Shown: positions 1 through 64,000 of the stretch, piece after piece
Layout of the letters: every line of letters starts with the position of its first letter
Numbering within the stretch: the first letter of the stretch is position 1
Source: a virus
Lineage: Duplodnaviria > Caudoviricetes
Direction: 5' to 3' (one strand)
Virus record (IMG/VR): IMGVR_UViG_3300042268_000564
DNA: 64,000 bases
Translations under genes and position numbers: made by a program
The notes under the pieces: model-generated
The model's database searches: none
Told to the model about the DNA's origin: nothing
Seen by the model: only the letters and a program-made list of their open reading frames with translations

Positions 1-53
1 TGCCAAAGCAATATTATCGGCATACATCAGATACGCCTGACGAACAGGAAGGG

Positions 54-3000
54 ATGTTGCAGAGAATAATACGTTCGATAGCACCTGCATGGCAAAAGGT
101 AAAAACTTTTGGTAAGGCACTGGTTGGTGGGACGATTTATTATTATGGCAACCGAATTTTCTGGGGTGGTGAAACAAGTCGTTATTTATATAAGCGATAT
201 CGAACCATTTTTCAGAGAATGGGTTTTGTTCGACAGGCTATTTTGGCTTATAAGCACAGGATTGTAGCCGAGCGTCCAAAGATTCTAAGTGTGAATAAGC
301 ATGTAATGACGCTGCTTGAGCATAGGTTCAAGCATATTGGGCTTTGGGAACAGTATGGTTTAATAGCTCAGGATTTGTTGGAATTTGGCGATTCTTTTAC
401 TGAAATTGTCTATTCAAATCCAAATTCTAAACAGGGTTTTAGGGTTATAGGGCTTAAGAGGCTCGAACCTGATTACATGTATATTCAGCGTGACCCTTAT
501 GGACGACCGATTCTTTATATCAGTGTTATTGATGGGATTCCTGTAACTATTGAGCCTTATCGTATGCTCCATATCAAGATGGATTCTCAGCCGGGGGACG
601 CTTTTGGCGTAGGTTTGATAGAAGGTGGTATGGACGACCTTGCCGCTCTTCGTATCTTGGAAGATTTGAACATTCAACTTGTTAAACACAATATTTATCC
701 ACATAGGGTTTATATTTGTCCGAGTGATGAGATTGTGGCACAGGTTGAAAGCAAATTAGCGCAGCAGAATAGGTTCGGCGACCTTGTAGTTCCAGAAGGT
801 GTAAAGGTGCAGCAGATGACCTCTGGCACGGGGATTGACCTGCGTGGTTTTATGCTTTATTACCAACAGAAATTTTTCCTTGATGTTGGCGTTCCGATGG
901 ACATGCTGATTAAAGGAACGGGTGGAAACAGAAGTACCGCAGCCGAGATGAGTTCTGCATTTAATGGAAATGCAAGTGCTATTCAGAGAGGCATTCTTGA
1001 AAAATTGGAATGGCTTGGTGAGTTGATTCTAACCTTAGAAGGTATTCCAGCAGCGGTTAGATTGATAGCACCTGAAATTGATAAAGCTTTGCAATTTGCA
1101 AGACGTAAAGAATACAGGGAAATGTTCTTGGAAGGACTTATGTCGAGAGATTTTGCCCAAGAATTGCTTGAACTTAAGCATCCTCTTAATAATATTACAG
1201 TGCCTGAAAATTTTACTGTGCAACTTAATCAAGAAAAGAATTGGATGGAACAGTTCAAACTTGGCTTGCTCACAAGACCTTATGCAATCAAGTTGCTTGG
1301 TCATGATGTTCCAGAGAATAGACCAGCACAGCCTCAAACACCTAATTTTATGATGGCACCGCCAGCGCAAGGACAGCCACCGAAGCCCGGACAAGGGAAA
1401 TCAGGGGGAGTCCCGTTGGGAAATTTAGATGAGCCAGATTTGTTGGAGCCGTCTGAAGTGGGGGTTGTCGCACCTACTGATAAGAATGAAAAGCAGGATG
1501 GTGAGCAACCACCTGAAGCCCCTGAAAATGCTCAAGCGGCGGCAAGTAGAAATATCAGGGTTGGGTTAAAAAGTATTAATGTAGATAAGTTGGAGGGCAC
1601 CCGTATGAGCAAAGATGGTTATGTTCAGACTGTTTATATACGAAAAGTCAATAATAATGGCGAAATAGAAGAGGCACCTTACGTGCCTGTTGATGTTTCA
1701 GTGGCGAGAAAAAGAGCACATGTTCAGCCTGATGCAAGATGGAAGCAAGAAGCGCAAAAGGATTGTGGAATGAATGGCAATCCTAAAAAAGGTGAACTTG
1801 TTAAGCCTGAGCAGGCTGAGCAAATAGATGGGAATGCGTCTGGAATAAGAACCAATACAGTTGTTAAGCCTGATGGTGGAAAGCCGTTAAGTCAGTTACC
1901 TGAAGGTTCAGGATTAAAGCCAAGACAGCATCGTAACAAGGCATTGCCACCCGGACATGAAAGAGGGAATAGACCTCTCGGCAACGCCGATGCGCCATTG
2001 AAGAAACATGAAGAGCCATATGGGCAGCCGAAGAATGACGACTTGCGTGCAAGAGCAGCAGAATTAAAGGAAGAGCTTGAAAGAATTTCTAAGGCTCTTG
2101 GCGAGACACGGGGGGACAGTATGGGTAAATCATTAAAAGATGATGACATGAATGAAAATGTTGACGAAATGAATGAAGAATTGCCACCTCAGCCTGAGCA
2201 AGACCAAGTTGAAGGTGAGGAAGCCGAGGGTGAGGACGAAGGTGAAGTTGAGCAGTTACCACCTGATGTTGGCGCAGAGTCACCACCACAAGGTAATGAG
2301 CAGCCGATGCCACAGCAAGGGATGCCGGGTGGACAACCTCAGATGCCAGTAGTGCCGGGATATTTCAATCCTAATCCTAATGGAAAATACCATCCAAAAT
2401 TTGCCGATGTATTTGGCGACAATGATTATTCAATTAAGAAGCCACAAAGGCATGTTGAGCGCATTAAAGAAGAATTGATTGACGCTTATGGACAGAAGCA
2501 TCGCAGAGTGCATGAGCGCACTAGAGAACATCACAGACCTGCAAGTGCCGAAAGTGATTTTATTAAACGCAAGAAAACATCGGCTCAGAGACGTTGGATG
2601 AAGAAAAGTCCAAATCAACTCAAGCAAAGCAAGTCTCAGGAAGAATATTATCTTGCTTATATTGATGTGTGTTTGCAGGATGAGAGTGATGTTTGGATAA
2701 ATAGAATTGTGAATAGTGCAAAATCTGCAATGGATTCATCACAGAATAGGCTTGTTGAAGGCTTGCGTCAGATTGCCAAAGAAGAGTCCAACAAGATTGG
2801 AATGAGAGTGGAAAGTTATCTGGCAGCAGAATTGTTGGTTGCTGATACCAAGTTGCGAGATGTAGTCAAAGAAGGGTTGAAGAACATTCACGTAGCGGGT
2901 TTGAATTTTGCAAAAGATGTATTCGCCGCACATTTTATTGAGAATAATGATGATATTCGCCGCATAGATGCAAATCTTAAGCTTTTGCAAGAAAGATTTT

Positions 3001-3347
3001 TGACTAGAGTTGCAGCGAAAATTGCTGAAAAGGTTGATAGTTCAGAAACCGTTGACACGTTGGTTAGCGAAGTATATACAGTGTTTTCAAATGCGAGAAT
3101 AGCAATTGAAACGTTAGTATCGTCGTCGGGACATGAATTGTTCAGGTCTGCGTTTGACAATATTATGCGTAATGCTGTTGTTGCGGAAGACATTACTGCA
3201 ATTGAATTTCTTGTGCCAAAAGGGATTAAAGCCTGCAAGAATTGTGAAGCTAATAGCAGTAAAGTTATGGCATTGAATTGGTTTAAATTTGAACCATGCC
3301 ACGAGTGCGCTACTGTATACCGAATCCATTTCGCTGATGAAGAATAA
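54..3347 (+). CDS. Portal protein with long low-complexity linker and C-terminal MuF/SPP1 gp7-like (head morphogenesis) domain
   Basis: N-terminal ~410 aa has portal-like segments (DLLEFGDSFTEIV, GLKRLEPDYMYIQRDPYG, MLHIK...DAFGVGLIE, GVPMDML...NRSTA). A P/Q/E-rich linker follows, then a C-terminal domain ending CKNC...CHEC. It is the first gene of the head cluster. Confidence 0.8.
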   Translation: MLQRIIRSIAPAWQKVKTFGKALVGGTIYYYGNRIFWGGETSRYLYKRYRTIFQRMGFVRQAILAYKHRIVAERPKILSVNKHVMTLLEHRFKHIGLWEQYGLIAQDLLEFGDSFTEIVYSNPNSKQGFRVIGLKRLEPDYMYIQRDPYGRPILYISVIDGIPVTIEPYRMLHIKMDSQPGDAFGVGLIEGGMDDLAALRILEDLNIQLVKHNIYPHRVYICPSDEIVAQVESKLAQQNRFGDLVVPEGVKVQQMTSGTGIDLRGFMLYYQQKFFLDVGVPMDMLIKGTGGNRSTAAEMSSAFNGNASAIQRGILEKLEWLGELILTLEGIPAAVRLIAPEIDKALQFARRKEYREMFLEGLMSRDFAQELLELKHPLNNITVPENFTVQLNQEKNWMEQFKLGLLTRPYAIKLLGHDVPENRPAQPQTPNFMMAPPAQGQPPKPGQGKSGGVPLGNLDEPDLLEPSEVGVVAPTDKNEKQDGEQPPEAPENAQAAASRNIRVGLKSINVDKLEGTRMSKDGYVQTVYIRKVNNNGEIEEAPYVPVDVSVARKRAHVQPDARWKQEAQKDCGMNGNPKKGELVKPEQAEQIDGNASGIRTNTVVKPDGGKPLSQLPEGSGLKPRQHRNKALPPGHERGNRPLGNADAPLKKHEEPYGQPKNDDLRARAAELKEELERISKALGETRGDSMGKSLKDDDMNENVDEMNEELPPQPEQDQVEGEEAEGEDEGEVEQLPPDVGAESPPQGNEQPMPQQGMPGGQPQMPVVPGYFNPNPNGKYHPKFADVFGDNDYSIKKPQRHVERIKEELIDAYGQKHRRVHERTREHHRPASAESDFIKRKKTSAQRRWMKKSPNQLKQSKSQEEYYLAYIDVCLQDESDVWINRIVNSAKSAMDSSQNRLVEGLRQIAKEESNKIGMRVESYLAAELLVADTKLRDVVKEGLKNIHVAGLNFAKDVFAAHFIENNDDIRRIDANLKLLQERFLTRVAAKIAEKVDSSETVDTLVSEVYTVFSNARIAIETLVSSSGHELFRSAFDNIMRNAVVAEDITAIEFLVPKGIKACKNCEANSSKVMALNWFKFEPCHECATVYRIHFADEE

Positions 3348-3374
3348 AATATTTTTTAAGGCTGGATAACAATT

Positions 3375-3407
3375 CTGCCTCCCCTTAGACGGGAGGCAGC
3401 TTGTTTT
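3375..3407 (+). terminator. Probable intrinsic terminator after portal
   Basis: Stem ctgcctccc / gggaggcag with a 7-nt loop, followed by cttgtttt. Confidence 0.65.
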
Positions 3408-3431
3408 AAAACGGATAGGGAGACGAAAAGT

Positions 3432-6400
3432 ATGGACATTTTAAAGCTGCACGACAGCGTTTATGGGAGTGAGAGCGACATTCGTGATGCAGTCGGCGAA
3501 TTGGAAAAATTTGTAGCATCGGCAGGAATGTTCAATGAAACATCATTGATTCCAGCCACTAAACCTATTACACCTCAATTGGCTGATTCAAATAAAGAAG
3601 AGGTTGGCGCAATGCCATCTTCGTCTACTACAAGTGATGGCAAGGTTGAACCTGAAGGAACGCCTATGCCTGTTGCGGTTATGGAAAAAATTCAGACTGA
3701 AAAGCAAGCCCGTTTTTTGAATTTGTTTTTTCATGTTCTGTGGAATTCTTCTGCGGATAGCGAAGAGCCAGCCAAGAAGGCAAAATTGCAGGATGCTCAC
3801 ACTGCGTTGGCTGAAAAGATGGCAGAAAAGGGCTGGCAACATCCTTATCTTGATACATTAGATGATACATTGCCACCTCACTTGTCTACAACAGTTGGCA
3901 TAATTAGTCCTGCTGAAAGCCCTCAGATTTCTGATGGTCGAGTTCCAATTACGGTAGGCATTGCTGATACAGATGGCAAGTTGGAAGGCAAGAAAGATGA
4001 TTTGAAGGCAGAGAAAAAGAACGATAGGTTTGTTGCTACTTTGCCAGAATTGCAGCTTGGGTTGGGTTATAGCAAGTTAACAAGAGATGAAGCCTTGAAG
4101 TTAGTAGGTGACTCGTTAGAGCCAGAAACAGAATTACCGCAAGACGCTCTCTATCTTCTTATTGATGTTGTAGAAGAAGGTATTTTTAATAATGTTGAAG
4201 TGACTAAGGCTGAAATGGAAGCTGCCGCACCTGATTATGCAGGTAGGATGTTCATTGAAGGGCATGATTGGAATGACCCGCAAAAAGCTATTGGTCAAGT
4301 ATTAAAAGCCTCGGTTTATTTTAATAAAATTCGTAACAAATGGACGATGAGGGCTTTAACGGTCGTATTGCGTAAACATGCGATTGAATCCTTTACTCTT
4401 GGGCTTTATAAATTCGTGTCTATTGGTGCCTCTATGCGTGCCACTTGTAATATTTGTGGGCTTTCATTGCAAGAAGGTTGCCCTCATAAACGAGGTGTTT
4501 TTTATGACACGCCAAGAGGGAAAATCAAATGTCATTTTATTGGCAGAGAAATGGTCATGGAAGAGCTTTCTGCCGTTAATGTCCCGGCTTGTAGACCTGC
4601 TGGTGTGGTGGGAAGAGTTTCTATTGATAGAGCTAGAGAAATGCTTGCAGCATCTATGGAAGGTGGCGAAGCAATAGGTTCATTAGATTTTGTTTGTTCT
4701 TTGCAGGAAATTATTTATAGAGAAGACAAGGGGGAAGTGCCAATGTCAAAATGGCAAGAAAAATTTAGGACTGGCGACATTAAGGGTTATATGACTCTAT
4801 TAGCCAGTGCTGAAGAATCAACCACTCTTGGACATGTTTTCCAAGAAATGCGTGCAAAAAGAAAAGTGGATTATTCAAATGACGAAACTCTTTCTTTTGC
4901 GCACGAACTTTTGCATCGTTGGTTTAATACGCCTGCAAGATGTGAAAATTGGACTGAAGAAGAAATTGTGGCAGAGCATGACAACATTGTTGCGAAAATG
5001 TCTGAAATGGGACAGGAACATGTTGGGATTTCTTTCATGGACGCTGCATTACATGAGCAGAGTAAATTTGCAAAATGTAATAAATGTGGACAAGAACCAT
5101 GCAGTGGCACAGATATGTGCAACTCTGAAACCGTAAAAGATGCAATTGTATCTGAAGAGCTTGAAATTGCCGACTGTGGTAAAGGCGATGGTAAAGGCAA
5201 TAAAAAAGTTGCACCTGTTGTGCAAAATATTAATCAGGAACAATGTTCAAAACCTGAAAAGGTAAAAGCGAACTTGGACAGTAAATTATTAAATACAGAT
5301 GGGGCAGCAGAACCGGAAAATGCCTCCGAACAAACTAAGGTGGTGGCCGGTGGGGAAATTGAAAAAGAAGATGAACAATTGCCTGAACAAGGTAAGGGGG
5401 AAGCAGTAGCAGAATCTTCTGGCACCGTAGCGGTATCTATGAATGATGCTTGTGAGCGTCGAGCTGGTTATATAGACGGCGTGGCAAAAGCTCAGGCAGG
5501 TGGTAAAGCTGGTGGCAAAGAGATGAATCAGGGGGCTGGCATTGTAAAAGGTGACGATTATGAAGCTGGCTATCAAGAGGGCTATAAACGTCCAACCAAG
5601 GGGAAAAATCACCTTAAAGAACAGATTTCTAAAGGAGGCATTCAAATGGTGAATACTGGTAGCGAATCTCCAGTAGTAGCAGTAAACAATGAAGCAGAAA
5701 ATGCCAATGTTGAACTTGCTGCACTGAAAGATGTAGGAACAAACGAAATTCAGGGTGAACTTAAAGCAGAAATGCAGAAAGTTGATGTCGACAATCAGGT
5801 TGACAAGGACAAATTGGGAGACGTTAACGTGCAGTCATCCAGCGAACAGAGAGATGCTAGTTTTAAAACTGGCGTGAAGGAAGAAAAAGTTTCCAAAAAT
5901 GGTGCCGATTATGGTTACATTAAGTGCCCAGAATGCGGCTTAGACAACATTGCAGTAGATGCAAAAAAATGTCCTAACTGTGGCAAAAATGTTGAAATGA
6001 AAGAAGATAAGCGCATGGGTGATTTCCCTGTGCAGAAAACTCATTCAGCTTATGACACGCCACCAATGGAAGCGAAAAGTCAGAAACCATCTGAAGCACC
6101 GAAAATGAAGCTTACCGCTGAAGTAGCTCTCACTGACGAGCTTAAAATGGTTAAGCAGCATCTCAAACATCTTGATGAAAGAGCTGAAAATGAGAGGGCA
6201 GCTTGGGCAGCAGAACGCCAAGATTTTATGAGCGAAAGAGAAAGCCTTGTCGCTGCTAATCAGCAGATGTCTGAAGAGCTTGAATCTCTTAAACTCGACC
6301 TTCAGACCAAAGATACTATGTATCGTACCGTATCTGAAGAAAATTCAGTTCTTACTGCAAAACTTGAGAAGTATGCACAGAATGAAAAGAATGAAGTGAT

Positions 6401-6767
6401 TGAACAGATTGTTCAGACTAAGATTGAACTTGGTTTGATTTCTGATGAAGACGTAGATGCACAGCGTCAGAGATATACCGAACAGAGTATTGACACTTTG
6501 AAGGTAATTTTGACTGAAGTTGCGGGGAACACAAAGGCAATAGCTCTTGCTAAGAGCCAAACATTTGGGGTGCCAAGTGAAACTACTGAGTCTTTGACTG
6601 GCAACAGCGAAAAAGACCGTGTGGTTGAAACAGGGGATGATGCCGTTAAGCTTGAAAAAGAAGCTAATGAGCACATTGCAAAAGAAGACAAAGTTGAAAA
6701 GCCAGCAGGAGTAAAGACTCGTGGCAATTCTATCATGGGCACAATTTTGCGCTCATTGGGGCAGTAA
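3432..6767 (+). CDS. Prohead protease fused to scaffold
   Basis: Protease-like motifs FIEGHDW...AIGQV, FVSIG, CNICG..CPH, EELSAVNVPAC. C-terminal acidic coiled-coil region. Lies between portal and capsid genes. Confidence 0.8.
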   Translation: MDILKLHDSVYGSESDIRDAVGELEKFVASAGMFNETSLIPATKPITPQLADSNKEEVGAMPSSSTTSDGKVEPEGTPMPVAVMEKIQTEKQARFLNLFFHVLWNSSADSEEPAKKAKLQDAHTALAEKMAEKGWQHPYLDTLDDTLPPHLSTTVGIISPAESPQISDGRVPITVGIADTDGKLEGKKDDLKAEKKNDRFVATLPELQLGLGYSKLTRDEALKLVGDSLEPETELPQDALYLLIDVVEEGIFNNVEVTKAEMEAAAPDYAGRMFIEGHDWNDPQKAIGQVLKASVYFNKIRNKWTMRALTVVLRKHAIESFTLGLYKFVSIGASMRATCNICGLSLQEGCPHKRGVFYDTPRGKIKCHFIGREMVMEELSAVNVPACRPAGVVGRVSIDRAREMLAASMEGGEAIGSLDFVCSLQEIIYREDKGEVPMSKWQEKFRTGDIKGYMTLLASAEESTTLGHVFQEMRAKRKVDYSNDETLSFAHELLHRWFNTPARCENWTEEEIVAEHDNIVAKMSEMGQEHVGISFMDAALHEQSKFAKCNKCGQEPCSGTDMCNSETVKDAIVSEELEIADCGKGDGKGNKKVAPVVQNINQEQCSKPEKVKANLDSKLLNTDGAAEPENASEQTKVVAGGEIEKEDEQLPEQGKGEAVAESSGTVAVSMNDACERRAGYIDGVAKAQAGGKAGGKEMNQGAGIVKGDDYEAGYQEGYKRPTKGKNHLKEQISKGGIQMVNTGSESPVVAVNNEAENANVELAALKDVGTNEIQGELKAEMQKVDVDNQVDKDKLGDVNVQSSSEQRDASFKTGVKEEKVSKNGADYGYIKCPECGLDNIAVDAKKCPNCGKNVEMKEDKRMGDFPVQKTHSAYDTPPMEAKSQKPSEAPKMKLTAEVALTDELKMVKQHLKHLDERAENERAAWAAERQDFMSERESLVAANQQMSEELESLKLDLQTKDTMYRTVSEENSVLTAKLEKYAQNEKNEVIEQIVQTKIELGLISDEDVDAQRQRYTEQSIDTLKVILTEVAGNTKAIALAKSQTFGVPSETTESLTGNSEKDRVVETGDDAVKLEKEANEHIAKEDKVEKPAGVKTRGNSIMGTILRSLGQ
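5646..6767 (+). CDS. Probable nested scaffold protein (internal in-frame start)
   Basis: Strong SD aaggagg at 5632-5638 upstream of an in-frame ATG at 5646 (MVNTGSE...). The product contains a CxxC..CxxC ribbon and a coiled coil. Confidence 0.55.
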   Translation: MVNTGSESPVVAVNNEAENANVELAALKDVGTNEIQGELKAEMQKVDVDNQVDKDKLGDVNVQSSSEQRDASFKTGVKEEKVSKNGADYGYIKCPECGLDNIAVDAKKCPNCGKNVEMKEDKRMGDFPVQKTHSAYDTPPMEAKSQKPSEAPKMKLTAEVALTDELKMVKQHLKHLDERAENERAAWAAERQDFMSERESLVAANQQMSEELESLKLDLQTKDTMYRTVSEENSVLTAKLEKYAQNEKNEVIEQIVQTKIELGLISDEDVDAQRQRYTEQSIDTLKVILTEVAGNTKAIALAKSQTFGVPSETTESLTGNSEKDRVVETGDDAVKLEKEANEHIAKEDKVEKPAGVKTRGNSIMGTILRSLGQ

Positions 6768-6820
6768 TCCGCAAGGATTTAAAACATTAACTTAGTTAAA
6801 ATTTCAAAGGAGTTATTAAT

Positions 6821-7306
6821 ATGAGCGGAGCAAGAGTAGCTTTAAAATCAATCCCTGAAAAGGGTGTTACAGTTGATGGCGTTGTAGCGGTTCTTCCATC
6901 AGACAAAACCGTTATTACAAGAGAAAAAGTTGCAGCAGGCAAAACTGTTCTTAAAGGACAGGCTGTTGTTTTCACACCCGGCGTTCAGATGACTGTTGAA
7001 GTATCTGTTGCAAATGAAACCAGAGTATTCGCTGGCATCGCCCATTCAAGCGGCACTATGGATACAGCTATGTATGATGGCACAATCGAAATGATTTCCG
7101 TTGTTCGTGGCCCAATCGGTAGAGCACTTCAGGGTGAAGACCTTTCAGCGGCAACTTTTGCCAAAGCAGGAGCCGATGGTAAATTCTACGTGGCAGCAGA
7201 CTTCGCAACTAGCCACGCAAGAATTCGCAAAATGGCTTATGCCGAAAATTTCAATGGCGATGCTATTGTTGGTGCTGATTTTGAATTCAACACTATCGGC
7301 AAGTAA
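6821..7306 (+). CDS. Capsid decoration/cement protein
   Basis: 161-aa Ala/Gly/Val-rich beta protein (KGQAVV, FAGIA, AGADGKF) directly upstream of the capsid gene; RBS aaggag. Confidence 0.65.
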   Translation: MSGARVALKSIPEKGVTVDGVVAVLPSDKTVITREKVAAGKTVLKGQAVVFTPGVQMTVEVSVANETRVFAGIAHSSGTMDTAMYDGTIEMISVVRGPIGRALQGEDLSAATFAKAGADGKFYVAADFATSHARIRKMAYAENFNGDAIVGADFEFNTIGK

Positions 7307-7337
7307 GAGATTCGTAATTTAAAGAAGGAGAATTAAG

Positions 7338-8384
7338 ATGAAGGTAGCATCATTAAACGAAACAAGTAATGAAATTTTCGACGGGAAAGTAAATGCAGCA
7401 ACTTTCCAGAAACTGCTCGAAAATCACGAAGCAGCTATGGCGGCACAGCGTGCAGACGTTGAGCCTATCCTTAGATTGATGGAAAATGACGGTCATTTCA
7501 TCCCCGGCGTTGGCGAACGTATCAAAATCACTCAGCTTCTCTCTTCTGATGACGCTCCAGAGCTGCTTCCAGTAGCTTTCGACGAAAGAATCAGAAGTGC
7601 GCAGCAGAACCTCCAGAACCTCAGACAGTATACTCGCTGGGCATCAGTTGATGGTAAAACAACTTATTTCCCGACTATTACTGCTATGAGACGTTCTTAC
7701 ATCGCTGGCAAAAATAGCTCGCCTGAAAATCATGGTATCATCATGGATACTGTTGATATCACCTGTGAAGATTACGAACAGGCAGCAGCTATTGACAAGA
7801 ACACCATCAAAGACAGCCGCTGGAACGCTCTTGGACTTATCCTTGACGCTGTAGGATATTCTATGAAAATCGGTGAAAACATCGACATCATGGCTTCTTA
7901 CACTGAAGGTGCAAAATTCCAGACAGCAGCAGCAGGCAACCAGTTCAATATCGGTCAGATTTCTGATGTTATTGCGCAGATTGAAGAAACTCAACAGTTC
8001 ATTCCTTCTGTAATGTTCGTTGGCACCGAAATTGGTTCCAAAATCAGAAAAATGCCTGAATTCCAGAACGCAGCTTTCTTCGGCGGAAGAGACATTTGGG
8101 TATCTGGTAAGCTGACAAACCTTTTCGGCTTGCAGATTATCGTTACTCCTTTCCTCGACAGAGACAGAGAAGGTAACAAACGTGCAGACCGCAAAGTTGT
8201 GGTTCTTGACGGTAATTTCCCTTCAATCTTCGCATCTCTCGAAGAAACAACTGTAGGTTCAGAAGACAGCTTCCTCAACAACCTGACTAACACGATTGCT
8301 CGTGAACGCAGACAGATTAAAGTTGTTGACAGCAAGGCTTGTGCCGTTATTAACGGTATCGACCCCGCAACACTGCTTGGCTAA
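7338..8384 (+). CDS. Major capsid protein (HK97 fold)
   Basis: 348 aa with IKDSRWNALG and GKLTNLFGLQIIVTP motifs typical of HK97-fold capsids. Strong RBS, visibly biased codon use (ttc/atc/aac), followed by a terminator. Confidence 0.85.
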   Translation: MKVASLNETSNEIFDGKVNAATFQKLLENHEAAMAAQRADVEPILRLMENDGHFIPGVGERIKITQLLSSDDAPELLPVAFDERIRSAQQNLQNLRQYTRWASVDGKTTYFPTITAMRRSYIAGKNSSPENHGIIMDTVDITCEDYEQAAAIDKNTIKDSRWNALGLILDAVGYSMKIGENIDIMASYTEGAKFQTAAAGNQFNIGQISDVIAQIEETQQFIPSVMFVGTEIGSKIRKMPEFQNAAFFGGRDIWVSGKLTNLFGLQIIVTPFLDRDREGNKRADRKVVVLDGNFPSIFASLEETTVGSEDSFLNNLTNTIARERRQIKVVDSKACAVINGIDPATLLG

Positions 8385-8397
8385 TCTATAGCTAATT

Positions 8398-8428
8398 AAA
8401 AGCCAGAGGTTTTTGCCTCTGGCTTTTT
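8398..8428 (+). terminator. Intrinsic terminator after major capsid gene
   Basis: aaaagccagagg-tttttg-cctctggcttttt; the A and T flanks suggest it may act in both directions. Confidence 0.85.
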
Positions 8429-8444
8429 CTCTATAGGAGACATT

Positions 8445-8834
8445 GTGAGCAAGAAAAAACGATTGCATAAATTAACTAAATATTTACAAAGAGGATGCAG
8501 ATACCGAGGCGCATTTTATGACTTTCTTGGGCGAATGAAGGTAAATGGGGACTGTGAAATTGTAGCTATTTATAAGGATACAAAAATGAGCTGGGACGAG
8601 ATTACGCCAGAGCAGATAAAGGAATATTTAGCCATAGAAACATTGCAGGCTCGTCGGGATTATTTGTTTGAAATAGATTTATTCAAGTTGAAATCACAGT
8701 CTGTGGCGACACAGGTGAGAATAATAGATGAGAACCTTGACGCAGTATTTCTTGCTTTAAACGATTGCTTGGCAGTGGCGGGGATTTACGTGCCGACTGA
8801 GGCAGAGAAAAGAGAGCGCATGTTCAGGCAATAA
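8445..8834 (+). CDS. Hypothetical protein
   Basis: GTG start with ggaga RBS; fills the gap in the operon; no motif recognised. Confidence 0.6.
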   Translation: MSKKKRLHKLTKYLQRGCRYRGAFYDFLGRMKVNGDCEIVAIYKDTKMSWDEITPEQIKEYLAIETLQARRDYLFEIDLFKLKSQSVATQVRIIDENLDAVFLALNDCLAVAGIYVPTEAEKRERMFRQ

Positions 8835-8861
8835 TAAAGTATTGAATAGAGGTGAGATTCT

Positions 8862-9833
8862 ATGCCAACAAATGATGTTGTAGTTTTAACAAGTTTAGCA
8901 CAAGTGATGCAGGTATTCCCTGAGCCTGCATTGGAAACATTTGAAATTGAGGACTCTAAGATACAGGGTTATATATTGCATGAAAGCGATATTGTTAGAG
9001 GGCTTGTAAATTACAATTATTTGGTTGCTCAACAAAATGATATAGAGATGAGCTTTCAGTCTTATGGCGTGGATGCTACAGGGTTTATTGATTTTGTTTG
9101 GAACCCTGATGCAGTAGGACATCCAGATTTAGTTATTCAGATGTATGAAGGGCCTGATTACTGGTTTGATTGGAATACTAGAACAATGTTGTTAACGCCA
9201 GCTTTCATGATGAAGGTTGTAACATTGTGGAACACTCTTACCGTGCCAGCAACACCTGCTTTAAAAATAACGGATATTAGCGTTCCTGTTGAATTTACCG
9301 TTATTGGTGGCACTTTGGATGGGCAAAGAAAGCGCAGTTACTTTTACGATACTGGTAGATTCAATGATGTTACTCAACAATTATTTTTGAATGATAGTGC
9401 AGTTGACCCATTTATTCAGCGATTAACAGCATTGTTGGTCGTATTGGATATTATTAAATATTGGATAAAGCCTCTTTATCAGATTGATGAAGATACAAAT
9501 ATCGTTGGTGTAGTTTTTAAAGACAAAGATAGCTTGCCCGGTTGGGACCACATGCAGAAACGCTTGGAAAATGCGATAGCAGACATGATGGATGCTATTA
9601 AGAAGTGGGGCATTAAAAACGGAAGGGTTGGGAATGGATTAGGTAGCAATCCTGAAGACCCAAGTTTATTGCGTTCATTGTATGTGGCAACTGCGGTGCG
9701 TGGCTCTGCCACAACATCACCTACAGAATACAGCCCATTTATGGGATGGGATGACCCATTTTTGTTTGAAAGACCTGATAGCGGTTCTGCTGTTGGTGAT
9801 TCAATATTTGGTTACACACAACGTCCTTGGTGA
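8862..9833 (+). CDS. Putative head-tail adaptor/neck protein
   Basis: Position after capsid gene; helical N-terminus (IEDSKIQGYILHESDIVRG) and IQRLTALLVVLDII segment resembling adaptor proteins. Confidence 0.5.
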   Translation: MPTNDVVVLTSLAQVMQVFPEPALETFEIEDSKIQGYILHESDIVRGLVNYNYLVAQQNDIEMSFQSYGVDATGFIDFVWNPDAVGHPDLVIQMYEGPDYWFDWNTRTMLLTPAFMMKVVTLWNTLTVPATPALKITDISVPVEFTVIGGTLDGQRKRSYFYDTGRFNDVTQQLFLNDSAVDPFIQRLTALLVVLDIIKYWIKPLYQIDEDTNIVGVVFKDKDSLPGWDHMQKRLENAIADMMDAIKKWGIKNGRVGNGLGSNPEDPSLLRSLYVATAVRGSATTSPTEYSPFMGWDDPFLFERPDSGSAVGDSIFGYTQRPW

Positions 9834-9841
9834 GGTAGAGA

Positions 9842-10543
9842 ATGGTCAGGGTTCCAAAAAGTTTAGCTGAAACGGGTTATTTCCGTAAAACATTAAGAGA
9901 TAAGAATGTGTATAAATATATGCACAAATTTTATCGCACCTTTCTTAAGCCCGGTCGTGCGAAGCCTTTTAGTATTCGCAGGCAAACTTTGTATACCTGT
10001 CAATATGTTTTTCCACCTCAAAGAGGGTATCCGAAAGGTCGTCCATGTGTAGACGATGTTTATAACTTGCCTGACCCTGATTGTCCCGCTTGCAACGGCA
10101 CAGGTCATCCTCAGCTTTCGGACAAGTGGCGAGAAGTGAGAGTTATGGGTTTGTTGGCCCCTATGGGAACTGATACGCAGAATCCTTATTTGTTCGGGCA
10201 AGTTGATATGACCCAAAGAAAGCTTGTTTGCGGGTTGCCGATATCGCCGACATATACAGAGCTGTATGGTTTAAAGCCTAAAACAGATGTTCTTGATAAA
10301 GCTGGAAATACTATAGAGACAGATGTCTTTATCGGATATAAGCTTGAGTTGGATGATGTGATTGTGTGGGAAGAAACTTATTTTGATGGCTTGGTCGAAA
10401 GGACAAAAGTAACCGAATACATTATCACTGGTTTCTCAATGGAAAACATAGAAGTTGGCTATTTTAGAACAACACAAGTTGCGATATTAACGCAGAAAAA
10501 TGTGAATAGCCCAACTACGCCTCAGCCTCGATTTGGTGGTTAA
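9842..10543 (+). CDS. Putative head closure/neck protein with Cys-rich zinc site
   Basis: TCQY...PCVD...PDPDCPACNGTG motif and neck-region synteny. Confidence 0.55.
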   Translation: MVRVPKSLAETGYFRKTLRDKNVYKYMHKFYRTFLKPGRAKPFSIRRQTLYTCQYVFPPQRGYPKGRPCVDDVYNLPDPDCPACNGTGHPQLSDKWREVRVMGLLAPMGTDTQNPYLFGQVDMTQRKLVCGLPISPTYTELYGLKPKTDVLDKAGNTIETDVFIGYKLELDDVIVWEETYFDGLVERTKVTEYIITGFSMENIEVGYFRTTQVAILTQKNVNSPTTPQPRFGG

Positions 10544-10545
10544 GA

Positions 10546-11016
10546 ATGATAACTGGTTCGTTAAATATAACTAGGGTGCTCGGCTTTGTAAAGAAGATGA
10601 AGGAGATGGCATCGAAACTTGCCGATGCCCTTGACGACAGTAATACGCAGGAACAGGTACAAGAGATAATTTTGCAGGAAATACATGCTGCAATAGATGA
10701 GGTTGGGCTAACTACAAATACGGGACATTTGAAATCGAGTTTTAAGTTTGTCGGGGTAGAAAAGGGGCAAACAACAGTTACTTATAAAGTAATAAGCACG
10801 GCAAGATATGCGAGTTATTTAAACGATGGTTCGGCTCCGTCATATGGTAGATATGTGCCTGCGATAGGGAAGCGGCTTATTAATGGTGAGGCAGGTATGC
10901 ATCCGGGGAATAGACCTTATCGTTTTATGGAACTTGCGCAGCGCAGGGTTGCCGAACGATTAAGACCAACTTTGACGCAACAGATTACGAGTTTTATAAA
11001 GAAATGGTTGAGTTGA
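10546..11016 (+). CDS. HK97 gp10-like tail completion/neck protein
   Basis: NTGHLKSS, ARYASYLNDGS and HPGNRPYRFMELA motifs characteristic of this family. Confidence 0.8.
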   Translation: MITGSLNITRVLGFVKKMKEMASKLADALDDSNTQEQVQEIILQEIHAAIDEVGLTTNTGHLKSSFKFVGVEKGQTTVTYKVISTARYASYLNDGSAPSYGRYVPAIGKRLINGEAGMHPGNRPYRFMELAQRRVAERLRPTLTQQITSFIKKWLS

Positions 11017-11017
11017 T

Positions 11018-12094
11018 ATGGAACTTTCATATATAGAAGCTTGGGTAAGAATGTTGAGGCTGCTGTATTCCAGAGGTAGAGCTGACACCGAAAGAACAAT
11101 GGCAGTTACGGTTAATGCAGGTTTCCCTTTTGCTGATGTGGCTGAAAATGCTAATTTGCCGAATGACCCGTATTATGCAAGTGGGACGTCCAGCTCTGTG
11201 AATAGAACTGTTGATAGACGAACAGTTCAGCCGCCAGAAGTGTCTGTTCATGATGCTGGGGCAAATTTCCCAAAGAAATATCAAGACAACTTTATATCAA
11301 ATCTCTATTCAAGAGATGTAGTGTTGCCGCCAGAACTTGTAGGGACAGTTGCTCTTGTTAAAAATGTAATGCTTGAAAGACCCGATGGGACATTGAGAGT
11401 GTTAATAGAGAATGAGCACTACAGATTCGATGCAGAGCAGAATATAATCACATTTTTTGTCGAGTTTTTTGACTATGCACCTATTGGTGCCAATGTGCAA
11501 TATACCTGCGAGTTGTATTCCGAAACTTTATGTGGCGTAAATGAGTTAGTTCTTACAAGCCAAATATTAGCAGGTGAAGTAATTGGGGCAATCTATTCTC
11601 TCGAAGGCGACGTATCTGTTCAAGTCGATTTTTGGGGAAGTGACCCGAAACAGACAGAGTGGATGCTCCAGAGATTTAGAAATTTGTGGATTAATGAGCG
11701 CAAGCTGCGCAGGTCATTGGCTGCTCAGGGGCTGATTACAATGAATTTGTCTTGGACTCATGGTGGGACATCAAAAAGCCTTGATAAAAATTTGCGTCCA
11801 TATCTGTATAACATCTCGGCAATGGTTAAATTTACTACTGAATACCGAGTAATGGAACTTGCAGAACAATATGTTGCTGACTTTGACAATTTCAGTGCAG
11901 GCAGTAATTGGTTGGGCACTATTGCCCCATCATTCCAAGCGGAGCCTATCAGAGAAGTGGCAGCAAAATTAGTATTGGAACCATTCAGATTGAGAATGGT
12001 TATCCCTTGGGGGAATGACAATAAATTATTAAATACGGGAGATGCGTCCTACGGTGTTCATAACACTATGGGACAAATTACCTTTAAGACTTAA
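11018..12094 (+). CDS. Putative tail terminator
   Basis: Follows the gp10-like gene and precedes the sheaths; PEVSV...VQVDFWG pattern of tail terminators, with an inserted domain. Confidence 0.5.
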   Translation: MELSYIEAWVRMLRLLYSRGRADTERTMAVTVNAGFPFADVAENANLPNDPYYASGTSSSVNRTVDRRTVQPPEVSVHDAGANFPKKYQDNFISNLYSRDVVLPPELVGTVALVKNVMLERPDGTLRVLIENEHYRFDAEQNIITFFVEFFDYAPIGANVQYTCELYSETLCGVNELVLTSQILAGEVIGAIYSLEGDVSVQVDFWGSDPKQTEWMLQRFRNLWINERKLRRSLAAQGLITMNLSWTHGGTSKSLDKNLRPYLYNISAMVKFTTEYRVMELAEQYVADFDNFSAGSNWLGTIAPSFQAEPIREVAAKLVLEPFRLRMVIPWGNDNKLLNTGDASYGVHNTMGQITFKT

Positions 12095-12109
12095 GCGAGG
12101 AGATTAACG

Positions 12110-12328
12110 ATGGCAGCAGAAGTGCAAAGAACAATCGGTTACTGGAAGGAATTCTTCAAAGGCGACAAAAAGAAAATGATGCTTTTGACAGCTTTCATCC
12201 ATGAGAAGAAATTGACTACAGCTTCCAAGTATACATTGAAAGAACTGGAAGATGGAATGACTCTTTTGGGAAACAGATGTCTGCATGATTCAGACAAATG
12301 CCTGTTTAACACAAGACGTGACATGTAA
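12110..12328 (+). CDS. Small hypothetical protein
   Basis: 72 aa with gaggag RBS, in operon. Confidence 0.6.
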   Translation: MAAEVQRTIGYWKEFFKGDKKKMMLLTAFIHEKKLTTASKYTLKELEDGMTLLGNRCLHDSDKCLFNTRRDM

Positions 12329-12335
12329 TTAACGG

Positions 12336-14465
12336 ATGTCATTAAAGCCCTATACTTCATTAGTTGTCTCTCAGCGAAATGCTGACGTAATAGGCAAGCA
12401 ACCCGACGTCGTCTATATGCTGGCTCCCGCTCTCAAGGGCGGAGCCAAGCTTGACGATAGCGGGAATATTGTATATGGCGAAAATGGCTTTCAGGTATTT
12501 GGGGCTTCAGAGGCTTTTTCGAGTCTGCCTGCGTTCGAGTATGAATTTGGCAATGCCGCTGATGGGAGTCCTGCATCTGTTTATGCGAAGTGGATATATG
12601 ACCACGGAAACTTTAATATCCGATGCAGAAGGATTGTCGGAAGTGACCTTAATTATGCAACGACTGTGTTAAAGAATGAATATGGACAAGATGTATTGCA
12701 GGTGAGGTCGGAGGTTCAGGAAGAATCAGGCAATAAGATTTTTGTTGATGTGGACAAGAGTTCTGGCGTGGAAGGTTTTCTTTATTCCACTAATGCCTAT
12801 TTTGATGCAAGTCTTAAAAGGTTATATGTAGGGAAACAATATTTACCGACAGACATTTTAACTTTTAAGGGAAGGGTTGCAGACCAACCTCTTTTGGTTG
12901 AGTTTTTTGGTGGCAGTGCAAATGAGTTTAATTTGTTTGCATGGAACAGAATACTTCATGCAACTGATGAGTCGGGGCAGTCATATTCTTACGTTACTGT
13001 TACTCCGACTGGGCTTGAGTTTACTTATGATGTTGGTACAAAGCAATTTGTATTCGGCGAGAACGTTACAGGACGAGTTGACATCCTTGTCGAGGCTGTT
13101 TTTGGCGAGGCAGTCAAGGTTTGTACGTGGATGGCAGGCAATACTTTTTCTTTTGATTTTGATGATATTCAATTTGACGGGCTTTATCTCAATGGCGTTG
13201 GTGAGGTTAATAATATAACCAAGAATAAATATTTGCGGTTATACAATGAAGCCCCCGACCAAGAGACAGTGATTTCATTTGAAGAAACATTAGATTTAAG
13301 AAAGATGCTCACTGTCAAAAATAGTATCCGAACAGAGACATACTTTTTGGACGAGCCAATCGATTTGATGAATGAGATAAATCTTCGTTCTCGTCTGGTA
13401 GCCGCAGATTTGCTTGTTAATGATTCATTTGTTGCAGAATTTTTTCCTGAGCAGGTATTGCAGCCCATTGGGTTCAAGTTGGCAGCTTACGACGGAAATT
13501 TTTTAAACTTGTATGACAATCTCAGAAGTGTAGCAGATGCAGCAGAGATTGATACGGGGCTTATAAGAACTACAGTGATGGGGGGTAGTTATGATGCGCC
13601 AGCTTTATCTATGGGCAATCAGTTGTCGGGTGGCAGTTCAGGGTTAGATGCGACATTGGCGGATTATCTGGAAGCGTTGGTTGAAGCAGGCTCTTTGAAT
13701 GATATTACCATAGTCATAGCACCCGGCGTTGATGATGCTACCATGCACATGCTGCTTGGCGACCATTGTCAAGAAATGTTCGGGCATGGGAAATACAGGA
13801 TAAGTATTGGCGGCGTGGGACTCGGTGAAACATTAGAAGAAAAAGTTGCTCGAACAAGCATACTTAATAACGAAAGGTTTTCTTTAATAGGTGATGGGTT
13901 GCAATTGAAAGACCCCGTTACTGGCGTTAAGAGGATGTTTTCTGGTTCTATTGCCGTAGCACCTTTTGTAGGACAGCTTTTGGCTCAGAATTATTACACA
14001 TCACTTACGAATCAGACATTAAGGAATGCGTATAACGTAGAGAATCATTACGATGATGCGCAACACAATGTTTTACATGAAGCCAGAATGATTACCTTTT
14101 ATTTCGATGCTGGTGTGAAAATCGTCGACGCTATTACAACGTCAACTTACAACGCCTATGAAGATATCCATATGTTAAGGATTTTTGATGCAGTAAGTCA
14201 TAGTTTACAAGTCGTAATGAAGGGTAACGTAGGCGAGGTCAACATGCCGCCACGTTGGGGATACATTTTGGCGAAAATGCAAAAGTATTTAGAGACACTT
14301 GTAAGTGTCGGGGCAATTTCGGATTTTAAATTATTGAATGAGGTTCGTGCGGAAGACATAGTTTCCAAGCGGTTCAGATTCAGAGTCGGGGTTATACCTG
14401 TGTTCCCTGTGAAATACATAGAGGGATTTGTAGATATTGTGCCACCTACATTTGTTCAGGTGTAA
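12336..14465 (+). CDS. Tail sheath protein 1
   Basis: Sheath motifs LSGGSSG, IVIAPG...HCQEM, IVDAITT, IHMLRIFD and the C-terminal PVFPVKYI. Confidence 0.85.
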   Translation: MSLKPYTSLVVSQRNADVIGKQPDVVYMLAPALKGGAKLDDSGNIVYGENGFQVFGASEAFSSLPAFEYEFGNAADGSPASVYAKWIYDHGNFNIRCRRIVGSDLNYATTVLKNEYGQDVLQVRSEVQEESGNKIFVDVDKSSGVEGFLYSTNAYFDASLKRLYVGKQYLPTDILTFKGRVADQPLLVEFFGGSANEFNLFAWNRILHATDESGQSYSYVTVTPTGLEFTYDVGTKQFVFGENVTGRVDILVEAVFGEAVKVCTWMAGNTFSFDFDDIQFDGLYLNGVGEVNNITKNKYLRLYNEAPDQETVISFEETLDLRKMLTVKNSIRTETYFLDEPIDLMNEINLRSRLVAADLLVNDSFVAEFFPEQVLQPIGFKLAAYDGNFLNLYDNLRSVADAAEIDTGLIRTTVMGGSYDAPALSMGNQLSGGSSGLDATLADYLEALVEAGSLNDITIVIAPGVDDATMHMLLGDHCQEMFGHGKYRISIGGVGLGETLEEKVARTSILNNERFSLIGDGLQLKDPVTGVKRMFSGSIAVAPFVGQLLAQNYYTSLTNQTLRNAYNVENHYDDAQHNVLHEARMITFYFDAGVKIVDAITTSTYNAYEDIHMLRIFDAVSHSLQVVMKGNVGEVNMPPRWGYILAKMQKYLETLVSVGAISDFKLLNEVRAEDIVSKRFRFRVGVIPVFPVKYIEGFVDIVPPTFVQV

Positions 14466-14543
14466 GAAAGCGGCAATAGGTTTGAAAATATTATTTTGAA
14501 CGTTATTAACAATTAACGTGACAAGAAGCAGGAGGAACGAGAA

Positions 14544-16781
14544 ATGTCAAATATACCTTATACCAGTCTCGTAGTCAATCCTGACGGGCTGGAGACTCTC
14601 GGTGGTCGCACGCCAGATGTAATTTACATGATGGCACCAGCACTCAAGGGTGGCGAAAAATTAGACGATGACGGTGTGCCTGTAATTGATATCAATGGAA
14701 ACACAGTTTTCAGAGATAAAATTTTCAGCACAAGAGAGAGTTTTGAACGGGAATTCGGACGGGCAAGAGATGGCAGCCAAGCATCAATCTACGCTAAGTG
14801 GATTTATGATAAAGGTAAATATGCTATTCGTTGCCGCCGTGTTGCAAGCAGTGATTTGGCTTATGCAACCGCAGCTCTTAAAAATGAAGCTGGCGATGAT
14901 ATTCTTCAAGTTAAATCAAGAGCGCAGAGCACATTCGCAAATGAAATTTTTGTAGATGTTGACGGCTCTACAAACAGAGAAGCTTATTTGGTTAAACCAA
15001 ATGCAGCTTTTGACCCTGCATTGATGGTTCTCGAAACCAATGAAGTTTATAGCGCAGTTGACAGACTTTTCTTTGAAGGTAAAAGACTGAGCGACAACCT
15101 TCCTTTCAGAATTGAATTTTACGGTGATGGTAGCACTCAGAATTTTGAACTTTTTAACTGGAGTCCAGTTTCAGGTTCAGCTCCTTTTATCGTAACTGAT
15201 GGACAGACAACCTTTGATTATGCCGGTCCAGACATGGCTGTTATCGACATTCCTGCCGGACAGTATTCTTATGATACTGCCACTAAGGAACTTAGATTCG
15301 GTAGCGCACCTGTGCTTGGCTCACATAATCTTTTGGTTAATACTCTTTGCCCATTTGGCGAAGCAAGATTGACTATGTCATCTAATGGCACTGCTCAGGT
15401 TTACAATATTGATTTCGCAATCAATGATGTAGATTTCTTGGCATTGTATGTTAATGGTATTGGCGCACAGTATGACCAGAAATATTTGAAGCTTGTTCGC
15501 TTGTATACAACTTCACAGTTCGTTTCAATGCGTGGGCTTACAGTAACAGTTGGCGCAGGAACTAACGTTGATACAATTAAGCTTACAATCGTTGCAGGAA
15601 CTGGCGTAAGCATGAAGGCAGAGGTTTATGACAATCTTGCTACTCTGGCAGATGTTGTGAATCAGGTTAATGTTTCTTCATCATTGGTTTTGGCAGAAAT
15701 TCTTGTGAATAATATGAATCAGTTGCCAGCAATGTGTACTGAAGTAGCTTTCTTGCCTATCGGGATTATGCTGACCATTCGCAATGGCAATGAAGTTGAA
15801 AAATTCGATGACCTTAGAGATGCAGAAGACATCTCTATGAAATTAAATGATGGCGCAAATGGTTCTGACCTCGTAACTATGGAAGTTATTGGTTCGGCAA
15901 ATCATGAATTGCCATCACTTGAGTCAGATGTTCAGCTTTCAGGTGGACGTTCTGGCGACAATCCAACAATTATTGATTATCTTGACGCTCTTGCTGAAGC
16001 AGCGGCTGTTAAAGATGTAACAATCATGATTGCCCCCGGCGTAGAAGATGAAGCTTTCCATGCTCTTATGAAAGATGAATGTGAAGCCTCGTCAAGCATC
16101 GGTGATTATCGTATCGCTTTCGCAGGTGTTGGACTTGGTGAATCACTTGAAAGAAAACAGCAGCGCACAAGAATCCTCAACAGTGAAAGATTGTCGATGA
16201 TTGGTGACGGTTTGTATCTTGTAAGTGCGTATGATGGACGCAGAAGATTATATTCTGGTGCTGTAGGGGTTTGCCCATTCGTAGCGCAGATTATTAGTCA
16301 GAAATTCTTCGTGTGCCATACTTACAAATACTTGTCTAACGCTTATGGCGTTGAACACGAGTATGATGATGCGCAGCATCAGGTATTGCATGATGCCAGA
16401 TTGATTACTTTCCGCATCAATAATGGCATTCAGATTATTGACGCTATCACAACATCAACCATTATGGCTTATGAAGATATCCATATGGTTAGAACTTATG
16501 ATGTGGTTAGCAGGGGTATCAGAAAGGCTATGGAAAAAGCCATTGGCAAATCCAATATGCCGCCTACTTGGGGTTGGGTGCTTGGAATGATTCAAAAATT
16601 CCTTGAAAGCCTGAGAAATATCGGGGCAATCATGGATTTCAGACTTCTTAATGAAGTTTCTATCCAAGACATCGTTGAAAAACGATTCAGATTCCGTGTA
16701 GGGCTTATCCCTGTATTCCCAATCAAGTATGTAGAAGCGGAACTTGATATTATCCCGCCAACCTACGTGCCAACCAGCTAA
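14544..16781 (+). CDS. Tail sheath protein 2 (paralog of sheath 1)
   Basis: Collinear with sheath 1 (PYTSLVV, PDV.YM.APALKGG, LSGG.SG, IIDAITTS, AYEDIHM, RFRFRVG.IPVFP.KY); strong ggagga RBS. Confidence 0.88.
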   Translation: MSNIPYTSLVVNPDGLETLGGRTPDVIYMMAPALKGGEKLDDDGVPVIDINGNTVFRDKIFSTRESFEREFGRARDGSQASIYAKWIYDKGKYAIRCRRVASSDLAYATAALKNEAGDDILQVKSRAQSTFANEIFVDVDGSTNREAYLVKPNAAFDPALMVLETNEVYSAVDRLFFEGKRLSDNLPFRIEFYGDGSTQNFELFNWSPVSGSAPFIVTDGQTTFDYAGPDMAVIDIPAGQYSYDTATKELRFGSAPVLGSHNLLVNTLCPFGEARLTMSSNGTAQVYNIDFAINDVDFLALYVNGIGAQYDQKYLKLVRLYTTSQFVSMRGLTVTVGAGTNVDTIKLTIVAGTGVSMKAEVYDNLATLADVVNQVNVSSSLVLAEILVNNMNQLPAMCTEVAFLPIGIMLTIRNGNEVEKFDDLRDAEDISMKLNDGANGSDLVTMEVIGSANHELPSLESDVQLSGGRSGDNPTIIDYLDALAEAAAVKDVTIMIAPGVEDEAFHALMKDECEASSSIGDYRIAFAGVGLGESLERKQQRTRILNSERLSMIGDGLYLVSAYDGRRRLYSGAVGVCPFVAQIISQKFFVCHTYKYLSNAYGVEHEYDDAQHQVLHDARLITFRINNGIQIIDAITTSTIMAYEDIHMVRTYDVVSRGIRKAMEKAIGKSNMPPTWGWVLGMIQKFLESLRNIGAIMDFRLLNEVSIQDIVEKRFRFRVGLIPVFPIKYVEAELDIIPPTYVPTS

Positions 16782-16798
16782 TAACTGGAACAAACTAA

Positions 16799-16820
16799 AG
16801 GGGCTGTTCAGACAGCCCCT
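16799..16820. terminator. GC-rich stem-loop between sheath 2 and tube (weak, reverse-strand or processing element)
   Basis: aggggctgt-tcag-acagcccct; no U-tract on +, short U-tract on -. Confidence 0.5.
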
Positions 16821-16849
16821 AACTTAAAGACTATGGAAGGAGTCACATC

Positions 16850-17485
16850 ATGAGTTTAATGAGATATGAACGTGAAAATAATCTCGTAGACGAAGCTCCG
16901 GGTCCGGGAGTGAATGAGCCAGCGATTTTCTCTGGCGCAGACGGGATGATTATGTTTGACGGCGAGCCAATGGCAAGACGTGTTGAAAGCTCAGTTGAAA
17001 TCGGTCTCGACTGGGACGAAGTATATTTCCAAGGGCAATACACAGTAGGTGCTTTGGTTCTTAAATCAATCAAGATTACTGGTGGTATCAAACAAGCTAC
17101 AGCCAACCTTAATGTTCTGAAAAAGTTCGTTGGCATGTCGCCTGCCGATGGCACAAGAGATGATGCAACAATCCGTGATGTAAGATATATCGCACCAGTT
17201 GATATTATTCTTATTCTGGACAAATCTATGCTTCCTCCGAACATTGCTTCTTATGAAGCGATATTGGTGTTCAATGCTGTTATGAACAGCTTCTCAATGC
17301 CAACTGCCGCAGCGAGCACAGTATTTAATGACCAGAAATGGACAGCATCGAACCTGAGCTTTAAAACTGGCACACCTATGGATAGCCTTAAACTTGTTGG
17401 TAATGAATTTGTTGCCAATGAATATGTTAATCGCAATATCCCAGAAGGTGGACGTGCTGGTGGTGAGGTTAACACTATTTGGTAA
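16850..17485 (+). CDS. Tail tube protein
   Basis: Directly after sheath; IFSGADGMIMFDG and SIKITGGIK resemble XkdM-like tube proteins. Confidence 0.75.
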   Translation: MSLMRYERENNLVDEAPGPGVNEPAIFSGADGMIMFDGEPMARRVESSVEIGLDWDEVYFQGQYTVGALVLKSIKITGGIKQATANLNVLKKFVGMSPADGTRDDATIRDVRYIAPVDIILILDKSMLPPNIASYEAILVFNAVMNSFSMPTAAASTVFNDQKWTASNLSFKTGTPMDSLKLVGNEFVANEYVNRNIPEGGRAGGEVNTIW

Positions 17486-17513
17486 GACAACGGGAACGGT
17501 AAATCTCCTGCTT

Positions 17514-17543
17514 AAAAGGGCTGAAGAAATTCAGCCCTTTTTT
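17514..17543 (+). terminator. Intrinsic terminator after tail tube
   Basis: aaaagggctgaa-gaaa-ttcagccctttttt. Confidence 0.9.
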
Positions 17544-17551
17544 ATTTCTAC

Positions 17552-17570
17552 AAGAAACTATTATATAGGG
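17552..17570 (+). promoter_or_regulatory. Candidate phage late promoter motif, copy 1
   Basis: aagaaactattatataggg, 17/19 identical to 55227-55245; both lie just downstream of a terminator. Confidence 0.5.
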
Positions 17571-17836
17571 GTGGCTGATTGATTTTTTTAGGGTTTTGAT
17601 GCAAAGAAACATAATGAAAGAATCAAAAGTTGTCCTCGAAGGGGTAAAATAATTTTAGATACAAGAAAACCTGTGTTTTCAGCGTATCTTTGCAAACCGT
17701 GTTTGCAATTGTCCTTTCTGCGAAAGCAGTTCAACAAATTTCTTATTTGTTGGAGTGAGGAGCCTACCGTCCCTCATATCAACAAACAGGCAAATAAGTT
17801 TTTATAACTTTGCTTGAACGGTGGCTGATTCAGCCA
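17570..17836 (+). ncRNA. Candidate structured non-coding RNA or leader
   Basis: Largest ORF-free gap in the window, holding about 7 back-to-back hairpins and flanked by the direct repeat ggtggctgatt. Confidence 0.5.
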
Positions 17837-17869
17837 GTTATTTTTAATTAACAAATGGGGGTTCCAATA

Positions 17870-18457
17870 ATGGACGAAGTTGAAAGAGCCAGAATGGCTA
17901 TGAATGGTGCCAAGGGGAGTTTGCCAGAAGAGTATAAGGAAAAAAACTCATCAAGTGAACTGAGCGCAGAAGAAAGAGCAGAGCTGAATTCACCTGTAGC
18001 TTCTGTAGGAAGTTTCAGCAATGGCGAAGCTGTTGAGATGACAGTTGATGACTTTCTTGCCGCTACAAAAAGAGACCACTACGTTTCTAAAACGTGGGAA
18101 AGCAAGAAACGTATCGTAAAAATCAAGAAATTCACCAAAGGTGACAATGACAGAGTTTCTTCCCCATTGATGAAGAAAACGGTCGCTATTGAGATTTCAG
18201 ATGACAAAGACCCAAGCAAATCAAAGCCAAAGCTTGATGTTTCTATGGAAACATTCACAGAAATGGAAAAGATTATGGTCGAAGTCGGTTTGAGTTATTA
18301 CCAGAAAGATAATAGACCTCTTATTGACCGTGCTTACATTGACAAGGTGCTTACCGCTGATGAATTTAAAGAGCTTGTAACACTTGTTCAAGAAGTGAAT
18401 CCTGAAGCTATGGCAGCAAGTGCCAAGGTCGAAAAGAACGAACAGTTAAAAAAATAA
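17870..18457 (+). CDS. Tail assembly chaperone (G-like)
   Basis: Between tube and tape measure; ends TTA AAA AAA TAA. Start refined to the ATG after ggggg (ORF track starts at 17855). Confidence 0.75.
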   Translation: MDEVERARMAMNGAKGSLPEEYKEKNSSSELSAEERAELNSPVASVGSFSNGEAVEMTVDDFLAATKRDHYVSKTWESKKRIVKIKKFTKGDNDRVSSPLMKKTVAIEISDDKDPSKSKPKLDVSMETFTEMEKIMVEVGLSYYQKDNRPLIDRAYIDKVLTADEFKELVTLVQEVNPEAMAASAKVEKNEQLKK

Positions 18458-18490
18458 TAAGGGGGCACCCGGAGCTGTACGGGTTCCTCC
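18448..18490 (+). promoter_or_regulatory. Programmed -1 ribosomal frameshift signal
   Basis: A AAA AAA heptamer at 18448-18454, then a stem gggggcacccg/cgggttcctcc 6 nt downstream; the -1 frame is open into ORF 18526-18906. Confidence 0.8.
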
Positions 18491-18906
18491 TGACATCTTT
18501 TCTTTGGCGACAAACACCAACTGAAATGAGACAAGTTCCCCAAGCAGACTATGATTTCATGGCTGCTTTTGGGGAAATTGTCATAGAAGGAGTTGTTGAC
18601 CTTGTCAAGGGTGTTCTTGGGGTGGCAGAAGATGCTGCCGAAAAGTCGCCTGAGCTTAAAAAGCATATTAACAAGGCAAAGAATAAGGCTGGTGTTTTGA
18701 CAGGGAAAAAACAAGCAGCGAGCACTACTGATAGTGAAAGTATTAGTCAAGAAGATTGGACTGCGGCAAGAAATGCGAAGCTAATGCCACAAATTAAGCG
18801 TGTAAGTCAGAAGCCAGAAGCTGATAGACGCTTTGATTGGTATGAGAAAAAGGGGTTCTTGGCTGAGTGTTGGCAACAGCGGCAGGAAAGATTGAACGGA
18901 GATTGA
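18454..18906 (+). CDS. Tail assembly chaperone GT extension (reached by -1 frameshift)
   Basis: The -1 frame reads IIRGHPELYGFLLTSFLWRQTPTEMRQVPQADYDFM..., continuous with the ATG at 18526, which lacks an obvious RBS. Confidence 0.75.
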   Translation: MIRGHPELYGFLLTSFLWRQTPTEMRQVPQADYDFMAAFGEIVIEGVVDLVKGVLGVAEDAAEKSPELKKHINKAKNKAGVLTGKKQAASTTDSESISQEDWTAARNAKLMPQIKRVSQKPEADRRFDWYEKKGFLAECWQQRQERLNGD

Positions 18907-18928
18907 ATGAGATAAGGGGATTATAACT

Positions 18929-21900
18929 GTGTCTGAAGGCGCATCTTTTGATTTTTTGTGTAATACTGGACAAGCTCAGAATGCTGTTTCTGGGCTTGCA
19001 GACCTTTTTGGGCAAAAGTTCGGCGGAATGTCTACGGCAGTTAATAGTGCCATGTCTAATATTAGTAGCGACTTTATGAAGTTCGCTGGTGCGATGACTA
19101 GTGCGGCTGGTGCAGTCGATTATCTAGTTAAAGGTCTTAAGGGTTTTGAAGCGTTCGAAAAGCTTATTGTTAAAACTGGCGGTCTTTTAAACGCCACAAA
19201 GGGTGAGTTAAAGCTTCTTCAAGACACAGCGATTGATTTGGGTGCTGCTACAGAATATGCAGCAAAAGATGTTGCTGGTGCGATGTCCCAAATGGCACTT
19301 GCAGGTTTCAGTGTAAACGAAATCGTAGGTGCGTTACCGGGTTTGCTTGGTATGGCAACCGCAGGTATGGTTGGTATCGGACAAGCAACAACCATTGCAT
19401 CCGAAATTCTTAGAACATTTCAAATCGAAGCAAAGAACATGGATTATGTTGCTGGTGCTTTGACCACAACATTTACCACTACAAATACAACTCTGAGCAC
19501 TTTGTCTTATACGATGAAGTATGTTGGTGCGCAGGCATCAGAACTTGGCGTAGGCTTAAGTCAGGTTGCAGCGGTTGCTGGTGTTTTGGGTAATATCGGT
19601 GTTAAAGGTTCTATGTCAGGGACAGGTTTGCGTCAGTTCATGGAAAAATTAGCGGCAGGACTTGGCGGCATGAGCCAGAAGCTTGCGGCAGGCACCAAAG
19701 GCTTGAAGTCTATGGGGTTGTCATGGAAGGACGTATCAGACGATGCAGGCAATCTTAATCTTGTAAAAGCAGTAGAAAAGATAGGTGCTGCTCTTGATAA
19801 AATGGGTGCCAAGGCATCTGCGAGGATTAAGATTCTCAGAGATATTTTCGGTGTGAGAGCATCATCGCAAATTGCGGCACTTATTTCTCAGGGTTCCGAA
19901 GTGTTAGGTGCGAAAGACCTTGAGATTGCATTCGGTGGTGCAAAACAACAGTTGATGGGCTTTTTAAATCAGGCTACAAGGCTTGACGAAGGTTTACATG
20001 GCATGAAACTTAATGCTGAGGAAATGGCAGAGAGTTTCGTTGTTGTTGGTGGCGTAGGTCGAAGGAATCTTTCAAGGCTTTCCGACCAAATGAGAGAATT
20101 AGGGCTTGTTGGCGGTGCATTTAATACTCAAGTTGGTGTAATGCGTGAAAGAGTGCAAAAAGTTGACGGAAAGATTATTAGAGACAATACCTTTACGCCA
20201 GTTCAAGAGCTGACAGAAGGAACTTTGCGAGCAGTTGATGGGCTTGCAAGATTGCGTGCTCACATTAATGCTATGGGCACTGATGCTGAAAAAATTAAAT
20301 TGATTCAAGAGATATTTGGTGCAGACCCGGCTATGCAGGACAGAGCTATTAAAGCTTTTACTCAAGGTGGCGCAGCGATGAAAGATTTTGCGAACAGAAT
20401 GCTTGCTGCGAACTCTGCTATGGACATCCAAAAGAAAGTTATGGATTCTACTTGGGGTTCACTGGAATTGCTCTCAGGTTCATTTGATACATTCCAGACG
20501 GTGCTCGGTGAACTTGTGAGTCCAATAGTTCGTGTTACAGCGTTGTTCTTGGCATCTGCGATTGATTTGTTAATGGCAGGCAATACGATTGAGGGTAAGT
20601 GGGCTGAATTTTTGTCGAACCTTGGCGGTTTAGAGAGATTCATAAACAAGCTCGTAGATGCGTTTAATAAGTTCTCTGCCGCAGGGAAGGCTGTTGTAAT
20701 AATACTTTTAAGTATGGCTACCCTGTCTACGGTAGTCGCTGCTGTCGCAGCAGCGAAACTTCTATTAATCACGACTGGTGCGGCGTTGGTTTCAACATTT
20801 GCCACGTTGTCGGCTGCGGCAGCGTCGCTTGGCGCAGCACTTTCTTTGCCTTTCATATTGGCGGCGGCTCCTATTACTTATCTGACGTATCAACTTCTTC
20901 CTGCGTTGTTAGAAACAGGTCGACAGGTGTCCGAGGTTTTTGGGGCAATGGGGACGATTGACATGGCACCGAAGATTTCTGCAATGGACATCGCATCTGC
21001 CATGCCTGAGAAAGGGTTGCTTGCGAAGGTGGCTGTGGGTGTCGAATATGCAGTCTCTGGCATTTATAAAGTGATGGAATATATAGTTATTGGATTAATT
21101 GAGGCTGCGGGATTATTTTTTGCATGGCTCCAGCTTAAATTTGCGGGGCTTATGGCGTTTACTTTTGATTTAATTTCTAATTTCGGTGAATTTGTAGCGC
21201 AATCTATTTCATCTCTTGCGAATGTTTTTGTGGGAATAGTAAATAGCATTGACAGAGTTACAGAAGCTTTAGTGGCTATGTTGTTAAGGACTTTAGTTGG
21301 TTTTTCTTATTTAGCATTAGAAGCCTTTTTCGGGATTTTAATTTCATTCGTTACTGGTGCAGTAAAAACTATGTGGGCGGCTATTAGAACTTTTGCAGTA
21401 GACTTGCCTGCTATTTTCCTCAACATGTTTTTATCTCTTCAAGCAAAGGCATTGTCTTTCTTGGGGACACTGTTGACGTTGACCATTACGGTCTTTAACA
21501 AGATATTGATGGCTGTCATTGACGGGTCTGTTTTTGTTCTTGATGCCATAACAAAGATTGTTCTTGTTCTTGCCACTTTACCTGTTTCTTTACCGTATAT
21601 TGCAATTAAAGCGTCGATTGCTTTTATAAAAGCGTTCTTGGAAAAGTTGCAGCCCGGATTTGATGCTATACAAGGTGCTCTTTCGGAAATGTTTGAGAAT
21701 ATTAAAAAGGCACTTTTGAAATTGGCATCGGATATAATTAATGCAATTATTGCTCCAGTAAAGAATTTTATTTTAGGGCTTGGTCGAGCGGTTGCCTCTA
21801 TGTCTATGACGATGATTAGCTTGCCGGGTTTAATTTATATGGTCGTGGGCAAGATTGTAGATGCAGTGTTAAATGGGATTGCTGGCGTTGGAAATTCTAT

Positions 21901-24900
21901 TTACAACTTCATGACTTCTCTTCCTGATAAAATCCGTAGGTTTATCATAAGTATCTTTTCAGCAATCGCAGATTTCTTTTCCGGTGCGGCAAGAGCAATC
22001 GGAAGCTTTGGCGTCTCTCTTGGTATTACAGTAAGTCGTGTGTTGGGTGGAATAGCAAAAGCAGTGGCAGGGATTATTGTCGGGATGCCTTATATGATAT
22101 TGAGAGTGATATGGGCTGTTGTCTCCGGAATTGCAACAGGCTTTATTATTCTCATGACGAGAGCTTTTGATTCTGTTCGTTCTATGCTTTATAGAGTAGG
22201 CAGTACTTTTATTTATCAAGGAATTGGACAGTTTATTACTAACTTAAAAACATTTTTTGCAGAAGCCGTGCCGAATATGATTAAAGATGTGAAGCGAGAA
22301 CTGGCAGAGTTTTATGTGAAAATAGTTGAAGCTGTAGCATATGTAATTTATGGCTTGCCAAGCATTATAGCAGGAATGATAAAGAGTTTTGTTGATAATG
22401 TATTAACTTTCCTATTGGATGCGCCTGCAATGGTTGCAAACTTTTTCATTGAAGCTATTGAGAATGGTGTAACAATGGTAACAGACCTCGTCGGTGCGAT
22501 ATTGAGCTTTGGCACCGATGAAGTAGGTGAAAAGACATATTCTGCTGTAGGCAACCTGATTGAAAGGTTGATTAAAACAATTGTAGCATTTCCAGACATT
22601 TTATTAGCGGAAATTGACTATCAAATAGCTCGTGTAAGCAAGAAGTTGGATGATGCAATTGAAATATTGATGAACATAAATTGGGATGAGGTTATGCAAG
22701 CCTTTGCCAATATTATTGATAATGTCATAAATAAGCTTGTGAAGATTTTTGATGGGCTATTAGGTGTTTTCGGGGATGGTGCAGAGAATGGTTTTATAAG
22801 ACTTCTGGGACGTCTGATAATGGCTGTTTACAGAATGTTTGATGCAATAATCGCAAAATTCCCTTGGGGAAAATTATGGGCATTGTTCGGCAAGGTATGG
22901 GACTTTTTTGTTAATCTCGGCAATGCGATTAGCAGAGCAATAATAAGTTCTATCGCTCGTTTGTTCGGATACTTGTCTAGCGGTGGGCTTATGAAGGCTT
23001 TTGACTTTGTAATCGGGAAATTCTTGGGATTGCAGCGGGCATTCTTGGATTGGTCATTAGACATGAAGGCACTTGTGAAAAGTATATTTCCTGATAAGGG
23101 CTTTGCTGGTGTGATACGAAATGTGTTGCTTGGTGTATTGAACCTCATGGAAGCTGGCGCACATATTTTAATAAGAATCATGCGACCTGTTCAAGCGTGG
23201 CTTGAAAATGTATTTACTGAGATACAAGCAGTCATAGATTTATTCAGTGATATTTTTACTGTTTTTGACGGGCTTGGGGTTGGTATATTTGATGTGTTCG
23301 CTGACCCTAATCTGTATGGAATGCTAGAACAGGGTTTCCAAGCTGCTTTTAACAGGTTGGCTGGTTTCGTCCCTGCGCCATTGGTGAAAGCGTTCGAAAC
23401 AATTATGGTTGCTCTTGGTGCGCCAGTTGCGGCTGGTGGCTCCGTTTTAAATAATATCGGTGGCGTAATCGTTAATTTGTTTTTAACTTTAACAAAAGTG
23501 TTTGGCGTTTTTGCTACAGTTTTTAAGGGCTTGACAGATGATGTGTTGAATAATGTAGATGGAATTGTGTCGTGGATTGAAGGTGCATTTACTAAAATTG
23601 CTAATGCTGGTAAGGCAGGCGGTTTGGGTGGTATGGCTGCTGCTGTTGCTGGTCTTTTGCGGGAGGTTTTCGATACAGTATCTGACAAACTTAATGCCGC
23701 AGGTATTAAGGTATTTGACGGGATTTTAACTGTATTAGAAGAATCGGGTCCAATGGGGCAGCGTGTAGCAAATCTTATGAGGCTTGTTGGTCCTGTTGCG
23801 AAGCCTATATTTGATATGATAACAGGTTTATTTAAGTGGTTGGGCAGCAGTGCGATGTCTCCATTAACATGGTTTATAGAGAATGTTGGTAGTGCTATAA
23901 AAGGGATTTCTGCGCTAGGTGCGGGGCTTGTTACTTATTTTGGTGATAGCACAGCACAAGATGCAACTGGTACCACTGGTTTTGCAGAAATGATGCAGAC
24001 GAAGTTTAAGGAGTATTTCACAGACCCAATTGCTGAAAGTTGGGCAAAATTTAAAGCTACTATAACTGAAGAAACTGAAGAGCTCGGTGAATGGGGCTTT
24101 GATATGACCAATTTAAAGAAGCAATTTGCAGATTTAAAAGACTGGGCTGCTTCTCAAATGGCAGATGTGGTTTTAGGCATAATAGAAAAGATTGTGAAAT
24201 CCTTGGAAAAAGAATTAGGTGTGAGTCTTGGCAGTGAAAAGATTGCAGCAGCAAGAAAAGGTCTTACTGGTGCAAGCGAGGTTGCTGACAAATTTGCCCC
24301 GTCAGTTGATAAACTTGGACAGGTTCAAGGTTCGGCTGCGGATAAGGGTATATATTTAGCAGGTGAAGCTACTGCCAAAATGGCAAAAGCTTATGATGAT
24401 AAAATAAAAAATACTTTTGGTCGAGATAATGTTGTTTCAAGAGGCGTAGGCAACGTAGCATCGGTTCTTGCAGGTGGCACGTCAGGTCAAGGTTGGCAAA
24501 AAATTTACGATGGACTTATGAATGCGCCTCAGCTAGAAGGCCAGATTATGGACGCTGAAATGTTGGCGGGGCAGACTCTTATAAATGAGAGGGTAACTGC
24601 ACATCTAAGAAGTCGATATAAAGAAATGGCGGCTGGTACTGATATCGACTTTACTACATTTGCCAAGCTTTATTCAGGTGCGTCACAAGCTGGTTCAAAG
24701 GGTCGTGGCGGACTTACTATAGTAGATTTTATGCAAAAATTTGTAGATGATGTAAAAGCGAATAAAGTAACTGCTGACGGCAAGGCAATTGGTTCGCAAA
24801 ATATGGATGGTGCATCTGTTGTTGTTAATAATAATGGAAATACTATTAACACTCAGGTTAGTGGAACGTCAGGTGAAGATGTCGCTGCTAAAACTCAGAG

Positions 24901-25048
24901 TAATATCGCAAATACAATAGAGGCTGAGACTAGATTAAAAGGTGTGAACAAAGACCAAAAATCTACACCGCCAGCAAAGCCTAGCAAGGGCGGGATTGGA
25001 ACTAGCCCAGACTTTAAGCCAAGAAGAGTAGTAATGCCATCGGCGTAA
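18929..25048 (+). CDS. Tape measure protein (TP901-type core)
   Basis: 2039 aa with AIDLGAATEYAAKDVAGAMSQMALAGFS and GVKGSMSGTGLR motifs, then a long amphipathic helical region. Confidence 0.95.
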   Translation: MSEGASFDFLCNTGQAQNAVSGLADLFGQKFGGMSTAVNSAMSNISSDFMKFAGAMTSAAGAVDYLVKGLKGFEAFEKLIVKTGGLLNATKGELKLLQDTAIDLGAATEYAAKDVAGAMSQMALAGFSVNEIVGALPGLLGMATAGMVGIGQATTIASEILRTFQIEAKNMDYVAGALTTTFTTTNTTLSTLSYTMKYVGAQASELGVGLSQVAAVAGVLGNIGVKGSMSGTGLRQFMEKLAAGLGGMSQKLAAGTKGLKSMGLSWKDVSDDAGNLNLVKAVEKIGAALDKMGAKASARIKILRDIFGVRASSQIAALISQGSEVLGAKDLEIAFGGAKQQLMGFLNQATRLDEGLHGMKLNAEEMAESFVVVGGVGRRNLSRLSDQMRELGLVGGAFNTQVGVMRERVQKVDGKIIRDNTFTPVQELTEGTLRAVDGLARLRAHINAMGTDAEKIKLIQEIFGADPAMQDRAIKAFTQGGAAMKDFANRMLAANSAMDIQKKVMDSTWGSLELLSGSFDTFQTVLGELVSPIVRVTALFLASAIDLLMAGNTIEGKWAEFLSNLGGLERFINKLVDAFNKFSAAGKAVVIILLSMATLSTVVAAVAAAKLLLITTGAALVSTFATLSAAAASLGAALSLPFILAAAPITYLTYQLLPALLETGRQVSEVFGAMGTIDMAPKISAMDIASAMPEKGLLAKVAVGVEYAVSGIYKVMEYIVIGLIEAAGLFFAWLQLKFAGLMAFTFDLISNFGEFVAQSISSLANVFVGIVNSIDRVTEALVAMLLRTLVGFSYLALEAFFGILISFVTGAVKTMWAAIRTFAVDLPAIFLNMFLSLQAKALSFLGTLLTLTITVFNKILMAVIDGSVFVLDAITKIVLVLATLPVSLPYIAIKASIAFIKAFLEKLQPGFDAIQGALSEMFENIKKALLKLASDIINAIIAPVKNFILGLGRAVASMSMTMISLPGLIYMVVGKIVDAVLNGIAGVGNSIYNFMTSLPDKIRRFIISIFSAIADFFSGAARAIGSFGVSLGITVSRVLGGIAKAVAGIIVGMPYMILRVIWAVVSGIATGFIILMTRAFDSVRSMLYRVGSTFIYQGIGQFITNLKTFFAEAVPNMIKDVKRELAEFYVKIVEAVAYVIYGLPSIIAGMIKSFVDNVLTFLLDAPAMVANFFIEAIENGVTMVTDLVGAILSFGTDEVGEKTYSAVGNLIERLIKTIVAFPDILLAEIDYQIARVSKKLDDAIEILMNINWDEVMQAFANIIDNVINKLVKIFDGLLGVFGDGAENGFIRLLGRLIMAVYRMFDAIIAKFPWGKLWALFGKVWDFFVNLGNAISRAIISSIARLFGYLSSGGLMKAFDFVIGKFLGLQRAFLDWSLDMKALVKSIFPDKGFAGVIRNVLLGVLNLMEAGAHILIRIMRPVQAWLENVFTEIQAVIDLFSDIFTVFDGLGVGIFDVFADPNLYGMLEQGFQAAFNRLAGFVPAPLVKAFETIMVALGAPVAAGGSVLNNIGGVIVNLFLTLTKVFGVFATVFKGLTDDVLNNVDGIVSWIEGAFTKIANAGKAGGLGGMAAAVAGLLREVFDTVSDKLNAAGIKVFDGILTVLEESGPMGQRVANLMRLVGPVAKPIFDMITGLFKWLGSSAMSPLTWFIENVGSAIKGISALGAGLVTYFGDSTAQDATGTTGFAEMMQTKFKEYFTDPIAESWAKFKATITEETEELGEWGFDMTNLKKQFADLKDWAASQMADVVLGIIEKIVKSLEKELGVSLGSEKIAAARKGLTGASEVADKFAPSVDKLGQVQGSAADKGIYLAGEATAKMAKAYDDKIKNTFGRDNVVSRGVGNVASVLAGGTSGQGWQKIYDGLMNAPQLEGQIMDAEMLAGQTLINERVTAHLRSRYKEMAAGTDIDFTTFAKLYSGASQAGSKGRGGLTIVDFMQKFVDDVKANKVTADGKAIGSQNMDGASVVVNNNGNTINTQVSGTSGEDVAAKTQSNIANTIEAETRLKGVNKDQKSTPPAKPSKGGIGTSPDFKPRRVVMPSA

Positions 25049-25061
25049 TGGAGGGGAAATT

Positions 25062-26435
25062 GTGGCAAATGAAAATGTAAAAAGAATAGAAGACTCTCAA
25101 AGCCCGTCTACTATCGCATTTAAGGAAAACAATTTAAAGCCCTTAAGTGAAGATGCTGGTAAGCTTCAGGATGATTATGCAAAGAAACAGAGCCAAATGG
25201 TTGATGATGCTAAGGCTAAAGTAGGTCTTGGTAGTGAATCAGCAACTGCTATTCAGCAAATGGATGAGGGTGGCATCGGAAAAAATACCGACATGGTCTC
25301 ATCTAACAAGAATAAAACTCTCACTCTTGCAGAGCAGAGAGCATTAGCGGCTTATGCACAATATTCTTTGCCGAAATTTTATATTCCACCTCTTTTGGTT
25401 ACGGATACGGGGCAAGCAGATGATGTCGGCAAGGGAGTGCGTGCGGGGTTTATTTTTACCAGTATTGGCGACCTTAAAGTAGAGGATTTAACTTTTCCAA
25501 GAAATTTGCCAATCTTGAAAGTTCCTGATGCCGATATTGATGCAGTTCAGGACATGGGTTTTGGTAGTGGCAGCATAAAAGTGTCTGGCAGGCTATGGGG
25601 CGAGGCAGGTTATGCTCGCTTAGAGACATTGCGAGAGCTTTGCAAGTCTCGCAGACCGTTAATTTTCATTTCTCAGGAAACAGGGGCTTGGTATGTAATG
25701 CCTCAAAATGTTCCGGGTAAAAATACTGCTGCTGATAAACCTTATCAGTATTTCTTTGATGTTACTTTTGTTTGCGTTGCGCAACTGAATGAGGAAGACC
25801 CAACGGTGCAACATTATGCGAAATTAAGACGCGAACTCGTAAGGAAGAAATTTAACAGAGAAATGGCTTTAATTCGAGCACAAAATTCTGTCAAAGAAAG
25901 AATTAAGAATTTCGATACTATAACTGGAGCTGGTTCTGGAATCCAAAAAGGGTTCTATTATGATGCTACGAGTGGGAATGCAAGCTATAATCCTGATTTG
26001 CAAGAATTGCAGAATGAAAATTTTGTTGCAAAAACTACTGGCTCTGGTGGGATGGTTAATAATAATGGTCAAACAATTCAGGATTCGTCTAACTGGAAAG
26101 AGCAGGAGCTTGGCAAGGTTAAAGATATTAATGCATCTGCAAAAGATATAAATGAAAAACATGATGCGGCGGCTAAATCTAATACGCAGGCTACAAATTC
26201 TACAGATAAGAATCTTGGTATGCCAAGTAATACAAATCCCGGCGGTGGCGGACGTAATGAGCAGACTAATAAAGAAAAAAATACTAATACTGTGCCAATA
26301 AGAGAACCTAAAACATCTACTCCAGAAGAGCGTGCTGCTGCCGCTAAAAAATGGCAAGAAACGTCTCTGAAAAAGTATAACGAGCGAGGGAAAGTTAAAG
26401 TTCTGGGTGGTGGCGGCGGTGCATCATGGGAGTAA
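25062..26435 (+). CDS. Putative tail tube initiator / baseplate protein
   Basis: Central KVPDADIDAVQDMGFGSGSIKVSGRL...LETLRELCKSRRPL resembles Mu DNA-circularisation/gpU-type domains; lies after tape measure. Confidence 0.55.
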   Translation: MANENVKRIEDSQSPSTIAFKENNLKPLSEDAGKLQDDYAKKQSQMVDDAKAKVGLGSESATAIQQMDEGGIGKNTDMVSSNKNKTLTLAEQRALAAYAQYSLPKFYIPPLLVTDTGQADDVGKGVRAGFIFTSIGDLKVEDLTFPRNLPILKVPDADIDAVQDMGFGSGSIKVSGRLWGEAGYARLETLRELCKSRRPLIFISQETGAWYVMPQNVPGKNTAADKPYQYFFDVTFVCVAQLNEEDPTVQHYAKLRRELVRKKFNREMALIRAQNSVKERIKNFDTITGAGSGIQKGFYYDATSGNASYNPDLQELQNENFVAKTTGSGGMVNNNGQTIQDSSNWKEQELGKVKDINASAKDINEKHDAAAKSNTQATNSTDKNLGMPSNTNPGGGGRNEQTNKEKNTNTVPIREPKTSTPEERAAAAKKWQETSLKKYNERGKVKVLGGGGGASWE

Positions 26436-26441
26436 TGAAAA

Positions 26442-28094
26442 ATGGCTGACGAAGTTTTATTAACACCAATAGAAACTGTTGATGAAGAGATTAAGCTGGT
26501 TATAGACCAACTTAAGAGAGAGCTTGCTGCGTCTTATGAGAGTCCTTCACCTAATGACAGGTTGCCAACATCTGATAAGCAGATAGAAAGAATTCGTAAC
26601 CTGATTTTTACTGGTAAGGAAATGACGAATATAGATGAAGCGAGTCTTCCTGTCTATGTTAAGGAGCTTATAGAATCGGGTTTGCGTTTGCCATTATGGG
26701 ATGCAGGTTTGATTGTTGACCCTGATTGGATTGATAGATTTAATGCAGCAATAGAGGCAGGAAATCAAGAGCTTGCAATGAGGATTCTTGTAGATAAGGA
26801 AGATGCCCCTGACGAAGGGACTGTTTTAGGAAGCTGTTGCGATATAGGAAAAAGAAATAAATATTGTGAGCTGGAATTGGCAGATGAAACAGAAACATTT
26901 GGTAATAATGATAGAATCAAAGCTTTACTTTGGTATCTCAACTACATTTTTTTTATTGAACAGCAACATTACTATGCTGCTTACCATATGATAAGAGAAC
27001 GTAAGAAACGTAATACTATTTTTCCAAAAACATCGCCGTGGTATTTTACGCCTACATTACGTGGTTCTTGGGAGCGTCAAGATGTTACCGATAAATATGT
27101 GGATTATTTTAATCAAGAGCTTTACGTTCCATTTCTTGCTGATTTGTCTGGAAAGAAAGTTACTGGCTGTTATTTAAAAGTGAATAATAACCTGATAGAT
27201 GATTACACGATTGTTGTGGCTGAAGGTGTTACAGGAAACTTGAAAATAACGCTTGCAACCAGTGCTTTGCGTGAAGAATATTTGAATGTGACTGATGCTG
27301 TTGATTTTCAGAATAAAGTTAATGGCGTGAGTGCTATTGGCTCTATAGAGTTGACAGAATATTCTGATTCATTTTTGCTCCCTGCGGCATTGTCTACATA
27401 TACGAGAGATGAATATCGTTTTACAAGAGAACAGGTAGATGTTTTCAGCATTGCTTTTTATGGAGACTACGCCACGAAGCCCCAATGGGTAGCATTGAAT
27501 ATGTCTGCTGAACGTAGGATAACTTTGTCGGGTTGGGAAGATGATTATAAGAGTTGGCTTTCTATTCAAAATTCGGTAGAGCAAGTCTTTTTGGATTTGT
27601 TGGTGTTAAGACCACTCGGCGAAGTTGTTGATTTTCCTATCTTAGAAAGAATGTCGCCAGACATTTTGCAGGCAAAAGCTCCTACAAGAACAAATGATTT
27701 GTCAGATGACATGATGCAAAGGCTTGTGGATATTATAAAAGAAGATGATGTATTAACACCCGATTTCTTAACTATGATGGATGGCATAGAGACTTATGTC
27801 GATTCAATAGTAGGGAAACAAACGGCTGTGCCCATCCCTGAAACTGAGGGGGATAAGGTAGCCAGAATAAGGTATGAGACTTTGTTTGGAACAAAAGAAG
27901 GGCTGAACATTGAAGTGTTTGAACTGCCGCCTTTCTGGTCACTACAGAGAGTTTCTGTGAAAAAGTTTGGCGTGGCTGACTATTGGCGTGATATTGCAGA
28001 CCTAAACAATGTGAGTAATCCGCTTGATGAGGTTGAAATGTTTGAGGGGCGCAGATTGGCTTTGCCACGTTCTGCTGCTGACAAGGCTGGATAA
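26442..28094 (+). CDS. Baseplate protein with C-terminal LysM-like domain
   Basis: C-terminus SLQRVSVKKFGVADYWRDIADLNNVSNP...EGRRLALP. Confidence 0.65.
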   Translation: MADEVLLTPIETVDEEIKLVIDQLKRELAASYESPSPNDRLPTSDKQIERIRNLIFTGKEMTNIDEASLPVYVKELIESGLRLPLWDAGLIVDPDWIDRFNAAIEAGNQELAMRILVDKEDAPDEGTVLGSCCDIGKRNKYCELELADETETFGNNDRIKALLWYLNYIFFIEQQHYYAAYHMIRERKKRNTIFPKTSPWYFTPTLRGSWERQDVTDKYVDYFNQELYVPFLADLSGKKVTGCYLKVNNNLIDDYTIVVAEGVTGNLKITLATSALREEYLNVTDAVDFQNKVNGVSAIGSIELTEYSDSFLLPAALSTYTRDEYRFTREQVDVFSIAFYGDYATKPQWVALNMSAERRITLSGWEDDYKSWLSIQNSVEQVFLDLLVLRPLGEVVDFPILERMSPDILQAKAPTRTNDLSDDMMQRLVDIIKEDDVLTPDFLTMMDGIETYVDSIVGKQTAVPIPETEGDKVARIRYETLFGTKEGLNIEVFELPPFWSLQRVSVKKFGVADYWRDIADLNNVSNPLDEVEMFEGRRLALPRSAADKAG

Positions 28095-31012
28095 TGGTGA
28101 AAGATATAAAAGGTAATAAAGAGCTTGGCGATGGTGCCAAAATAAACTTTTTGGGCAAAGATTTTTCTTTGGCTGAATTAAGGCAGCTTGGTATTGATGA
28201 CCCTGATGCCATTGCCATGCGTGGAAAAATTCTTGAGAACAATCAGAAAGCAATGAAAGCGTCGGGCAAAATGTTGCCAATGGTGCTTGTGCCACATCAT
28301 CAGATTAGAATTTGGCGAACAGACAGAATCCGAGACATAAATACCGGGATATTGGAGGATATAAAAGTCTTTCCAGTGCAGCCTAATAACGGTTCTCGTG
28401 ATATTCTTGGTGTGAAATTTGATTATAGCTTCGAGCAGGGCTATACGAGCTTTACGTTGACTTTTAATAATGCGAGAGGGAAAAATAAGAGCAGATTTGC
28501 GTCTGGTGATTTGGTTGAGGTTTATTTCCGACTTGTCACAGAGGACGAATTGCGCAGTCTTGAAACATCAGGCTCTTTATATCAGAAAAATAAAGAATCC
28601 ATTAAAGGAATGCCTTTATGTTTTACAGGTGTTTTGGATAAATACACGGCAAGGCAATCGCCAGATGGATTGACAATAGAATGGGCAGGACGTAGCGGTG
28701 GCTATATCCTTGCAGAGCGTAATGTTAGTATGACTTTCCCTAAAGATAGTAAAGATAATAAGAATGGGCTTATGTCTTACGAAGAGATTCTGTGGGAAAT
28801 AATTACCAAAAAAACTGGTTTGGTAATGGGTGAAATTGACCTTGGCATGACAAAGGGTCGAACAGCAGAGGGAAAAGAGTTAACTTTCGAGAATGGGATG
28901 GACTTGTTAAGTCCTGATGTAGAACAGGAAAACACAAAGACGTTTGGCGAAGACTTCCTTAAAGAGGTAGAGGCAATACTTCTTAAACATCCATATTGTT
29001 GCTTTGAAGAACAATCATCTAAAAAAGCGGAATTCAATTCAAAGCAGGACACGGGACAGAAGAAACAGCCAAGATGGTCTTGTTTGTTGGAATATGATTT
29101 GTTACATCCTGAGTTTTTTTCAAAGGCTGAGGTAGAAAGTGGCGATGAGTCTATTATTGGTGATTATAAAATTCCTCTTGGCGGCTCGAAAACCGAGAAT
29201 GCTGCTAAGGGGATTAATGGTGCTGAAGCGACGAAAGATTCTGGCAGTATAAATGAGAAAATTCGTTTTAAAACGGAATGGGCAAGGGATTTATATAAAT
29301 TACAGCATGACAGAGTTACAAAAAACCGCAATATCATTGCAAACTCAGCAGAAATACGTGCACAATATGATTTGAAAAATTCTGCCTTTCAGTGGGTAGA
29401 GATTGGTTCTGATTGGATATATGAAAACCAGAACGCAACCTTTGAAAGGTTATTTAAAGAAACGTATGGTCGTGCTACAAAGAATGAGACAGAGTTCGAT
29501 GCTTGGGTGGCGGAGATTGAGAAAATCAATAAAATGCCAACCCAAGGTTTTTGGGCTTGGCTTTTTGGTGGTGGCGAAGAAAAAACGGAGCAGCAAAAAG
29601 CAACAAGAGATAAATGTGCTCAAGAGCGTAATTGGTATGTAAGATGGAGACCCGGTCAACCTTTTAAAGTCGGTGATTATGTTGTCACACCTCGACCGAA
29701 CAAAGAAGAGAACACGAGAAAGAAATATTATGTCAAAGATGGCGTTTTAAATGCTCCAGAACAGGGGAAAGACCCCGAAAAGGTGATGGACATTTACACG
29801 GTTTATTCTTATTCGGCGAGTGATAATCCGAACTACAAGGTTCAGATTGATTATGCAGGTGATGACAATTTTGTCAGAGTGAATGTTTATACGACAGATT
29901 CCCTTAAGGGAAGGGTATTTCAATCTGTCCCTAACAGGGTCGATGCAATAGCACAAGCGATAGAGAACCTTGCGCCATTAGAGGTAGTTATTGCTGAGGC
30001 TGGCACAAAGGATTTGGGACAAAAGGTAAAAGAGGAAACGTATGTCTTAGATGCGCAATCTGATGATACTGCCGTTTGGACAAAAGCTGAATTAACAAAG
30101 GCAACATGTGAAACTAATGGACAAATAGTTCAAGAGATTAACAAGATTCTCAAAAAGTTTTTTTCCTGTGTCTTTTTTGTTGATGAATACGGTATCGGAC
30201 ATATTAGACCTCGTTATAAGAATGTTCAAAAAAAGGAAGAGGGCACAAAGACTACGCCGCCAGTTTGGGGGCTTTATGCAGGGCAGCCGATTTATCCAAG
30301 GTTATTTGAGACCGAGATTTCAGACAATCTTAAATCTACGCCATCATCTGTGATAGTGCATGGACAAGTTAATGCCGATGGTGCGGGAGTATTTGCGAAG
30401 GTTGACCATGCTATTTTAATGGGATTATTTGGGGAGCAACAAAGATTTGAAGAAGTGAATCAATCTGTTAATAGTAGAATTGAAGCGAAGAATATAGCAA
30501 AGAATAAACTGTTGGACATGGCAAGAAATGCTCTTACCTTTGCCTGTCAGTGTGATTTGATACCTGAGTTGCGACCGGGGCATAGAGTAGATATTGTTGA
30601 TGCTGCAACGGGGGTTGTGGGTAGGTTTTTGGCAGAAAGTATCCAGTGGGAATATTCAAAAGATACGGGAACAAAAATGTCCGTTGGGCTTTCGTTTTGT
30701 GAATTTGCATCAGAAGATGCTTTTACTTCGTCTGCGATTGTTTCTAGTAAGAAACTTAGCGAAAACTATGGAAAACAGCTTTCTGAGAATATTAACGCAA
30801 GAAAAAGTTTGTTCGGTTTTCCTTTGCTTAGAGAGAGTAGTTTGGAAACAGGAAAAGACGAAGAATCGCTTAAAAATATTAATGCAGAATTTGCCGACAA
30901 AGTGCTGCCTCAATTTAATTTGGGGAAAGACGGCGGGGTTATTCAGTTCATTCCAAGAGAGGGTTTTGAGACACCCACGAACAAGGATGGAACTGGTGGG
31001 GTTAAGAAATAG
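28094..31012 (+). CDS. Baseplate hub (gpD/gp27-like) with large insertion
   Basis: FTLTFNN...GDLVEVY, FTGVLD...IEWAGRS, FFVDEYG and PELRPGHRVDI..GRFLAESIQW motifs. Confidence 0.75.
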   Translation: MVKDIKGNKELGDGAKINFLGKDFSLAELRQLGIDDPDAIAMRGKILENNQKAMKASGKMLPMVLVPHHQIRIWRTDRIRDINTGILEDIKVFPVQPNNGSRDILGVKFDYSFEQGYTSFTLTFNNARGKNKSRFASGDLVEVYFRLVTEDELRSLETSGSLYQKNKESIKGMPLCFTGVLDKYTARQSPDGLTIEWAGRSGGYILAERNVSMTFPKDSKDNKNGLMSYEEILWEIITKKTGLVMGEIDLGMTKGRTAEGKELTFENGMDLLSPDVEQENTKTFGEDFLKEVEAILLKHPYCCFEEQSSKKAEFNSKQDTGQKKQPRWSCLLEYDLLHPEFFSKAEVESGDESIIGDYKIPLGGSKTENAAKGINGAEATKDSGSINEKIRFKTEWARDLYKLQHDRVTKNRNIIANSAEIRAQYDLKNSAFQWVEIGSDWIYENQNATFERLFKETYGRATKNETEFDAWVAEIEKINKMPTQGFWAWLFGGGEEKTEQQKATRDKCAQERNWYVRWRPGQPFKVGDYVVTPRPNKEENTRKKYYVKDGVLNAPEQGKDPEKVMDIYTVYSYSASDNPNYKVQIDYAGDDNFVRVNVYTTDSLKGRVFQSVPNRVDAIAQAIENLAPLEVVIAEAGTKDLGQKVKEETYVLDAQSDDTAVWTKAELTKATCETNGQIVQEINKILKKFFSCVFFVDEYGIGHIRPRYKNVQKKEEGTKTTPPVWGLYAGQPIYPRLFETEISDNLKSTPSSVIVHGQVNADGAGVFAKVDHAILMGLFGEQQRFEEVNQSVNSRIEAKNIAKNKLLDMARNALTFACQCDLIPELRPGHRVDIVDAATGVVGRFLAESIQWEYSKDTGTKMSVGLSFCEFASEDAFTSSAIVSSKKLSENYGKQLSENINARKSLFGFPLLRESSLETGKDEESLKNINAEFADKVLPQFNLGKDGGVIQFIPREGFETPTNKDGTGGVKK

Positions 31013-31029
31013 ATAAGGGGTAGATACAA

Positions 31030-34000
31030 ATGGATGGCTCTATAGTAGGCTATTTAGATGCCATGATGACCTCTAAGGTCAATGAGTTGGCAAATAATGA
31101 GACTCAACAAGTGCTGGGTAATAACCAGCAATTTTATACCATAAATACTCGCCGTCGAGGGCATGATGCGGTAGAGATGACTATGTTGCAGGTGAACTTG
31201 TTAACACCTTATGCTGGCGACGGCTATGGCATGGTTTGCGCACCTCGGACAGGGCAGAATATGCTTGTTGCACCTGTAAGAGGGAAAGAGTCTGCTGCCG
31301 TAGCATTAGGACGCATTTACACCACAAATGAAAATATCCCTGCGCATAATGTAGGTGATTTTTTAATCCATCATGAAACCCATTCAGAGTTATTGTTCGC
31401 TTTTACTCAGCCAATTGTAGAATTTGACGGCACGTTAAGAGGTATGGTTCTTGAGCTTGCAGACAAAGAAGATGGTGCCAAAGCTGACAGTAGAACATTT
31501 ACTGTTTCGACTGACGATAAGACGATATCTTTGCAAGAGGGTGACACTGTTTCAGTAATCTTGCTTAATGAGATGCAGAATGACTCCCCTGAACAAAGAG
31601 CAGGCGACGTCGCAGACCCCCGTTTGACATGGGCTACAAAGGTTGTAAAAGGTGCCGACCAGTCATTAACGGTTACGGTAACGAGCCAGCAATTGAGTAA
31701 CGGTCTTGATATTGCCGACTATTCTGAGCCGGATATTAAGCAGTTTAAAGCTTTTAAGATTTTGCCAGACAAGGGGCTGGTCCAGCTCAAGCATTACACG
31801 GGTTCAGGGTTGCATATGGACGAATACCCTGATTATGTATTTTTTGATAATTCGGATGACGACGCTACAGAAGAGAATATTGTGGTTGTAAGGCATAATG
31901 TTAATGCTGTAATCGGCGATGTAATAAGAACCGAAAAAGATGGGGAAAAAGTGCAGGTGTCCAAGCATAGGGCTAAGGGCATGATGTCGCTTTTGAATTA
32001 TAATCAGTCTGGTTTATTGGCGAGAGAGACACAAATACAATATCGAGCTGGTGCTACGCAGTTATTAATGCAATTACAGAAGGATTCTCCGCTTTCAGAT
32101 GTGTCGGGTGAAAGAATTGACCCGCAAACTCCTGAATTGCAGTTTATTATGGAGGATATTACTCAGGATGAACGAGATGTGGCTACAAGAGCGGTCTTGC
32201 GACAATTAAGTTCTGGCACATTGACAGGAATGTCTAAGAAAAATTGTTTTAAATATCCAGAGCTGCGATTTCAAGCTGAAGATGGGCATTACGGTGTAGA
32301 TGGAACAAACGTGGAGACCATTGAGCTTGAGGGTAGTGGATTTTTTGTAGAAGATTTCTTAAAGCAATTTGACGAGGATAAAGAAGGTTGGAAATTTGCC
32401 AGCAGGCTTGATGCAAAAAAACAGTATAAAGAATTTGATGATAAATTTTATGAGGCAATGGACAGTGATTTAACCTCTCGCAGCGATGAGGATGGCGAGT
32501 ATGATATAGAATACAAAAAACGTATCATTCCTGCGTCAGGTCGTAGAGATGTAATGCTTAAAGTTGAGGGGGAAGATAATAAAGTTCCTCTTTTAAGCAG
32601 TAAACTCGAAACTCTTACTGATGAAAATAAGCAGTTTATTGGGCAAAAAGGTTATCTTTATAAGACGCATGATGACAAAGATGTAATGGAAGATGGCTAT
32701 CTTTGTAATCCGAAAGGTAGGGTAGCATTTACTCATTACACACGCTCAGGAATTGATATAAGAGAGCTTGACCCTGATATTGATTTTCATGGGATTCAGG
32801 CAAGCTTTAATTTGTATGGTTGGGACTTGGGGCAGTATTCCATTTTACATGAGTATTCCAAGAATCGTGATTCAGCGGAAATGACTTTTGGCCCTTATCC
32901 GTTACCTTTAGCTGGTTTTGTAATGGAATCTGCTAAGATTGATTATGGTAAGGTTGCTAATAATGCTGCAATACCTACATTGCCAGTAGCTCACACACAA
33001 TATCCTCAGAAAAGTTTAAAAGATGATGACCATTCTGGTAGAACTACTTTGACTACTTATGGTGAAACTGCTACATGGGTTGGAATTGAGCAATTTTCAT
33101 CTCACATTCAACAAGTTTCAGGAAACTTTGATGATTTTTTGGGTGACACAAATTCCGAGACCTCTATGACGGAAGGTTTGGCTGAGGGCAGATTCGGCAG
33201 CAGGCTTCTTTTTAAGGACTATGTAATCCATGCCACACCAGATGATGACAAGACGCCATTAATAGCAGCAGCAAAATGGCAAAACAAACGTGGCGAGACT
33301 CACAAGTTGCTCGCACCAAAAGGTTCGGTAGAGCTGCATCACTATACAGGGTCAGGCTTGGCTTTTTATGATAAAAAGCAGCATTATATCAGTAAGTTTG
33401 GTGGCGGACATTCGATGGCGATGCGATTGAGTTTGCGCAGTTTTAATTTTATTGAGATGAAAGATAATGAGGCTGTGAATCCTTACGCAAATGATGACGG
33501 TTATTTTTTCTGTGAGATGCTGTCGAATGAAGTGGTGGACAAAGAGCCATATACTTTCTCATTGGATGAAAATGCTTTTGACGAAGAGGGTTCCCCAAGA
33601 GGGAAGGCACCGTCAGAAGCGCATGGGAAACGTGCTGCAACAACAGGTTTTGCACATGGTACAACAAGAACTGAAAAGTGGGAAATTGACCCTAAGTTTT
33701 ATATTGAGGATTATGTTATTCCGCAGGAAAGTGATGCAGGAATAGACTATTTCCCATCCCATATTTACAAGCCTAAAGAAGGGAAAGAACCAAGAAAACT
33801 TCTTATGCCGAAGGGCGAGGGGGGTATAACTTTTTGGAATTATTCTCAAGTAAAATTTGGGGATTGGGAAAAACAGAATGAGGAGGGGATTGACCCTGAA
33901 GACGTTGCTCGTGGCAAAAAGCAGAGACCTTATACGTATCTTGAATTGAATGCGTGGAATAACCAGAAGATAGATAGTCCAGACGAATGTCCTGCTCAAC

Positions 34001-34875
34001 CATACGTAGAGCCGTCGGCGGCTTTAGAAATGTCTTGTACTGCAAATATGGCTAATTACAATGGCAAAGATGCTGTGACGCTCGTATTGGAAACGCATTC
34101 CAACAAAGTTGAAAGTGAGTCGCATGGTTGTGCGCTTCTTTTTGAAGATTATGTGGATTATTCAGGTGATGAGGGGGAATCTTGCCATATATATGATGAT
34201 TCGGACGATGCATCAAAACGCAAGCCATTATTAATGCCAAAGGGCAGCTTGACGTTGCAGCATTATACAAAATCGGGCTTATTTATCTGGGATGCAGATA
34301 TAAAAGATAAGGACTCTCATAAGCCATATATGGAATTAAGGCTCACACCTTGGGATGAAGACAAGCCAAAAGCCGAGCCTGTGGCTATATTTTTTGCGCA
34401 AGACCAGACGACGCCTAAAACTGAAGAGGCTGTTAAGATGGGGCTTGTTCATGTTGATACTGTGACGGGGTTAAAAGTTGTTGACACTTTAAACGAAAAA
34501 GATAAGCATCAAATGATAACTTCGTTACATCATCGTGGCGAGGAAGAGTCATATTTAACGTTCACCGACAAAGACGATGAAGGCACAGATGTTAAGGTTG
34601 AGCTGCGGCACAAGGCTGGAGATTATTTGCAAATTGAATCTAATAATGAAACAGAAGTTTTATTAAAACTGAATCATCATACTGATATGGGGATTAAGTT
34701 CTTTAATACTGGTGGCAATAATTTGGCAGAACTTTATCATCCATCAGGTGCGGCTGTTACAATTCTGAATGATGGAACAATACAGCTTAAGCCTGTGACG
34801 CAGGTTTTAGTGGATGGCGATTTACATGTTGCTGGCACTATAACGTCGCCGGGTGGCGAATGGCACATGCCGTAA
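31030..34875 (+). CDS. Baseplate central spike (gpV/gp45-like), greatly enlarged
   Basis: N-terminal OB-fold pattern (TPYAGDGYGMVCAPRTGQNMLV...VALGRIY) and C-terminal spike tip (HPSGAAVTILNDGTI...VDGDLHVAGTIT). Confidence 0.75.
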   Translation: MDGSIVGYLDAMMTSKVNELANNETQQVLGNNQQFYTINTRRRGHDAVEMTMLQVNLLTPYAGDGYGMVCAPRTGQNMLVAPVRGKESAAVALGRIYTTNENIPAHNVGDFLIHHETHSELLFAFTQPIVEFDGTLRGMVLELADKEDGAKADSRTFTVSTDDKTISLQEGDTVSVILLNEMQNDSPEQRAGDVADPRLTWATKVVKGADQSLTVTVTSQQLSNGLDIADYSEPDIKQFKAFKILPDKGLVQLKHYTGSGLHMDEYPDYVFFDNSDDDATEENIVVVRHNVNAVIGDVIRTEKDGEKVQVSKHRAKGMMSLLNYNQSGLLARETQIQYRAGATQLLMQLQKDSPLSDVSGERIDPQTPELQFIMEDITQDERDVATRAVLRQLSSGTLTGMSKKNCFKYPELRFQAEDGHYGVDGTNVETIELEGSGFFVEDFLKQFDEDKEGWKFASRLDAKKQYKEFDDKFYEAMDSDLTSRSDEDGEYDIEYKKRIIPASGRRDVMLKVEGEDNKVPLLSSKLETLTDENKQFIGQKGYLYKTHDDKDVMEDGYLCNPKGRVAFTHYTRSGIDIRELDPDIDFHGIQASFNLYGWDLGQYSILHEYSKNRDSAEMTFGPYPLPLAGFVMESAKIDYGKVANNAAIPTLPVAHTQYPQKSLKDDDHSGRTTLTTYGETATWVGIEQFSSHIQQVSGNFDDFLGDTNSETSMTEGLAEGRFGSRLLFKDYVIHATPDDDKTPLIAAAKWQNKRGETHKLLAPKGSVELHHYTGSGLAFYDKKQHYISKFGGGHSMAMRLSLRSFNFIEMKDNEAVNPYANDDGYFFCEMLSNEVVDKEPYTFSLDENAFDEEGSPRGKAPSEAHGKRAATTGFAHGTTRTEKWEIDPKFYIEDYVIPQESDAGIDYFPSHIYKPKEGKEPRKLLMPKGEGGITFWNYSQVKFGDWEKQNEEGIDPEDVARGKKQRPYTYLELNAWNNQKIDSPDECPAQPYVEPSAALEMSCTANMANYNGKDAVTLVLETHSNKVESESHGCALLFEDYVDYSGDEGESCHIYDDSDDASKRKPLLMPKGSLTLQHYTKSGLFIWDADIKDKDSHKPYMELRLTPWDEDKPKAEPVAIFFAQDQTTPKTEEAVKMGLVHVDTVTGLKVVDTLNEKDKHQMITSLHHRGEEESYLTFTDKDDEGTDVKVELRHKAGDYLQIESNNETEVLLKLNHHTDMGIKFFNTGGNNLAELYHPSGAAVTILNDGTIQLKPVTQVLVDGDLHVAGTITSPGGEWHMP

Positions 34876-34908
34876 TTGTGTAAAGTTTTAAAGCAGGAGA
34901 ATTGAAAA

Positions 34909-35316
34909 GTGATAGCAGGATTAGAACAGCTCGGAATTGGGTTAGCTGAAACATTTTCTACTCGTGAAGCATTTATAAGCGAGCAGAATGATATTGCCAC
35001 GACCGCTGATGAGTTGGAAAATTTTGCTAATGCAATCTGGCGAAGGATAATGACCCCGCTGGGGTTTTATCCAGAATTTCCTGATTATGGTTGCGAGATT
35101 CATTCCCTGCGGGGACTTGGGTTTGTGCCTGAGACGTTAAGCTTGGCTGAAATTTTTGTAACGCAGGCTCTTGTTCGAGAGGTAAGAGTGCAGAAAATCG
35201 TATCTATTTCTGTATATCCAACCGATTACAGAGCACTAGCATTTTACGTGGTGTTGCAGCCGATTGATACGCCAAATCCATATGTAATGACATTTGATTA
35301 TTTTCTGGAAAATTAA
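34909..35316 (+). CDS. Baseplate wedge/sheath initiator (gp25/gpW-like)
   Basis: NAIWRRIMTPLG..P.YGC...QALVREVRVQKI motif. Confidence 0.85.
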   Translation: MIAGLEQLGIGLAETFSTREAFISEQNDIATTADELENFANAIWRRIMTPLGFYPEFPDYGCEIHSLRGLGFVPETLSLAEIFVTQALVREVRVQKIVSISVYPTDYRALAFYVVLQPIDTPNPYVMTFDYFLEN

Positions 35317-35328
35317 AGGGGTTATAAA

Positions 35329-37395
35329 ATGCCAACTTTCAGGGTATTTGATGTAGATGCTTTGCCATCAACGCAAGATTTATTAAGCGAATCGCTTGTT
35401 AATATAGTTGCTACAACGCCGGGGATAACAGATATTGCGGTTGGCAGTAAGTTGTGGAGTATTTGTTATGCTATTGCTCGTCAAAAAGCGTCGATTTATT
35501 ACACGCTCCATTTTTATAAAAAACAATCTTATGTTATTACAGCGTCGGGCAAATATCTTGACTTGCATGGCATAGAAGTCGGTGTTTTCCGACAGCCTGC
35601 CATTTCTGCAAGAGGGCAAGCAACTTTTTCAAGAACGTCACCGTCAGCTTATAAAATCCTTATCCCATCTGGGACAGTTGTTACAACGCCTGTTCTTAGC
35701 ACTGCGTCTGATGTCAAGAAATTTGTAACCACTGAAGATGTTTTCATTGAAGTCGGTGGGACTACTGCGACTGTTGATGTTGCGGCGGCTGTTGCGGGTG
35801 AAACAGGGAATTTGCCTGCTGGTGCGATTGCAAGAATAGAAGCCCCTATAGCGGGGGTTCAGGCAGTAACGGCTACTTCAACGAGTGGTGGGACTGAGAT
35901 TGAATCTGATGAATCTTTGCGAGAGCGCATTTTGTCTGCGTGGGCTGGCAGGATGTCGGGAACCTCAGACGCAATTCGAGATGCGATTCTATCTGTAACT
36001 GGAATACGAAGTGTTCTTATTATTGACCCTGCAAGAAATAGAGTCAAGCAGTCGCACATGATAAAATCGCTTGCTGGACAACCGATGGTATCTTTGGAAA
36101 CCAAAACGCCACTCGAAGCCAAGTATGATTTATATTCAAGCTTGCAATATGAGGATGATGGTCTAACTTTGAATATTAAGCAGTATGATGATACTGGGAA
36201 TCTTTTGTATGCAGAAAAAGCATCTGCATTGTCGGATGGGATTAGTGTTTTAGCCAAGGTGAATTATCTAAGTAAGAGTGCAATTATAGAGATTTTTTCG
36301 ATTGCACTTGATGATAACCCTTATGATGACCTAAGCCCGGTTGCTACAGACCGTCAGGCAGTATATGTTAGGACACTGAGCGAAGAAGTTAGCAACCAGC
36401 CTGTAACTCTTATTATTGCGAAAGACCCAAGTAACGCCGAGAATAAAAGGCTTGTTGTTTCTACATTTGCACAATTCAGACACAATGAAATACTTGGACA
36501 GACAGAAGTTACGCCATTGGTTGAGGTATTTGATGGATTTCAAACATATTCGGGAATGTGCAATAAAGTAAATGCCGAGTCTAAACTTATCCAGATGGAA
36601 CTTTTGGATGTTAAAGTTGCCACAGAGGAATTAATGCCTACGTGGAATCAGGCATATTCTACGAATACCGTTCAAACTAAATTTAGACCAATTGTTGAGC
36701 TGTTGTCGCCAACAGGGAGTAATTTCGAGGTGCTTGACCAGACTAACGGAATTATAAAAGTCGGGTCTGGGGCAGTGATGTCTGCGATAGAGTTCAGTTA
36801 TAGATACGAGACTGATTTTGGTTCAAGGTCGGTCGAGGAATTGACAATTAATTTGCAAGATGATGGGTCGAGTCTCGTATATGCAATGCCTCTTACTGGT
36901 TATTCTGATGAGTTAATGGAAAATGTTTCTTATTTGACAGAAATTCCTGCTGTTTATACTGAGACAAAAATGGAGCCACATTATGAATTAGTGAGAGGTC
37001 GTATCGACGTGGTGCCTGTGCCTTATGCTCTGCCAATAAGTGATGAGTTAGTAGCGGAGGTGGTTGCGGCGGCAGAAAGAGTTAAGCCTGCTGGCGTAGA
37101 GCTTTATATCCAGTCGCCAAGCGTTCAATATATCGATGTTTCTGTGGTAATAGAAGTGGAAACTAAGAATGACGCTATATTGCCATCTCAATTTTACGAG
37201 ACAATTAGAACCAATATTACGAATTACATAAATCAGCTCGACATGGGCGAGGCGGCTTATGTTGAAAGAATTATTGCTGCGGCGAATCCTGATATCGAGG
37301 GTTTAAAAGTGGCTCATGTTTTGAGTCCAGAAAATGATATATCACCTGCGCCATTAACATTCTTGCGAGCAGGCACTATTGAGTTTGTGGAGTAA
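35329..37395 (+). CDS. Baseplate J-like protein
   Basis: ASGKYLDLHG, GETGNLPAGAI, GGTEIESDESLRERI and VKPAGV motifs. Confidence 0.92.
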   Translation: MPTFRVFDVDALPSTQDLLSESLVNIVATTPGITDIAVGSKLWSICYAIARQKASIYYTLHFYKKQSYVITASGKYLDLHGIEVGVFRQPAISARGQATFSRTSPSAYKILIPSGTVVTTPVLSTASDVKKFVTTEDVFIEVGGTTATVDVAAAVAGETGNLPAGAIARIEAPIAGVQAVTATSTSGGTEIESDESLRERILSAWAGRMSGTSDAIRDAILSVTGIRSVLIIDPARNRVKQSHMIKSLAGQPMVSLETKTPLEAKYDLYSSLQYEDDGLTLNIKQYDDTGNLLYAEKASALSDGISVLAKVNYLSKSAIIEIFSIALDDNPYDDLSPVATDRQAVYVRTLSEEVSNQPVTLIIAKDPSNAENKRLVVSTFAQFRHNEILGQTEVTPLVEVFDGFQTYSGMCNKVNAESKLIQMELLDVKVATEELMPTWNQAYSTNTVQTKFRPIVELLSPTGSNFEVLDQTNGIIKVGSGAVMSAIEFSYRYETDFGSRSVEELTINLQDDGSSLVYAMPLTGYSDELMENVSYLTEIPAVYTETKMEPHYELVRGRIDVVPVPYALPISDELVAEVVAAAERVKPAGVELYIQSPSVQYIDVSVVIEVETKNDAILPSQFYETIRTNITNYINQLDMGEAAYVERIIAAANPDIEGLKVAHVLSPENDISPAPLTFLRAGTIEFVE

Positions 37396-37398
37396 ATA

Positions 37399-39753
37399 AT
37401 GCTAACACCACAACAAATACTTGAGAAAATGTTGGAATGTGTTGCGTCTTTCGACGGGGCGCATACTGAAGAGTCTTTAGACCGAGCGATATTAAGAGCT
37501 GAGGCTAATTCTCTTTTTAGAATCCTGAGAGTTATTGAAGAAAGTTCAGGGCAGAGATTTGCAGTAACTGCGTCGGGGAAATATCTTGACCTTATCGGGC
37601 AAAGCATGTCACGGCCTAGATACGCTGGTGAATCTGATGATGATTATCGTGCGAGACTTGTGTTTAATGAGCGATTCTGGAATGATGTCACCGTAGCAGG
37701 CATCAAGGAAATGATAAAAAATTACTATGGTATCGACCTTGATAATGATGAATATGAAGAAACTAGACTTGTAGAGCTGTATCGTTCAGCCGCAGCCTTC
37801 CTTAGCGATGAAGAAGAGTGTGAAATAAAGCCTTGGGGTGAATTTGGTGCAGAATGGTTGGGTGCCAATACATTGCCCGGTGCGTTTGAAGTGCATTTGA
37901 GATGTTTTCAAGACGGCGAAGAAAAGCTCATTAAGAAACGCCATGTAAAAGAAAAGCTTATGCAGGTGCGAGCCGCAGGTATTGTGGTTTTGCTTTATTT
38001 TCATATAAGTTTTGGTGCCGACGCTATGATGCCGCCAGAAGGTGGGATAAGCGAGCTTGAATTAATTCAAAAAGAGACAGTGCCAATCCCTGAAGTTGAC
38101 CATGAATTCGAAGTCGAGATAACGAATAACGAGATTTCGTCTATTGTTGAGAGTGCTACTGATAAATTAAGAGGTTTAGTGTCTCGTAGAATTGTTCATA
38201 TCGACCAGAAAAATAAATGTCGTCCTGATTATCAGGAAGAATTTAATAGAATCACGACACCTCTTGAAATGGCGAAGTTTAATGCAGGGGAAGGTATGAG
38301 ACGTGCTGAACCTTTCAGATTTCGACAAAGTCGTTTAAGAAATTCTTGCTGGCGTTTTTATTATGGGACGAAATATGAAGAAATGGATATCACTGCCGCT
38401 TCTTTAACTCTGTCATTGGCATGGAATAAGCCTTCTACTTTCTATCCTCAGCAATATAAGGTTTATTATGATGAGGGGGGCAAAACGCTTGACGGGACAG
38501 GCTTATATTTAAACGGTGAAAGAGTAGACTCCCCTTTTACTGTTTCTGCTGCGATGCTTCAAGACCAAGACCAGCCAGCAATAGTTTTAACAAATGCCTC
38601 TTTGTCGGGGCTTTATTATTTTGAGATTGCTGCGATTATGCCGAATGGTGACGAACTGAAGCCATTGAATTCAGCATATTCTACATATAATGCAGGGATT
38701 CACACTTATTACACAAGACCGAATCCTATGGTAGATGCAACGCATCATTATCGTGGGGATGATACCTACGGGGTAGATTTTTATTCATTGATGGAATATT
38801 GTAATTTCTGGTGGCGTGTTTCATCTGTAGAGAATGGAACAGTATCAGCTACCTCATTGCCTTGGAAATTAACCGTTTACAAGACACAGGAGCCTATCAG
38901 TAGATTCTGGTGGCGTGTAACAACTGTCGATGGACAGGTCTTGAGCGCACCTTCAAAAGCGGCATTATTAAAGCTTGTCGGACAATCGAATATGGCGGAA
39001 CCCTCTCGTCAGGATTTGATGCAGGTTGTAAGGTGGGGTGCGTATGCCAATAACATAAATTTGCCCTCAATTGCTCAGTCGGATTCACAGTTGACGATAA
39101 TGGAGAGATTTGATTCAAGTTACAATAACTTTTCCAGATTGGATATTTTGTCCCTGAAAACAAGTAGGACACCAGCCCGATTGATTTTAGCGAAATTGCC
39201 AGTTTGTGGTGCAAGACAAGATGACCCAATACTGCAACAAATAGATGCCGCTGATAAAGGCGTCGCCGTTGCTGGTTACATTCCTTTTAATTGGCAGTCT
39301 GTGTTTGTTAAAGATAAGTTCCGTCAGCTTATGGATAAAATAGTCTCGGCAGGATATGACGGTGTTTTGCTTGACGGGCTGTGGTTAAATGATGTTTTTG
39401 GCGATGAAATATCAGCCGTGGAATTGGTTAAAGAGATAATTAATTACTTCAGGGTGATTAAATCGAAGCCATTGTTTTATGTTCTAATAAGAGGGCAGGA
39501 ACATTGGGTGGCACATTATGACCTGTTTAATTCATTGTCGGGGGTTCTTTCCGAGAATCTATTTTATGTTGGTGATGTTGAACAGCCAGCGGCAGTTACG
39601 CAAGATAAAGTGGGGTATTTGAATGTGTTTCACACAAATGGAAAAAGAGTGTTTGTGATTGATTATGTAGTGGATTCAGGGTTGCAGATTCTGTTCAAAC
39701 AAAAATGCGCAGCTCTTGGCTACGCATCTTTTATTACTGGTCAGAATTGGTAA
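37399..39753 (+). CDS. Baseplate wedge (gpI-like) protein fused to a C-terminal GH114/TM1410-like glycoside hydrolase domain
   Basis: N-terminal ASGKYLDLIG..RYAGESDDDYRARL and VRAAGI; C-terminal DKIVSAGYDGVLLD, GVLSENLFY, GKRVFVIDY, GYASF. Confidence 0.7.
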   Translation: MLTPQQILEKMLECVASFDGAHTEESLDRAILRAEANSLFRILRVIEESSGQRFAVTASGKYLDLIGQSMSRPRYAGESDDDYRARLVFNERFWNDVTVAGIKEMIKNYYGIDLDNDEYEETRLVELYRSAAAFLSDEEECEIKPWGEFGAEWLGANTLPGAFEVHLRCFQDGEEKLIKKRHVKEKLMQVRAAGIVVLLYFHISFGADAMMPPEGGISELELIQKETVPIPEVDHEFEVEITNNEISSIVESATDKLRGLVSRRIVHIDQKNKCRPDYQEEFNRITTPLEMAKFNAGEGMRRAEPFRFRQSRLRNSCWRFYYGTKYEEMDITAASLTLSLAWNKPSTFYPQQYKVYYDEGGKTLDGTGLYLNGERVDSPFTVSAAMLQDQDQPAIVLTNASLSGLYYFEIAAIMPNGDELKPLNSAYSTYNAGIHTYYTRPNPMVDATHHYRGDDTYGVDFYSLMEYCNFWWRVSSVENGTVSATSLPWKLTVYKTQEPISRFWWRVTTVDGQVLSAPSKAALLKLVGQSNMAEPSRQDLMQVVRWGAYANNINLPSIAQSDSQLTIMERFDSSYNNFSRLDILSLKTSRTPARLILAKLPVCGARQDDPILQQIDAADKGVAVAGYIPFNWQSVFVKDKFRQLMDKIVSAGYDGVLLDGLWLNDVFGDEISAVELVKEIINYFRVIKSKPLFYVLIRGQEHWVAHYDLFNSLSGVLSENLFYVGDVEQPAAVTQDKVGYLNVFHTNGKRVFVIDYVVDSGLQILFKQKCAALGYASFITGQNW

Positions 39754-40059
39754 TTAACGACCGAAGTTCTGTCTTTCTTCAACTTCTCGCTCACCGTTAA
39801 TGCGAGCTGCTGCACTGCCACCGTTTTCAAGTCACACTTCGTAGTCGGCTTCAGCCTTAGCTTCCCAGTAGAGGTCTGCTGGATACCAGAAAGAAAGGTC
39901 TATCATGCCAGTTTCAGCTACTTTATTTTCGAGCCAAACAGCCTGTTTCAAAGTAAGAGGTTTATGAATATATATTAAAATGTCGCCATCTACTTCAACA
40001 TACACATTGGTATTGTCCCTGCTAACGCTTGTTATAGGTCTCATCGCGGCTACGTTCAT
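39754..40059 (-). CDS. Small antisense gene: 75 aa to TGA at 39832, 101 aa if the TGA is read through
   Basis: RBS aaggag and a perfect sigma70 promoter upstream; the frame stays open after the TGA up to a TAA that abuts the neighbouring gene's stop. Confidence 0.7.
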
Positions 40060-40093
40060 ATTCGGTCTCCTTTGTTTTTTTCTTTATACTCTT

Positions 40094-40121
40094 ATTATAA
40101 TCAAATATAAAAAAGTGTCAA
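40094..40121 (-). promoter_or_regulatory. Consensus sigma70/sigmaA promoter
   Basis: Minus strand TTGACA-16 nt-TATAAT. Confidence 0.85.
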
Positions 40122-40139
40122 GTGTTTTTGAAAAAAAGT

Positions 40140-40182
40140 GATGCCCTCTACCATGTAAAGTATTTGAGAAATGGAGGGCATT
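40140..40182 (+). promoter_or_regulatory. RBS-sequestering hairpin upstream of homing endonuclease
   Basis: atgccctcta (40141-40150) pairs with tggagggcat (40172-40181), covering GGAGG just before ATG 40183. Confidence 0.7.
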
Positions 40183-40977
40183 ATGTTCAACTTGGATAAC
40201 AGTGTTCATTCTTACATGTATGGTTTTTTTAGTGCTGATGGTAATTTGTATGAAATGTCGAGAAATAGGGGTAGATTTTCGATTGAATTGTCTGTTGTTG
40301 ATGTAGAAATTTTGGAAAGATTCAAGGTGGTGTTGGAGGGAATTGGTTATACAGTTAGTCTAACGAGTCGGACTCGGAACACTAATTTTAAAAAAAATTA
40401 TTGTAGTAGCGTTTTGAGATTACATTCGTTTGATTTTCGTCAATGTTTGAAAAGATTGGGATATATTGCAGGAAACAAAGCAGGCATGTCGCTACCGGCG
40501 GGAGATTATTCTATAAGGGATTATCTGAGAGGGTATTTTGACGCTAATGGGTCGGTTGGTTTTACAGCCAAAGGCTTTCCTTTTATTTGTCTCGGCACGC
40601 CAAATGAAAATGTTGCGAATCTATGGAAGGAGTATGCTGGTAAAATTACTGGCTATTATAGCTCTGTTAAAAGAAACGCAAGGGATGGTTACTACAATAT
40701 TATGTTTAACAAAGAACGGGCGCAAGAGGTAATAAAAAATCTTTATACAGAGGATTGTATTTGTCTCAGACGAAAGAAGATTGTTGCTGAACAGGTTTTG
40801 TTGTGGCAACGTCCCGACAATATGCGCAAACACGTTCGGCAGGTTTGGGAAGCGTGGGAAGATGATTATGTATTGTCGCATTCCATAAAAGATAGTGTTG
40901 AAAAATTACAGAGGTCGTATTCGAGTATTGTATCAAGACGTGGAGTTTTAAAAAAGCTGAATAAAGTATTAGGTTAG
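40183..40977 (+). CDS. Free-standing LAGLIDADG homing endonuclease (two motifs)
   Basis: SYMYGFFSADGN and DYLRGYFDANGS motifs, with an HTH-like tail (WEAWEDDYVL...LQRSYSSIVSRR). Start moved from 40171 to the ATG after ggagg. Confidence 0.88.
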   Translation: MFNLDNSVHSYMYGFFSADGNLYEMSRNRGRFSIELSVVDVEILERFKVVLEGIGYTVSLTSRTRNTNFKKNYCSSVLRLHSFDFRQCLKRLGYIAGNKAGMSLPAGDYSIRDYLRGYFDANGSVGFTAKGFPFICLGTPNENVANLWKEYAGKITGYYSSVKRNARDGYYNIMFNKERAQEVIKNLYTEDCICLRRKKIVAEQVLLWQRPDNMRKHVRQVWEAWEDDYVLSHSIKDSVEKLQRSYSSIVSRRGVLKKLNKVLG

Positions 40978-40999
40978 AAACCTTTTGGAGGCTATTCCG

Positions 41000-41875
41000 A
41001 TGATAAAAATAAATCCCGCAAAAGCGATTTTAATTCCTGTTGGCATGGATGACCAGATTGTCTCTGGCATTCAATTTGTTGTTGACCCGAACGGTAATAA
41101 TTTAACCGTTACACCGGGCAGGGTTCGTATAAATTCACTTTATATGGACATGGCGATAGCAATTGAAACCAATTTATCTGCGGCACCTACAGGTGTGAGT
41201 TTGATGGCATTAACACAGAGCCTGAATTTGACTTTTATTGATGATAACAATTTTTCAGACAAGTTGGTTATTGGTGTTATCGATAAAAAACCTTCACTCA
41301 CTCTTATAACGCCTGTAGTTTATACTGAGTCGTCTATTGGGACTCAGGTGCCGCCAAGCAGTATCGTTGATGTTTTTGACCCAAGCATTAGTGCTGACAT
41401 CCAAATAAGGATGTTGTTTGACGAATTGGCAATCAATAAGACAAAGGACGCTGACCTTAAATATGAAGAAATGCTTGAAGCACTTCCTGTTGAATACAAC
41501 GCCGTATTCAAAGAAACTTTTGCTAATACGGTAAATTTTGTTGACAACACATTGACTTACAATGCTTATACCAGAACGATGTCGTTGGGTATTATCCCAC
41601 CTTATCCTACAGATATGCGTGTTTTGACTGAGAAAGTTGTTCTCTCAAATTCAATCAGTAAAGCGTATATTTCAGTTGATAAAATCAATAATGACCAGAC
41701 TTGCAATATTCGTCTTTCTTTTGACAATGGTGCAACTTGGGTGCCTTATGTAGAAGAAGGTGAATATATGGCAGGTGCAGGTGCTGATTTCATGATTGAA
41801 ATTTCTATGCGAACTGCAAATAGAAATGTTACCCCACTCCTCCGTTCTTGGGCAGTATTTTATCAGCAACTTTAA
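41000..41875 (+). CDS. Putative baseplate/tail fibre attachment protein
   Basis: LTVTPGRVRIN N-terminus and LSFDNGATW...TPLLRSW C-terminus resemble tail/baseplate proteins. Start refined to the ATG after ggagg (track 40985). Confidence 0.5.
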   Translation: MIKINPAKAILIPVGMDDQIVSGIQFVVDPNGNNLTVTPGRVRINSLYMDMAIAIETNLSAAPTGVSLMALTQSLNLTFIDDNNFSDKLVIGVIDKKPSLTLITPVVYTESSIGTQVPPSSIVDVFDPSISADIQIRMLFDELAINKTKDADLKYEEMLEALPVEYNAVFKETFANTVNFVDNTLTYNAYTRTMSLGIIPPYPTDMRVLTEKVVLSNSISKAYISVDKINNDQTCNIRLSFDNGATWVPYVEEGEYMAGAGADFMIEISMRTANRNVTPLLRSWAVFYQQL

Positions 41876-41896
41876 TTGAAGGGACGGTGAAATGGC

Positions 41897-43480
41897 ATGG
41901 CTGACAGTTTTACGCTAAAGGATAGTTTAGCTACCAGAAAGTATGAGATTACAAATGTAGTCAGGATACTTCAACCGCTGACAGAGTCGTCGCTTGGCGT
42001 ATTGTTGTCTGTAGAAGACGCTCGTGCCATTTTAAGTGACAGGCTTGCTGCTTTGTCCGGTCAGGTTGATGTAAATACTCTTGATATTGCACAAATTACT
42101 GACAGGCTTTTGGAAGCAGTTAATGTACTTACAGGAAACAATTTTTCTATCGCCGATTTAAGGGATGGCACTCTTCCTGTGTCAGCAGTATTGGATGCGA
42201 TTCAATCTGTGACCAAAGACAAAAAGTTGGTTATCTATCCTCGTTTTGAACTTGGAAATATCGCTGGTCAAGCTACTGGCAGCATCATTTTAACACCTGA
42301 AGAATTGGCCAAATATGATTCTTTAAGTTGGGCTGATGAACAATATGGGGGGCTTGATGCCCCCTATAATGTCGCTATTCCAACATTGGCGTCATTGGCT
42401 TATTCAGATGAGACTGCTGTTGATTTGTTGTATGCAGACAAGACCCCTGTTTTTAATGATGACAATGACAGGTTGCTTGGTTTTGTTTCTGGATTTACTG
42501 GCGGGAATGTAATTAATATTACTTGGGGTAAAATGATTGCAGGGAGTTTTGTGCCAGAAGCTATCCCTGCATCAGTAACTGACGAGGTTACTGCCATTGT
42601 GCCGATGAAGACCAATTTGTCGGTTTTGCCAGTGACAAGCCTGTCTTTGACGAAGCTAGATAATTTTGGCGTTAATCAGCAAGATGAGCTTGAAAATGTT
42701 CAGTTGGTTTTGGCAAATAATGGTTTAACTACTTCGACAGAGCTTGGTGGGGTTTTGGGGCTTGCAAATGTTACGGTAACTGATTTTCTTTCTGCGACTG
42801 CTTCTGCATTATTCCCCACAGGGTTTAATAATGTTATTTCTGCTATTTCTGCGATTGTTGTTCAGTTGCAGAATATTTTGGCACAACAAGCATCAACGGA
42901 AGATGTTTGGCCGTATGTGGGGCAAGTAGAAGAAGATGCCTTGGTCAGTGCTGTGCATGGAATACTTATGTCGCTCACAGATAATTATACGGCTGCTCTT
43001 GTTGATTCGTTCAGGACAGATGAGAATCTTTATGTTGGTGCTGATAAAGCCGATGTAGATATAAAGAAGTCTGTCTTAAAGCATGGCGATGAAGGCATGT
43101 TAAAGACTTATTATTTGCAGCAAGTGAATGATGATGTTGCTGGCAAAACAAGTGTTATTTTTAAGATTCAGCTTTCAGAGCCAGAGGTTGGCAACCAAGA
43201 CTATGAAATAGGTGCCATTTTGGAGATTAAGGGGGGACGATATGGCACAGGAGTTTCATATAATCTAGTGCAATTTACTTCCCCTTTGCCGTCTCAGACT
43301 GAATTGCAGGAATTGGTAGAATATGACCTCACAGCATTGCCTCATAACCCTATGGGTGACACTCCATTAGACCCTATTGTTGACGTTGGCGAAACTATGT
43401 GGTTAAGGCTTGTTATTAAGATGGACTCTGCGGGTGTAGAATTTACTCCTATTATTAGAAATTATCAACTTTTTGTGTGA
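41897..43480 (+). CDS. Putative virion structural (tail/fibre) protein
   Basis: Acidic 527 aa with coiled-coil segments; C-terminal WLRLVIKM...TPIIRNY resembles the preceding gene's C-terminus. Confidence 0.5.
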   Translation: MADSFTLKDSLATRKYEITNVVRILQPLTESSLGVLLSVEDARAILSDRLAALSGQVDVNTLDIAQITDRLLEAVNVLTGNNFSIADLRDGTLPVSAVLDAIQSVTKDKKLVIYPRFELGNIAGQATGSIILTPEELAKYDSLSWADEQYGGLDAPYNVAIPTLASLAYSDETAVDLLYADKTPVFNDDNDRLLGFVSGFTGGNVINITWGKMIAGSFVPEAIPASVTDEVTAIVPMKTNLSVLPVTSLSLTKLDNFGVNQQDELENVQLVLANNGLTTSTELGGVLGLANVTVTDFLSATASALFPTGFNNVISAISAIVVQLQNILAQQASTEDVWPYVGQVEEDALVSAVHGILMSLTDNYTAALVDSFRTDENLYVGADKADVDIKKSVLKHGDEGMLKTYYLQQVNDDVAGKTSVIFKIQLSEPEVGNQDYEIGAILEIKGGRYGTGVSYNLVQFTSPLPSQTELQELVEYDLTALPHNPMGDTPLDPIVDVGETMWLRLVIKMDSAGVEFTPIIRNYQLFV

Positions 43481-43490
43481 GGGAACTGCG

Positions 43491-43955
43491 ATGTCGCCGA
43501 CTAAGAAAACAACAAGAGATGAAATAACAGCCCTTGTGGGTAAAATTTTACAGCAACATAATCAAGTTGAGCGCAATCGTATTTTAGAAATGTTACTTGA
43601 ACTCGATAGAGACAAGACGCAAGCTCGGCTCGAAATGGAAATTCTTAAAAATGAACTTAATCAGGCGATTCATAGTCTTGAGATGCGCAGGACGAGTCAG
43701 GTGGATGATAAACAAAAAGATTGTCAGGAAACGATGCGAGAGAGATTTGCCGTCATAGATAGTAATATAGAAAGGATGCGTCCTAACTATATCGCAGTAT
43801 TAGGGCTTTTATTTTCTGTGTTATTGCCTTTTTTGGGCTGGGTTTATTCCATTCAGGCGGCTGTATGGGAGACTAAGGTTTCTGTTGCGAGTGTACGACA
43901 AGAGGTTACAGAGATTAAAGATAAGGCAAGGCTGTTGAAAAAGGACGATAAATAA
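43491..43955 (+). CDS. Single-pass membrane coiled-coil protein (holin-like or signalling partner)
   Basis: Long N-terminal coiled coil, one hydrophobic helix YIAVLGLLFSVLLPFLGWVYSI and a short C-terminal coil; start after gaggg RBS (track 43473). Confidence 0.6.
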   Translation: MSPTKKTTRDEITALVGKILQQHNQVERNRILEMLLELDRDKTQARLEMEILKNELNQAIHSLEMRRTSQVDDKQKDCQETMRERFAVIDSNIERMRPNYIAVLGLLFSVLLPFLGWVYSIQAAVWETKVSVASVRQEVTEIKDKARLLKKDDK

Positions 43956-43969
43956 GCGGGTGATTTAAT

Positions 43970-44473
43970 ATGTGGAAGTTGTTTCAACATGATAAAAGAG
44001 AGCTTGACGACATGGGCTTTCGTTTCGCAAGACGAGTGCTTGCGGGGAAAAAGATTGTTATTGCTGACGACCACGGCAGCACTCTAAAGTGGCTTAAATA
44101 TACGCTTGAAGCATATTTTGCAGAAGTGTTTGTGTTTAAGCATGGGCAAGAAACGATTGACTTTCTCCAGAAAGCTAATAATGATAACGTGCCAGCAGAT
44201 GCGTTGATTTTAGATATTCACATGAACTCTATTGGTGGGTTGGAAATAGCGAGATTTAATTCAACTATGGCTCACCCTGCTTTTGCAATGTTTTTAACTG
44301 GTTGTAGGGAAGATAGTGAGGAGTATAAAAAGGCTGAAACAATGTCTGTCGTTTTACAAAAGCCTGTCGATATGGAAAAGATTCTGCAAGTGCTTTTGCA
44401 TGGCTTAGTCTCAGATTTTGATTTAGAGTATGAAGCATATGCAGAAGAACAAAAAAAAGCGTCTGTTGCCTAA
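43970..44473 (+). CDS. Stand-alone response regulator receiver (CheY-like) protein
   Basis: IVIADD acidic pocket, LILDIHM phosphoacceptor Asp, GGLE, FLTG and LQKP; no output domain. Confidence 0.92.
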   Translation: MWKLFQHDKRELDDMGFRFARRVLAGKKIVIADDHGSTLKWLKYTLEAYFAEVFVFKHGQETIDFLQKANNDNVPADALILDIHMNSIGGLEIARFNSTMAHPAFAMFLTGCREDSEEYKKAETMSVVLQKPVDMEKILQVLLHGLVSDFDLEYEAYAEEQKKASVA

Positions 44474-45617
44474 GCTAAAGGTGCAGAAAAACAAGAGTCA
44501 AAGAAAAGTGCCTGATGATATTTTAAGCCTGTTGTGCGATGGCTTCTCTCTTAATATTCTGATAGCAGAGCCAAATGGGAATATTTTGTATAAAAGTAAG
44601 CAGGTTGGGCAATTAGGATTTAAAGGCTCTTTATATCAAGATATAGACGAGTCGTGTGTTCCAGTTATTAGAGCTTGTATGGAGGGTTTGACTCACATGG
44701 ATGAGTGTGTGGGCAAGCTTAATTTAATGCTTGATGACGAACTTATAACACATGAGGCACAGTTTCTAAAACGAAATGGACTGGTTTATATTTTTCTCAA
44801 GCCAAAAGCTTTCAAAGAAGCTATTTCGTCAGAAACAATCCAAGAAAAGTTAGCGTCAATGATTCGTCTTTCTAATGGCATCGCCCATAATTTAAGAAGC
44901 CCGTTAATGACATTGATGAATATTGCAGATTACATGTCACTTTTTCTTAATAAGTGGCATGAGATGTATAATCATGACCATAAAAATTGTCCTTTTTTGA
45001 TTAAGCAGGCTGAGATGAATAGTATTTTGTTGCAAATGCAAGAGGATATGATGTCAAATATCGTAATGATGTCTGATATTATTAATTCTTTGAAAATCTA
45101 TGGCAAGACTGACCGTTTGAATGAATATCAGACGATTGATATTGTTGATTTGATTGGTAATGTTTCAAAGATGGTTGAATACAATGCTAAAGTAGAAGTA
45201 GAGATAAAAATTAAGTGCAACCTGAGAGGCAACAGGCAGTTGTATTGTATTCCCTCGGACATGCAGGTCGTATTTGTTAATTTATTTGAAAATGCGATAG
45301 ACCAAATTCAAACTAGCCGTAAAGATGGGATTATAGAGATAACGGTTACTCATCACAAAGATTCTATTCAGATAAAAATGCGAGATAATGGCGGGGGGAT
45401 TCCTAAAGACCTTTTAACTACGAACCAACTTTTTGAGCCTTTTGCCACGAAAAAGATTGGTGGCACAGGATTGGGACTTCACTCTTGTTTTAAAATTATT
45501 AAAGAGCATAGAGGTAATATTTACGCAAGAAATCATAAGGCAAAAATGGGCGCAGGTGCAGAATTTTTGATTGTATTGCCGATAGATTGGAGACGTCATA
45601 ATGATAGGGTTAGATAG
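44430..45617 (+). CDS. Cytoplasmic sensor histidine kinase (possible PAS + HisKA + HATPase)
   Basis: H box GIAHNLRSPL, N box VNLFENAID, G1 DNGGGIP, F box LFEPFATKK, G2 GTGLGL, GAEFLIVLP; ILIAEPNGNILY suggests a PAS-like start; no TM helix. Confidence 0.93.
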   Translation: MKHMQKNKKKRLLPKLKVQKNKSQRKVPDDILSLLCDGFSLNILIAEPNGNILYKSKQVGQLGFKGSLYQDIDESCVPVIRACMEGLTHMDECVGKLNLMLDDELITHEAQFLKRNGLVYIFLKPKAFKEAISSETIQEKLASMIRLSNGIAHNLRSPLMTLMNIADYMSLFLNKWHEMYNHDHKNCPFLIKQAEMNSILLQMQEDMMSNIVMMSDIINSLKIYGKTDRLNEYQTIDIVDLIGNVSKMVEYNAKVEVEIKIKCNLRGNRQLYCIPSDMQVVFVNLFENAIDQIQTSRKDGIIEITVTHHKDSIQIKMRDNGGGIPKDLLTTNQLFEPFATKKIGGTGLGLHSCFKIIKEHRGNIYARNHKAKMGAGAEFLIVLPIDWRRHNDRVR

Positions 45618-48600
45618 TGGACAACCGCTGGTTTTTGATTTTGTCACACAACAAGATTTGCCACAAGAAATAGGCAGGTTCCCGTCTTGCACGTCTCTTA
45701 ATGGTGAGTATTGTATTGTTGGTTATGGTGAAAATTTACCTCATGTTATCGCTCAAAATGCCGTTGGGGCTTGGGTGAATAATTATTATGAACAGACAGA
45801 CCATTCTACTTATACAGTTAAAGAGCAGTTACGCTTTAAGTGCAAGGGACGATTAAAGAGAGATAGTCTGGCGTCAATTGTGAAATGGCGAGTAAGATTG
45901 TTGAAGCAGGGGGTGCCTACGGGTATCTCAAAAGCTGGGGAATTTCAAGGACTTAACAGTGCGTCAAGTTTTGATATAAGCACTTATTTATGGTACCCGC
46001 AAACCTTTATTTTTAATAGTGTGAGATTGGATAATGGCGCGAATTATTCAGCGCAAATAAAATTTGAAGAATGGGTTGGGAGTTCTAAAATTGGCGAAAC
46101 GATTTGGTTTTCAACCGGGCACACAGTCAAGATAGCGATTAAAGCACCATCATTGTCTGTTGCATTAGGGCAGCCGATATATACGAATAATCCTACTTTA
46201 AGAGTCGAAGGAATTATTCACGGGAATTATCCTTATGTTGGCATGAGGAAAGACCTTGCATACGGCACGGGCGCTGCGGGGGCTGTTTTTTCTGCAAATG
46301 GTTCTGATTTGGATATAACCATCCCGACATCTGATAGAAAATATGGATTTGATATCAGCAGCTATGGAAACAAAAAGATGCGCATTGCTATAGCGGCAAA
46401 AGACGCTTATGGCAATGTTATGACACGTCCTGCAATAAGAGATGTTTGTTTTGATTTCGAGGCTCCTGCATTGTCATGGTCTGATGTAACACAAAGCGGG
46501 AGCGTCCTCACAGTAGAAGTAAAAGCAACAGATGTGTGGTCGGGCGTGGATGCGGCAACATGTGTGGCAAAGAATGTGTCTCATGGCGTTACGAAAGCGG
46601 CTACTTTTTTGGGACAAGATACTTATACTGTCGACATTCCTGTGATAGAAGGGCAGAACGTTATAACTTTTACTGCTGCCGACAGAGCAGGCAACTCAAG
46701 AACTATTGACAGGATTGTGCTGATAGACACTACAAAGCCCACAGTTGTTTGCAAAGAGGTCGTAGGAAAAGATAGCGCAAATGCCACGAAGACGTTGAGT
46801 TTTGTAGATGGGATGCGGGTATATGGCAATTCAATTACGGCGAGGTTTCTTGCTCAAGATGCAACTACGGGGCTGCAAGAAGTTATACTGGCACATAATG
46901 GTATGATTTATGGTTTTGATTATCAAGGTGAGCAGGCAGTTGTGTGCGAGCAAGTGTTTACTTTGATTGAGGGCAACAATGTAATTGCTTGGCAGGCAAC
47001 GGATAAACAAGGAAATGTAAATAATGGCGAGTCCGTTATAAGATATGCGCCATACAATGCAGGTGGTCCTGCCCTGACTGTTGTGTCACCAATTTTTAAC
47101 TCTTGGCAAACGAATGGTTGTTTGTGTGAAGGAACTGTGAATGATGCTGACGGCGTTGATGGTGTTAGGGTTGATGTGGCGTTAAATGACGGCGGCTTGC
47201 CTTATAAATCTTTTCTTACAACTGTAACGGGAAATTCTTGGTCTTGCGAGATGAATAATCTTGTCGATGGGACAGCTTATTTAACTATTGTTGCAAAGGA
47301 TTTAAAAGGTGTAGAGAATTCGTTGAAGCATAAAATAAGGGTTGATAATGTTTCGCCGGAGGTTACGGTTGTAGGAACTGTGCCATCAATGACAAATCAA
47401 AGTAATTTTTCTTTGAAAACGTATGCAGAGGAGCCAACTTCTTATCTTTCTAACTACAAATTGATTGTTAATGGGGTTGAAAAGGTGAATCATGTTTTTC
47501 AAGGAACCACTCAGTCGAACAAATTACAACCTCGAACAGATGTCGTAGCATTGAGCCAAGGTACAAATACGATTTCTGTTGTATATACCGATGCTACAGG
47601 GAATCAAGGACAAAAAGATTTTAGTATTGAACGAGTTAATCTAGCTGTAAATATTTCGGTTACGCCATCTGAAGGGACTCATATCTCTGAGCAGATGTTT
47701 GATTTTGTTGTGGCTGCTACAAGCCAAGAGCAGATTCAGCAGGTTCTCGTAGATTACTTGCCAAATAAGACCTCTGAACAGGCAAGAATAGACGGGGCTG
47801 GCTTTTATCGACTTGCGGCATCTACGATTAATTCAGTTTTGTGGCAAAATTCTTTTATGTTGAGTGCCGGTACGCCGTGTATAAATGTTGCAGGAAGTTA
47901 TGGCTCGCGAGTTTTGAGCGAACATTTTCCAGTTGCAAATTATACGATGAGGATAACTGCGGTTACTGCACTTGGGAATACTGAAGCTTTTTTTGGATAC
48001 ACAATGGATACAGCAGCAGATTTGCCAAGAGTAATTTCTATTACTCCGGCGGATGGCGCAAGTGGCGTATCGGCAAGCGTGCCAATAAAGATTGTATTTT
48101 CAAAGCCAATGAATACGACAGTTGCCTTACAGTTCATTTCTATTAATCCTCAACCACAAGGTGAATGGTATTGGTCTCAGGGGAATACAGTGGCGGAATT
48201 TATTCATACTCAGACATTTCAGAGCAATGTAGTTTACATCGAAGTAAATAGTGCCGCTAAGGATATTTACTCAAGGAATTTGGTGACAAGCTATTTTTCA
48301 AGTTTTTCTGTGAACCAACTTCCATTTGTAGAAAGTGTCTTGCCAAGTAATGGGGCGGGGTTGGATTCTGTGGTAGAGGTGAGATTTTCAACAAGGATGC
48401 TTTTAACATCGTTAGATTTTGTGGGCTTAAAGACAGTTAGCGGCGCATCTATTAATTGCGATTATTCTAATTTCGAGGATAATGGGAAAACAGTTTTAAG
48501 GCTTCGTCCGCAGGTTTTATTAACATATTCAACCAATTACATAGTGACCGTGCCAAGTTCTGTCACAAGCGTTTATGGACAGAATATCTCTGAACATCGG

Positions 48601-49239
48601 CATAGTTTTACAACAAGAATGGCAGGCAGTGTAACTGAGATGCAGGGGGCAACGGTTTTATTGCTGCCGGGGCTTAATGGTGTTTCTTTGCCGATGGAAA
48701 ATGCTGAGATTTATGATGAAAAAACATTGAGAAGTTATATTGATAAACAATTGGGGACAGGCAGCACTGGAACTATTTTCAGATATGACACACAATTAAA
48801 GAAGTGGACTGCAAAAATAGGGAATACATCTGGCAAAACATTTCTTTTTGGCGAGTCTGTTGTAGTGGCGATGAATATTGACACAGCAAAAACTGTGAGA
48901 TTTATTGGTTCTGCTCATCCAAATGGAAAAAATATTGTCATATCTGCTGGGTTGAATTGTATCAGCTTGCCAAGACAGGTTCAGGGATTGAATAGAGTCA
49001 AGGATATGGCAGCTCATATTGCAAGCCAGCTAGGGCTTAGTCAGTTGCCAGTATATTTAATTCGTAAAAAAGCTGGAAGCAGTAGCAAGATGGCAGTTGG
49101 CTATGCATACAGACTCCCTGTGACTCATGAGGGATTGTATTTGGAGACTGCTGATGAAGATATAAGAGGTGACGCTATTATTATTGTTTCGCCAAAATCT
49201 GGGTTTGTAAAGTTTAGTGGAGATTCATGGGAAAACTAA
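45601..49239 (+). CDS. Large multi-Ig-domain virion/fibre protein
   Basis: Repeated Ig-like units (EGQNVITFTAADRAGN, DTTKPTV), SbsA/Big_5-like units (ITPADGASGVS..IKIVFSKPMN) and two C-terminal GLN.(V/I)SLP units. Confidence 0.75.
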   Translation: MIGLDSGQPLVFDFVTQQDLPQEIGRFPSCTSLNGEYCIVGYGENLPHVIAQNAVGAWVNNYYEQTDHSTYTVKEQLRFKCKGRLKRDSLASIVKWRVRLLKQGVPTGISKAGEFQGLNSASSFDISTYLWYPQTFIFNSVRLDNGANYSAQIKFEEWVGSSKIGETIWFSTGHTVKIAIKAPSLSVALGQPIYTNNPTLRVEGIIHGNYPYVGMRKDLAYGTGAAGAVFSANGSDLDITIPTSDRKYGFDISSYGNKKMRIAIAAKDAYGNVMTRPAIRDVCFDFEAPALSWSDVTQSGSVLTVEVKATDVWSGVDAATCVAKNVSHGVTKAATFLGQDTYTVDIPVIEGQNVITFTAADRAGNSRTIDRIVLIDTTKPTVVCKEVVGKDSANATKTLSFVDGMRVYGNSITARFLAQDATTGLQEVILAHNGMIYGFDYQGEQAVVCEQVFTLIEGNNVIAWQATDKQGNVNNGESVIRYAPYNAGGPALTVVSPIFNSWQTNGCLCEGTVNDADGVDGVRVDVALNDGGLPYKSFLTTVTGNSWSCEMNNLVDGTAYLTIVAKDLKGVENSLKHKIRVDNVSPEVTVVGTVPSMTNQSNFSLKTYAEEPTSYLSNYKLIVNGVEKVNHVFQGTTQSNKLQPRTDVVALSQGTNTISVVYTDATGNQGQKDFSIERVNLAVNISVTPSEGTHISEQMFDFVVAATSQEQIQQVLVDYLPNKTSEQARIDGAGFYRLAASTINSVLWQNSFMLSAGTPCINVAGSYGSRVLSEHFPVANYTMRITAVTALGNTEAFFGYTMDTAADLPRVISITPADGASGVSASVPIKIVFSKPMNTTVALQFISINPQPQGEWYWSQGNTVAEFIHTQTFQSNVVYIEVNSAAKDIYSRNLVTSYFSSFSVNQLPFVESVLPSNGAGLDSVVEVRFSTRMLLTSLDFVGLKTVSGASINCDYSNFEDNGKTVLRLRPQVLLTYSTNYIVTVPSSVTSVYGQNISEHRHSFTTRMAGSVTEMQGATVLLLPGLNGVSLPMENAEIYDEKTLRSYIDKQLGTGSTGTIFRYDTQLKKWTAKIGNTSGKTFLFGESVVVAMNIDTAKTVRFIGSAHPNGKNIVISAGLNCISLPRQVQGLNRVKDMAAHIASQLGLSQLPVYLIRKKAGSSSKMAVGYAYRLPVTHEGLYLETADEDIRGDAIIIVSPKSGFVKFSGDSWEN

Positions 49240-49249
49240 GGGGGATGGC

Positions 49250-50059
49250 ATGGCAACGTCAGTTAAAGATTTTGTAATACAAGGTTACGTATATCAGGGC
49301 GGAAGTAAGATTCTTAACGGGTTTGTTCGATTAAGAAATACTAATTTGCCAGATGTTATAACTGTTGCAAGGATTGGTGTAATGAATGATGGCACCAGTA
49401 ATCCGCCAGTTACGGATGGCATTTATGACGCATGGTGGTCGTCTCTTGGAAATCCGAGCGCGCCAGATGTCGCCAGAGTCGGCGACATTTTTGAGGTCTC
49501 TGTTTACGAACTTGATTCTGTCGCTGACATTAATCTTCCAGTGGAACTTTTAATGGAGCCAGTTGGCACTTTGGATGCCCCGATAATTCCTGCATTTAAT
49601 ATTTCAGCAGTTACTCAAGCCCATATTGACGCTGGCATGATGATTTATGATGTGTATGCTGCGGCGAATTCACTTCCTCAAGCTGTTACAATCGTGCCTG
49701 AAGATTTAGAAAATGGGTATAATTTGCGCTTTACAAATAATTCAACTGTCAAATGGGTGTGGACGATTCCGGCAGATAATGAGAACCAGCCCATTCATTT
49801 TAAAGTTGAATGGAGTAAAGACCCATCATTCCCGTCTACACCGGGAGTGGTTGGCGTTGCAACAACTTTGCCTACAGACCCTACAAGAACATTGTTTAAG
49901 TATGAATACAATCCTAATGTGTTTGGCGCATTTCCAAGCACGGGTGTTGAGAATCGGACTGGCTGGCGATGCATGTTGCAAATGAATTTGGGAAGCAGCT
50001 TGTCAAATGATGGGGAATATTATTGGCGAGTAAGTGCTACCGATGGCACAACTACTTGA
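49250..50059 (+). CDS. Structural protein: beta-sandwich plus FN3-like domain
   Basis: N-terminal FVIQGYVY...VGDIFEVSV; C-terminal WTIPADNENQPIHFKVEW...YYWRVSATD. Start refined (track 49217). Confidence 0.6.
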   Translation: MATSVKDFVIQGYVYQGGSKILNGFVRLRNTNLPDVITVARIGVMNDGTSNPPVTDGIYDAWWSSLGNPSAPDVARVGDIFEVSVYELDSVADINLPVELLMEPVGTLDAPIIPAFNISAVTQAHIDAGMMIYDVYAAANSLPQAVTIVPEDLENGYNLRFTNNSTVKWVWTIPADNENQPIHFKVEWSKDPSFPSTPGVVGVATTLPTDPTRTLFKYEYNPNVFGAFPSTGVENRTGWRCMLQMNLGSSLSNDGEYYWRVSATDGTTT

Positions 50060-50092
50060 TAAAGTATTTAAAAAAGCGAAGGAGATTCTTGT

Positions 50093-50635
50093 ATGCCAGT
50101 AACAGGTCATAAAATTTATTGGAATACTGCGCCACAAATTAATGGTATGACGAATACAGCACATCCTGTTAATTCGGCATATAATTCGCCTATTGACATA
50201 TCATCGTTGCCGGGGTTTGACATAAATAATCCCAATTCAATTGTATTGCCGGGTGATTTTTGGGTAAATCAGTTTGCCTCTACAGGGATTTATGTTCGGA
50301 TAGGTGTTTTTGATGGAACTAGTTTAGCGGGGCTGTCCAGAGTGATGAAGATTAAACATTATGGGAAGATTTTTACGGGTGTTGGGCAATATTTCCCATT
50401 TTGTATGCCGCTTGATGATGGGAATGTCAAAACAGTTAAAGAAACATGTGTCACAATAAATAGTACGGGGGCTTTTTTCAAAACTAATGCAGGACAGTGG
50501 AAATATACGACGCCTGCATATTTGACAGTAGATGATTCTCCTATTATGGATGGGATGCGGGGTGCTTTATTCCTAAAGCCTGACGACGAGGGTGTTATTT
50601 CTTGGCTAGGAAAGCCTTGGCGAAAGGAGCCTTAA
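50093..50635 (+). CDS. Hypothetical structural protein
   Basis: RBS aaggag; C-terminal domain ending ISWLGKPW, similar to ORFs 45601 and 52086. Confidence 0.55.
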   Translation: MPVTGHKIYWNTAPQINGMTNTAHPVNSAYNSPIDISSLPGFDINNPNSIVLPGDFWVNQFASTGIYVRIGVFDGTSLAGLSRVMKIKHYGKIFTGVGQYFPFCMPLDDGNVKTVKETCVTINSTGAFFKTNAGQWKYTTPAYLTVDDSPIMDGMRGALFLKPDDEGVISWLGKPWRKEP

Positions 50636-50637
50636 TT

Positions 50638-50988
50638 ATGTTGCCATTATTTGGTTTTGAAGGAATGGTTTGGAAAGATGAGGCTCGCACAGTACCATTG
50701 GCGGGTGAATATTACATACGTTGTGTGAATAAGCGCAACAAAATGTGGGATGCAGACGCTCTAGGAATAGAGGACGGGGCTTTTGCTACTGAAGGGCATT
50801 TTAGCCTTTGCTTGGCAGATTTAAAAGGAAATGATGCCGTAAAAGCTGGCGATGAGATTGAATTTTTTATTTTTAAAAAGCCATACAATGAAGTGCGTTT
50901 ATGTAATCTTGGTAGTCACATTGTTACTGCGCAAGACATGAAGGTCGCTGGCGTGGCGATTGAATTTGTTGCAGGAGAAGAGTTATGA
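50638..50988 (+). CDS. Small beta-sandwich structural protein
   Basis: ATG after aaggag (track 50602); FGFEGMV...VKAGDEIEFFI parallels the N-terminus of ORF 49250. Confidence 0.55.
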   Translation: MLPLFGFEGMVWKDEARTVPLAGEYYIRCVNKRNKMWDADALGIEDGAFATEGHFSLCLADLKGNDAVKAGDEIEFFIFKKPYNEVRLCNLGSHIVTAQDMKVAGVAIEFVAGEEL

Positions 50989-51443
50989 CCGACCTGTATA
51001 AGCCAATTGTGAACGGAAAGATAGTCGGTGGCAGGAAGTTATTAATTCAAGCCATTGACAAAGAATTTTCTGAGAATTTGACTGGGAGTTATAGTGGCGA
51101 CAATACAGTTGACACTAGGCAATTTAAGGCTGTGATAGAGCAGGCTCGTGGTTCAGATGTTATTGCTGGTTGGATGTTGCAATCGCAACATTTATTACCT
51201 CAGTTGCCCGTAAATTCTGAGATATGGCTGTTGGCAGGAAAGGTTAATTATGTTGACATGACCTGCCGAGGGACTATCAAGAGGATGTCTAGCTTGGGCA
51301 GATTGTTGGGGCAGATGAATTTCAGGGCTGTTGTAGGTGAGGGTTCAATTTCTTTGGAAATTATAGGCTTGAGAGGTCAGATTATTTTTAATAAGCAGCC
51401 AGATGCCTATCAAAAGCCAGAATATAGGGTGGTAGAACCATGA
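50985..51443 (+). CDS. Hypothetical protein
   Basis: ATGA overlap with upstream gene; ggag RBS. Confidence 0.55.
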   Translation: MTDLYKPIVNGKIVGGRKLLIQAIDKEFSENLTGSYSGDNTVDTRQFKAVIEQARGSDVIAGWMLQSQHLLPQLPVNSEIWLLAGKVNYVDMTCRGTIKRMSSLGRLLGQMNFRAVVGEGSISLEIIGLRGQIIFNKQPDAYQKPEYRVVEP

Positions 51444-52075
51444 CAGTAAGTAAAATTTTTTATAGATTTATAGAATCGCCGGATGGTGATGATTCAATTA
51501 AAGAAGTTGCAGCCCCTGAAGATAGCGTAATGTTTTCTCACTTATTGGAGCCAATTGAAAAGGGCAATTATAAAGTCGAATATTGGGCACTTGATGATTC
51601 AGGGAAAGAGTCTGATAAGAAATATGCAATTTTAAAAGTTGGTGCTAATGTGAGTCCGAAACCTTATAAGGGCGGATTGTTCACACCCAATGAGATTGGC
51701 GACGGTGTTACTCAGGTGTTTTTTAAGAATTGCAATATCACACTTGAGTTTAATCGAGACGTGACGGGGCTTGGCGTGTTTTTCGATTGGGCTAGTCTCA
51801 ATTTGCAGGATATAGTTGTGGAGCAGGACAGATTAGAGATTCCTGCGAATAGTTGGCTTTATAAACAAATGGTAGAGGCTAAATCATCTTTTTCTGCGAA
51901 ATTTTATTCATCTTGTAAAAAGAAACTTGTTGTAAAAAAACAGGGCGGCGAATTTGTAGCCATGAAGAATGGTTTAGTAAATCCTTTGGTGGCGGATATG
52001 ATTTCTGACTTGGCGGTAGACGGACGAACTACATCTTTTCGAGTTTTGAAGCCTGCTATATTTTTGATGAGATGA
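51440..52075 (+). CDS. Hypothetical protein with N-terminal Ig-like element
   Basis: GNYKVEYWALDDSGKES motif; ATGA overlap. Confidence 0.55.
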   Translation: MTVSKIFYRFIESPDGDDSIKEVAAPEDSVMFSHLLEPIEKGNYKVEYWALDDSGKESDKKYAILKVGANVSPKPYKGGLFTPNEIGDGVTQVFFKNCNITLEFNRDVTGLGVFFDWASLNLQDIVVEQDRLEIPANSWLYKQMVEAKSSFSAKFYSSCKKKLVVKKQGGEFVAMKNGLVNPLVADMISDLAVDGRTTSFRVLKPAIFLMR

Positions 52076-52085
52076 GAGGTGTAAT

Positions 52086-53120
52086 ATGGCATTAGTTAAC
52101 GGGACTGAATATTTTTATTCGATTTACTTTTATGATGCAAGTGGGAATTACACTCGTCTCGACTCTTCGGCTATTCCTGAGTTAAATATCCCTGCGCCAG
52201 TGATGACATCATTAGTCTCGGGGGACAATCAATTGACTCTGACATGGGACAAGGTGGATTTATCGGGGAATGATGTGGACAGCTATAAAGTTTACTACGG
52301 ATTTGCTCCGGGAGACTACTCTTTTACGAAGTCGGTATTGTTGACTGATGCTGGCTTTGACCCTGAGAATCCATCAATTACGTTGACAGACAACATTTTT
52401 AATAATACGACTTATTGGGTGACTGTGTCTGCAACTTATGCCAGCAATGAGTCTGCTTATGCGGCGCCAGAACTTAGCGCAACGCCAGCATTGGTGTCAC
52501 TTGTGCCGCAGCCGCAGAATGTTTATGCTGTTGCGGGTGATGCAGCATTTAGAATCAAATGGGACAATGATGCGAGTGTTGATAAGTGGATAGTGATGTA
52601 TGATACCGCTACGCCGCCAATAACCAATGCAGTAGAAATATTGCCGGGGCAGGTTCAAATTGACCCCGGTGACGGGATGGCATATTTTGACGTTTTGCAT
52701 GTCGACGGGGTAACACCTGTAGTTAATGACACTTTGTATTTTGTCCGAATGTGGGCTGAGATAACTGGTGCTGCTGAACAAAGTCCGGGTTCTGAAATTG
52801 TTTCAGTATTCCCGCAAGAGGGTTTGGTTGGATTTGTTGACGGGCTTTATGCTTATTCGGTGCCGTATTATGAAAATATTGTCGGCGTTCCTCTGGCAAC
52901 AACAAGTATGGACACTCTGGACGCAATGACAACTACAATGCAGAGTCCTTATACAATCTATTATGACACGTCATTCAATACATACATCCCGGGACTTAGT
53001 CAGGGTGGCGACACAGTTGTTTCAGGCGCGACGGCTTATATTGTAGGAGCATCTGATTTGTCGGGTGAGGATATTATAGTGACTGGTGATGACTGGAGCA
53101 ATGACATTACAAGTTTGTAA
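52086..53120 (+). CDS. FN3-domain structural protein
   Basis: Two FN3-like units (SGDNQLTLTWD..SYKVYYG..NNTTYWVTVSA; AGDAAFRIKWD..NDTLYFVRM); C-terminus ends VTGDDW. Confidence 0.7.
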   Translation: MALVNGTEYFYSIYFYDASGNYTRLDSSAIPELNIPAPVMTSLVSGDNQLTLTWDKVDLSGNDVDSYKVYYGFAPGDYSFTKSVLLTDAGFDPENPSITLTDNIFNNTTYWVTVSATYASNESAYAAPELSATPALVSLVPQPQNVYAVAGDAAFRIKWDNDASVDKWIVMYDTATPPITNAVEILPGQVQIDPGDGMAYFDVLHVDGVTPVVNDTLYFVRMWAEITGAAEQSPGSEIVSVFPQEGLVGFVDGLYAYSVPYYENIVGVPLATTSMDTLDAMTTTMQSPYTIYYDTSFNTYIPGLSQGGDTVVSGATAYIVGASDLSGEDIIVTGDDWSNDITSL

Positions 53121-53135
53121 GATAAGGGGAGAATT

Positions 53136-54272
53136 ATGGCGATTGTAAGAAATGTAATAGCCAAAGCAGGCTATCATAAAGTGGGTGTTGCATGGTTAGC
53201 CCCATTAGATGTGTTTGACCATGTCCGTGTATTGTATAAATTGGGCAGTGCGCCAGCAAATGATACTGATGGGACTTATGTAGATTATTCAATCGGCGAC
53301 CCTGAAATAAGTGTTGATTTCGGCGACTCTTTAGGACTTGGTGGCTATTTTCAATATGAAAGTTCTGATGTCGCTACACCTGTTTATTTCCAAATTTATA
53401 CTTATGCTACACCGGATGACCCTGCGCCTGAAATGGTTCAAAAAACTGCGGCACCGGGCGCTGGCGGACTAAAGATAAGTCCTTATGCGGGGACTTTGCA
53501 AGACCAAACAGGTGTACCAATTGTTGTAGGAACTGATACATGGCTTGTTAAAGCGGTGAATGCTCGTTTGAATCCATTGGTTAGCCCCGGCGATTTGTTT
53601 TATGAGCTGGAGTCTAATGCGATTACAGACGAGAATTTTGTCATTGATTCTTTGAATAATGGAATTAGTGTTGTGACGGATTACGCTGACGACCTTTTGT
53701 GGCATGATGACACAATCGTATTTGAAGTTTGGAAGAATGGCAGTAAACTTTATCAATCATCCAAAAAAATTAATCTGTATCAAGCGACTCACTCTTATAC
53801 GCAGTTCCCGGGTGGCACTGGCGACCCAGACCTTCTTTCACAGTTGATATTGCAGGCTCCTGCGAATCAGCTTCCGTTGGCACCTGACATTGTTGCAGGA
53901 CAGGATACAAGCACGACTGATTTGACGCCAACTGTTATGTGGTATCACAGGGCGGATATTGATAATGTAAATAATGAAATTCATTATGCAGTAGAGTATG
54001 CCACTGCACAGACATTGGTTGGCGGAAGTATGCAGGTTGATGATACTCATGCATCTTATCGGGCATTTCTTTCAATTGACAACCCAGAATATTTTGAATA
54101 TTCAACCGATGGCGGTTCTACTTGGACATCATTTACAACTCTTGCGGGGGCAGGTTTGGTTTTGGCAGAGGATAGTCAGAATCAAGTTCGTTGCACAGTG
54201 CCTGCTGCGAGTGAATTGAGTGTGGGACAATGGTATTGGCAAGTGCGTGCGACTGACAAGACTCTTGCCTAA
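53136..54272 (+). CDS. FN3-like structural protein
   Basis: DLTPTVMW..ADID..IHYAVEY...WYWQVRATD. Confidence 0.65.
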   Translation: MAIVRNVIAKAGYHKVGVAWLAPLDVFDHVRVLYKLGSAPANDTDGTYVDYSIGDPEISVDFGDSLGLGGYFQYESSDVATPVYFQIYTYATPDDPAPEMVQKTAAPGAGGLKISPYAGTLQDQTGVPIVVGTDTWLVKAVNARLNPLVSPGDLFYELESNAITDENFVIDSLNNGISVVTDYADDLLWHDDTIVFEVWKNGSKLYQSSKKINLYQATHSYTQFPGGTGDPDLLSQLILQAPANQLPLAPDIVAGQDTSTTDLTPTVMWYHRADIDNVNNEIHYAVEYATAQTLVGGSMQVDDTHASYRAFLSIDNPEYFEYSTDGGSTWTSFTTLAGAGLVLAEDSQNQVRCTVPAASELSVGQWYWQVRATDKTLA

Positions 54273-54294
54273 TTAAGTATAAAGGAGCGAGGTA

Positions 54295-54567
54295 ATGGCA
54301 ACCCCTAAACCACCTGTCTTGGTTACACCTGCGGACGCAATGATTACGGTCGACACGTCGCCTGTTTTTCGCTGGCAAGTGCCGGAAGGTGAAGAGGGTG
54401 CTCGGTATGATTTTCTATTGGAAATTGCCGAGGACAGGGACTTTACTAAGAATGTTAGACGATTCAACTCATTTGAGAGCAAAGAAGGATTTTCGTTTAA
54501 CACGCCAAGAGAAGCAAATTCGGGAGAAATAGTGTCCTTCGTATTGCCGGAGCCTTTAGTGACTTAA
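54295..54567 (+). CDS. Small truncated FN3-like protein
   Basis: PVLVTPAD...PVFRWQVP...YDFLLEIA...GFSF; lacks the final YWRVRA strand seen in its paralogs. Confidence 0.6.
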   Translation: MATPKPPVLVTPADAMITVDTSPVFRWQVPEGEEGARYDFLLEIAEDRDFTKNVRRFNSFESKEGFSFNTPREANSGEIVSFVLPEPLVT

Positions 54568-54597
54568 TTATTTGACCATTGTTTTATATAAAGGAAT

Positions 54598-54624
54598 GCA
54601 GGACAGTTGAGCGTCCTGCTTTTT
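54598..54624 (+). terminator. Intrinsic terminator before dUTPase
   Basis: gcaggac-agttgagc-gtcctgc-ttttt. Confidence 0.7.
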
Positions 54625-54681
54625 CCTTTTTTAGTTTGTTCGGTAGGTAATATAAAAGAAATTAACCGGAAGGAAAAAGTT

Positions 54682-55161
54682 ATGGAATTAATGACTATCG
54701 AACAGATTAATATGAAAAATAATATCATTTTTACGAAAATACACCCGAAAGCGAAGATGCCAAAAAAGGCAACTGATGGTGCTTGTGCATATGACCTTTA
54801 TGCAGTAGAAGATGTTGTTCTTGAGCCAATGGACGTGACGCTTGTAAAGACAGGAATCAAAGGTAAAGTTCCTGAAAATTTTGAAGTTCAAGTTCGTTCC
54901 AGAAGTGGACTGTCTTTGAAAAAAGTTTTTGTTTTGAACTCGCCGGGGACCATTGACGAAGATTACTTGGGTGAATGGGGAGTTATTTTGTTCAACATCG
55001 GCAAAGAGCCTTTTAAAGTTGAAGCAGGTATGCGCATTGCTCAAGCAAAAATTTCTGCATGTGTAAAAGGAGTGAATTTTGTTGAAGTTGCGCAAGATGA
55101 ATTTGCCAAAATAACTACCGCAAGAGGTGAGGGTGGCTTTAATAGCACGGGCTTGAAATAA
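54682..55161 (+). CDS. dut: Trimeric dUTP diphosphatase
   Basis: Five dUTPase motifs: ACAYDL, RSRSGL, GTIDEDYLGE, RIAQ, RGEGGFNSTG. Start refined to the ATG after aagga (track 54607). Confidence 0.96.
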   Translation: MELMTIEQINMKNNIIFTKIHPKAKMPKKATDGACAYDLYAVEDVVLEPMDVTLVKTGIKGKVPENFEVQVRSRSGLSLKKVFVLNSPGTIDEDYLGEWGVILFNIGKEPFKVEAGMRIAQAKISACVKGVNFVEVAQDEFAKITTARGEGGFNSTGLK

Positions 55162-55184
55162 AAGCCTTGTCAGAAGGTAATATG

Positions 55185-55218
55185 AATAAGAGGGGCACAA
55201 AATCCCCTCTTATTTTTT
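55185..55218 (+). terminator. Intrinsic terminator after dUTPase
   Basis: aataagagggg-cacaaaat-cccctcttatttttt. Confidence 0.88.
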
Positions 55219-55226
55219 ATCAAAGA

Positions 55227-55245
55227 AAGAAACTATTAAACAGGG
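55227..55245 (+). promoter_or_regulatory. Candidate phage late promoter motif, copy 2
   Basis: aagaaactattaaacaggg, 17/19 identical to 17552-17570. Confidence 0.5.
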
Positions 55246-55256
55246 TAGATATATAA

Positions 55257-56099
55257 ATGGGGGCAGCAGCGATGTTTAAAGATTTTTTAAATGCGCTTGT
55301 AAATAAATTCAGGTTTAACAAGCAGCAGGGGCAAAAAAAGATTCTTGGTCGTAAACTGGAAGATGATTTTTATATCACAGTTGAAGGCATACCAACTCTT
55401 GAACTTGAGCGCAACGGCGTCGTGATTGCTCGTTCAACTTCACACAATATTGTAACTCAAAGAGCGTCCGTGCTTGTACAGAAACTTTTGATGATGCAGG
55501 CTGATACTTATGGAATTACACATATTGCTCTTGGAATCGGTGACCCTCATGGCTTGATTCCAGACAATTTGAATGATGGACAGCCTTGGCTATGTAATAG
55601 ACCGCCAGCAGCTCCACCACAAGGTGGACGCATAGACCCCACAACTGGTCGTCCTATTCTTGTGAATGAGATAGCAAGAAAGAAAATTGATAGCAGACAT
55701 TATCTCAACGAAGATTATTCAATCTCGCAAACAATCCTTCAGACAGGCGAAGCTGTTTCATTGCCGACTCATATTGGTGAATATAAGGCTCTCTTTCTTG
55801 AGCACGAAGGCAACGGCCCAATTATGGAATTTGGATTAGTCGGCGGCGATGTGTTTCCTAATGATGTTGATTATATTCCCTCTTATCAAACAGATGAGCG
55901 TGGGGTATTGTTGGAAGATGTAAATGGGCATTTTATCCCGATAGATGACCCTGCATCTGTGAGACTGATAAACCCCGGCGATTTAACAACTTATAAAACT
56001 CATAAGCTTTTTTACAAGACAAGTGAGGATAGATTGCGAGTTTCTTACATTTTAAAGATGTCACTCAATAATGCAGACCCTGAGCCAGCGGCAGATTAA
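55257..56099 (+). CDS. Putative tail-collar/baseplate fibre-attachment protein
   Basis: HNIVT, ITHIALGIG, LVNEIARK and NGPIMEFGL motifs typical of tail-collar/fibre N-terminal domains. Confidence 0.65.
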   Translation: MGAAAMFKDFLNALVNKFRFNKQQGQKKILGRKLEDDFYITVEGIPTLELERNGVVIARSTSHNIVTQRASVLVQKLLMMQADTYGITHIALGIGDPHGLIPDNLNDGQPWLCNRPPAAPPQGGRIDPTTGRPILVNEIARKKIDSRHYLNEDYSISQTILQTGEAVSLPTHIGEYKALFLEHEGNGPIMEFGLVGGDVFPNDVDYIPSYQTDERGVLLEDVNGHFIPIDDPASVRLINPGDLTTYKTHKLFYKTSEDRLRVSYILKMSLNNADPEPAAD

Positions 56100-56112
56100 T
56101 GGAGGCTGGTAA

Positions 56113-59100
56113 ATGACAAAGACAATCTCATCATATATATATTCAGATGCGTCAATAGTTCAGCCTTTGCAGGTAAATGCGCAGTTGGGGAAAGTAATTG
56201 GTGGTTATCAATATTCTGACCCAAGCATAATTCAGCCGTTAGAAGAAATAGGTGAAATTCCAACTGTTGAGCTTGTCGGCGGACTTTCTACTGTTTATCA
56301 AAATATCAGGTCTATTTCGGCAGTGATAAGAGTTTATGACTCTCTGACAGGGAATGATTTGCCTGATGTTAATGATGTTTTTGAATATAGTTTGGTAAGA
56401 TTTGGCGAAGCTGACTCTTGGCAGATAAATACTGATGAGAATATTCAAGTATTAAATCCAGACAATACAGTTGCTGCTGGCATGATGGAAGGTCACTTTG
56501 TTTTAAAAGTAAGAGTGACCAGAGATGGAAGTTATATTGCACCGGGTGTCCTGTCAAAAGAATTTTTTGTGGATGAAGTTGACCCGGTTGTAAGTATAAC
56601 GCCTGCGGCAGGCAGTTATTCATCTACAACTCAGATAGAATTGAGTGTGGTGGATTATACTGCGGCGACGATTTATTACACTACAGACGGGAGCGAGCCA
56701 ACTACTTCCAGCAACGCATATGTTTCTGCGATTGGAATGATGAATGCAGAAATCCGTTATATGGCAGTTGACGCTGCTGGGAATCAGAGTGCTACACAGA
56801 CAGCATCTTACTCTATAGATGATATTGCGCCTTTGATTACCGTATTGCCAGACGATACGCTTTTAAGTCTCGGCGAGGTGTGTAATGTTACTTGGCATGT
56901 TAATGAATATTGCGATACTGTTATTTTTGAACTCGGTGGTGACGGACTTAATATTGGTACCGGAACTGAATTGTTTGAATATACAAATGTAGTGGCGAAC
57001 GACCCTCGCATTACTACTATAAGCTCATTGCAATTACCAAATGGTGATTCAGAAATCAATGCCTATGCTGTTGATATTGCTGGAAATTGGGGACATGCAG
57101 GCTTTTCCATTACTTACAGCTCTCTTGTTCCTACGATTACAATATATGAAGTTTTTAGACCCGCTCTGGCTGCTGACGAAGACGGCGTTATTATTTGGTC
57201 GTCTGATTATGCAGGTGATTATGAAATCAGAGTTGGCGGTGCGAACCCCGGCGAAGGCACGCTTGTAGAAGATGGTGTTATTGCTGCGCACGAAATAAAA
57301 GAAAGTCAGGTTTTAAACTCGACTCTCGTAGCAAATGCTGACAATCAGATTAGAGTTTATGTTACTACGTCAGTAGGCAATACAGGCACGAATTCGTCAG
57401 TTAGAATGACTGTGGACTCAGAAGCACCTACCACTGTAATAAACCATTACGGCAGTGAAAGCCCATTCTCGGCACCTTTCGTGCTATCTATCACTGCGAG
57501 CGATAATGTTGTTGTAGGGATTCCTACAAATTTTGGTGAGAGTGTAGATGTAGAACCGCTTAATTATAATTTTAATGGCATGAGTCTCCAGACAGAGTGG
57601 AACTCAGGTGGCTATCAATATTCTGACCCAAGCTTATTGCAGAGTCTAAATGTTCAATTGCCTATAATCATAAGCAATGTGACAGCAATGGCTACCGTGA
57701 CCACTGCAACGGTTACTTGGGACACAAATAGAAATACAAACTCAGCTCTGTACTATGGATTGCAACCAGATTTGTCAGATGCAACCATTGAAAGTGACTC
57801 GTCCCTTGTTACTGCTCATTCTATTGGCATAACGGGGTTGACAGCCGATACGCAATATTTTTATAAAGTTGTTTCGGGAAGTGATGGCTATTTTGAAGAG
57901 TCCGCTATCCTGAGTTTTACTACAGCTACTGTCATAGATAGTGTTCCGCCAACAATTTCTAATGTAGTTGCTTCAGCAATAAGTGCGACTGAAATATTAG
58001 TTACTTGGGATACTGACGAGCAAGCAACTTCTGCTGTAATGTATGGACAACAATCAGATTTGTCTGATGGCGTTATGACAGCCATGACAGACCTTGGCGG
58101 GGTATTTTCACATTCCGTATTGTTGACTGGCTTACTGGCCAATACTGAATATTTTGTAAGGGTTTACAGTAAAGACAGGTCGACAAATGAGAACGAATCT
58201 TCTAGTGCTATTTTTAGTGCTACAACTTGGGATAGTTCTGCTCCTGTTATTTCGAATGTGACCATAGATGTATATAAAACTATTGCAGTGGTAAGATGGG
58301 AAACTGATGAGCCAAGCGTAGGGCATGTTGATTATGGCATTAATAATAGCTACGGCTTAACTGCGAATGAATTAAATGCAGGTTTGAAAACACAGCATGA
58401 AGTTATCTTACAGTCTTTAACGCCTGACAGGCTTTATCACTACAATGTTGTTGCTGAGGATTCTTATGGGAATCAGACGGCTGTTTTTGACAGAGAATTT
58501 ACAACTTTTGCCAATAGAGACGACAGAGTTGTAATTTATGCGACAACTGATGGAACTACACCGACTACATCGCATTATGGATATCGAGCGATAGGGCTTC
58601 CATTGAATATCACTGTTAATGGTGACACTATTGTCAAGTATTTTGCGGCTGATGGGTTCGGGAATCACCAAGCAGTTCAAACTGAGAATTACGCATTTGA
58701 CATTTCTGTTCCTGTAATTACGTTCGACAGCATGACACCTATTCTTTTGGGTGGCGGTCAAACATCTATTATTCGCTTCAAGGTGAGCGAGGTAACTGAT
58801 TATGAAATCCTCAATCAAGATGATACGATTCTTGCAAGTGGGGTTTCTGGCATTGATGCGTGGATAGATGCATCTGTTTCGTCAGATGACATGGTAGAAG
58901 GTTATAACCATATAACCATTAGAGCAACTGACACGTTTAATTACACAGCAGAACTTCAGATAGGGCATATAATTAAAGACACAATTCCAGCAGAGGTTGT
59001 GGCTATGCCACCTGCGGGTTATTTCAAGGAAGATGTGTTCATCGATTTGTTGCCACAAAATTTGCGCACTGGCGAACAAGTTACAATTTATTATACAACA

Positions 59101-60231
59101 GATGGCACAATGCCTGATTTGACATCACCGTCGGCAATCGGACAGGTTAATGATATTCAAATTTCTGATACAGCAACAATCAGATGGTTTTCTGTAGACG
59201 AAGTTGGGAATATCGAACCTACAAAGTATGCACATTATGTAATTGACAGAATCAAGCCAACGGTTTCAGCATCACCATTGCCGGGAACTTATGACGAAGT
59301 TCTTTATGTGACGTTAACGCCTTCAGAACAGGCTTTGATTTACTACACTGTTAATGGCAGCATTCCTACTGAAGGTTCTGCTATCTATACAGCTCCGATT
59401 CAGATATTGCGAGACACAACAATTCGTTGTTTTGCAAAAGATTTGGCGGGGAATATTAGTGACCAAATTTACACTTTTGAATATCGAATACAGGTGCTTC
59501 ATGACAAGAAATTCAAAAAGGTTATTGGGTTCCAAGATAAATTTTTGCTGGAAACAGAAATTAATGAAATGCAGGACAATCTCAATCGCCGTATAGAAGA
59601 ACTCACTGGTGATGTGGTAGGTGGTGCCTGCGCTGCATACGGTTTCGATTTAACTTTGTCTGATTATACATTTGAGTTCTTTGTTGGCAAAGGTAGAGCT
59701 TATGTTGCGGGGAAATTTATCAGTATTGTTCGTGGCGACCAAGATTTCATACCTAAGCCGCAGCAGGGTGAGAATGATAAAACCTATCATATTGTTTTAA
59801 GACCTCATGAGCCAATATATCGACCATTAATGCCGGGACAGCCGGGATGGGAAACTGGTGTTCCAGAGATAACATCCTATCGTCTTGAAGAAAGCTATGT
59901 GCTTGAGATTGTGGAAGATTTGCCAGATGTTCCTCATTTGGAACTTTATGAAATTTTCAGACCAATGACTGCAACAAGAGCGGCTGACTGTACTATAGTA
60001 GAAAAGATTCATCGTTTTGAATCCTTATGTGAATTTCAGTCGAGAATAAATCAAACTGTTTCTGAGATGCAGGCAAATTTCTTGGCATTAGGTTTAGAAA
60101 TTGAGTCTTACAAAGTAAGAAATTTGTTAGGGTTAAAAAATGCGTTTGTTGATACGTTTGAGTCTGTCAGTGATGTGGACATGAGTAAATCAACGGGGTT
60201 CAGATATAAAAATACGAGATTTGAATTGTAA
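56113..60231 (+). CDS. Large Ig/FN3/chitobiase-C-terminal repeat fibre protein with C-terminal DUF4815-like region
   Basis: Four IY(Y/A)T(T/V)(D/N)G..P units, three FN3 units (VTWDT...S.V.YG...H.V.L.GL), and C-terminal FKKV..Q..LLETEINEMQD...GRAYVAG. Confidence 0.75.
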   Translation: MTKTISSYIYSDASIVQPLQVNAQLGKVIGGYQYSDPSIIQPLEEIGEIPTVELVGGLSTVYQNIRSISAVIRVYDSLTGNDLPDVNDVFEYSLVRFGEADSWQINTDENIQVLNPDNTVAAGMMEGHFVLKVRVTRDGSYIAPGVLSKEFFVDEVDPVVSITPAAGSYSSTTQIELSVVDYTAATIYYTTDGSEPTTSSNAYVSAIGMMNAEIRYMAVDAAGNQSATQTASYSIDDIAPLITVLPDDTLLSLGEVCNVTWHVNEYCDTVIFELGGDGLNIGTGTELFEYTNVVANDPRITTISSLQLPNGDSEINAYAVDIAGNWGHAGFSITYSSLVPTITIYEVFRPALAADEDGVIIWSSDYAGDYEIRVGGANPGEGTLVEDGVIAAHEIKESQVLNSTLVANADNQIRVYVTTSVGNTGTNSSVRMTVDSEAPTTVINHYGSESPFSAPFVLSITASDNVVVGIPTNFGESVDVEPLNYNFNGMSLQTEWNSGGYQYSDPSLLQSLNVQLPIIISNVTAMATVTTATVTWDTNRNTNSALYYGLQPDLSDATIESDSSLVTAHSIGITGLTADTQYFYKVVSGSDGYFEESAILSFTTATVIDSVPPTISNVVASAISATEILVTWDTDEQATSAVMYGQQSDLSDGVMTAMTDLGGVFSHSVLLTGLLANTEYFVRVYSKDRSTNENESSSAIFSATTWDSSAPVISNVTIDVYKTIAVVRWETDEPSVGHVDYGINNSYGLTANELNAGLKTQHEVILQSLTPDRLYHYNVVAEDSYGNQTAVFDREFTTFANRDDRVVIYATTDGTTPTTSHYGYRAIGLPLNITVNGDTIVKYFAADGFGNHQAVQTENYAFDISVPVITFDSMTPILLGGGQTSIIRFKVSEVTDYEILNQDDTILASGVSGIDAWIDASVSSDDMVEGYNHITIRATDTFNYTAELQIGHIIKDTIPAEVVAMPPAGYFKEDVFIDLLPQNLRTGEQVTIYYTTDGTMPDLTSPSAIGQVNDIQISDTATIRWFSVDEVGNIEPTKYAHYVIDRIKPTVSASPLPGTYDEVLYVTLTPSEQALIYYTVNGSIPTEGSAIYTAPIQILRDTTIRCFAKDLAGNISDQIYTFEYRIQVLHDKKFKKVIGFQDKFLLETEINEMQDNLNRRIEELTGDVVGGACAAYGFDLTLSDYTFEFFVGKGRAYVAGKFISIVRGDQDFIPKPQQGENDKTYHIVLRPHEPIYRPLMPGQPGWETGVPEITSYRLEESYVLEIVEDLPDVPHLELYEIFRPMTATRAADCTIVEKIHRFESLCEFQSRINQTVSEMQANFLALGLEIESYKVRNLLGLKNAFVDTFESVSDVDMSKSTGFRYKNTRFEL
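56200..57633 (+). repeat. 27-nt near-identical direct repeat (56200-56226 and 57607-57633) encoding GGYQYSDPS
   Basis: ggtggttatcaatattctgacccaagc versus ggtggctatcaatattctgacccaagc. Confidence 0.8.
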
Positions 60232-60243
60232 GGGGTTGGCAAC

Positions 60244-61911
60244 ATGGCTTTAAGTAATGCTTCACAAACCAAAAATATAACAATTGCATCTGCTAATTAC
60301 GGGAATTATAGCAGCACTTTTGAATTTGTTGTTAACCTGAATCAAGCCCCAGAAAAAACAATCCTTGTTACGCCTGCCGACGACGAAATTTTGATTGGTG
60401 ATTTTAGACCGATACTTTCATGGAATGTGCCAGCAGACCCTGAAATGCAAGATTTACAATTTCAAGTGCAGATAGACCTTGCCAGCACATTCGATTCACA
60501 GGTTGGCGGCTTGCCTCTTATTGTCGCTGACAGTAGTGTAAGTTATGATGGATTTGATTTTACATCGCCAGTGCCGTCTGGAAACGGCACTGCAAGCTAT
60601 CAGCCAATAGTAGATTTAGCTGATAAAACTGTTTACTATTGGCGAGTGAGGGCATTTGACGGGACAAGATATGGTGAATGGTCGGAGCCTAACAAATTAA
60701 CCATTGGCATTGTTGCTACAGAGATTAGACTTGTTGCTGATAGGGTGTATATGCCAGCGGCAAATACACTTGTGAATATTACAGCGTCTTATGTTGACAG
60801 ATTTGGAAACGTGGACGTTTCTTATCAAAACTTGCTGATTTTTGTTCAGTCGCAGACGGTAATGGGGGCTTTTAGCGACACGTCGGTTCTTGTTGTGGAC
60901 GGCGTGGCTACTACAAGTTATACGTCTACTGGGGTTTTGGGTGCGACTCATATAGAAGTTGTAAGTTCAATGCCTCACAACACCCTGATATTGCGTTCTA
61001 TTGTAATTGGCGAAGTCCCTATATTAATGACACCTCTCAATGGTCAAAGGTTGCCGAGCGAGACTAGACCAAGATTAACATGGTTGGTGCCTGATGATGC
61101 TCAGGGTGATTTGTTGCATTTCAAGGTTGAAATTTTTGATTCACCTCTCATGAGCATGGGTGATTTAATATATTCAGCAGACAGCAGGCTAGACGCTACT
61201 GGCTTTATACCTGCGATGCCAGTGCAGCCTCTTATTCCGTCTGCATCTCACGATGTGCAAATGGATTTGGTTGACGGGAAGTATTGGTGGCGTGTTACAC
61301 CATATGATAGTGCGTATAAAGCTGCATCAGAACCCTTTGTATTTTCAATGCCCGATGAAATGACGGTTGTTTCTAAGCCATTGGTGAGCAATAAGGCTGT
61401 ATCACAGGTCGTGGTAATGGCGAATGTTACTATTGAGCAGCGTGGTGAAAATTTGCCTGCGGAAGCCAAGCATTTTGTTACGAATATGGCTTTTGAACCA
61501 GAGGGTGAGATTATTTGGGAAGAGGTTACTGAAAAAGCAAAAGCAAGAGGACGTCATGTTTTCGAACAAAAAGATGTTCCAGCGCATGGTTGGGCTGTTG
61601 CAATAAAAACAGTCATTAAGGCGAATGAAACTACAGGGCAAATTTCGTTAAATGGGCATGGTGTAGTTTTTGACGGTGATTATGTTGGCACAGCAGATGA
61701 AGATTATATCGGCGTATTGTCATCAGTAACGCCAATAGGTTTTACAGCAATGCCTGTAGATAGTGGCGACTCTATTGCGCTTACATGGAGTTATGTGGAT
61801 TTGAATACCGATAATAGACGGGTTATTGATAAATTCATCATTGAGGTATTTAATCCTACTACTGGCGAGTATGAGCCGTATGACGGTGGCACTGGCGAGA
61901 TTATAGCGTAA
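60244..61911 (+). CDS. FN3/Ig-domain structural protein
   Basis: Two FN3-like units (WNVPADPEMQDLQFQVQ...YYWRVRA; WLVPDDAQGDLLHFKVE...YWWRV) flanking an invasin-like Ig. Confidence 0.7.
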   Translation: MALSNASQTKNITIASANYGNYSSTFEFVVNLNQAPEKTILVTPADDEILIGDFRPILSWNVPADPEMQDLQFQVQIDLASTFDSQVGGLPLIVADSSVSYDGFDFTSPVPSGNGTASYQPIVDLADKTVYYWRVRAFDGTRYGEWSEPNKLTIGIVATEIRLVADRVYMPAANTLVNITASYVDRFGNVDVSYQNLLIFVQSQTVMGAFSDTSVLVVDGVATTSYTSTGVLGATHIEVVSSMPHNTLILRSIVIGEVPILMTPLNGQRLPSETRPRLTWLVPDDAQGDLLHFKVEIFDSPLMSMGDLIYSADSRLDATGFIPAMPVQPLIPSASHDVQMDLVDGKYWWRVTPYDSAYKAASEPFVFSMPDEMTVVSKPLVSNKAVSQVVVMANVTIEQRGENLPAEAKHFVTNMAFEPEGEIIWEEVTEKAKARGRHVFEQKDVPAHGWAVAIKTVIKANETTGQISLNGHGVVFDGDYVGTADEDYIGVLSSVTPIGFTAMPVDSGDSIALTWSYVDLNTDNRRVIDKFIIEVFNPTTGEYEPYDGGTGEIIA

Positions 61912-61924
61912 GGGGAACGGGATT

Positions 61925-62923
61925 ATGCAAAAATCAATTAATTCATTTATATATGGCGATGCGTCGACACCTGTAAATAGCCTGTTGGTGACCAGTGTCC
62001 TTCAGCCTGTTGTCGTTTTGACGGCTTTTCCACAAACATACACGAATTCAGCGCAAGCATCTTTCCAATTCAGGGTTGACTCCCTTGAAGGAAACGTGTT
62101 GAACACTGCGACAGTTTATTATAGGCTTTCACCTACAGATGCTTATATTGATATCGGCTTAGAAAGAGAAATTCCTGTTTTTCAGGCAAATATCGGCTTA
62201 AATTATATAGATTTTAAAGCTGAAATAAATGGACAGTGGTCAGACATAGTAACTTATCAATGGACTGTTGATACAGCAGCACCTACTGTTGCTAGTGTTA
62301 CACCAATAAATGAGGCTAATGATGTTGGCGTGCAGACGCAGATTGAGATTACGTTTGATGAAAATGTGCAAGCCACACCAATTACACAAAATAATGCAAT
62401 ACAGATTCAACCGTCAATTGCAGGAAGTTGGACGGGTTCAGGGGCGACGTATACATTCACGCCGAGTGGACGTTATGAATATGCTACTGAATATACTGTT
62501 GTTGGCACATCTGCAATTAAAGACATGGCAGGCAATATTTTTACAAGTGGTGAAATATGTAGGTTCGCCACTATTGAGCGCACAAATGAAGCACCGTCAG
62601 CCCCTGATTTCGATGGGATTACGAATATAAGTAGAACGTCTGGGAAGAAGCCGCAGCTCATTTTTAATATTCCTGATGATGTAGACCTTGACCGCCTTCA
62701 TTTTACTGTAGAAGTGACTAATGTTGTTTCGGGACAGGTGAGGTTATTTGCATCATTAGTTTATCCTGACAGTTTTGTTTACTATCCAACTTCAGGCACT
62801 CGAACAGTTCCTTTCCCCACTACGGGGGTGGTTCCTATGAGTGGGAAAGTTGTATTTAAAACGCCGATAGAATTGGATTCTGGCGAATATGCGTTTAAAG
62901 TTTTTGCGGACGACAGGAGATAA
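61925..62923 (+). CDS. Ig (SbsA/Big_5-like) plus FN3-like structural protein
   Basis: DTAAPTVASVTP...IEITFDENV...IKDMAGN and FNIPDDVDLDRLHFTVEV. Confidence 0.7.
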   Translation: MQKSINSFIYGDASTPVNSLLVTSVLQPVVVLTAFPQTYTNSAQASFQFRVDSLEGNVLNTATVYYRLSPTDAYIDIGLEREIPVFQANIGLNYIDFKAEINGQWSDIVTYQWTVDTAAPTVASVTPINEANDVGVQTQIEITFDENVQATPITQNNAIQIQPSIAGSWTGSGATYTFTPSGRYEYATEYTVVGTSAIKDMAGNIFTSGEICRFATIERTNEAPSAPDFDGITNISRTSGKKPQLIFNIPDDVDLDRLHFTVEVTNVVSGQVRLFASLVYPDSFVYYPTSGTRTVPFPTTGVVPMSGKVVFKTPIELDSGEYAFKVFADDRR

Positions 62924-62926
62924 AAG

Positions 62927-64000
62927 ATGGGAACTCAATTTAATACACCTACGGTAGCAGCTTATCCAACATCTTTAAATCGTGTAGCTCCTGTAGCATC
63001 TATTGTGATGCCATCTACAACTATTGTTGGTGACAGAGATTTAACAATTCAATGGACAGCGGATAAGCCTGATTGTCGGTTTAAATGGGCTGTAACAGGT
63101 TCAACAAATCTTATTCCGTGGACTACAGCTTGGGCATATGATACGAGTGTTGTTTATTCTAATGTTCCTAATGGAAGTTACACAATTTCGGTTAAAGCAC
63201 TTGATGAGTGGGGGAATGAATCTATTGTTGCAACAAAAGCAATAGATGTTCGTAGAGAAATTATTCCACCAACTGTTTTGGCACCTTTGCAGGGTGATAT
63301 TTTGCCATCAGGCAATGTGGTATTTCGTTGCACTGTGCCTCGAAATGAAACAGGTGATTTATATCATTATGCTTTTCAGATTTTGGAAGAAATATCTGAA
63401 AGTCCGTTGCAGACTAGATATGTAGAGAATCAGCAATGGTTCGATAGTCGTGATGGATATGATGGATTCAGTTTTACATCGCCAGTGCCTGAAGATGCTG
63501 GTGGTGAGGTTAGTTTTACTAAGGCTCTTGATGTAAGAAAGAATTATTATTGGGCAGTGAGAATCAGCACTCTCAGAGCTGGGGTCGTGACCTATAGTGT
63601 TACTACACAGCCGCAAAGATTCACTGTGGGGGTTTTGGCTACAAAAATAATCCTGACAGCACAGCCGGGAGTATTAAGAGCTGATAACGTGACGAAGACC
63701 ACTTTACAGGCTAAGGCTGTGAATCCGCAAGGTCAGCTTGATGTTCAGTGGACGGGAACGGTGAATTTTTCTATTGCGTCGGGAACTGCGTCTTTCGCTC
63801 AGGCTAATATTGGCGTTGGTTTTGCGGGAGGAATAGCAGAAACAAAAATGACTGCTAATGTGGCGAATGTGGTTTCAGTTTCGGCGGCGAGTAATAAGTT
63901 ATTGAATGGAACGGCAAATATTCAGTTTGTGACAAATCGTTTACCTGAGAGTCCTGCATGGCACGAGGATAATTTGGCAGAGACTAATGAAATACGGGCT
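62927..64000 (+). CDS. Ig/FN3 structural protein, truncated by the window edge (absent from ORF track)
   Basis: ATG 62927 (MGTQFNTP...), open to the end of the window; YDGFSFTSPVP, YYWAVR and FTVGVLATKIILTA parallel ORF 60244. Confidence 0.8.
   Translation, partial: MGTQFNTPTVAAYPTSLNRVAPVASIVMPSTTIVGDRDLTIQWTADKPDCRFKWAVTGSTNLIPWTTAWAYDTSVVYSNVPNGSYTISVKALDEWGNESIVATKAIDVRREIIPPTVLAPLQGDILPSGNVVFRCTVPRNETGDLYHYAFQILEEISESPLQTRYVENQQWFDSRDGYDGFSFTSPVPEDAGGEVSFTKALDVRKNYYWAVRISTLRAGVVTYSVTTQPQRFTVGVLATKIILTAQPGVLRADNVTKTTLQAKAVNPQGQLDVQWTGTVNFSIASGTASFAQANIGVGFAGGIAETKMTANVANVVSVSAASNKLLNGTANIQFVTNRLPESPAWHEDNLAETNEIRA

Follow-up and report, generated by a model that had tools for sequence, protein, structure and literature searches.

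A putative miniature omegaRNA scaffold without a tnpB gene upstream of the tape-measure genes of a jumbo phage

Results

The gap between the tail tube gene and the tape-measure genes

The stretch of DNA analysed here (the window) is 64,000 nt long and comprises bases 191068–255067 of a 393,839-bp IMG/VR virus record (IMGVR_UViG_3300042268_000564). Every long ORF in it is on the + strand. Two tail-sheath paralogues (12336–14465 and 14544–16781) are followed by a 211-aa ORF (16850–17485, + strand), which from its position is the putative tail tube gene. On the 3′ side of the gap described here come an ORF of 195 or 200 aa, depending on its start, a 126-aa ORF and a 2039-aa tape-measure protein. 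The first of these has the position of a putative tail assembly chaperone. It probably starts not at the listed ATG at 17855 (200 aa) but at ATG 17870 (195 aa, 17870–18457, + strand), given that a GGGGG ribosome-binding site is located 9 nt upstream and that this start lines up with those in relatives. Measured to the probable real start codon the gap, described in an earlier note on this DNA, is 384 nt, which is unusually long compared to the 53–95 nt of most neighbouring gaps.

The tube gene is followed by an intrinsic terminator (17514–17547, + strand), consisting of a 12-bp stem and then a T-run. It is outside the insertion described below, and relatives have a terminator at the equivalent site. 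Next comes a promoter-like motif, AGAAACTATTATATAGGGGT (17553–17572, + strand), the 3′ GGGG(T) of which is the insertion point. A scan of the window for the motif, with up to 3 mismatches allowed, gave three matches where 0.23 were expected. One further perfect-consensus copy of AGAAACTATTATATAGGG is found at 55228 of the window, where it also follows a terminator. The sequence AGAAACTATTAWAYAGGG(G)T is found at both places (17553–17570 and 55228–55245), each time behind a terminator and before structural genes. Related forms, TATAAATAGGGGT and TATAAGTAGGGG, occur at the equivalent place in relatives (approximately 3690–3709 in contig L088 and 1437–1457 in L208), with a short leader hairpin next.

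No tRNA or tmRNA was found in a search of the gap region. Searches against Rfam (E ≤ 10) gave only sub-threshold matches in the region, driven by the terminator, and the RAGATH-18 model gave no match at E ≤ 10 in 17000–18400. Comparison with 50,697 phage records using blastn and megablast gave zero matches.

All seven hairpins that the earlier note had listed in the gap are present in the sequence where it placed them, and are also present in the MFE fold of 17550–17860. On the + strand this region is considerably more stable than shuffled controls (−87.8 vs −66.2 ± 5.1 kcal/mol, z = −4.20, 0/100 shuffles equal), with weaker folding of the minus strand (z = −3.0). The 134-nt core at 17689–17822 gives z = −4.29 on its own (0/200 shuffles equal). 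The 11-nt direct repeat GGTGGCTGATT was also described correctly, with exact copies at 17570–17580 (left) and 17820–17830 (right), both on the + strand; by our own arithmetic, a stretch of about 450 nt would contain roughly 0.02 exact 11-mer repeats by chance. The suggestion of a switchable leader, based on pairing of the 3′ CAGCCA with the 5′ copy of the repeat, did not fare as well, and the MFE fold does not contain this long-range pairing.

A 250-nt insertion that is absent from relatives

Related phages were found via the tube protein and the downstream protein, and their contigs were read. In L087 (tube 88% identical), L088 (81%) and L208–L213, there are 120–156 nt between the two genes, and the element is absent. 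The comparison with empty sites thus gives three related phage lineages without the 250 nt, in agreement with the other proposal of the earlier note, namely a small insertion. The sequence of L088 reads ...TATAAATAGGGGT, then 47 nt and the ATG, while in the window ...TATTATATAGGGGT is followed by 250 nt that end with ...GAACGGT, and after a further 47 nt comes the ATG at 17870. The spacing from GGGGT (or ACGGT) to the ATG is therefore 47 nt in both, and ...ATAGGGGT precedes the insertion, which is placed at 17573–17822 (+ strand), with a register that is ambiguous within the repeat. In L207, a contig from another sample, the element is present and has an identical sequence.

All three lineages have a 5–7-bp hairpin right after TAGGGG(T), and these hairpins have unrelated sequences. 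As the lineages share the position of the hairpin but not its sequence, the hairpin at 17822–17836 is assigned to the native leader, outside the element. It had been proposed as a part of the switch, a role that does not fit a native 5′ leader hairpin which has counterparts of different sequence at the equivalent position in relatives.

The omegaRNA scaffold

A search of the phage's own genome matched 17753–17822 of the window to genome positions 360252–360185 (minus strand) with 82% identity. The matched place consists of the last codons of a 400-aa tnpB ORF together with 23 nt downstream of it. An alignment was made of 48 non-redundant 245-nt tnpB 3′ regions from metagenomes, excluding the window, and a six-helix structure was written on it. 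In this alignment 90.8% of the cells pair, as against 40–55% when the partners are slid by 1–3 columns. Sixteen pairs are altered on both sides, and the covariation score is 0.379, compared to 0.08–0.14 in the slid controls.

A covariance model (R1) was built from the 48-sequence alignment and run on the window with filters off. It matched 17689–17822 with a score of 62.1 bits (E = 7e-17), covering model positions 1–245. The match contains two internal jumps, where 61 model positions correspond to 18 nt and 78 model positions to 9 nt, such that 139 model positions of tnpB coding overlap are replaced by 27 nt in the window. A profile based on sequence only (nhmmer) detected the last 85 nt of the element with E = 7e-11. 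In a scan of the whole genome with R1, the 360-kb tnpB's own scaffold scored 207 bits, its 357-kb paralogue 66 bits and the gap element 62.1 bits.

The helices can be followed one by one along the window (all on the + strand). HP1, TTGCAAAC-CGT-GTTTGCAA (17690–17708), is the covarying 5′ hairpin of the family with its invariant CGT loop; in the family, 5/6 of its pairs have compensatory changes. It is followed by a CTGC-GAAA-GCAG hairpin (17718–17729), which lies within the 18 nt that stand for 61 model positions. The S2 stem, TTCAACAAAT / ATTTGTTGGA (17730–17754), has one G-C pair flipped to C-G relative to the family and is closed in the window by a loop of 5 nt; at this place, full-length elements contain approximately 78 coding nt (the zinc-finger/RuvC-III stretch). 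HP3, GTGAGG-agcCTACCGTc-CCTCAT (17755–17777), is the TACCGT-loop hairpin of the family, with one pair altered on both sides compared to the phage's own tnpB copy. Finally, HP4 (AAGTT-tttat-AACTT within CAGGCAAA/TTTGCTTG) and the right-end tail TTGAACGG(T), at 17787–17822, are near-identical to the family. All the helices of the model pair in the window, and there are no non-canonical pairs, bar a register shift in HP4. The similarity to the family stops at 17821/17822, which is the right-end base of the family, and the native 47-nt leader then follows. The scaffold is about 81–84% identical to the phage's own and the closest right ends (i.e., 16–19% diverged), and that it fits this TnpB is an assumption.

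Some further pairings were noted. RNAalifold suggested that the HP1 loop (CCGU) pairs with the 3′ ACGG tail. This was dropped as unproven, since the covariation of column 13 is with column 17, in the local hairpin, and is doubtful also in that CGT is an invariant Arg codon. The strand ATTTGTTGGA (17745–17754) can pair either with TTCAACAAAT upstream (17730–17739) to give S2, as preferred by the 311-nt fold, or with ATCAACAAAC downstream (17779–17788), which encloses HP3 and is preferred by the isolated 134-nt fold. The tnpB family has no equivalent of the latter.

Based on the covariance-model match, the helix-by-helix agreement and the genome scan, it is concluded that the gap contains a miniaturised omegaRNA (reRNA) scaffold at 17689–17822 (+ strand), of 134 nt compared to approximately 245 nt in full-length elements. 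Judged by its sequence it is a miniature scaffold without tnpB, belonging to an IS607-type TnpB family, and there is very little doubt in our minds that the locus holds the remnant of a TnpB element together with its omegaRNA scaffold. No tnpB ORF is present in 17486–17869, so the scaffold is an orphan. The earlier proposal of a novel phage ncRNA was therefore right about the kind of molecule, as the hairpins correspond to helices of a TnpB omegaRNA scaffold, but not about its novelty.

A second miniature omegaRNA was not found among IMG/VR and GTDB genomes scanned with two gapped patterns (HP1 loop, HP3 loop and tail, closely spaced), although this is exact matching and hence a weak test. The patterns gave at least 117, 8 and 33 stretches, none of which fits the family profile or the covariance model (default filters), and the ones inspected were unrelated coding DNA. 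The exact right-end pattern had no match in IMG/VR.

The TnpB gene and its family

The phage genome contains five tnpB genes. The one at 360213–361412, approximately 150 kb from the element and of the same clade, encodes an intact 400-aa TnpB (P0001), which matches Pfam Cas12f1-like_TNB with 3.6e-15 and OrfB_IS605 weakly. It retains the family-invariant residues D226, E291 and D375, is only distantly related to the solved TnpBs, and is the genome's only strong cognate (207 bits for its own omegaRNA). The tnpB at 356.7–357.7 kb was considered as the cognate type and rejected: it scores 66 bits, but there is no TACCGT hairpin in its right end, the last bases of which are ...ATAACGG. This second tnpB adjoins the 360-kb gene and is 35% identical to it, and at 357574–357815 (+ strand) it matches the omegaRNA model end to end; going by its sequence, its 3′ end (...ATAACGG followed by AATTTTC) is a diverged sister type of omegaRNA.

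More than 130 homologues of P0001 were found, for 80 of which the metagenomic loci were fetched, and 53 of these have a complete 3′ end. In the 53 loci, conservation extends through a GGGnnn-TACCGT-nCCC hairpin, an AAGTT...AACTT hairpin and a tail (T/C)(T/C)(G/C)AACGG, usually followed by T. The members end with (A/G)ACG(G/A/T), and the flanks are unrelated right after this. Given that conservation ends at AACGG(T) and the flanks then diverge, the right end of the transposon appears to double as the omegaRNA scaffold. An alternative right boundary for the 360-kb element, between ...TTTGCT and TGAACGG, was ruled out, as the conservation of the family extends through AACGG(T).

In many of the homologues, the gene immediately preceding tnpB encodes a serine recombinase, whose C-terminal tail (...SSKIYGKRSAENRRKKK) overlaps the start of tnpB, and the family is accordingly classed as IS607-type. 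In the metagenomic loci L007–L086, the upstream partner alternates between an IS607 serine recombinase and a small RHH-like gene that has a TTGAC-type promoter of its own. The latter is found in the phage's own copy and in L008–L011, L018, L028 and L053. The alternation of the two partners suggests that the transposase has repeatedly been swapped for a regulator. No serine recombinase (PF00239) is present in the 394-kb genome of the phage; a copy in the host is possible. Searches of IMG/VR for loci, made with one protein at a time (the tail-tube protein and TnpB), found none.

One locus, L028, contains a perfect 91-nt tandem duplication (1996–2177) of the last part of tnpB and the right end (...AACGGT TTGG ATATTC...AACGGT). 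This gives two successive copies of the 3′ part of the scaffold (the last ~87 nt), with different downstream guides.

Junctions and the flanking repeat

In 16 left junctions of family members, from unrelated contexts, the sequence RGGG(T) is found before the element, and in 13 of the 16 it is exactly GGGT. The 3′ GGGG(T) of the promoter-like motif fits this left-junction sequence, which combines a TAM-like motif with the GG core. The motif is a candidate late promoter of the phage, with a G-run that also forms the target motif of the transposon. GG is found at both junctions, at 17570–17571 and 17820–17821.

The earlier note had considered a target-site duplication as the origin of the repeat. 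The GG(T) shared by the two copies is indeed to be expected from the GG-core rule of IS607 and from the family junctions, whereas the other 8 nt (GGCTGATT) are atypical: they have no counterpart in 11 full-length family members compared by eye. Possibly, the site was preferred for integration because it resembled the left terminus of the element. It is also possible that the true left end is a second GGGT (17591–17594), in which case 22 nt of leader were duplicated during insertion or repair; if a 6-nt gap is allowed, the likeness of the two repeat copies extends to about 25 nt. A third possibility is a recombination event involving a circular junction.

The 5′ part of the insertion (17573–17688, + strand), which contains the second junction-like GGGT, is possibly derived from a left end. 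It has a AAAAGTTG motif at about +30, which is common to some left ends of the family, and an extra HP1-like hairpin, GAAAAC-CTGT-GTTTTC, at 17658–17689, and it folds with z = −2.9. Neither a left-end profile nor blastn gave a significant match for these 116 nt.

Discussion

Comparison with known systems

In characterised systems, the guide of TnpB is the flank just past the right end of the element (PMC10705468; 10.1101/2023.03.14.532601). The closest parallels to the element described here are the gene-less PATEs, which "often encode omegaRNAs", necessarily used in trans by TnpB (Meers et al., 10.1101/2023.03.14.532601). The PATEs (IS200/IS605) are also protein-less miniatures which keep the right end and guide scaffold, take their guide from the right flank, and have their TnpB encoded elsewhere. 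The parent of our element, in contrast, is of the IS607 type (with serine-recombinase neighbours, a GG core and RGGG(T)) rather than the Y1-transposase/palindrome type. Its scaffold is moreover about 45% shorter than in full-length elements, it carries an extra 8-nt flanking repeat, and its host is a jumbo phage without a transposase. The element is a further member of the gene-less omegaRNA elements already described; what stands out is the natural compaction and the phage setting.

The IS607 TnpA requires a GG core, and in CboIStron the target 5′-TGGG is also the TAM of TnpB, which maintains the transposon by cutting the vacant site (10.1101/2023.11.20.567912). CboIStron shares with the element the GG core at both junctions and a G-rich target/TAM, which is TGGG there and the candidate RGGG(T) here. 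It differs in that the element has no tnpA, tnpB or intron, and in that its omegaRNA family is different in sequence.

Among RAGATH-18 RNAs orphans are common, 36% not being beside a tnpB, and the reRNA systems derived from them have a G-rich TAM, AGGAG or GAGGG (PMC11061315). The RAGATH-18-derived reRNAs (ISFba1; PMC11061315) resemble the P0001 family in having TnpBs of approximately 390–400 aa and serine-recombinase partners. However, the locus described here has no Rfam match, and the scaffold of the P0001 family overlaps the 3′ coding region of tnpB, whereas RAGATH-18 is wholly downstream. The TldR guide RNAs of temperate phages (PMC10705468) are likewise phage-borne guide RNAs of the TnpB type beside a promoter, but the TldRs are nuclease-dead and adjoin their guide RNA, while P0001 keeps its catalytic residues and is 150 kb away.

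A possible guide used in trans

The element sits at the GG of ...ATAGGGG(T), immediately after the promoter-like motif that precedes the chaperone/tape-measure genes. The explanation that we favour, with modest confidence, is that it is a protein-less derivative of an IS607-type TnpB element which supplies a guide to TnpB in trans, for homing or maintenance. The scaffold would be transcribed from the upstream motif as the 5′ part of the operon leader, and the TnpB encoded at 360213–361412 would bind and trim it in trans. The flanking 16–20 nt (GGCTGATTCAGCCAGT..., GGCUGAUUCAGCCAGU...) would then be the guide, directing a cut of the uninserted allele (RGGGT plus a guide match), whether this is met in co-infecting relatives or arises by excision. 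The element would then be copied back in by recombinational repair, which amounts to homing or maintenance. The predicted target is the empty allele, in which ...ATAGGGGT is joined straight to GGCTGATTCAGCC. The occupied site should be protected, since its right end reads ACGGT and not GGGGT. That the element still works as a guide in trans today we regard as an even chance.

Some observations count against this explanation. The predicted guide segment, GGCTGATTCAGCCAGTTATT (17823–17842, + strand), is also native leader and includes the 5′ hairpin. It is therefore self-complementary, which could hinder pairing with a target. With up to 5 mismatches allowed in 20 nt, the phage genome contained no second match to it, nor was the target found in the sampled relatives, whose leaders have diverged. 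There is no promoter of the sigma-70 type inside the element, and the compensatory changes could predate the loss of tnpB. Excision, which homing would normally repair, may never occur, given that the genome has no serine recombinase.

There is a small chance that the two components form a two-part RNA-guided system in which a single TnpB is served by a detached, minimised guide-RNA gene that is expressed together with the late tail operon in which it lies. If so, the phage could turn it on co-infecting relatives without the insertion, as a gene drive or a weapon, or alternatively use it as an RNA-guided brake on its own late promoter, via the 8–9-nt seed match at the left repeat.

Other explanations

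The main rival to a guide used in trans is that the element is an inert fossil, in other words a decayed scar which lost tnpB by deletion and is carried passively in the leader, its hairpins persisting because little time has passed. We consider this possible, though clearly less probable. It is consistent with a genome without a transposase, with the 16–19% divergence from the nearest right ends, with a 5′ part of 116 nt without recognisable homology, and with the failure to find a guide target in the phage genome. The atypical flanking repeat suggests an irregular origin, and a second, clearly degenerate inverted fragment is found nearby. However, random decay would usually break stems, and here every helix of the model still pairs: both internal deletions spare the helices, and at one of them a short loop closes S2 precisely at its base. 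In addition, an intact TnpB of the cognate clade is kept in the genome.

It is quite improbable that the element has been exapted as a cis-acting leader, in which the hairpins stabilise, process or attenuate the 5′ UTR of the chaperone/tape-measure genes independently of TnpB. The element lies downstream of a conserved promoter-like motif and ahead of the ribosome-binding site of a late operon that is essential, a location which would suit such a role, as would the terminator-like hairpins at 17690–17708 and 17822–17836 and the alternative pairing of 17745–17754 with 17730–17739 or 17779–17788. Against this, in relatives the operon is expressed from a leader of 47 nt that lacks the element, and homology to omegaRNA already accounts for each structural feature.

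Self-regulation, in which TnpB with the RNA would bind the left repeat copy without cutting and so throttle the late operon, is very improbable: the left copy, at the promoter-like motif, is GGGGT plus GGCTGATT, which matches the first 8 (8–9) nt of the guide and is preceded by RGGGT, and short seed matches can suffice for TldR binding, some TldR repressors using 9–11-nt guides on promoters, including in phages (PMC10705468), but P0001 keeps its catalytic residues, unlike the TldRs, an 8-nt match is short, and the repeat may be a mere by-product of insertion.

Implications

A candidate for a novel structured RNA is explained here as a known kind of selfish element, which spares follow-up work on a supposed new class. 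The element is a natural minimisation of an omegaRNA, from about 245 to 134 nt with each helix kept. If it is active, the mini scaffold marks the parts that are dispensable, which would be useful in the engineering of compact TnpB editors. An uncharacterised IS607-type TnpB family with a scaffold that overlaps its coding region gains a candidate TAM, RGGG(T), together with an exactly placed right end. As guide and nuclease are unlinked in a jumbo phage, RNA-guided homing between co-infecting phages becomes testable.

Other sequence similarities around the locus

The inverted fragment is an HP3-like 17-mer, GGAGATTTACCGTTCCC, at 17492–17508 (minus strand), with 15/17 matches to the HP3 consensus of the family. 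The similarity is weak: the profile aligns about 50 nt (to ~17534) with E = 0.039 in the window, and the covariance model gives E = 0.51. From its sequence, the 17-mer may be what remains of an older, inverted element of this transposon family, now incorporated in the terminator. The alignment runs through the hairpin of the tube-gene terminator up to the stop codon, and this stretch is missing in relatives.

The tube-gene terminator (GGGCTGAagaaaTTCAGCCC and a T-run) also resembles the leader hairpin (GGCTGAtTCAGCC and a T-rich run), the two forming an 18-nt repeat with 78% identity (17519–17546 vs 17823–17845). The GGCTGATT of the left repeat copy likewise resembles both. The metagenomic element L008 has TGGCTGAAG directly after its right end.

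Follow-up and report, generated by a model that had tools for sequence, protein, structure and literature searches.

What would a complete pair of signalling proteins be doing among the tail-fibre genes of a huge phage? Environmental sensing by phages is known to rely mostly on borrowed transcription factors or on peptide signals, such as arbitrium and the VqmA-type receptors. The window analysed here, a stretch of 64,000 nucleotides, belongs to a 393,839-bp (~394-kb) genome of an uncultured huge phage from wastewater. Within its baseplate/tail-fibre module lie three packed genes on the + strand, coding for a membrane protein, a receiver-only protein (REC) and a soluble histidine kinase (HK) of the PAS-DHp-CA type. 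The first-pass annotation had placed these three genes between tail-structure genes, and both the ORFs and the flanking virion families confirm this setting. The neighbours include a capsid protein, two sheath proteins, a tape measure, a spike, a sheath initiator, Baseplate_J and giant Ig-like proteins. The features of the cassette and its immediate surroundings are as follows.

40962..40970, + strand: TAAAGTATT motif, candidate promoter of the cassette's unit, 23 nt upstream of the 296-aa gene
40985..41875, + strand: conserved 296-aa protein of no known family, opening the unit and marking the backbone of the clade
41897..43480, + strand: variable 527-aa tail protein of no known family
43491..43955 (longer ORF start at 43473), + strand: single-pass membrane protein of 154 aa, by hydropathy and synteny
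43970..44473, + strand: receiver-only protein (REC) of 167 aa, by Pfam PF00072, alignment and AF2 model
44430..45617, + strand: soluble histidine kinase (HK), 395 aa by the longest ORF, by Pfam, alignment, AF2 and PDB matches
45601..49239, + strand: giant 1212-aa protein of Ig-like (Big_5/Big_13) type, a probable tail fibre
49217..50059, + strand: 280-aa protein, last gene of the unit
50060..50068, + strand: next TAAAGTATT motif, 33 nt before the gene at 50093 and marking where the following unit begins

On the longest ORFs, the kinase gene shares 44 nt with the receiver gene and 17 nt with the gene after it, as had been noted at first. The 44-nt overlap would be abolished if either of two GTG codons, at 44481 and 44508, were the actual start of the kinase; overlaps of HK and REC are also called in the three closest sub-lineages. 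The whole 394-kb genome holds one REC and one true HK, so that this is its only kinase-receiver pair. No protein of the phage matches the Hpt family (PF01627) at E <= 0.1. The phage genome, having neither an Hpt nor a second receiver, does not contain the parts of a multi-step (His-Asp-His-Asp) phosphorelay, though a host might supply such partners.

The receiver scores 38.6 bits against Pfam Response_reg, where the gathering score is 30.2. The claim that it has all its catalytic residues is borne out by alignment: the active-site quintet is intact, with D33, D34, D82, T110, K131 and P132 invariant in nine sequences, and D82 is the phospho-acceptor. In the AF2 model (pLDDT 92), the (beta-alpha)5 fold is extended by one additional helix at the N terminus and by alpha6 at the C terminus. 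In structure it comes closest to Sln1, CKI1, GacS-D1 and RssB, with target-normalised TM-scores of 0.8-0.84, and the HK6 receiver is also among the top matches. At the aromatic switch position (K-3, on beta5), there is an invariant Val128 and hence no CheY-type Y-T coupling, while beta4 carries a conserved F-[LI]-T-G-C motif. The nearest relatives outside phages are receiver domains of multi-domain proteins, which are taken to be hybrid kinases. Judged by these likenesses, the phage REC resembles the receivers of the phosphotransfer type.

The kinase matches Pfam HATPase_c with 68.9 bits (cut-off 26.4). Its boxes had been described as intact, and they are indeed invariant in 13 HK sequences: the phospho-accepting H153, the N box (N284/E287/N288), G1 (D319-N-G-G-G), the F box (F335-E-P-F) and G2 (G345-T-G-x-G-L). 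In all 13, H153 lies inside RLSxGIAHNL[RK]SPLM. Three parts make up the protein: residues ~28-125 form a PAS-like domain, residues 135-226 the DHp hairpin, which AF2 models as a pair of long helices (135-180 and 189-226), and residues 234-384 the CA domain. The PAS-like domain is confidently placed by the AF2 model and by PDB matches, with ThkA, YF1 and WalK among the latter; the kinase is therefore not without a sensor. With Pfam HisKA (PF00512), no match of the HK was obtained at E <= 0.1. Two bacterial kinases with the same H box were inspected, of which one (L020) matches PF00512 and the other (L033) does not. Since the profile misses the phage domain and also one of these two bacterial kinases, the phage DHp is a divergent HisKA-like form.

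The residue following the histidine deserves attention. In 13/13 kinases, H+1 is Asn and H+4 is Ser, in place of the E/D-x-x-T/N motif. Willett and Kirby found that an acidic residue at H+1 was needed for autokinase activity in four HisKA kinases (PMC3510030). The box H-N-L-[RK]-S-P is, on the other hand, common to 39 ordinary bacterial sensor kinases, which mitigates the objection to autokinase activity, and in the two inspected bacterial loci with this box a receiver-containing gene comes after the kinase. From these comparisons, Asn at H+1 is seen to be a natural bacterial subtype of the H box. A reading of the phage protein as a kinase-dead phosphatase, based on the Asn, was down-weighted because ordinary bacterial sensor kinases carry the same H box.

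The third protein begins with a charged, helical N-terminal domain, crosses the membrane with a TM helix (residues ~100-118) and ends in an outer tail of 36 aa, as predicted from its sequence. The single TM helix claimed for it stands, as hydropathy reveals one strong helix in each of six homologues. The coiled coil that had been proposed fared less well; the heptad test supported it weakly and unevenly (z 0.3 to 3.4). The charges flanking the helix in the six homologues predict an N-in topology, with a cytoplasmic helical domain of 93-149 aa and a short outer tail, and the large domain would thus share a compartment with HK and REC. The six-sequence alignment shows C78, P98, Y100, A102 and W117 unchanged throughout. 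Members of the family were found in this phage clade alone, and a homologue directly precedes the REC gene in 9/9 loci. The ESM Atlas offered no informative look-alike or structural match for this protein, and the complex predicted for it with REC and HK gave an ipSAE of 0.00 in a run without controls, which weighs neither for nor against an interaction. The cut-off last gene of the locus L014 was considered as a homologue and was ruled out by alignment.

Is the cassette particular to this one assembly? The first-pass annotation had proposed a search for the same gene order beyond the window, and this search was successful. The same triad occupies the same slot in nine independently assembled loci, at only 40-65% identity, and the order of membrane protein, REC, HK and giant Ig protein is kept in these nine distinct loci from different samples and assemblers. 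Tail-fibre genes form the setting in 9/9. The equivalent of the giant Ig-like protein comes directly after HK in all loci, and the 296-aa gene lies upstream of the cassette in every locus long enough to show it; the 296-aa family comprises 19 clusters at 40-66% identity. The equivalents of the 527-aa tail protein in the relatives measure 528-918 aa, some of them with weak beta-helix or pectinesterase matches. All these relatives were detected solely via the protein index. The word-seeded scans of IMG/VR (with HK, REC and an alignment of neighbour proteins) returned only the window's own record, and the JGI metagenome contigs scanned with the neighbour-protein alignment gave no match. Among GenBank phages, there was no nucleotide match to the cassette and no tblastn match to REC; for HK, tblastn found only matches of 22-37% identity, partial to about 70% of the query. 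Most of the latter are unannotated fragments or bacterial-looking records. The ‘sasA’ of Microcystis phage MaAM05, one of these HK matches, is an orphan kinase among housekeeping-type genes.

The members of the cassette have diverged together. The 296-aa protein, the membrane protein, REC and HK give the same grouping of loci, and the pairwise identities of membrane protein and REC correlate with a Pearson coefficient of 0.98. In the closest pair, dN/dS is 0.06 for REC, 0.07 for HK and 0.18 for the membrane protein, a sign of purifying selection. A sharp step in E-value separates the clade from what lies outside it, from 1e-69 to 1e-23 for HK and from 2e-29 to 9e-16 for REC. Conservation is highest at the phosphotransfer interface (DHp alpha1 61%, REC beta1-alpha1 69%), as against the fast-diverging PAS domain (23%), the tail of the membrane protein (18%) and REC alpha6 (19%).

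Two observations could have spoken for a foreign origin, namely near-identity to a host operon and absence from related phages, as in a recent capture or a chimeric assembly. Neither was seen. The best match in the genomes of 185,579 prokaryote species reaches <=30% identity and covers the kinase core only, and the triad recurs in the nine loci of the relatives. Contigs 100% identical to the window bridge the junctions of the cassette in four other wastewater runs; the run contigs over the window are short and of low depth, none covering the entire stretch alone. At the joint 42537->49888, a 21-letter side occurs at high depth in two runs, and most likely represents another organism or a repeat. 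Judged by homology and synteny, the cassette is a real, conserved signalling module of phages, and the triad is phage-owned and vertically inherited, with no cellular source found for it.

The arrangement of the genes gives a hint about the time of their use. Forward copies of TAAAGTATT number 15 in the genome, against about 4-6 expected, and 13/15 lie 9-110 nt upstream of a gene start, as do 9.5% of random positions (P ~4e-12). The motif is found at the same place in L008 and L013. The seven-gene unit from 40962 to 50060 is flanked by TAAAGTATT, with copies only at these two positions, and its genes are separated by gaps of <=14 nt or overlap throughout. This bracketing suggests that the cassette is co-transcribed with the fibre genes; being made with the distal tail/fibre proteins, it would be made late in infection. 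The late co-expression proposed earlier is thus plausible, given the tight packing in all loci and the presence of TAAAGTATT only at the unit's ends. We infer both the promoter role of the motif and its timing. The absence of an obvious promoter or terminator, also remarked upon earlier, agrees with our scan, where sigma-70-type promoter-like and intrinsic-terminator-like sites occurred at chance-level counts. T4-like TATAAATA or ATAAATA motifs formed no useful pattern, and a search of sequencing runs listed no RNA run holding the stretch.

Taken together, the reading that we favour, at a probability of roughly 60%, is that of a phage-owned, vertically inherited three-gene phospho-signalling module, made with the distal tail/fibre proteins late in infection. 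The soluble kinase would use its fast-evolving PAS domain to read a cue in the cytoplasm or close to the membrane, autophosphorylate on H153 and exchange the phosphoryl group with its cognate receiver at D82. Since the REC has no output domain, and the phage neither Hpt nor second receiver, the signal would have to act post-translationally, through contact between proteins or through the shuttling of phosphoryl groups. As a third component, the bitopic membrane protein, whose gene always lies just upstream, is the best candidate. The helical domain that it has on the cytoplasmic side might anchor the pair at the inner membrane, serving either as input or as target, with the short variable outer tail facing the envelope. 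The link to this protein rests only on synteny and co-divergence, both of which are expected for any neighbours in a vertically inherited operon. Phosphotransfer itself, joint late transcription, a part for the membrane protein and the biological output are what we infer; phages of this lineage probably sense something late in infection. A narrower form of this proposal, to which we give a low probability, is a private, membrane-tethered late circuit in which a cue from the envelope or from the energy state is sensed by the membrane protein together with the PAS kinase, and phospho-REC switches a post-translational decision. Candidate cues are superinfection, the occupancy of receptors and the state of the proton-motive force, and the decision could be lysis inhibition, superinfection exclusion or the masking of receptors for the progeny.

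Other explanations have to be weighed against the favoured one. The pair may be turned towards the host instead, with REC as a decoy or sink for phosphoryl groups of a host kinase or Hpt, and the phage kinase acting mainly as the phosphatase that regenerates this sink, or cross-phosphorylating a host regulator; a stress, envelope or defence pathway of the host, for example a Detocs-like system, would then be shut down or hijacked. The features of REC lend themselves to this, as it is of the phosphotransfer-intermediate type with hybrid-kinase receivers nearest in both sequence and structure, its Val128 at the switch and F-[LI]-T-G-C are reminiscent of the FATGUY-type Rec-only shuttles, it has no output domain in a genome without Hpt, and DtcB offers a precedent for a Rec-only phosphate buffer. 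The Asn at H+1, a kinase-specific position of the HisKA motif, points the same way. Yet the invariance of all the ATP-binding boxes speaks for real kinase activity, and the same H box belongs to ordinary bacterial kinases adjoining receiver-containing genes. No PADLOC model, Detocs included, matches any of the three proteins, and the conserved membrane protein is left unexplained. Moreover, counter-defence genes are usually expressed early and do not lie inside a tail-fibre unit. Interference with host phosphorelays is possible, but we regard it as doubtful. Even less probable is a timer or inhibitor of lysis, with the membrane protein as a holin or antiholin-like protein set by phospho-REC in response to a cue, for instance the energy state or a superinfection. 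In favour of this, a small bitopic membrane protein always adjoins the late-expressed REC and HK, its variable outer tail could read an envelope signal, and a post-translational output would suit a late, fast decision. The ‘holin-like’ label that the membrane protein had received could not be upheld, however. Neither this protein nor its 6 homologues significantly match a holin family of Pfam or PHROGs, and no family of Pfam, PHROGs or PADLOC accounts for it; to our knowledge, a cytoplasmic N-domain of 93-149 aa with a C-proximal TM helix and N-in topology is unlike the known holin classes. No endolysin adjoins the cassette, and among three common families searched in the whole genome, Phage_lysozyme (PF00959), Amidase_2 (PF01510) and SLT (PF01464), none is present. 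In 9/9 loci the company is that of tail-fibre genes and not of a lysis cassette.

The strictly kept slot between a variable receptor-binding-type protein and a giant Ig-like fibre, within one transcription unit, also invites the thought that the three proteins belong to the particle itself, either as virion-associated or fibre-assembly factors, as a membrane-anchored platform, or as proteins ejected to act before phage transcription. Huge phages are known to package enzymes. Against this, the full set of invariant phosphotransfer residues would be needless for assembly, and no structural family matches any of the three proteins, so we consider such a role improbable. There is hardly any room left for a passenger without a function specific to the phage, whether a host operon acquired recently or a product of chimeric assembly. 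The bacterial-type domains and a GC content slightly lower around the cassette (0.38 vs about 0.41) are what could be brought forward for it. It is effectively refuted by the synteny of nine loci from separate samples at 40-65% identity, the co-divergence with the backbone, the low dN/dS, the distant prokaryote matches and the bridging contigs.

The interest of the favoured module lies in the retention of a catalytically intact pair and a dedicated membrane partner as a core late set through the deep divergence of a huge-phage lineage. If true, this would imply that lytic phages run their own phosphorylation-based decision circuit during virion assembly. Lysis timing, superinfection, and host signalling or defence are the candidate late changes, and three small proteins with clear catalytic mutants provide a testable handle on late phage sensing.

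How does the cassette compare with the systems already described? A literature search found no published description of a phage cassette combining a kinase, a receiver-only protein and a small membrane protein. The huge-phage paper of Al-Shayeb 2020 makes no mention of kinases or two-component systems, and the jumbo-phage survey of Iyer 2021 treats receivers only with regard to the divergent cREC, never in histidine-kinase two-component systems. Histidine-kinase or GHKL domains do occur in other viruses, as in the AgrC of the C. difficile phage phiCDHM1, in uncultured Caudovirales and in giant eukaryotic viruses, and PHROG families 10912, 857, 20458 and 5982 contain them. The AgrC of phiCDHM1, however, has no response regulator and lies in an agr cassette taken from the host, while the other viral entries are annotation-only or hybrid kinases. 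None of the entries compared is described as a conserved triad of kinase, receiver and membrane protein in a tail-fibre unit.

The Detocs system (DtcA/DtcB/DtcC) is alike in having three genes, among them a kinase and, in DtcB, a stand-alone receiver for which a role as phosphate buffer has been proposed. It differs in that it is host-encoded and has a second receiver fused to an effector; the virus-encoded proteins have no such receiver, and all three gave zero matches to PADLOC models. The structural matches tie REC to the Rec-only and hybrid receivers, including Sln1-R1, CKI1, GacS-D1, CckA-Rec, MrrA, SdrG, CpdR and the N-domain of RssB. With the FATGUY group it shares the lack of an aromatic residue at the beta5 switch and an F-x-T-G-x on beta4, but its F-[LI]-T-G-C departs from the FATGUY consensus. 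It differs from these shuttles and hybrid receivers in having no Hpt encoded in the same genome and a non-hybrid kinase as its partner.

On the kinase side, bacterial kinases with the H-N-L-[RK]-S-P box have an identical GIAHNL[RK]SP and the same DHp-CA core. A 7TM-PAS kinase of Paraeggerthella, beside a REC-HD-GYP regulator, and the HDOD-PAS kinases of Spirochaetota are examples. The likeness is confined to the catalytic core, at 21-30% identity, and these bacterial kinases carry large membrane or HDOD sensors, with partner regulators that have enzymatic output domains. By sequence and domain layout, the closest solved system is ThkA/TrrA of Thermotoga maritima (PDB 3A0R), likewise a cytoplasmic PAS-DHp-CA kinase with an adjacent stand-alone receiver. 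ThkA is the top PDB sequence match of the phage kinase profile (E 1.5e-25), with the PAS region and the H box aligned, and TrrA is among the PDB matches of the phage REC. The identity between the two pairs is only about 18-20%, though, and H-N in the phage kinase stands where ThkA has H-E. Compared with TrrA, the phage REC has extra N- and C-terminal helices and no aromatic switch residue. Above all, the phage system differs from ThkA/TrrA in having a conserved membrane-protein gene as a partner and in its place within the tail operon of a virus.

The DNA under study is a part (bases 191068-255067) of a virus record of 393,839 bp that CheckV rates as complete, and every long ORF of this part is carried on the + strand. 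The domain matches of its genes place a cassette of membrane protein, receiver and kinase inside a myovirus structural module, arranged as follows.

Structural module and cassette (window coordinates)
7338, + strand: major capsid gene, first in the listed order
12336-14465 and 14544-16781, + strand: two adjacent genes, each with a tail-sheath C-terminal domain and so suggestive of duplicated paralogues
after the sheath genes, + strand: tape-measure-sized gene, 2039 aa
31030, + strand: hub and spike
34909, + strand: sheath initiator
35329, + strand: Baseplate_J
between Baseplate_J and the homing endonuclease, + strand: 784-aa protein
40171: LAGLIDADG homing endonuclease
between the homing endonuclease and the cassette, + strand: 296-aa protein, then 527-aa protein
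43491-43955, + strand: membrane protein, 154 aa (alternative start TTG at 43473)
43970-44473, + strand: receiver, 167 aa
44430-45617, + strand: kinase, 395 aa (longest ORF)
after the cassette, + strand: Ig-like protein, 1212 aa

The three packed genes described in the first-pass annotation were recovered as ORFs. In Pfam, the 167-aa protein matches the receiver domain (38.6 bits, cut-off 30.2) and the 395-aa protein the GHKL/HATPase_c kinase domain (68.9 bits); as enzymatic proteins, the two belong to these domain families. PHROGs assigns these two to generic kinase or hybrid-kinase families only, and the membrane protein has no match in Pfam, PHROGs or PADLOC. The whole genome holds one receiver and one true histidine kinase, both in the cassette, and a search of it found no Hpt.

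The cassette belongs to the phage. The kinase clade is sharply bounded, with 12 other clusters at 40-57% identity over nearly the full length; E-values fall from 1e-69 within the clade to 1e-23 outside it, where ordinary bacterial kinases align over the catalytic core only. The receiver has three representatives at 42-47% identity, its next matches being receiver domains that form part of far longer multi-domain proteins (presumed hybrid kinases), and the relatives of the membrane protein are confined to the same phage clade. Genomic context was compared across ENA, JGI and Logan assemblies for nine distinct relatives, and the gene order was identical in all nine. Wherever the contig extends far enough, it opens with Baseplate_J and a protein of ~790 aa; a protein of ~295 aa follows, then a variable one (528-918 aa) and in some loci an additional gene of 360-456 aa. 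The triad comes next, in the order small membrane protein, receiver, kinase, with a giant Ig-like protein behind it. By pairwise identity the loci group alike whether the 296-aa backbone protein, the membrane protein, the receiver or the kinase is compared, and dN/dS in the closest pair is 0.06 (receiver), 0.07 (kinase) and 0.18 (membrane protein). Among 185,579 prokaryote species (one genome each), the best match reaches at most 30% identity, in the kinase core only. The cassette junctions are bridged by contigs 100% identical to the window in four further wastewater runs. Recent host capture and chimeric assembly, which the first-pass annotation had named as grounds for abandoning its proposal, are therefore excluded; that the genes are a passenger or an artefact is effectively refuted. 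The first-pass observation is confirmed, and its interpretation has partial support. The triad is a real, selected, phage-core signalling module.

The phage, which is uncultured, recurs in metagenomes from wastewater and sludge. Two contigs that apparently lack the cassette were rejected as absences, as both stop short of its slot and the missing part is present on other contigs of the same samples. The paired contigs L013 and L018 (sample ERR14788039) and L014 and L017 (sample ERR15087773) are apparently halves of the same genomes; their breaks fall within or next to the variable tail-protein genes that precede the cassette and may reflect strain heterogeneity at receptor-binding genes. Two wastewater runs each have a high-depth contig (depth 168 and 70) that meets the window at 42513-42537 and again at 49888-49908, with just 21 matching letters per side; this probably reflects a short repeat in common or DNA of another organism rather than a deletion variant.

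The expression context is suggested by a short element, TAAAGTATT. It has 15 forward copies in the genome, against about 4-6 expected, and for 13 of them a gene start follows at a distance of 9-110 nt, compared with 9.5% of random positions (P ~4e-12); the element is therefore a candidate promoter of the phage. Of the relatives that show the region, the two closest have it at the position of the 40962 copy, and more distant ones have variants there such as ATAAAT(A/C)TAT. The copies in the window (11 more lie elsewhere in the genome) and the inserts of a nearby gap are listed here.

Copies of the element and gap inserts
8835, forward: TAAAGTATT
40156, forward: TAAAGTATT, the homing endonuclease's own copy
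40962, forward: TAAAGTATT
50060, forward: TAAAGTATT
40171-40977, window: gap insert, the LAGLIDADG homing endonuclease
5225-6430 of L008 (a relative's locus), antisense: gap insert, RtcB RNA ligase
2170-3860 of L006 (a relative's locus): gap insert, IS605 TnpB and a GmrSD-like gene

Since the copies at 40962 and 50060 bracket a seven-gene unit at 40985-50059 and none is found inside it, the cassette is placed within this unit. In the window as in the relatives, genes of the unit overlap or lie at most 21 nt apart, a distance that shrinks to at most 14 nt around the cassette. We infer, with good support, that the cassette is co-transcribed with the fibre genes; late timing would follow solely from the structural nature of the neighbours. 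Mobile or accessory genes tend to insert in the 100-150-nt gap that separates the ~790-aa baseplate gene from the 296-aa gene, a hotspot left empty in the relatives L005, L011, L012 and L015.

In the AF2 model, the kinase has a confident PAS-like domain (residues ~28-125), a DHp hairpin (135-226) and a CA domain (234-384). Its full-length structural matches are the PAS/LOV-linked kinases YF1, WalK and ThkA, and by sequence its best hit in PDB is Thermotoga ThkA (3A0R). In an alignment of 13 kinases, H153 is invariant, and so are the N, G1, F and G2 boxes. The H box reads H-N-L-[RK]-S-P, with Asn in place of the Glu/Asp normal for HisKA kinases, an acidic residue required specifically for autokinase activity (Willett and Kirby, PMC3510030). 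Because 39 bacterial sensor kinases have the identical box, this Asn is a natural subtype and not phage-specific decay; it is still a caveat on which activity dominates. The kinases sharing GIAHNL[RK]SP (L019-L057) come from Clostridia, Spirochaetota, Coriobacteriia, Acetobacteraceae and Gemmatimonas. Of the two loci inspected, L033 (2738-6268) has a 7TM-PAS kinase followed by a REC-HD-GYP regulator, and L020 (2273-5874) one of the HDOD-PAS type with a REC-HisKA protein behind it.

The kinase Shine-Dalgarno sequence is weak. By the longest ORF the kinase overlaps the receiver by 44 nt, an overlap that GTG starts at 44481 or 44508 would abolish. That ORF begins with a very basic, K/R/N/Q-rich extension of 25 residues (44430-44507), absent from most relatives, which may not be translated if either GTG is the true start.

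The receiver model is confident (pLDDT 92) and has the canonical fold with an N-terminal helix and a C-terminal alpha6. In the alignment of nine receivers, D33, D34, D82, T110, K131 and P132 are invariant, as are the beta4 motif F-[LI]-T-G-C and a Val at the 'aromatic switch' position of beta5. The top structural matches include the hybrid-kinase receivers Sln1-R1, CKI1 and GacS-D1, and also RssB. In these respects it resembles the Rec-only or intermediary receivers treated by Bruderlin et al. (PMC9981736).

The membrane protein had been described as a single-TM coiled-coil protein; the single TM helix stands, and support for the coiled coil is weak. As its N-flank is richer in K/R, an N-in topology is predicted, with a charged, helical cytoplasmic domain of 93-149 aa and an outer tail of 34-65 aa across homologues. 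Conservation is highest at the phosphotransfer interface (mean identity 61% in DHp alpha1, 69% in REC beta1-alpha1), while the PAS domain (23%), the membrane protein tail (18%) and REC alpha6 (19%) evolve fast. Cysteines are invariant or nearly so at C36, C187 and C273 of the kinase (listed alongside W176), C112 of the receiver and C78 of the membrane protein; redox sensing or disulfide-based coupling through them is conceivable.

Taken as a whole, the cassette is best read, at a probability of about 0.6, as a functional PAS-kinase/receiver pair, co-produced with the tail and membrane-anchored, with a post-translational output. Phosphoryl groups would be exchanged between H153 and D82, the pair would be made together with the distal tail proteins, and the always-adjacent bitopic membrane protein would be the third component, anchoring the circuit at the inner membrane. 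Since the receiver carries no output domain and the genome neither an Hpt nor a second receiver, a post-translational output is expected.

Alternatively, the module could interfere with the phosphorelays of the host, by acting as a sink or phosphatase or through cross-talk. The receiver type and the H+1 Asn would suit this reading, but the intact ATP site and the late operon position speak against it and the membrane protein is left unexplained, so we hold it possible though unlikely. The lysis timing proposed in the first-pass annotation, with a 'holin-like' membrane protein as output, has become doubtful: holin families give no match, a lysis cassette is lacking and the topology is atypical. 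That the proteins serve in structure or assembly, or are ejected, is very improbable.

At the level of the whole system, the closest known analogue is ThkA/TrrA, which likewise pairs a soluble PAS kinase with a Rec-only protein; ThkA was crystallised with TrrA (3A0R), which is also among the receiver matches. The phage receiver is nearer to phosphotransfer-type receivers. Identity with Detocs was rejected, as PADLOC matched none of the three proteins, and the agr genes of phiCDHM1 come without a regulator, unlike the triad. Giant eukaryotic viruses and a few uncultured Caudovirales have histidine kinases by annotation, and our literature search found no description of a conserved kinase, receiver and membrane protein triad in a phage tail operon. 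The depth of conservation and the placement of the triad would surprise a specialist, and it offers a testable system.
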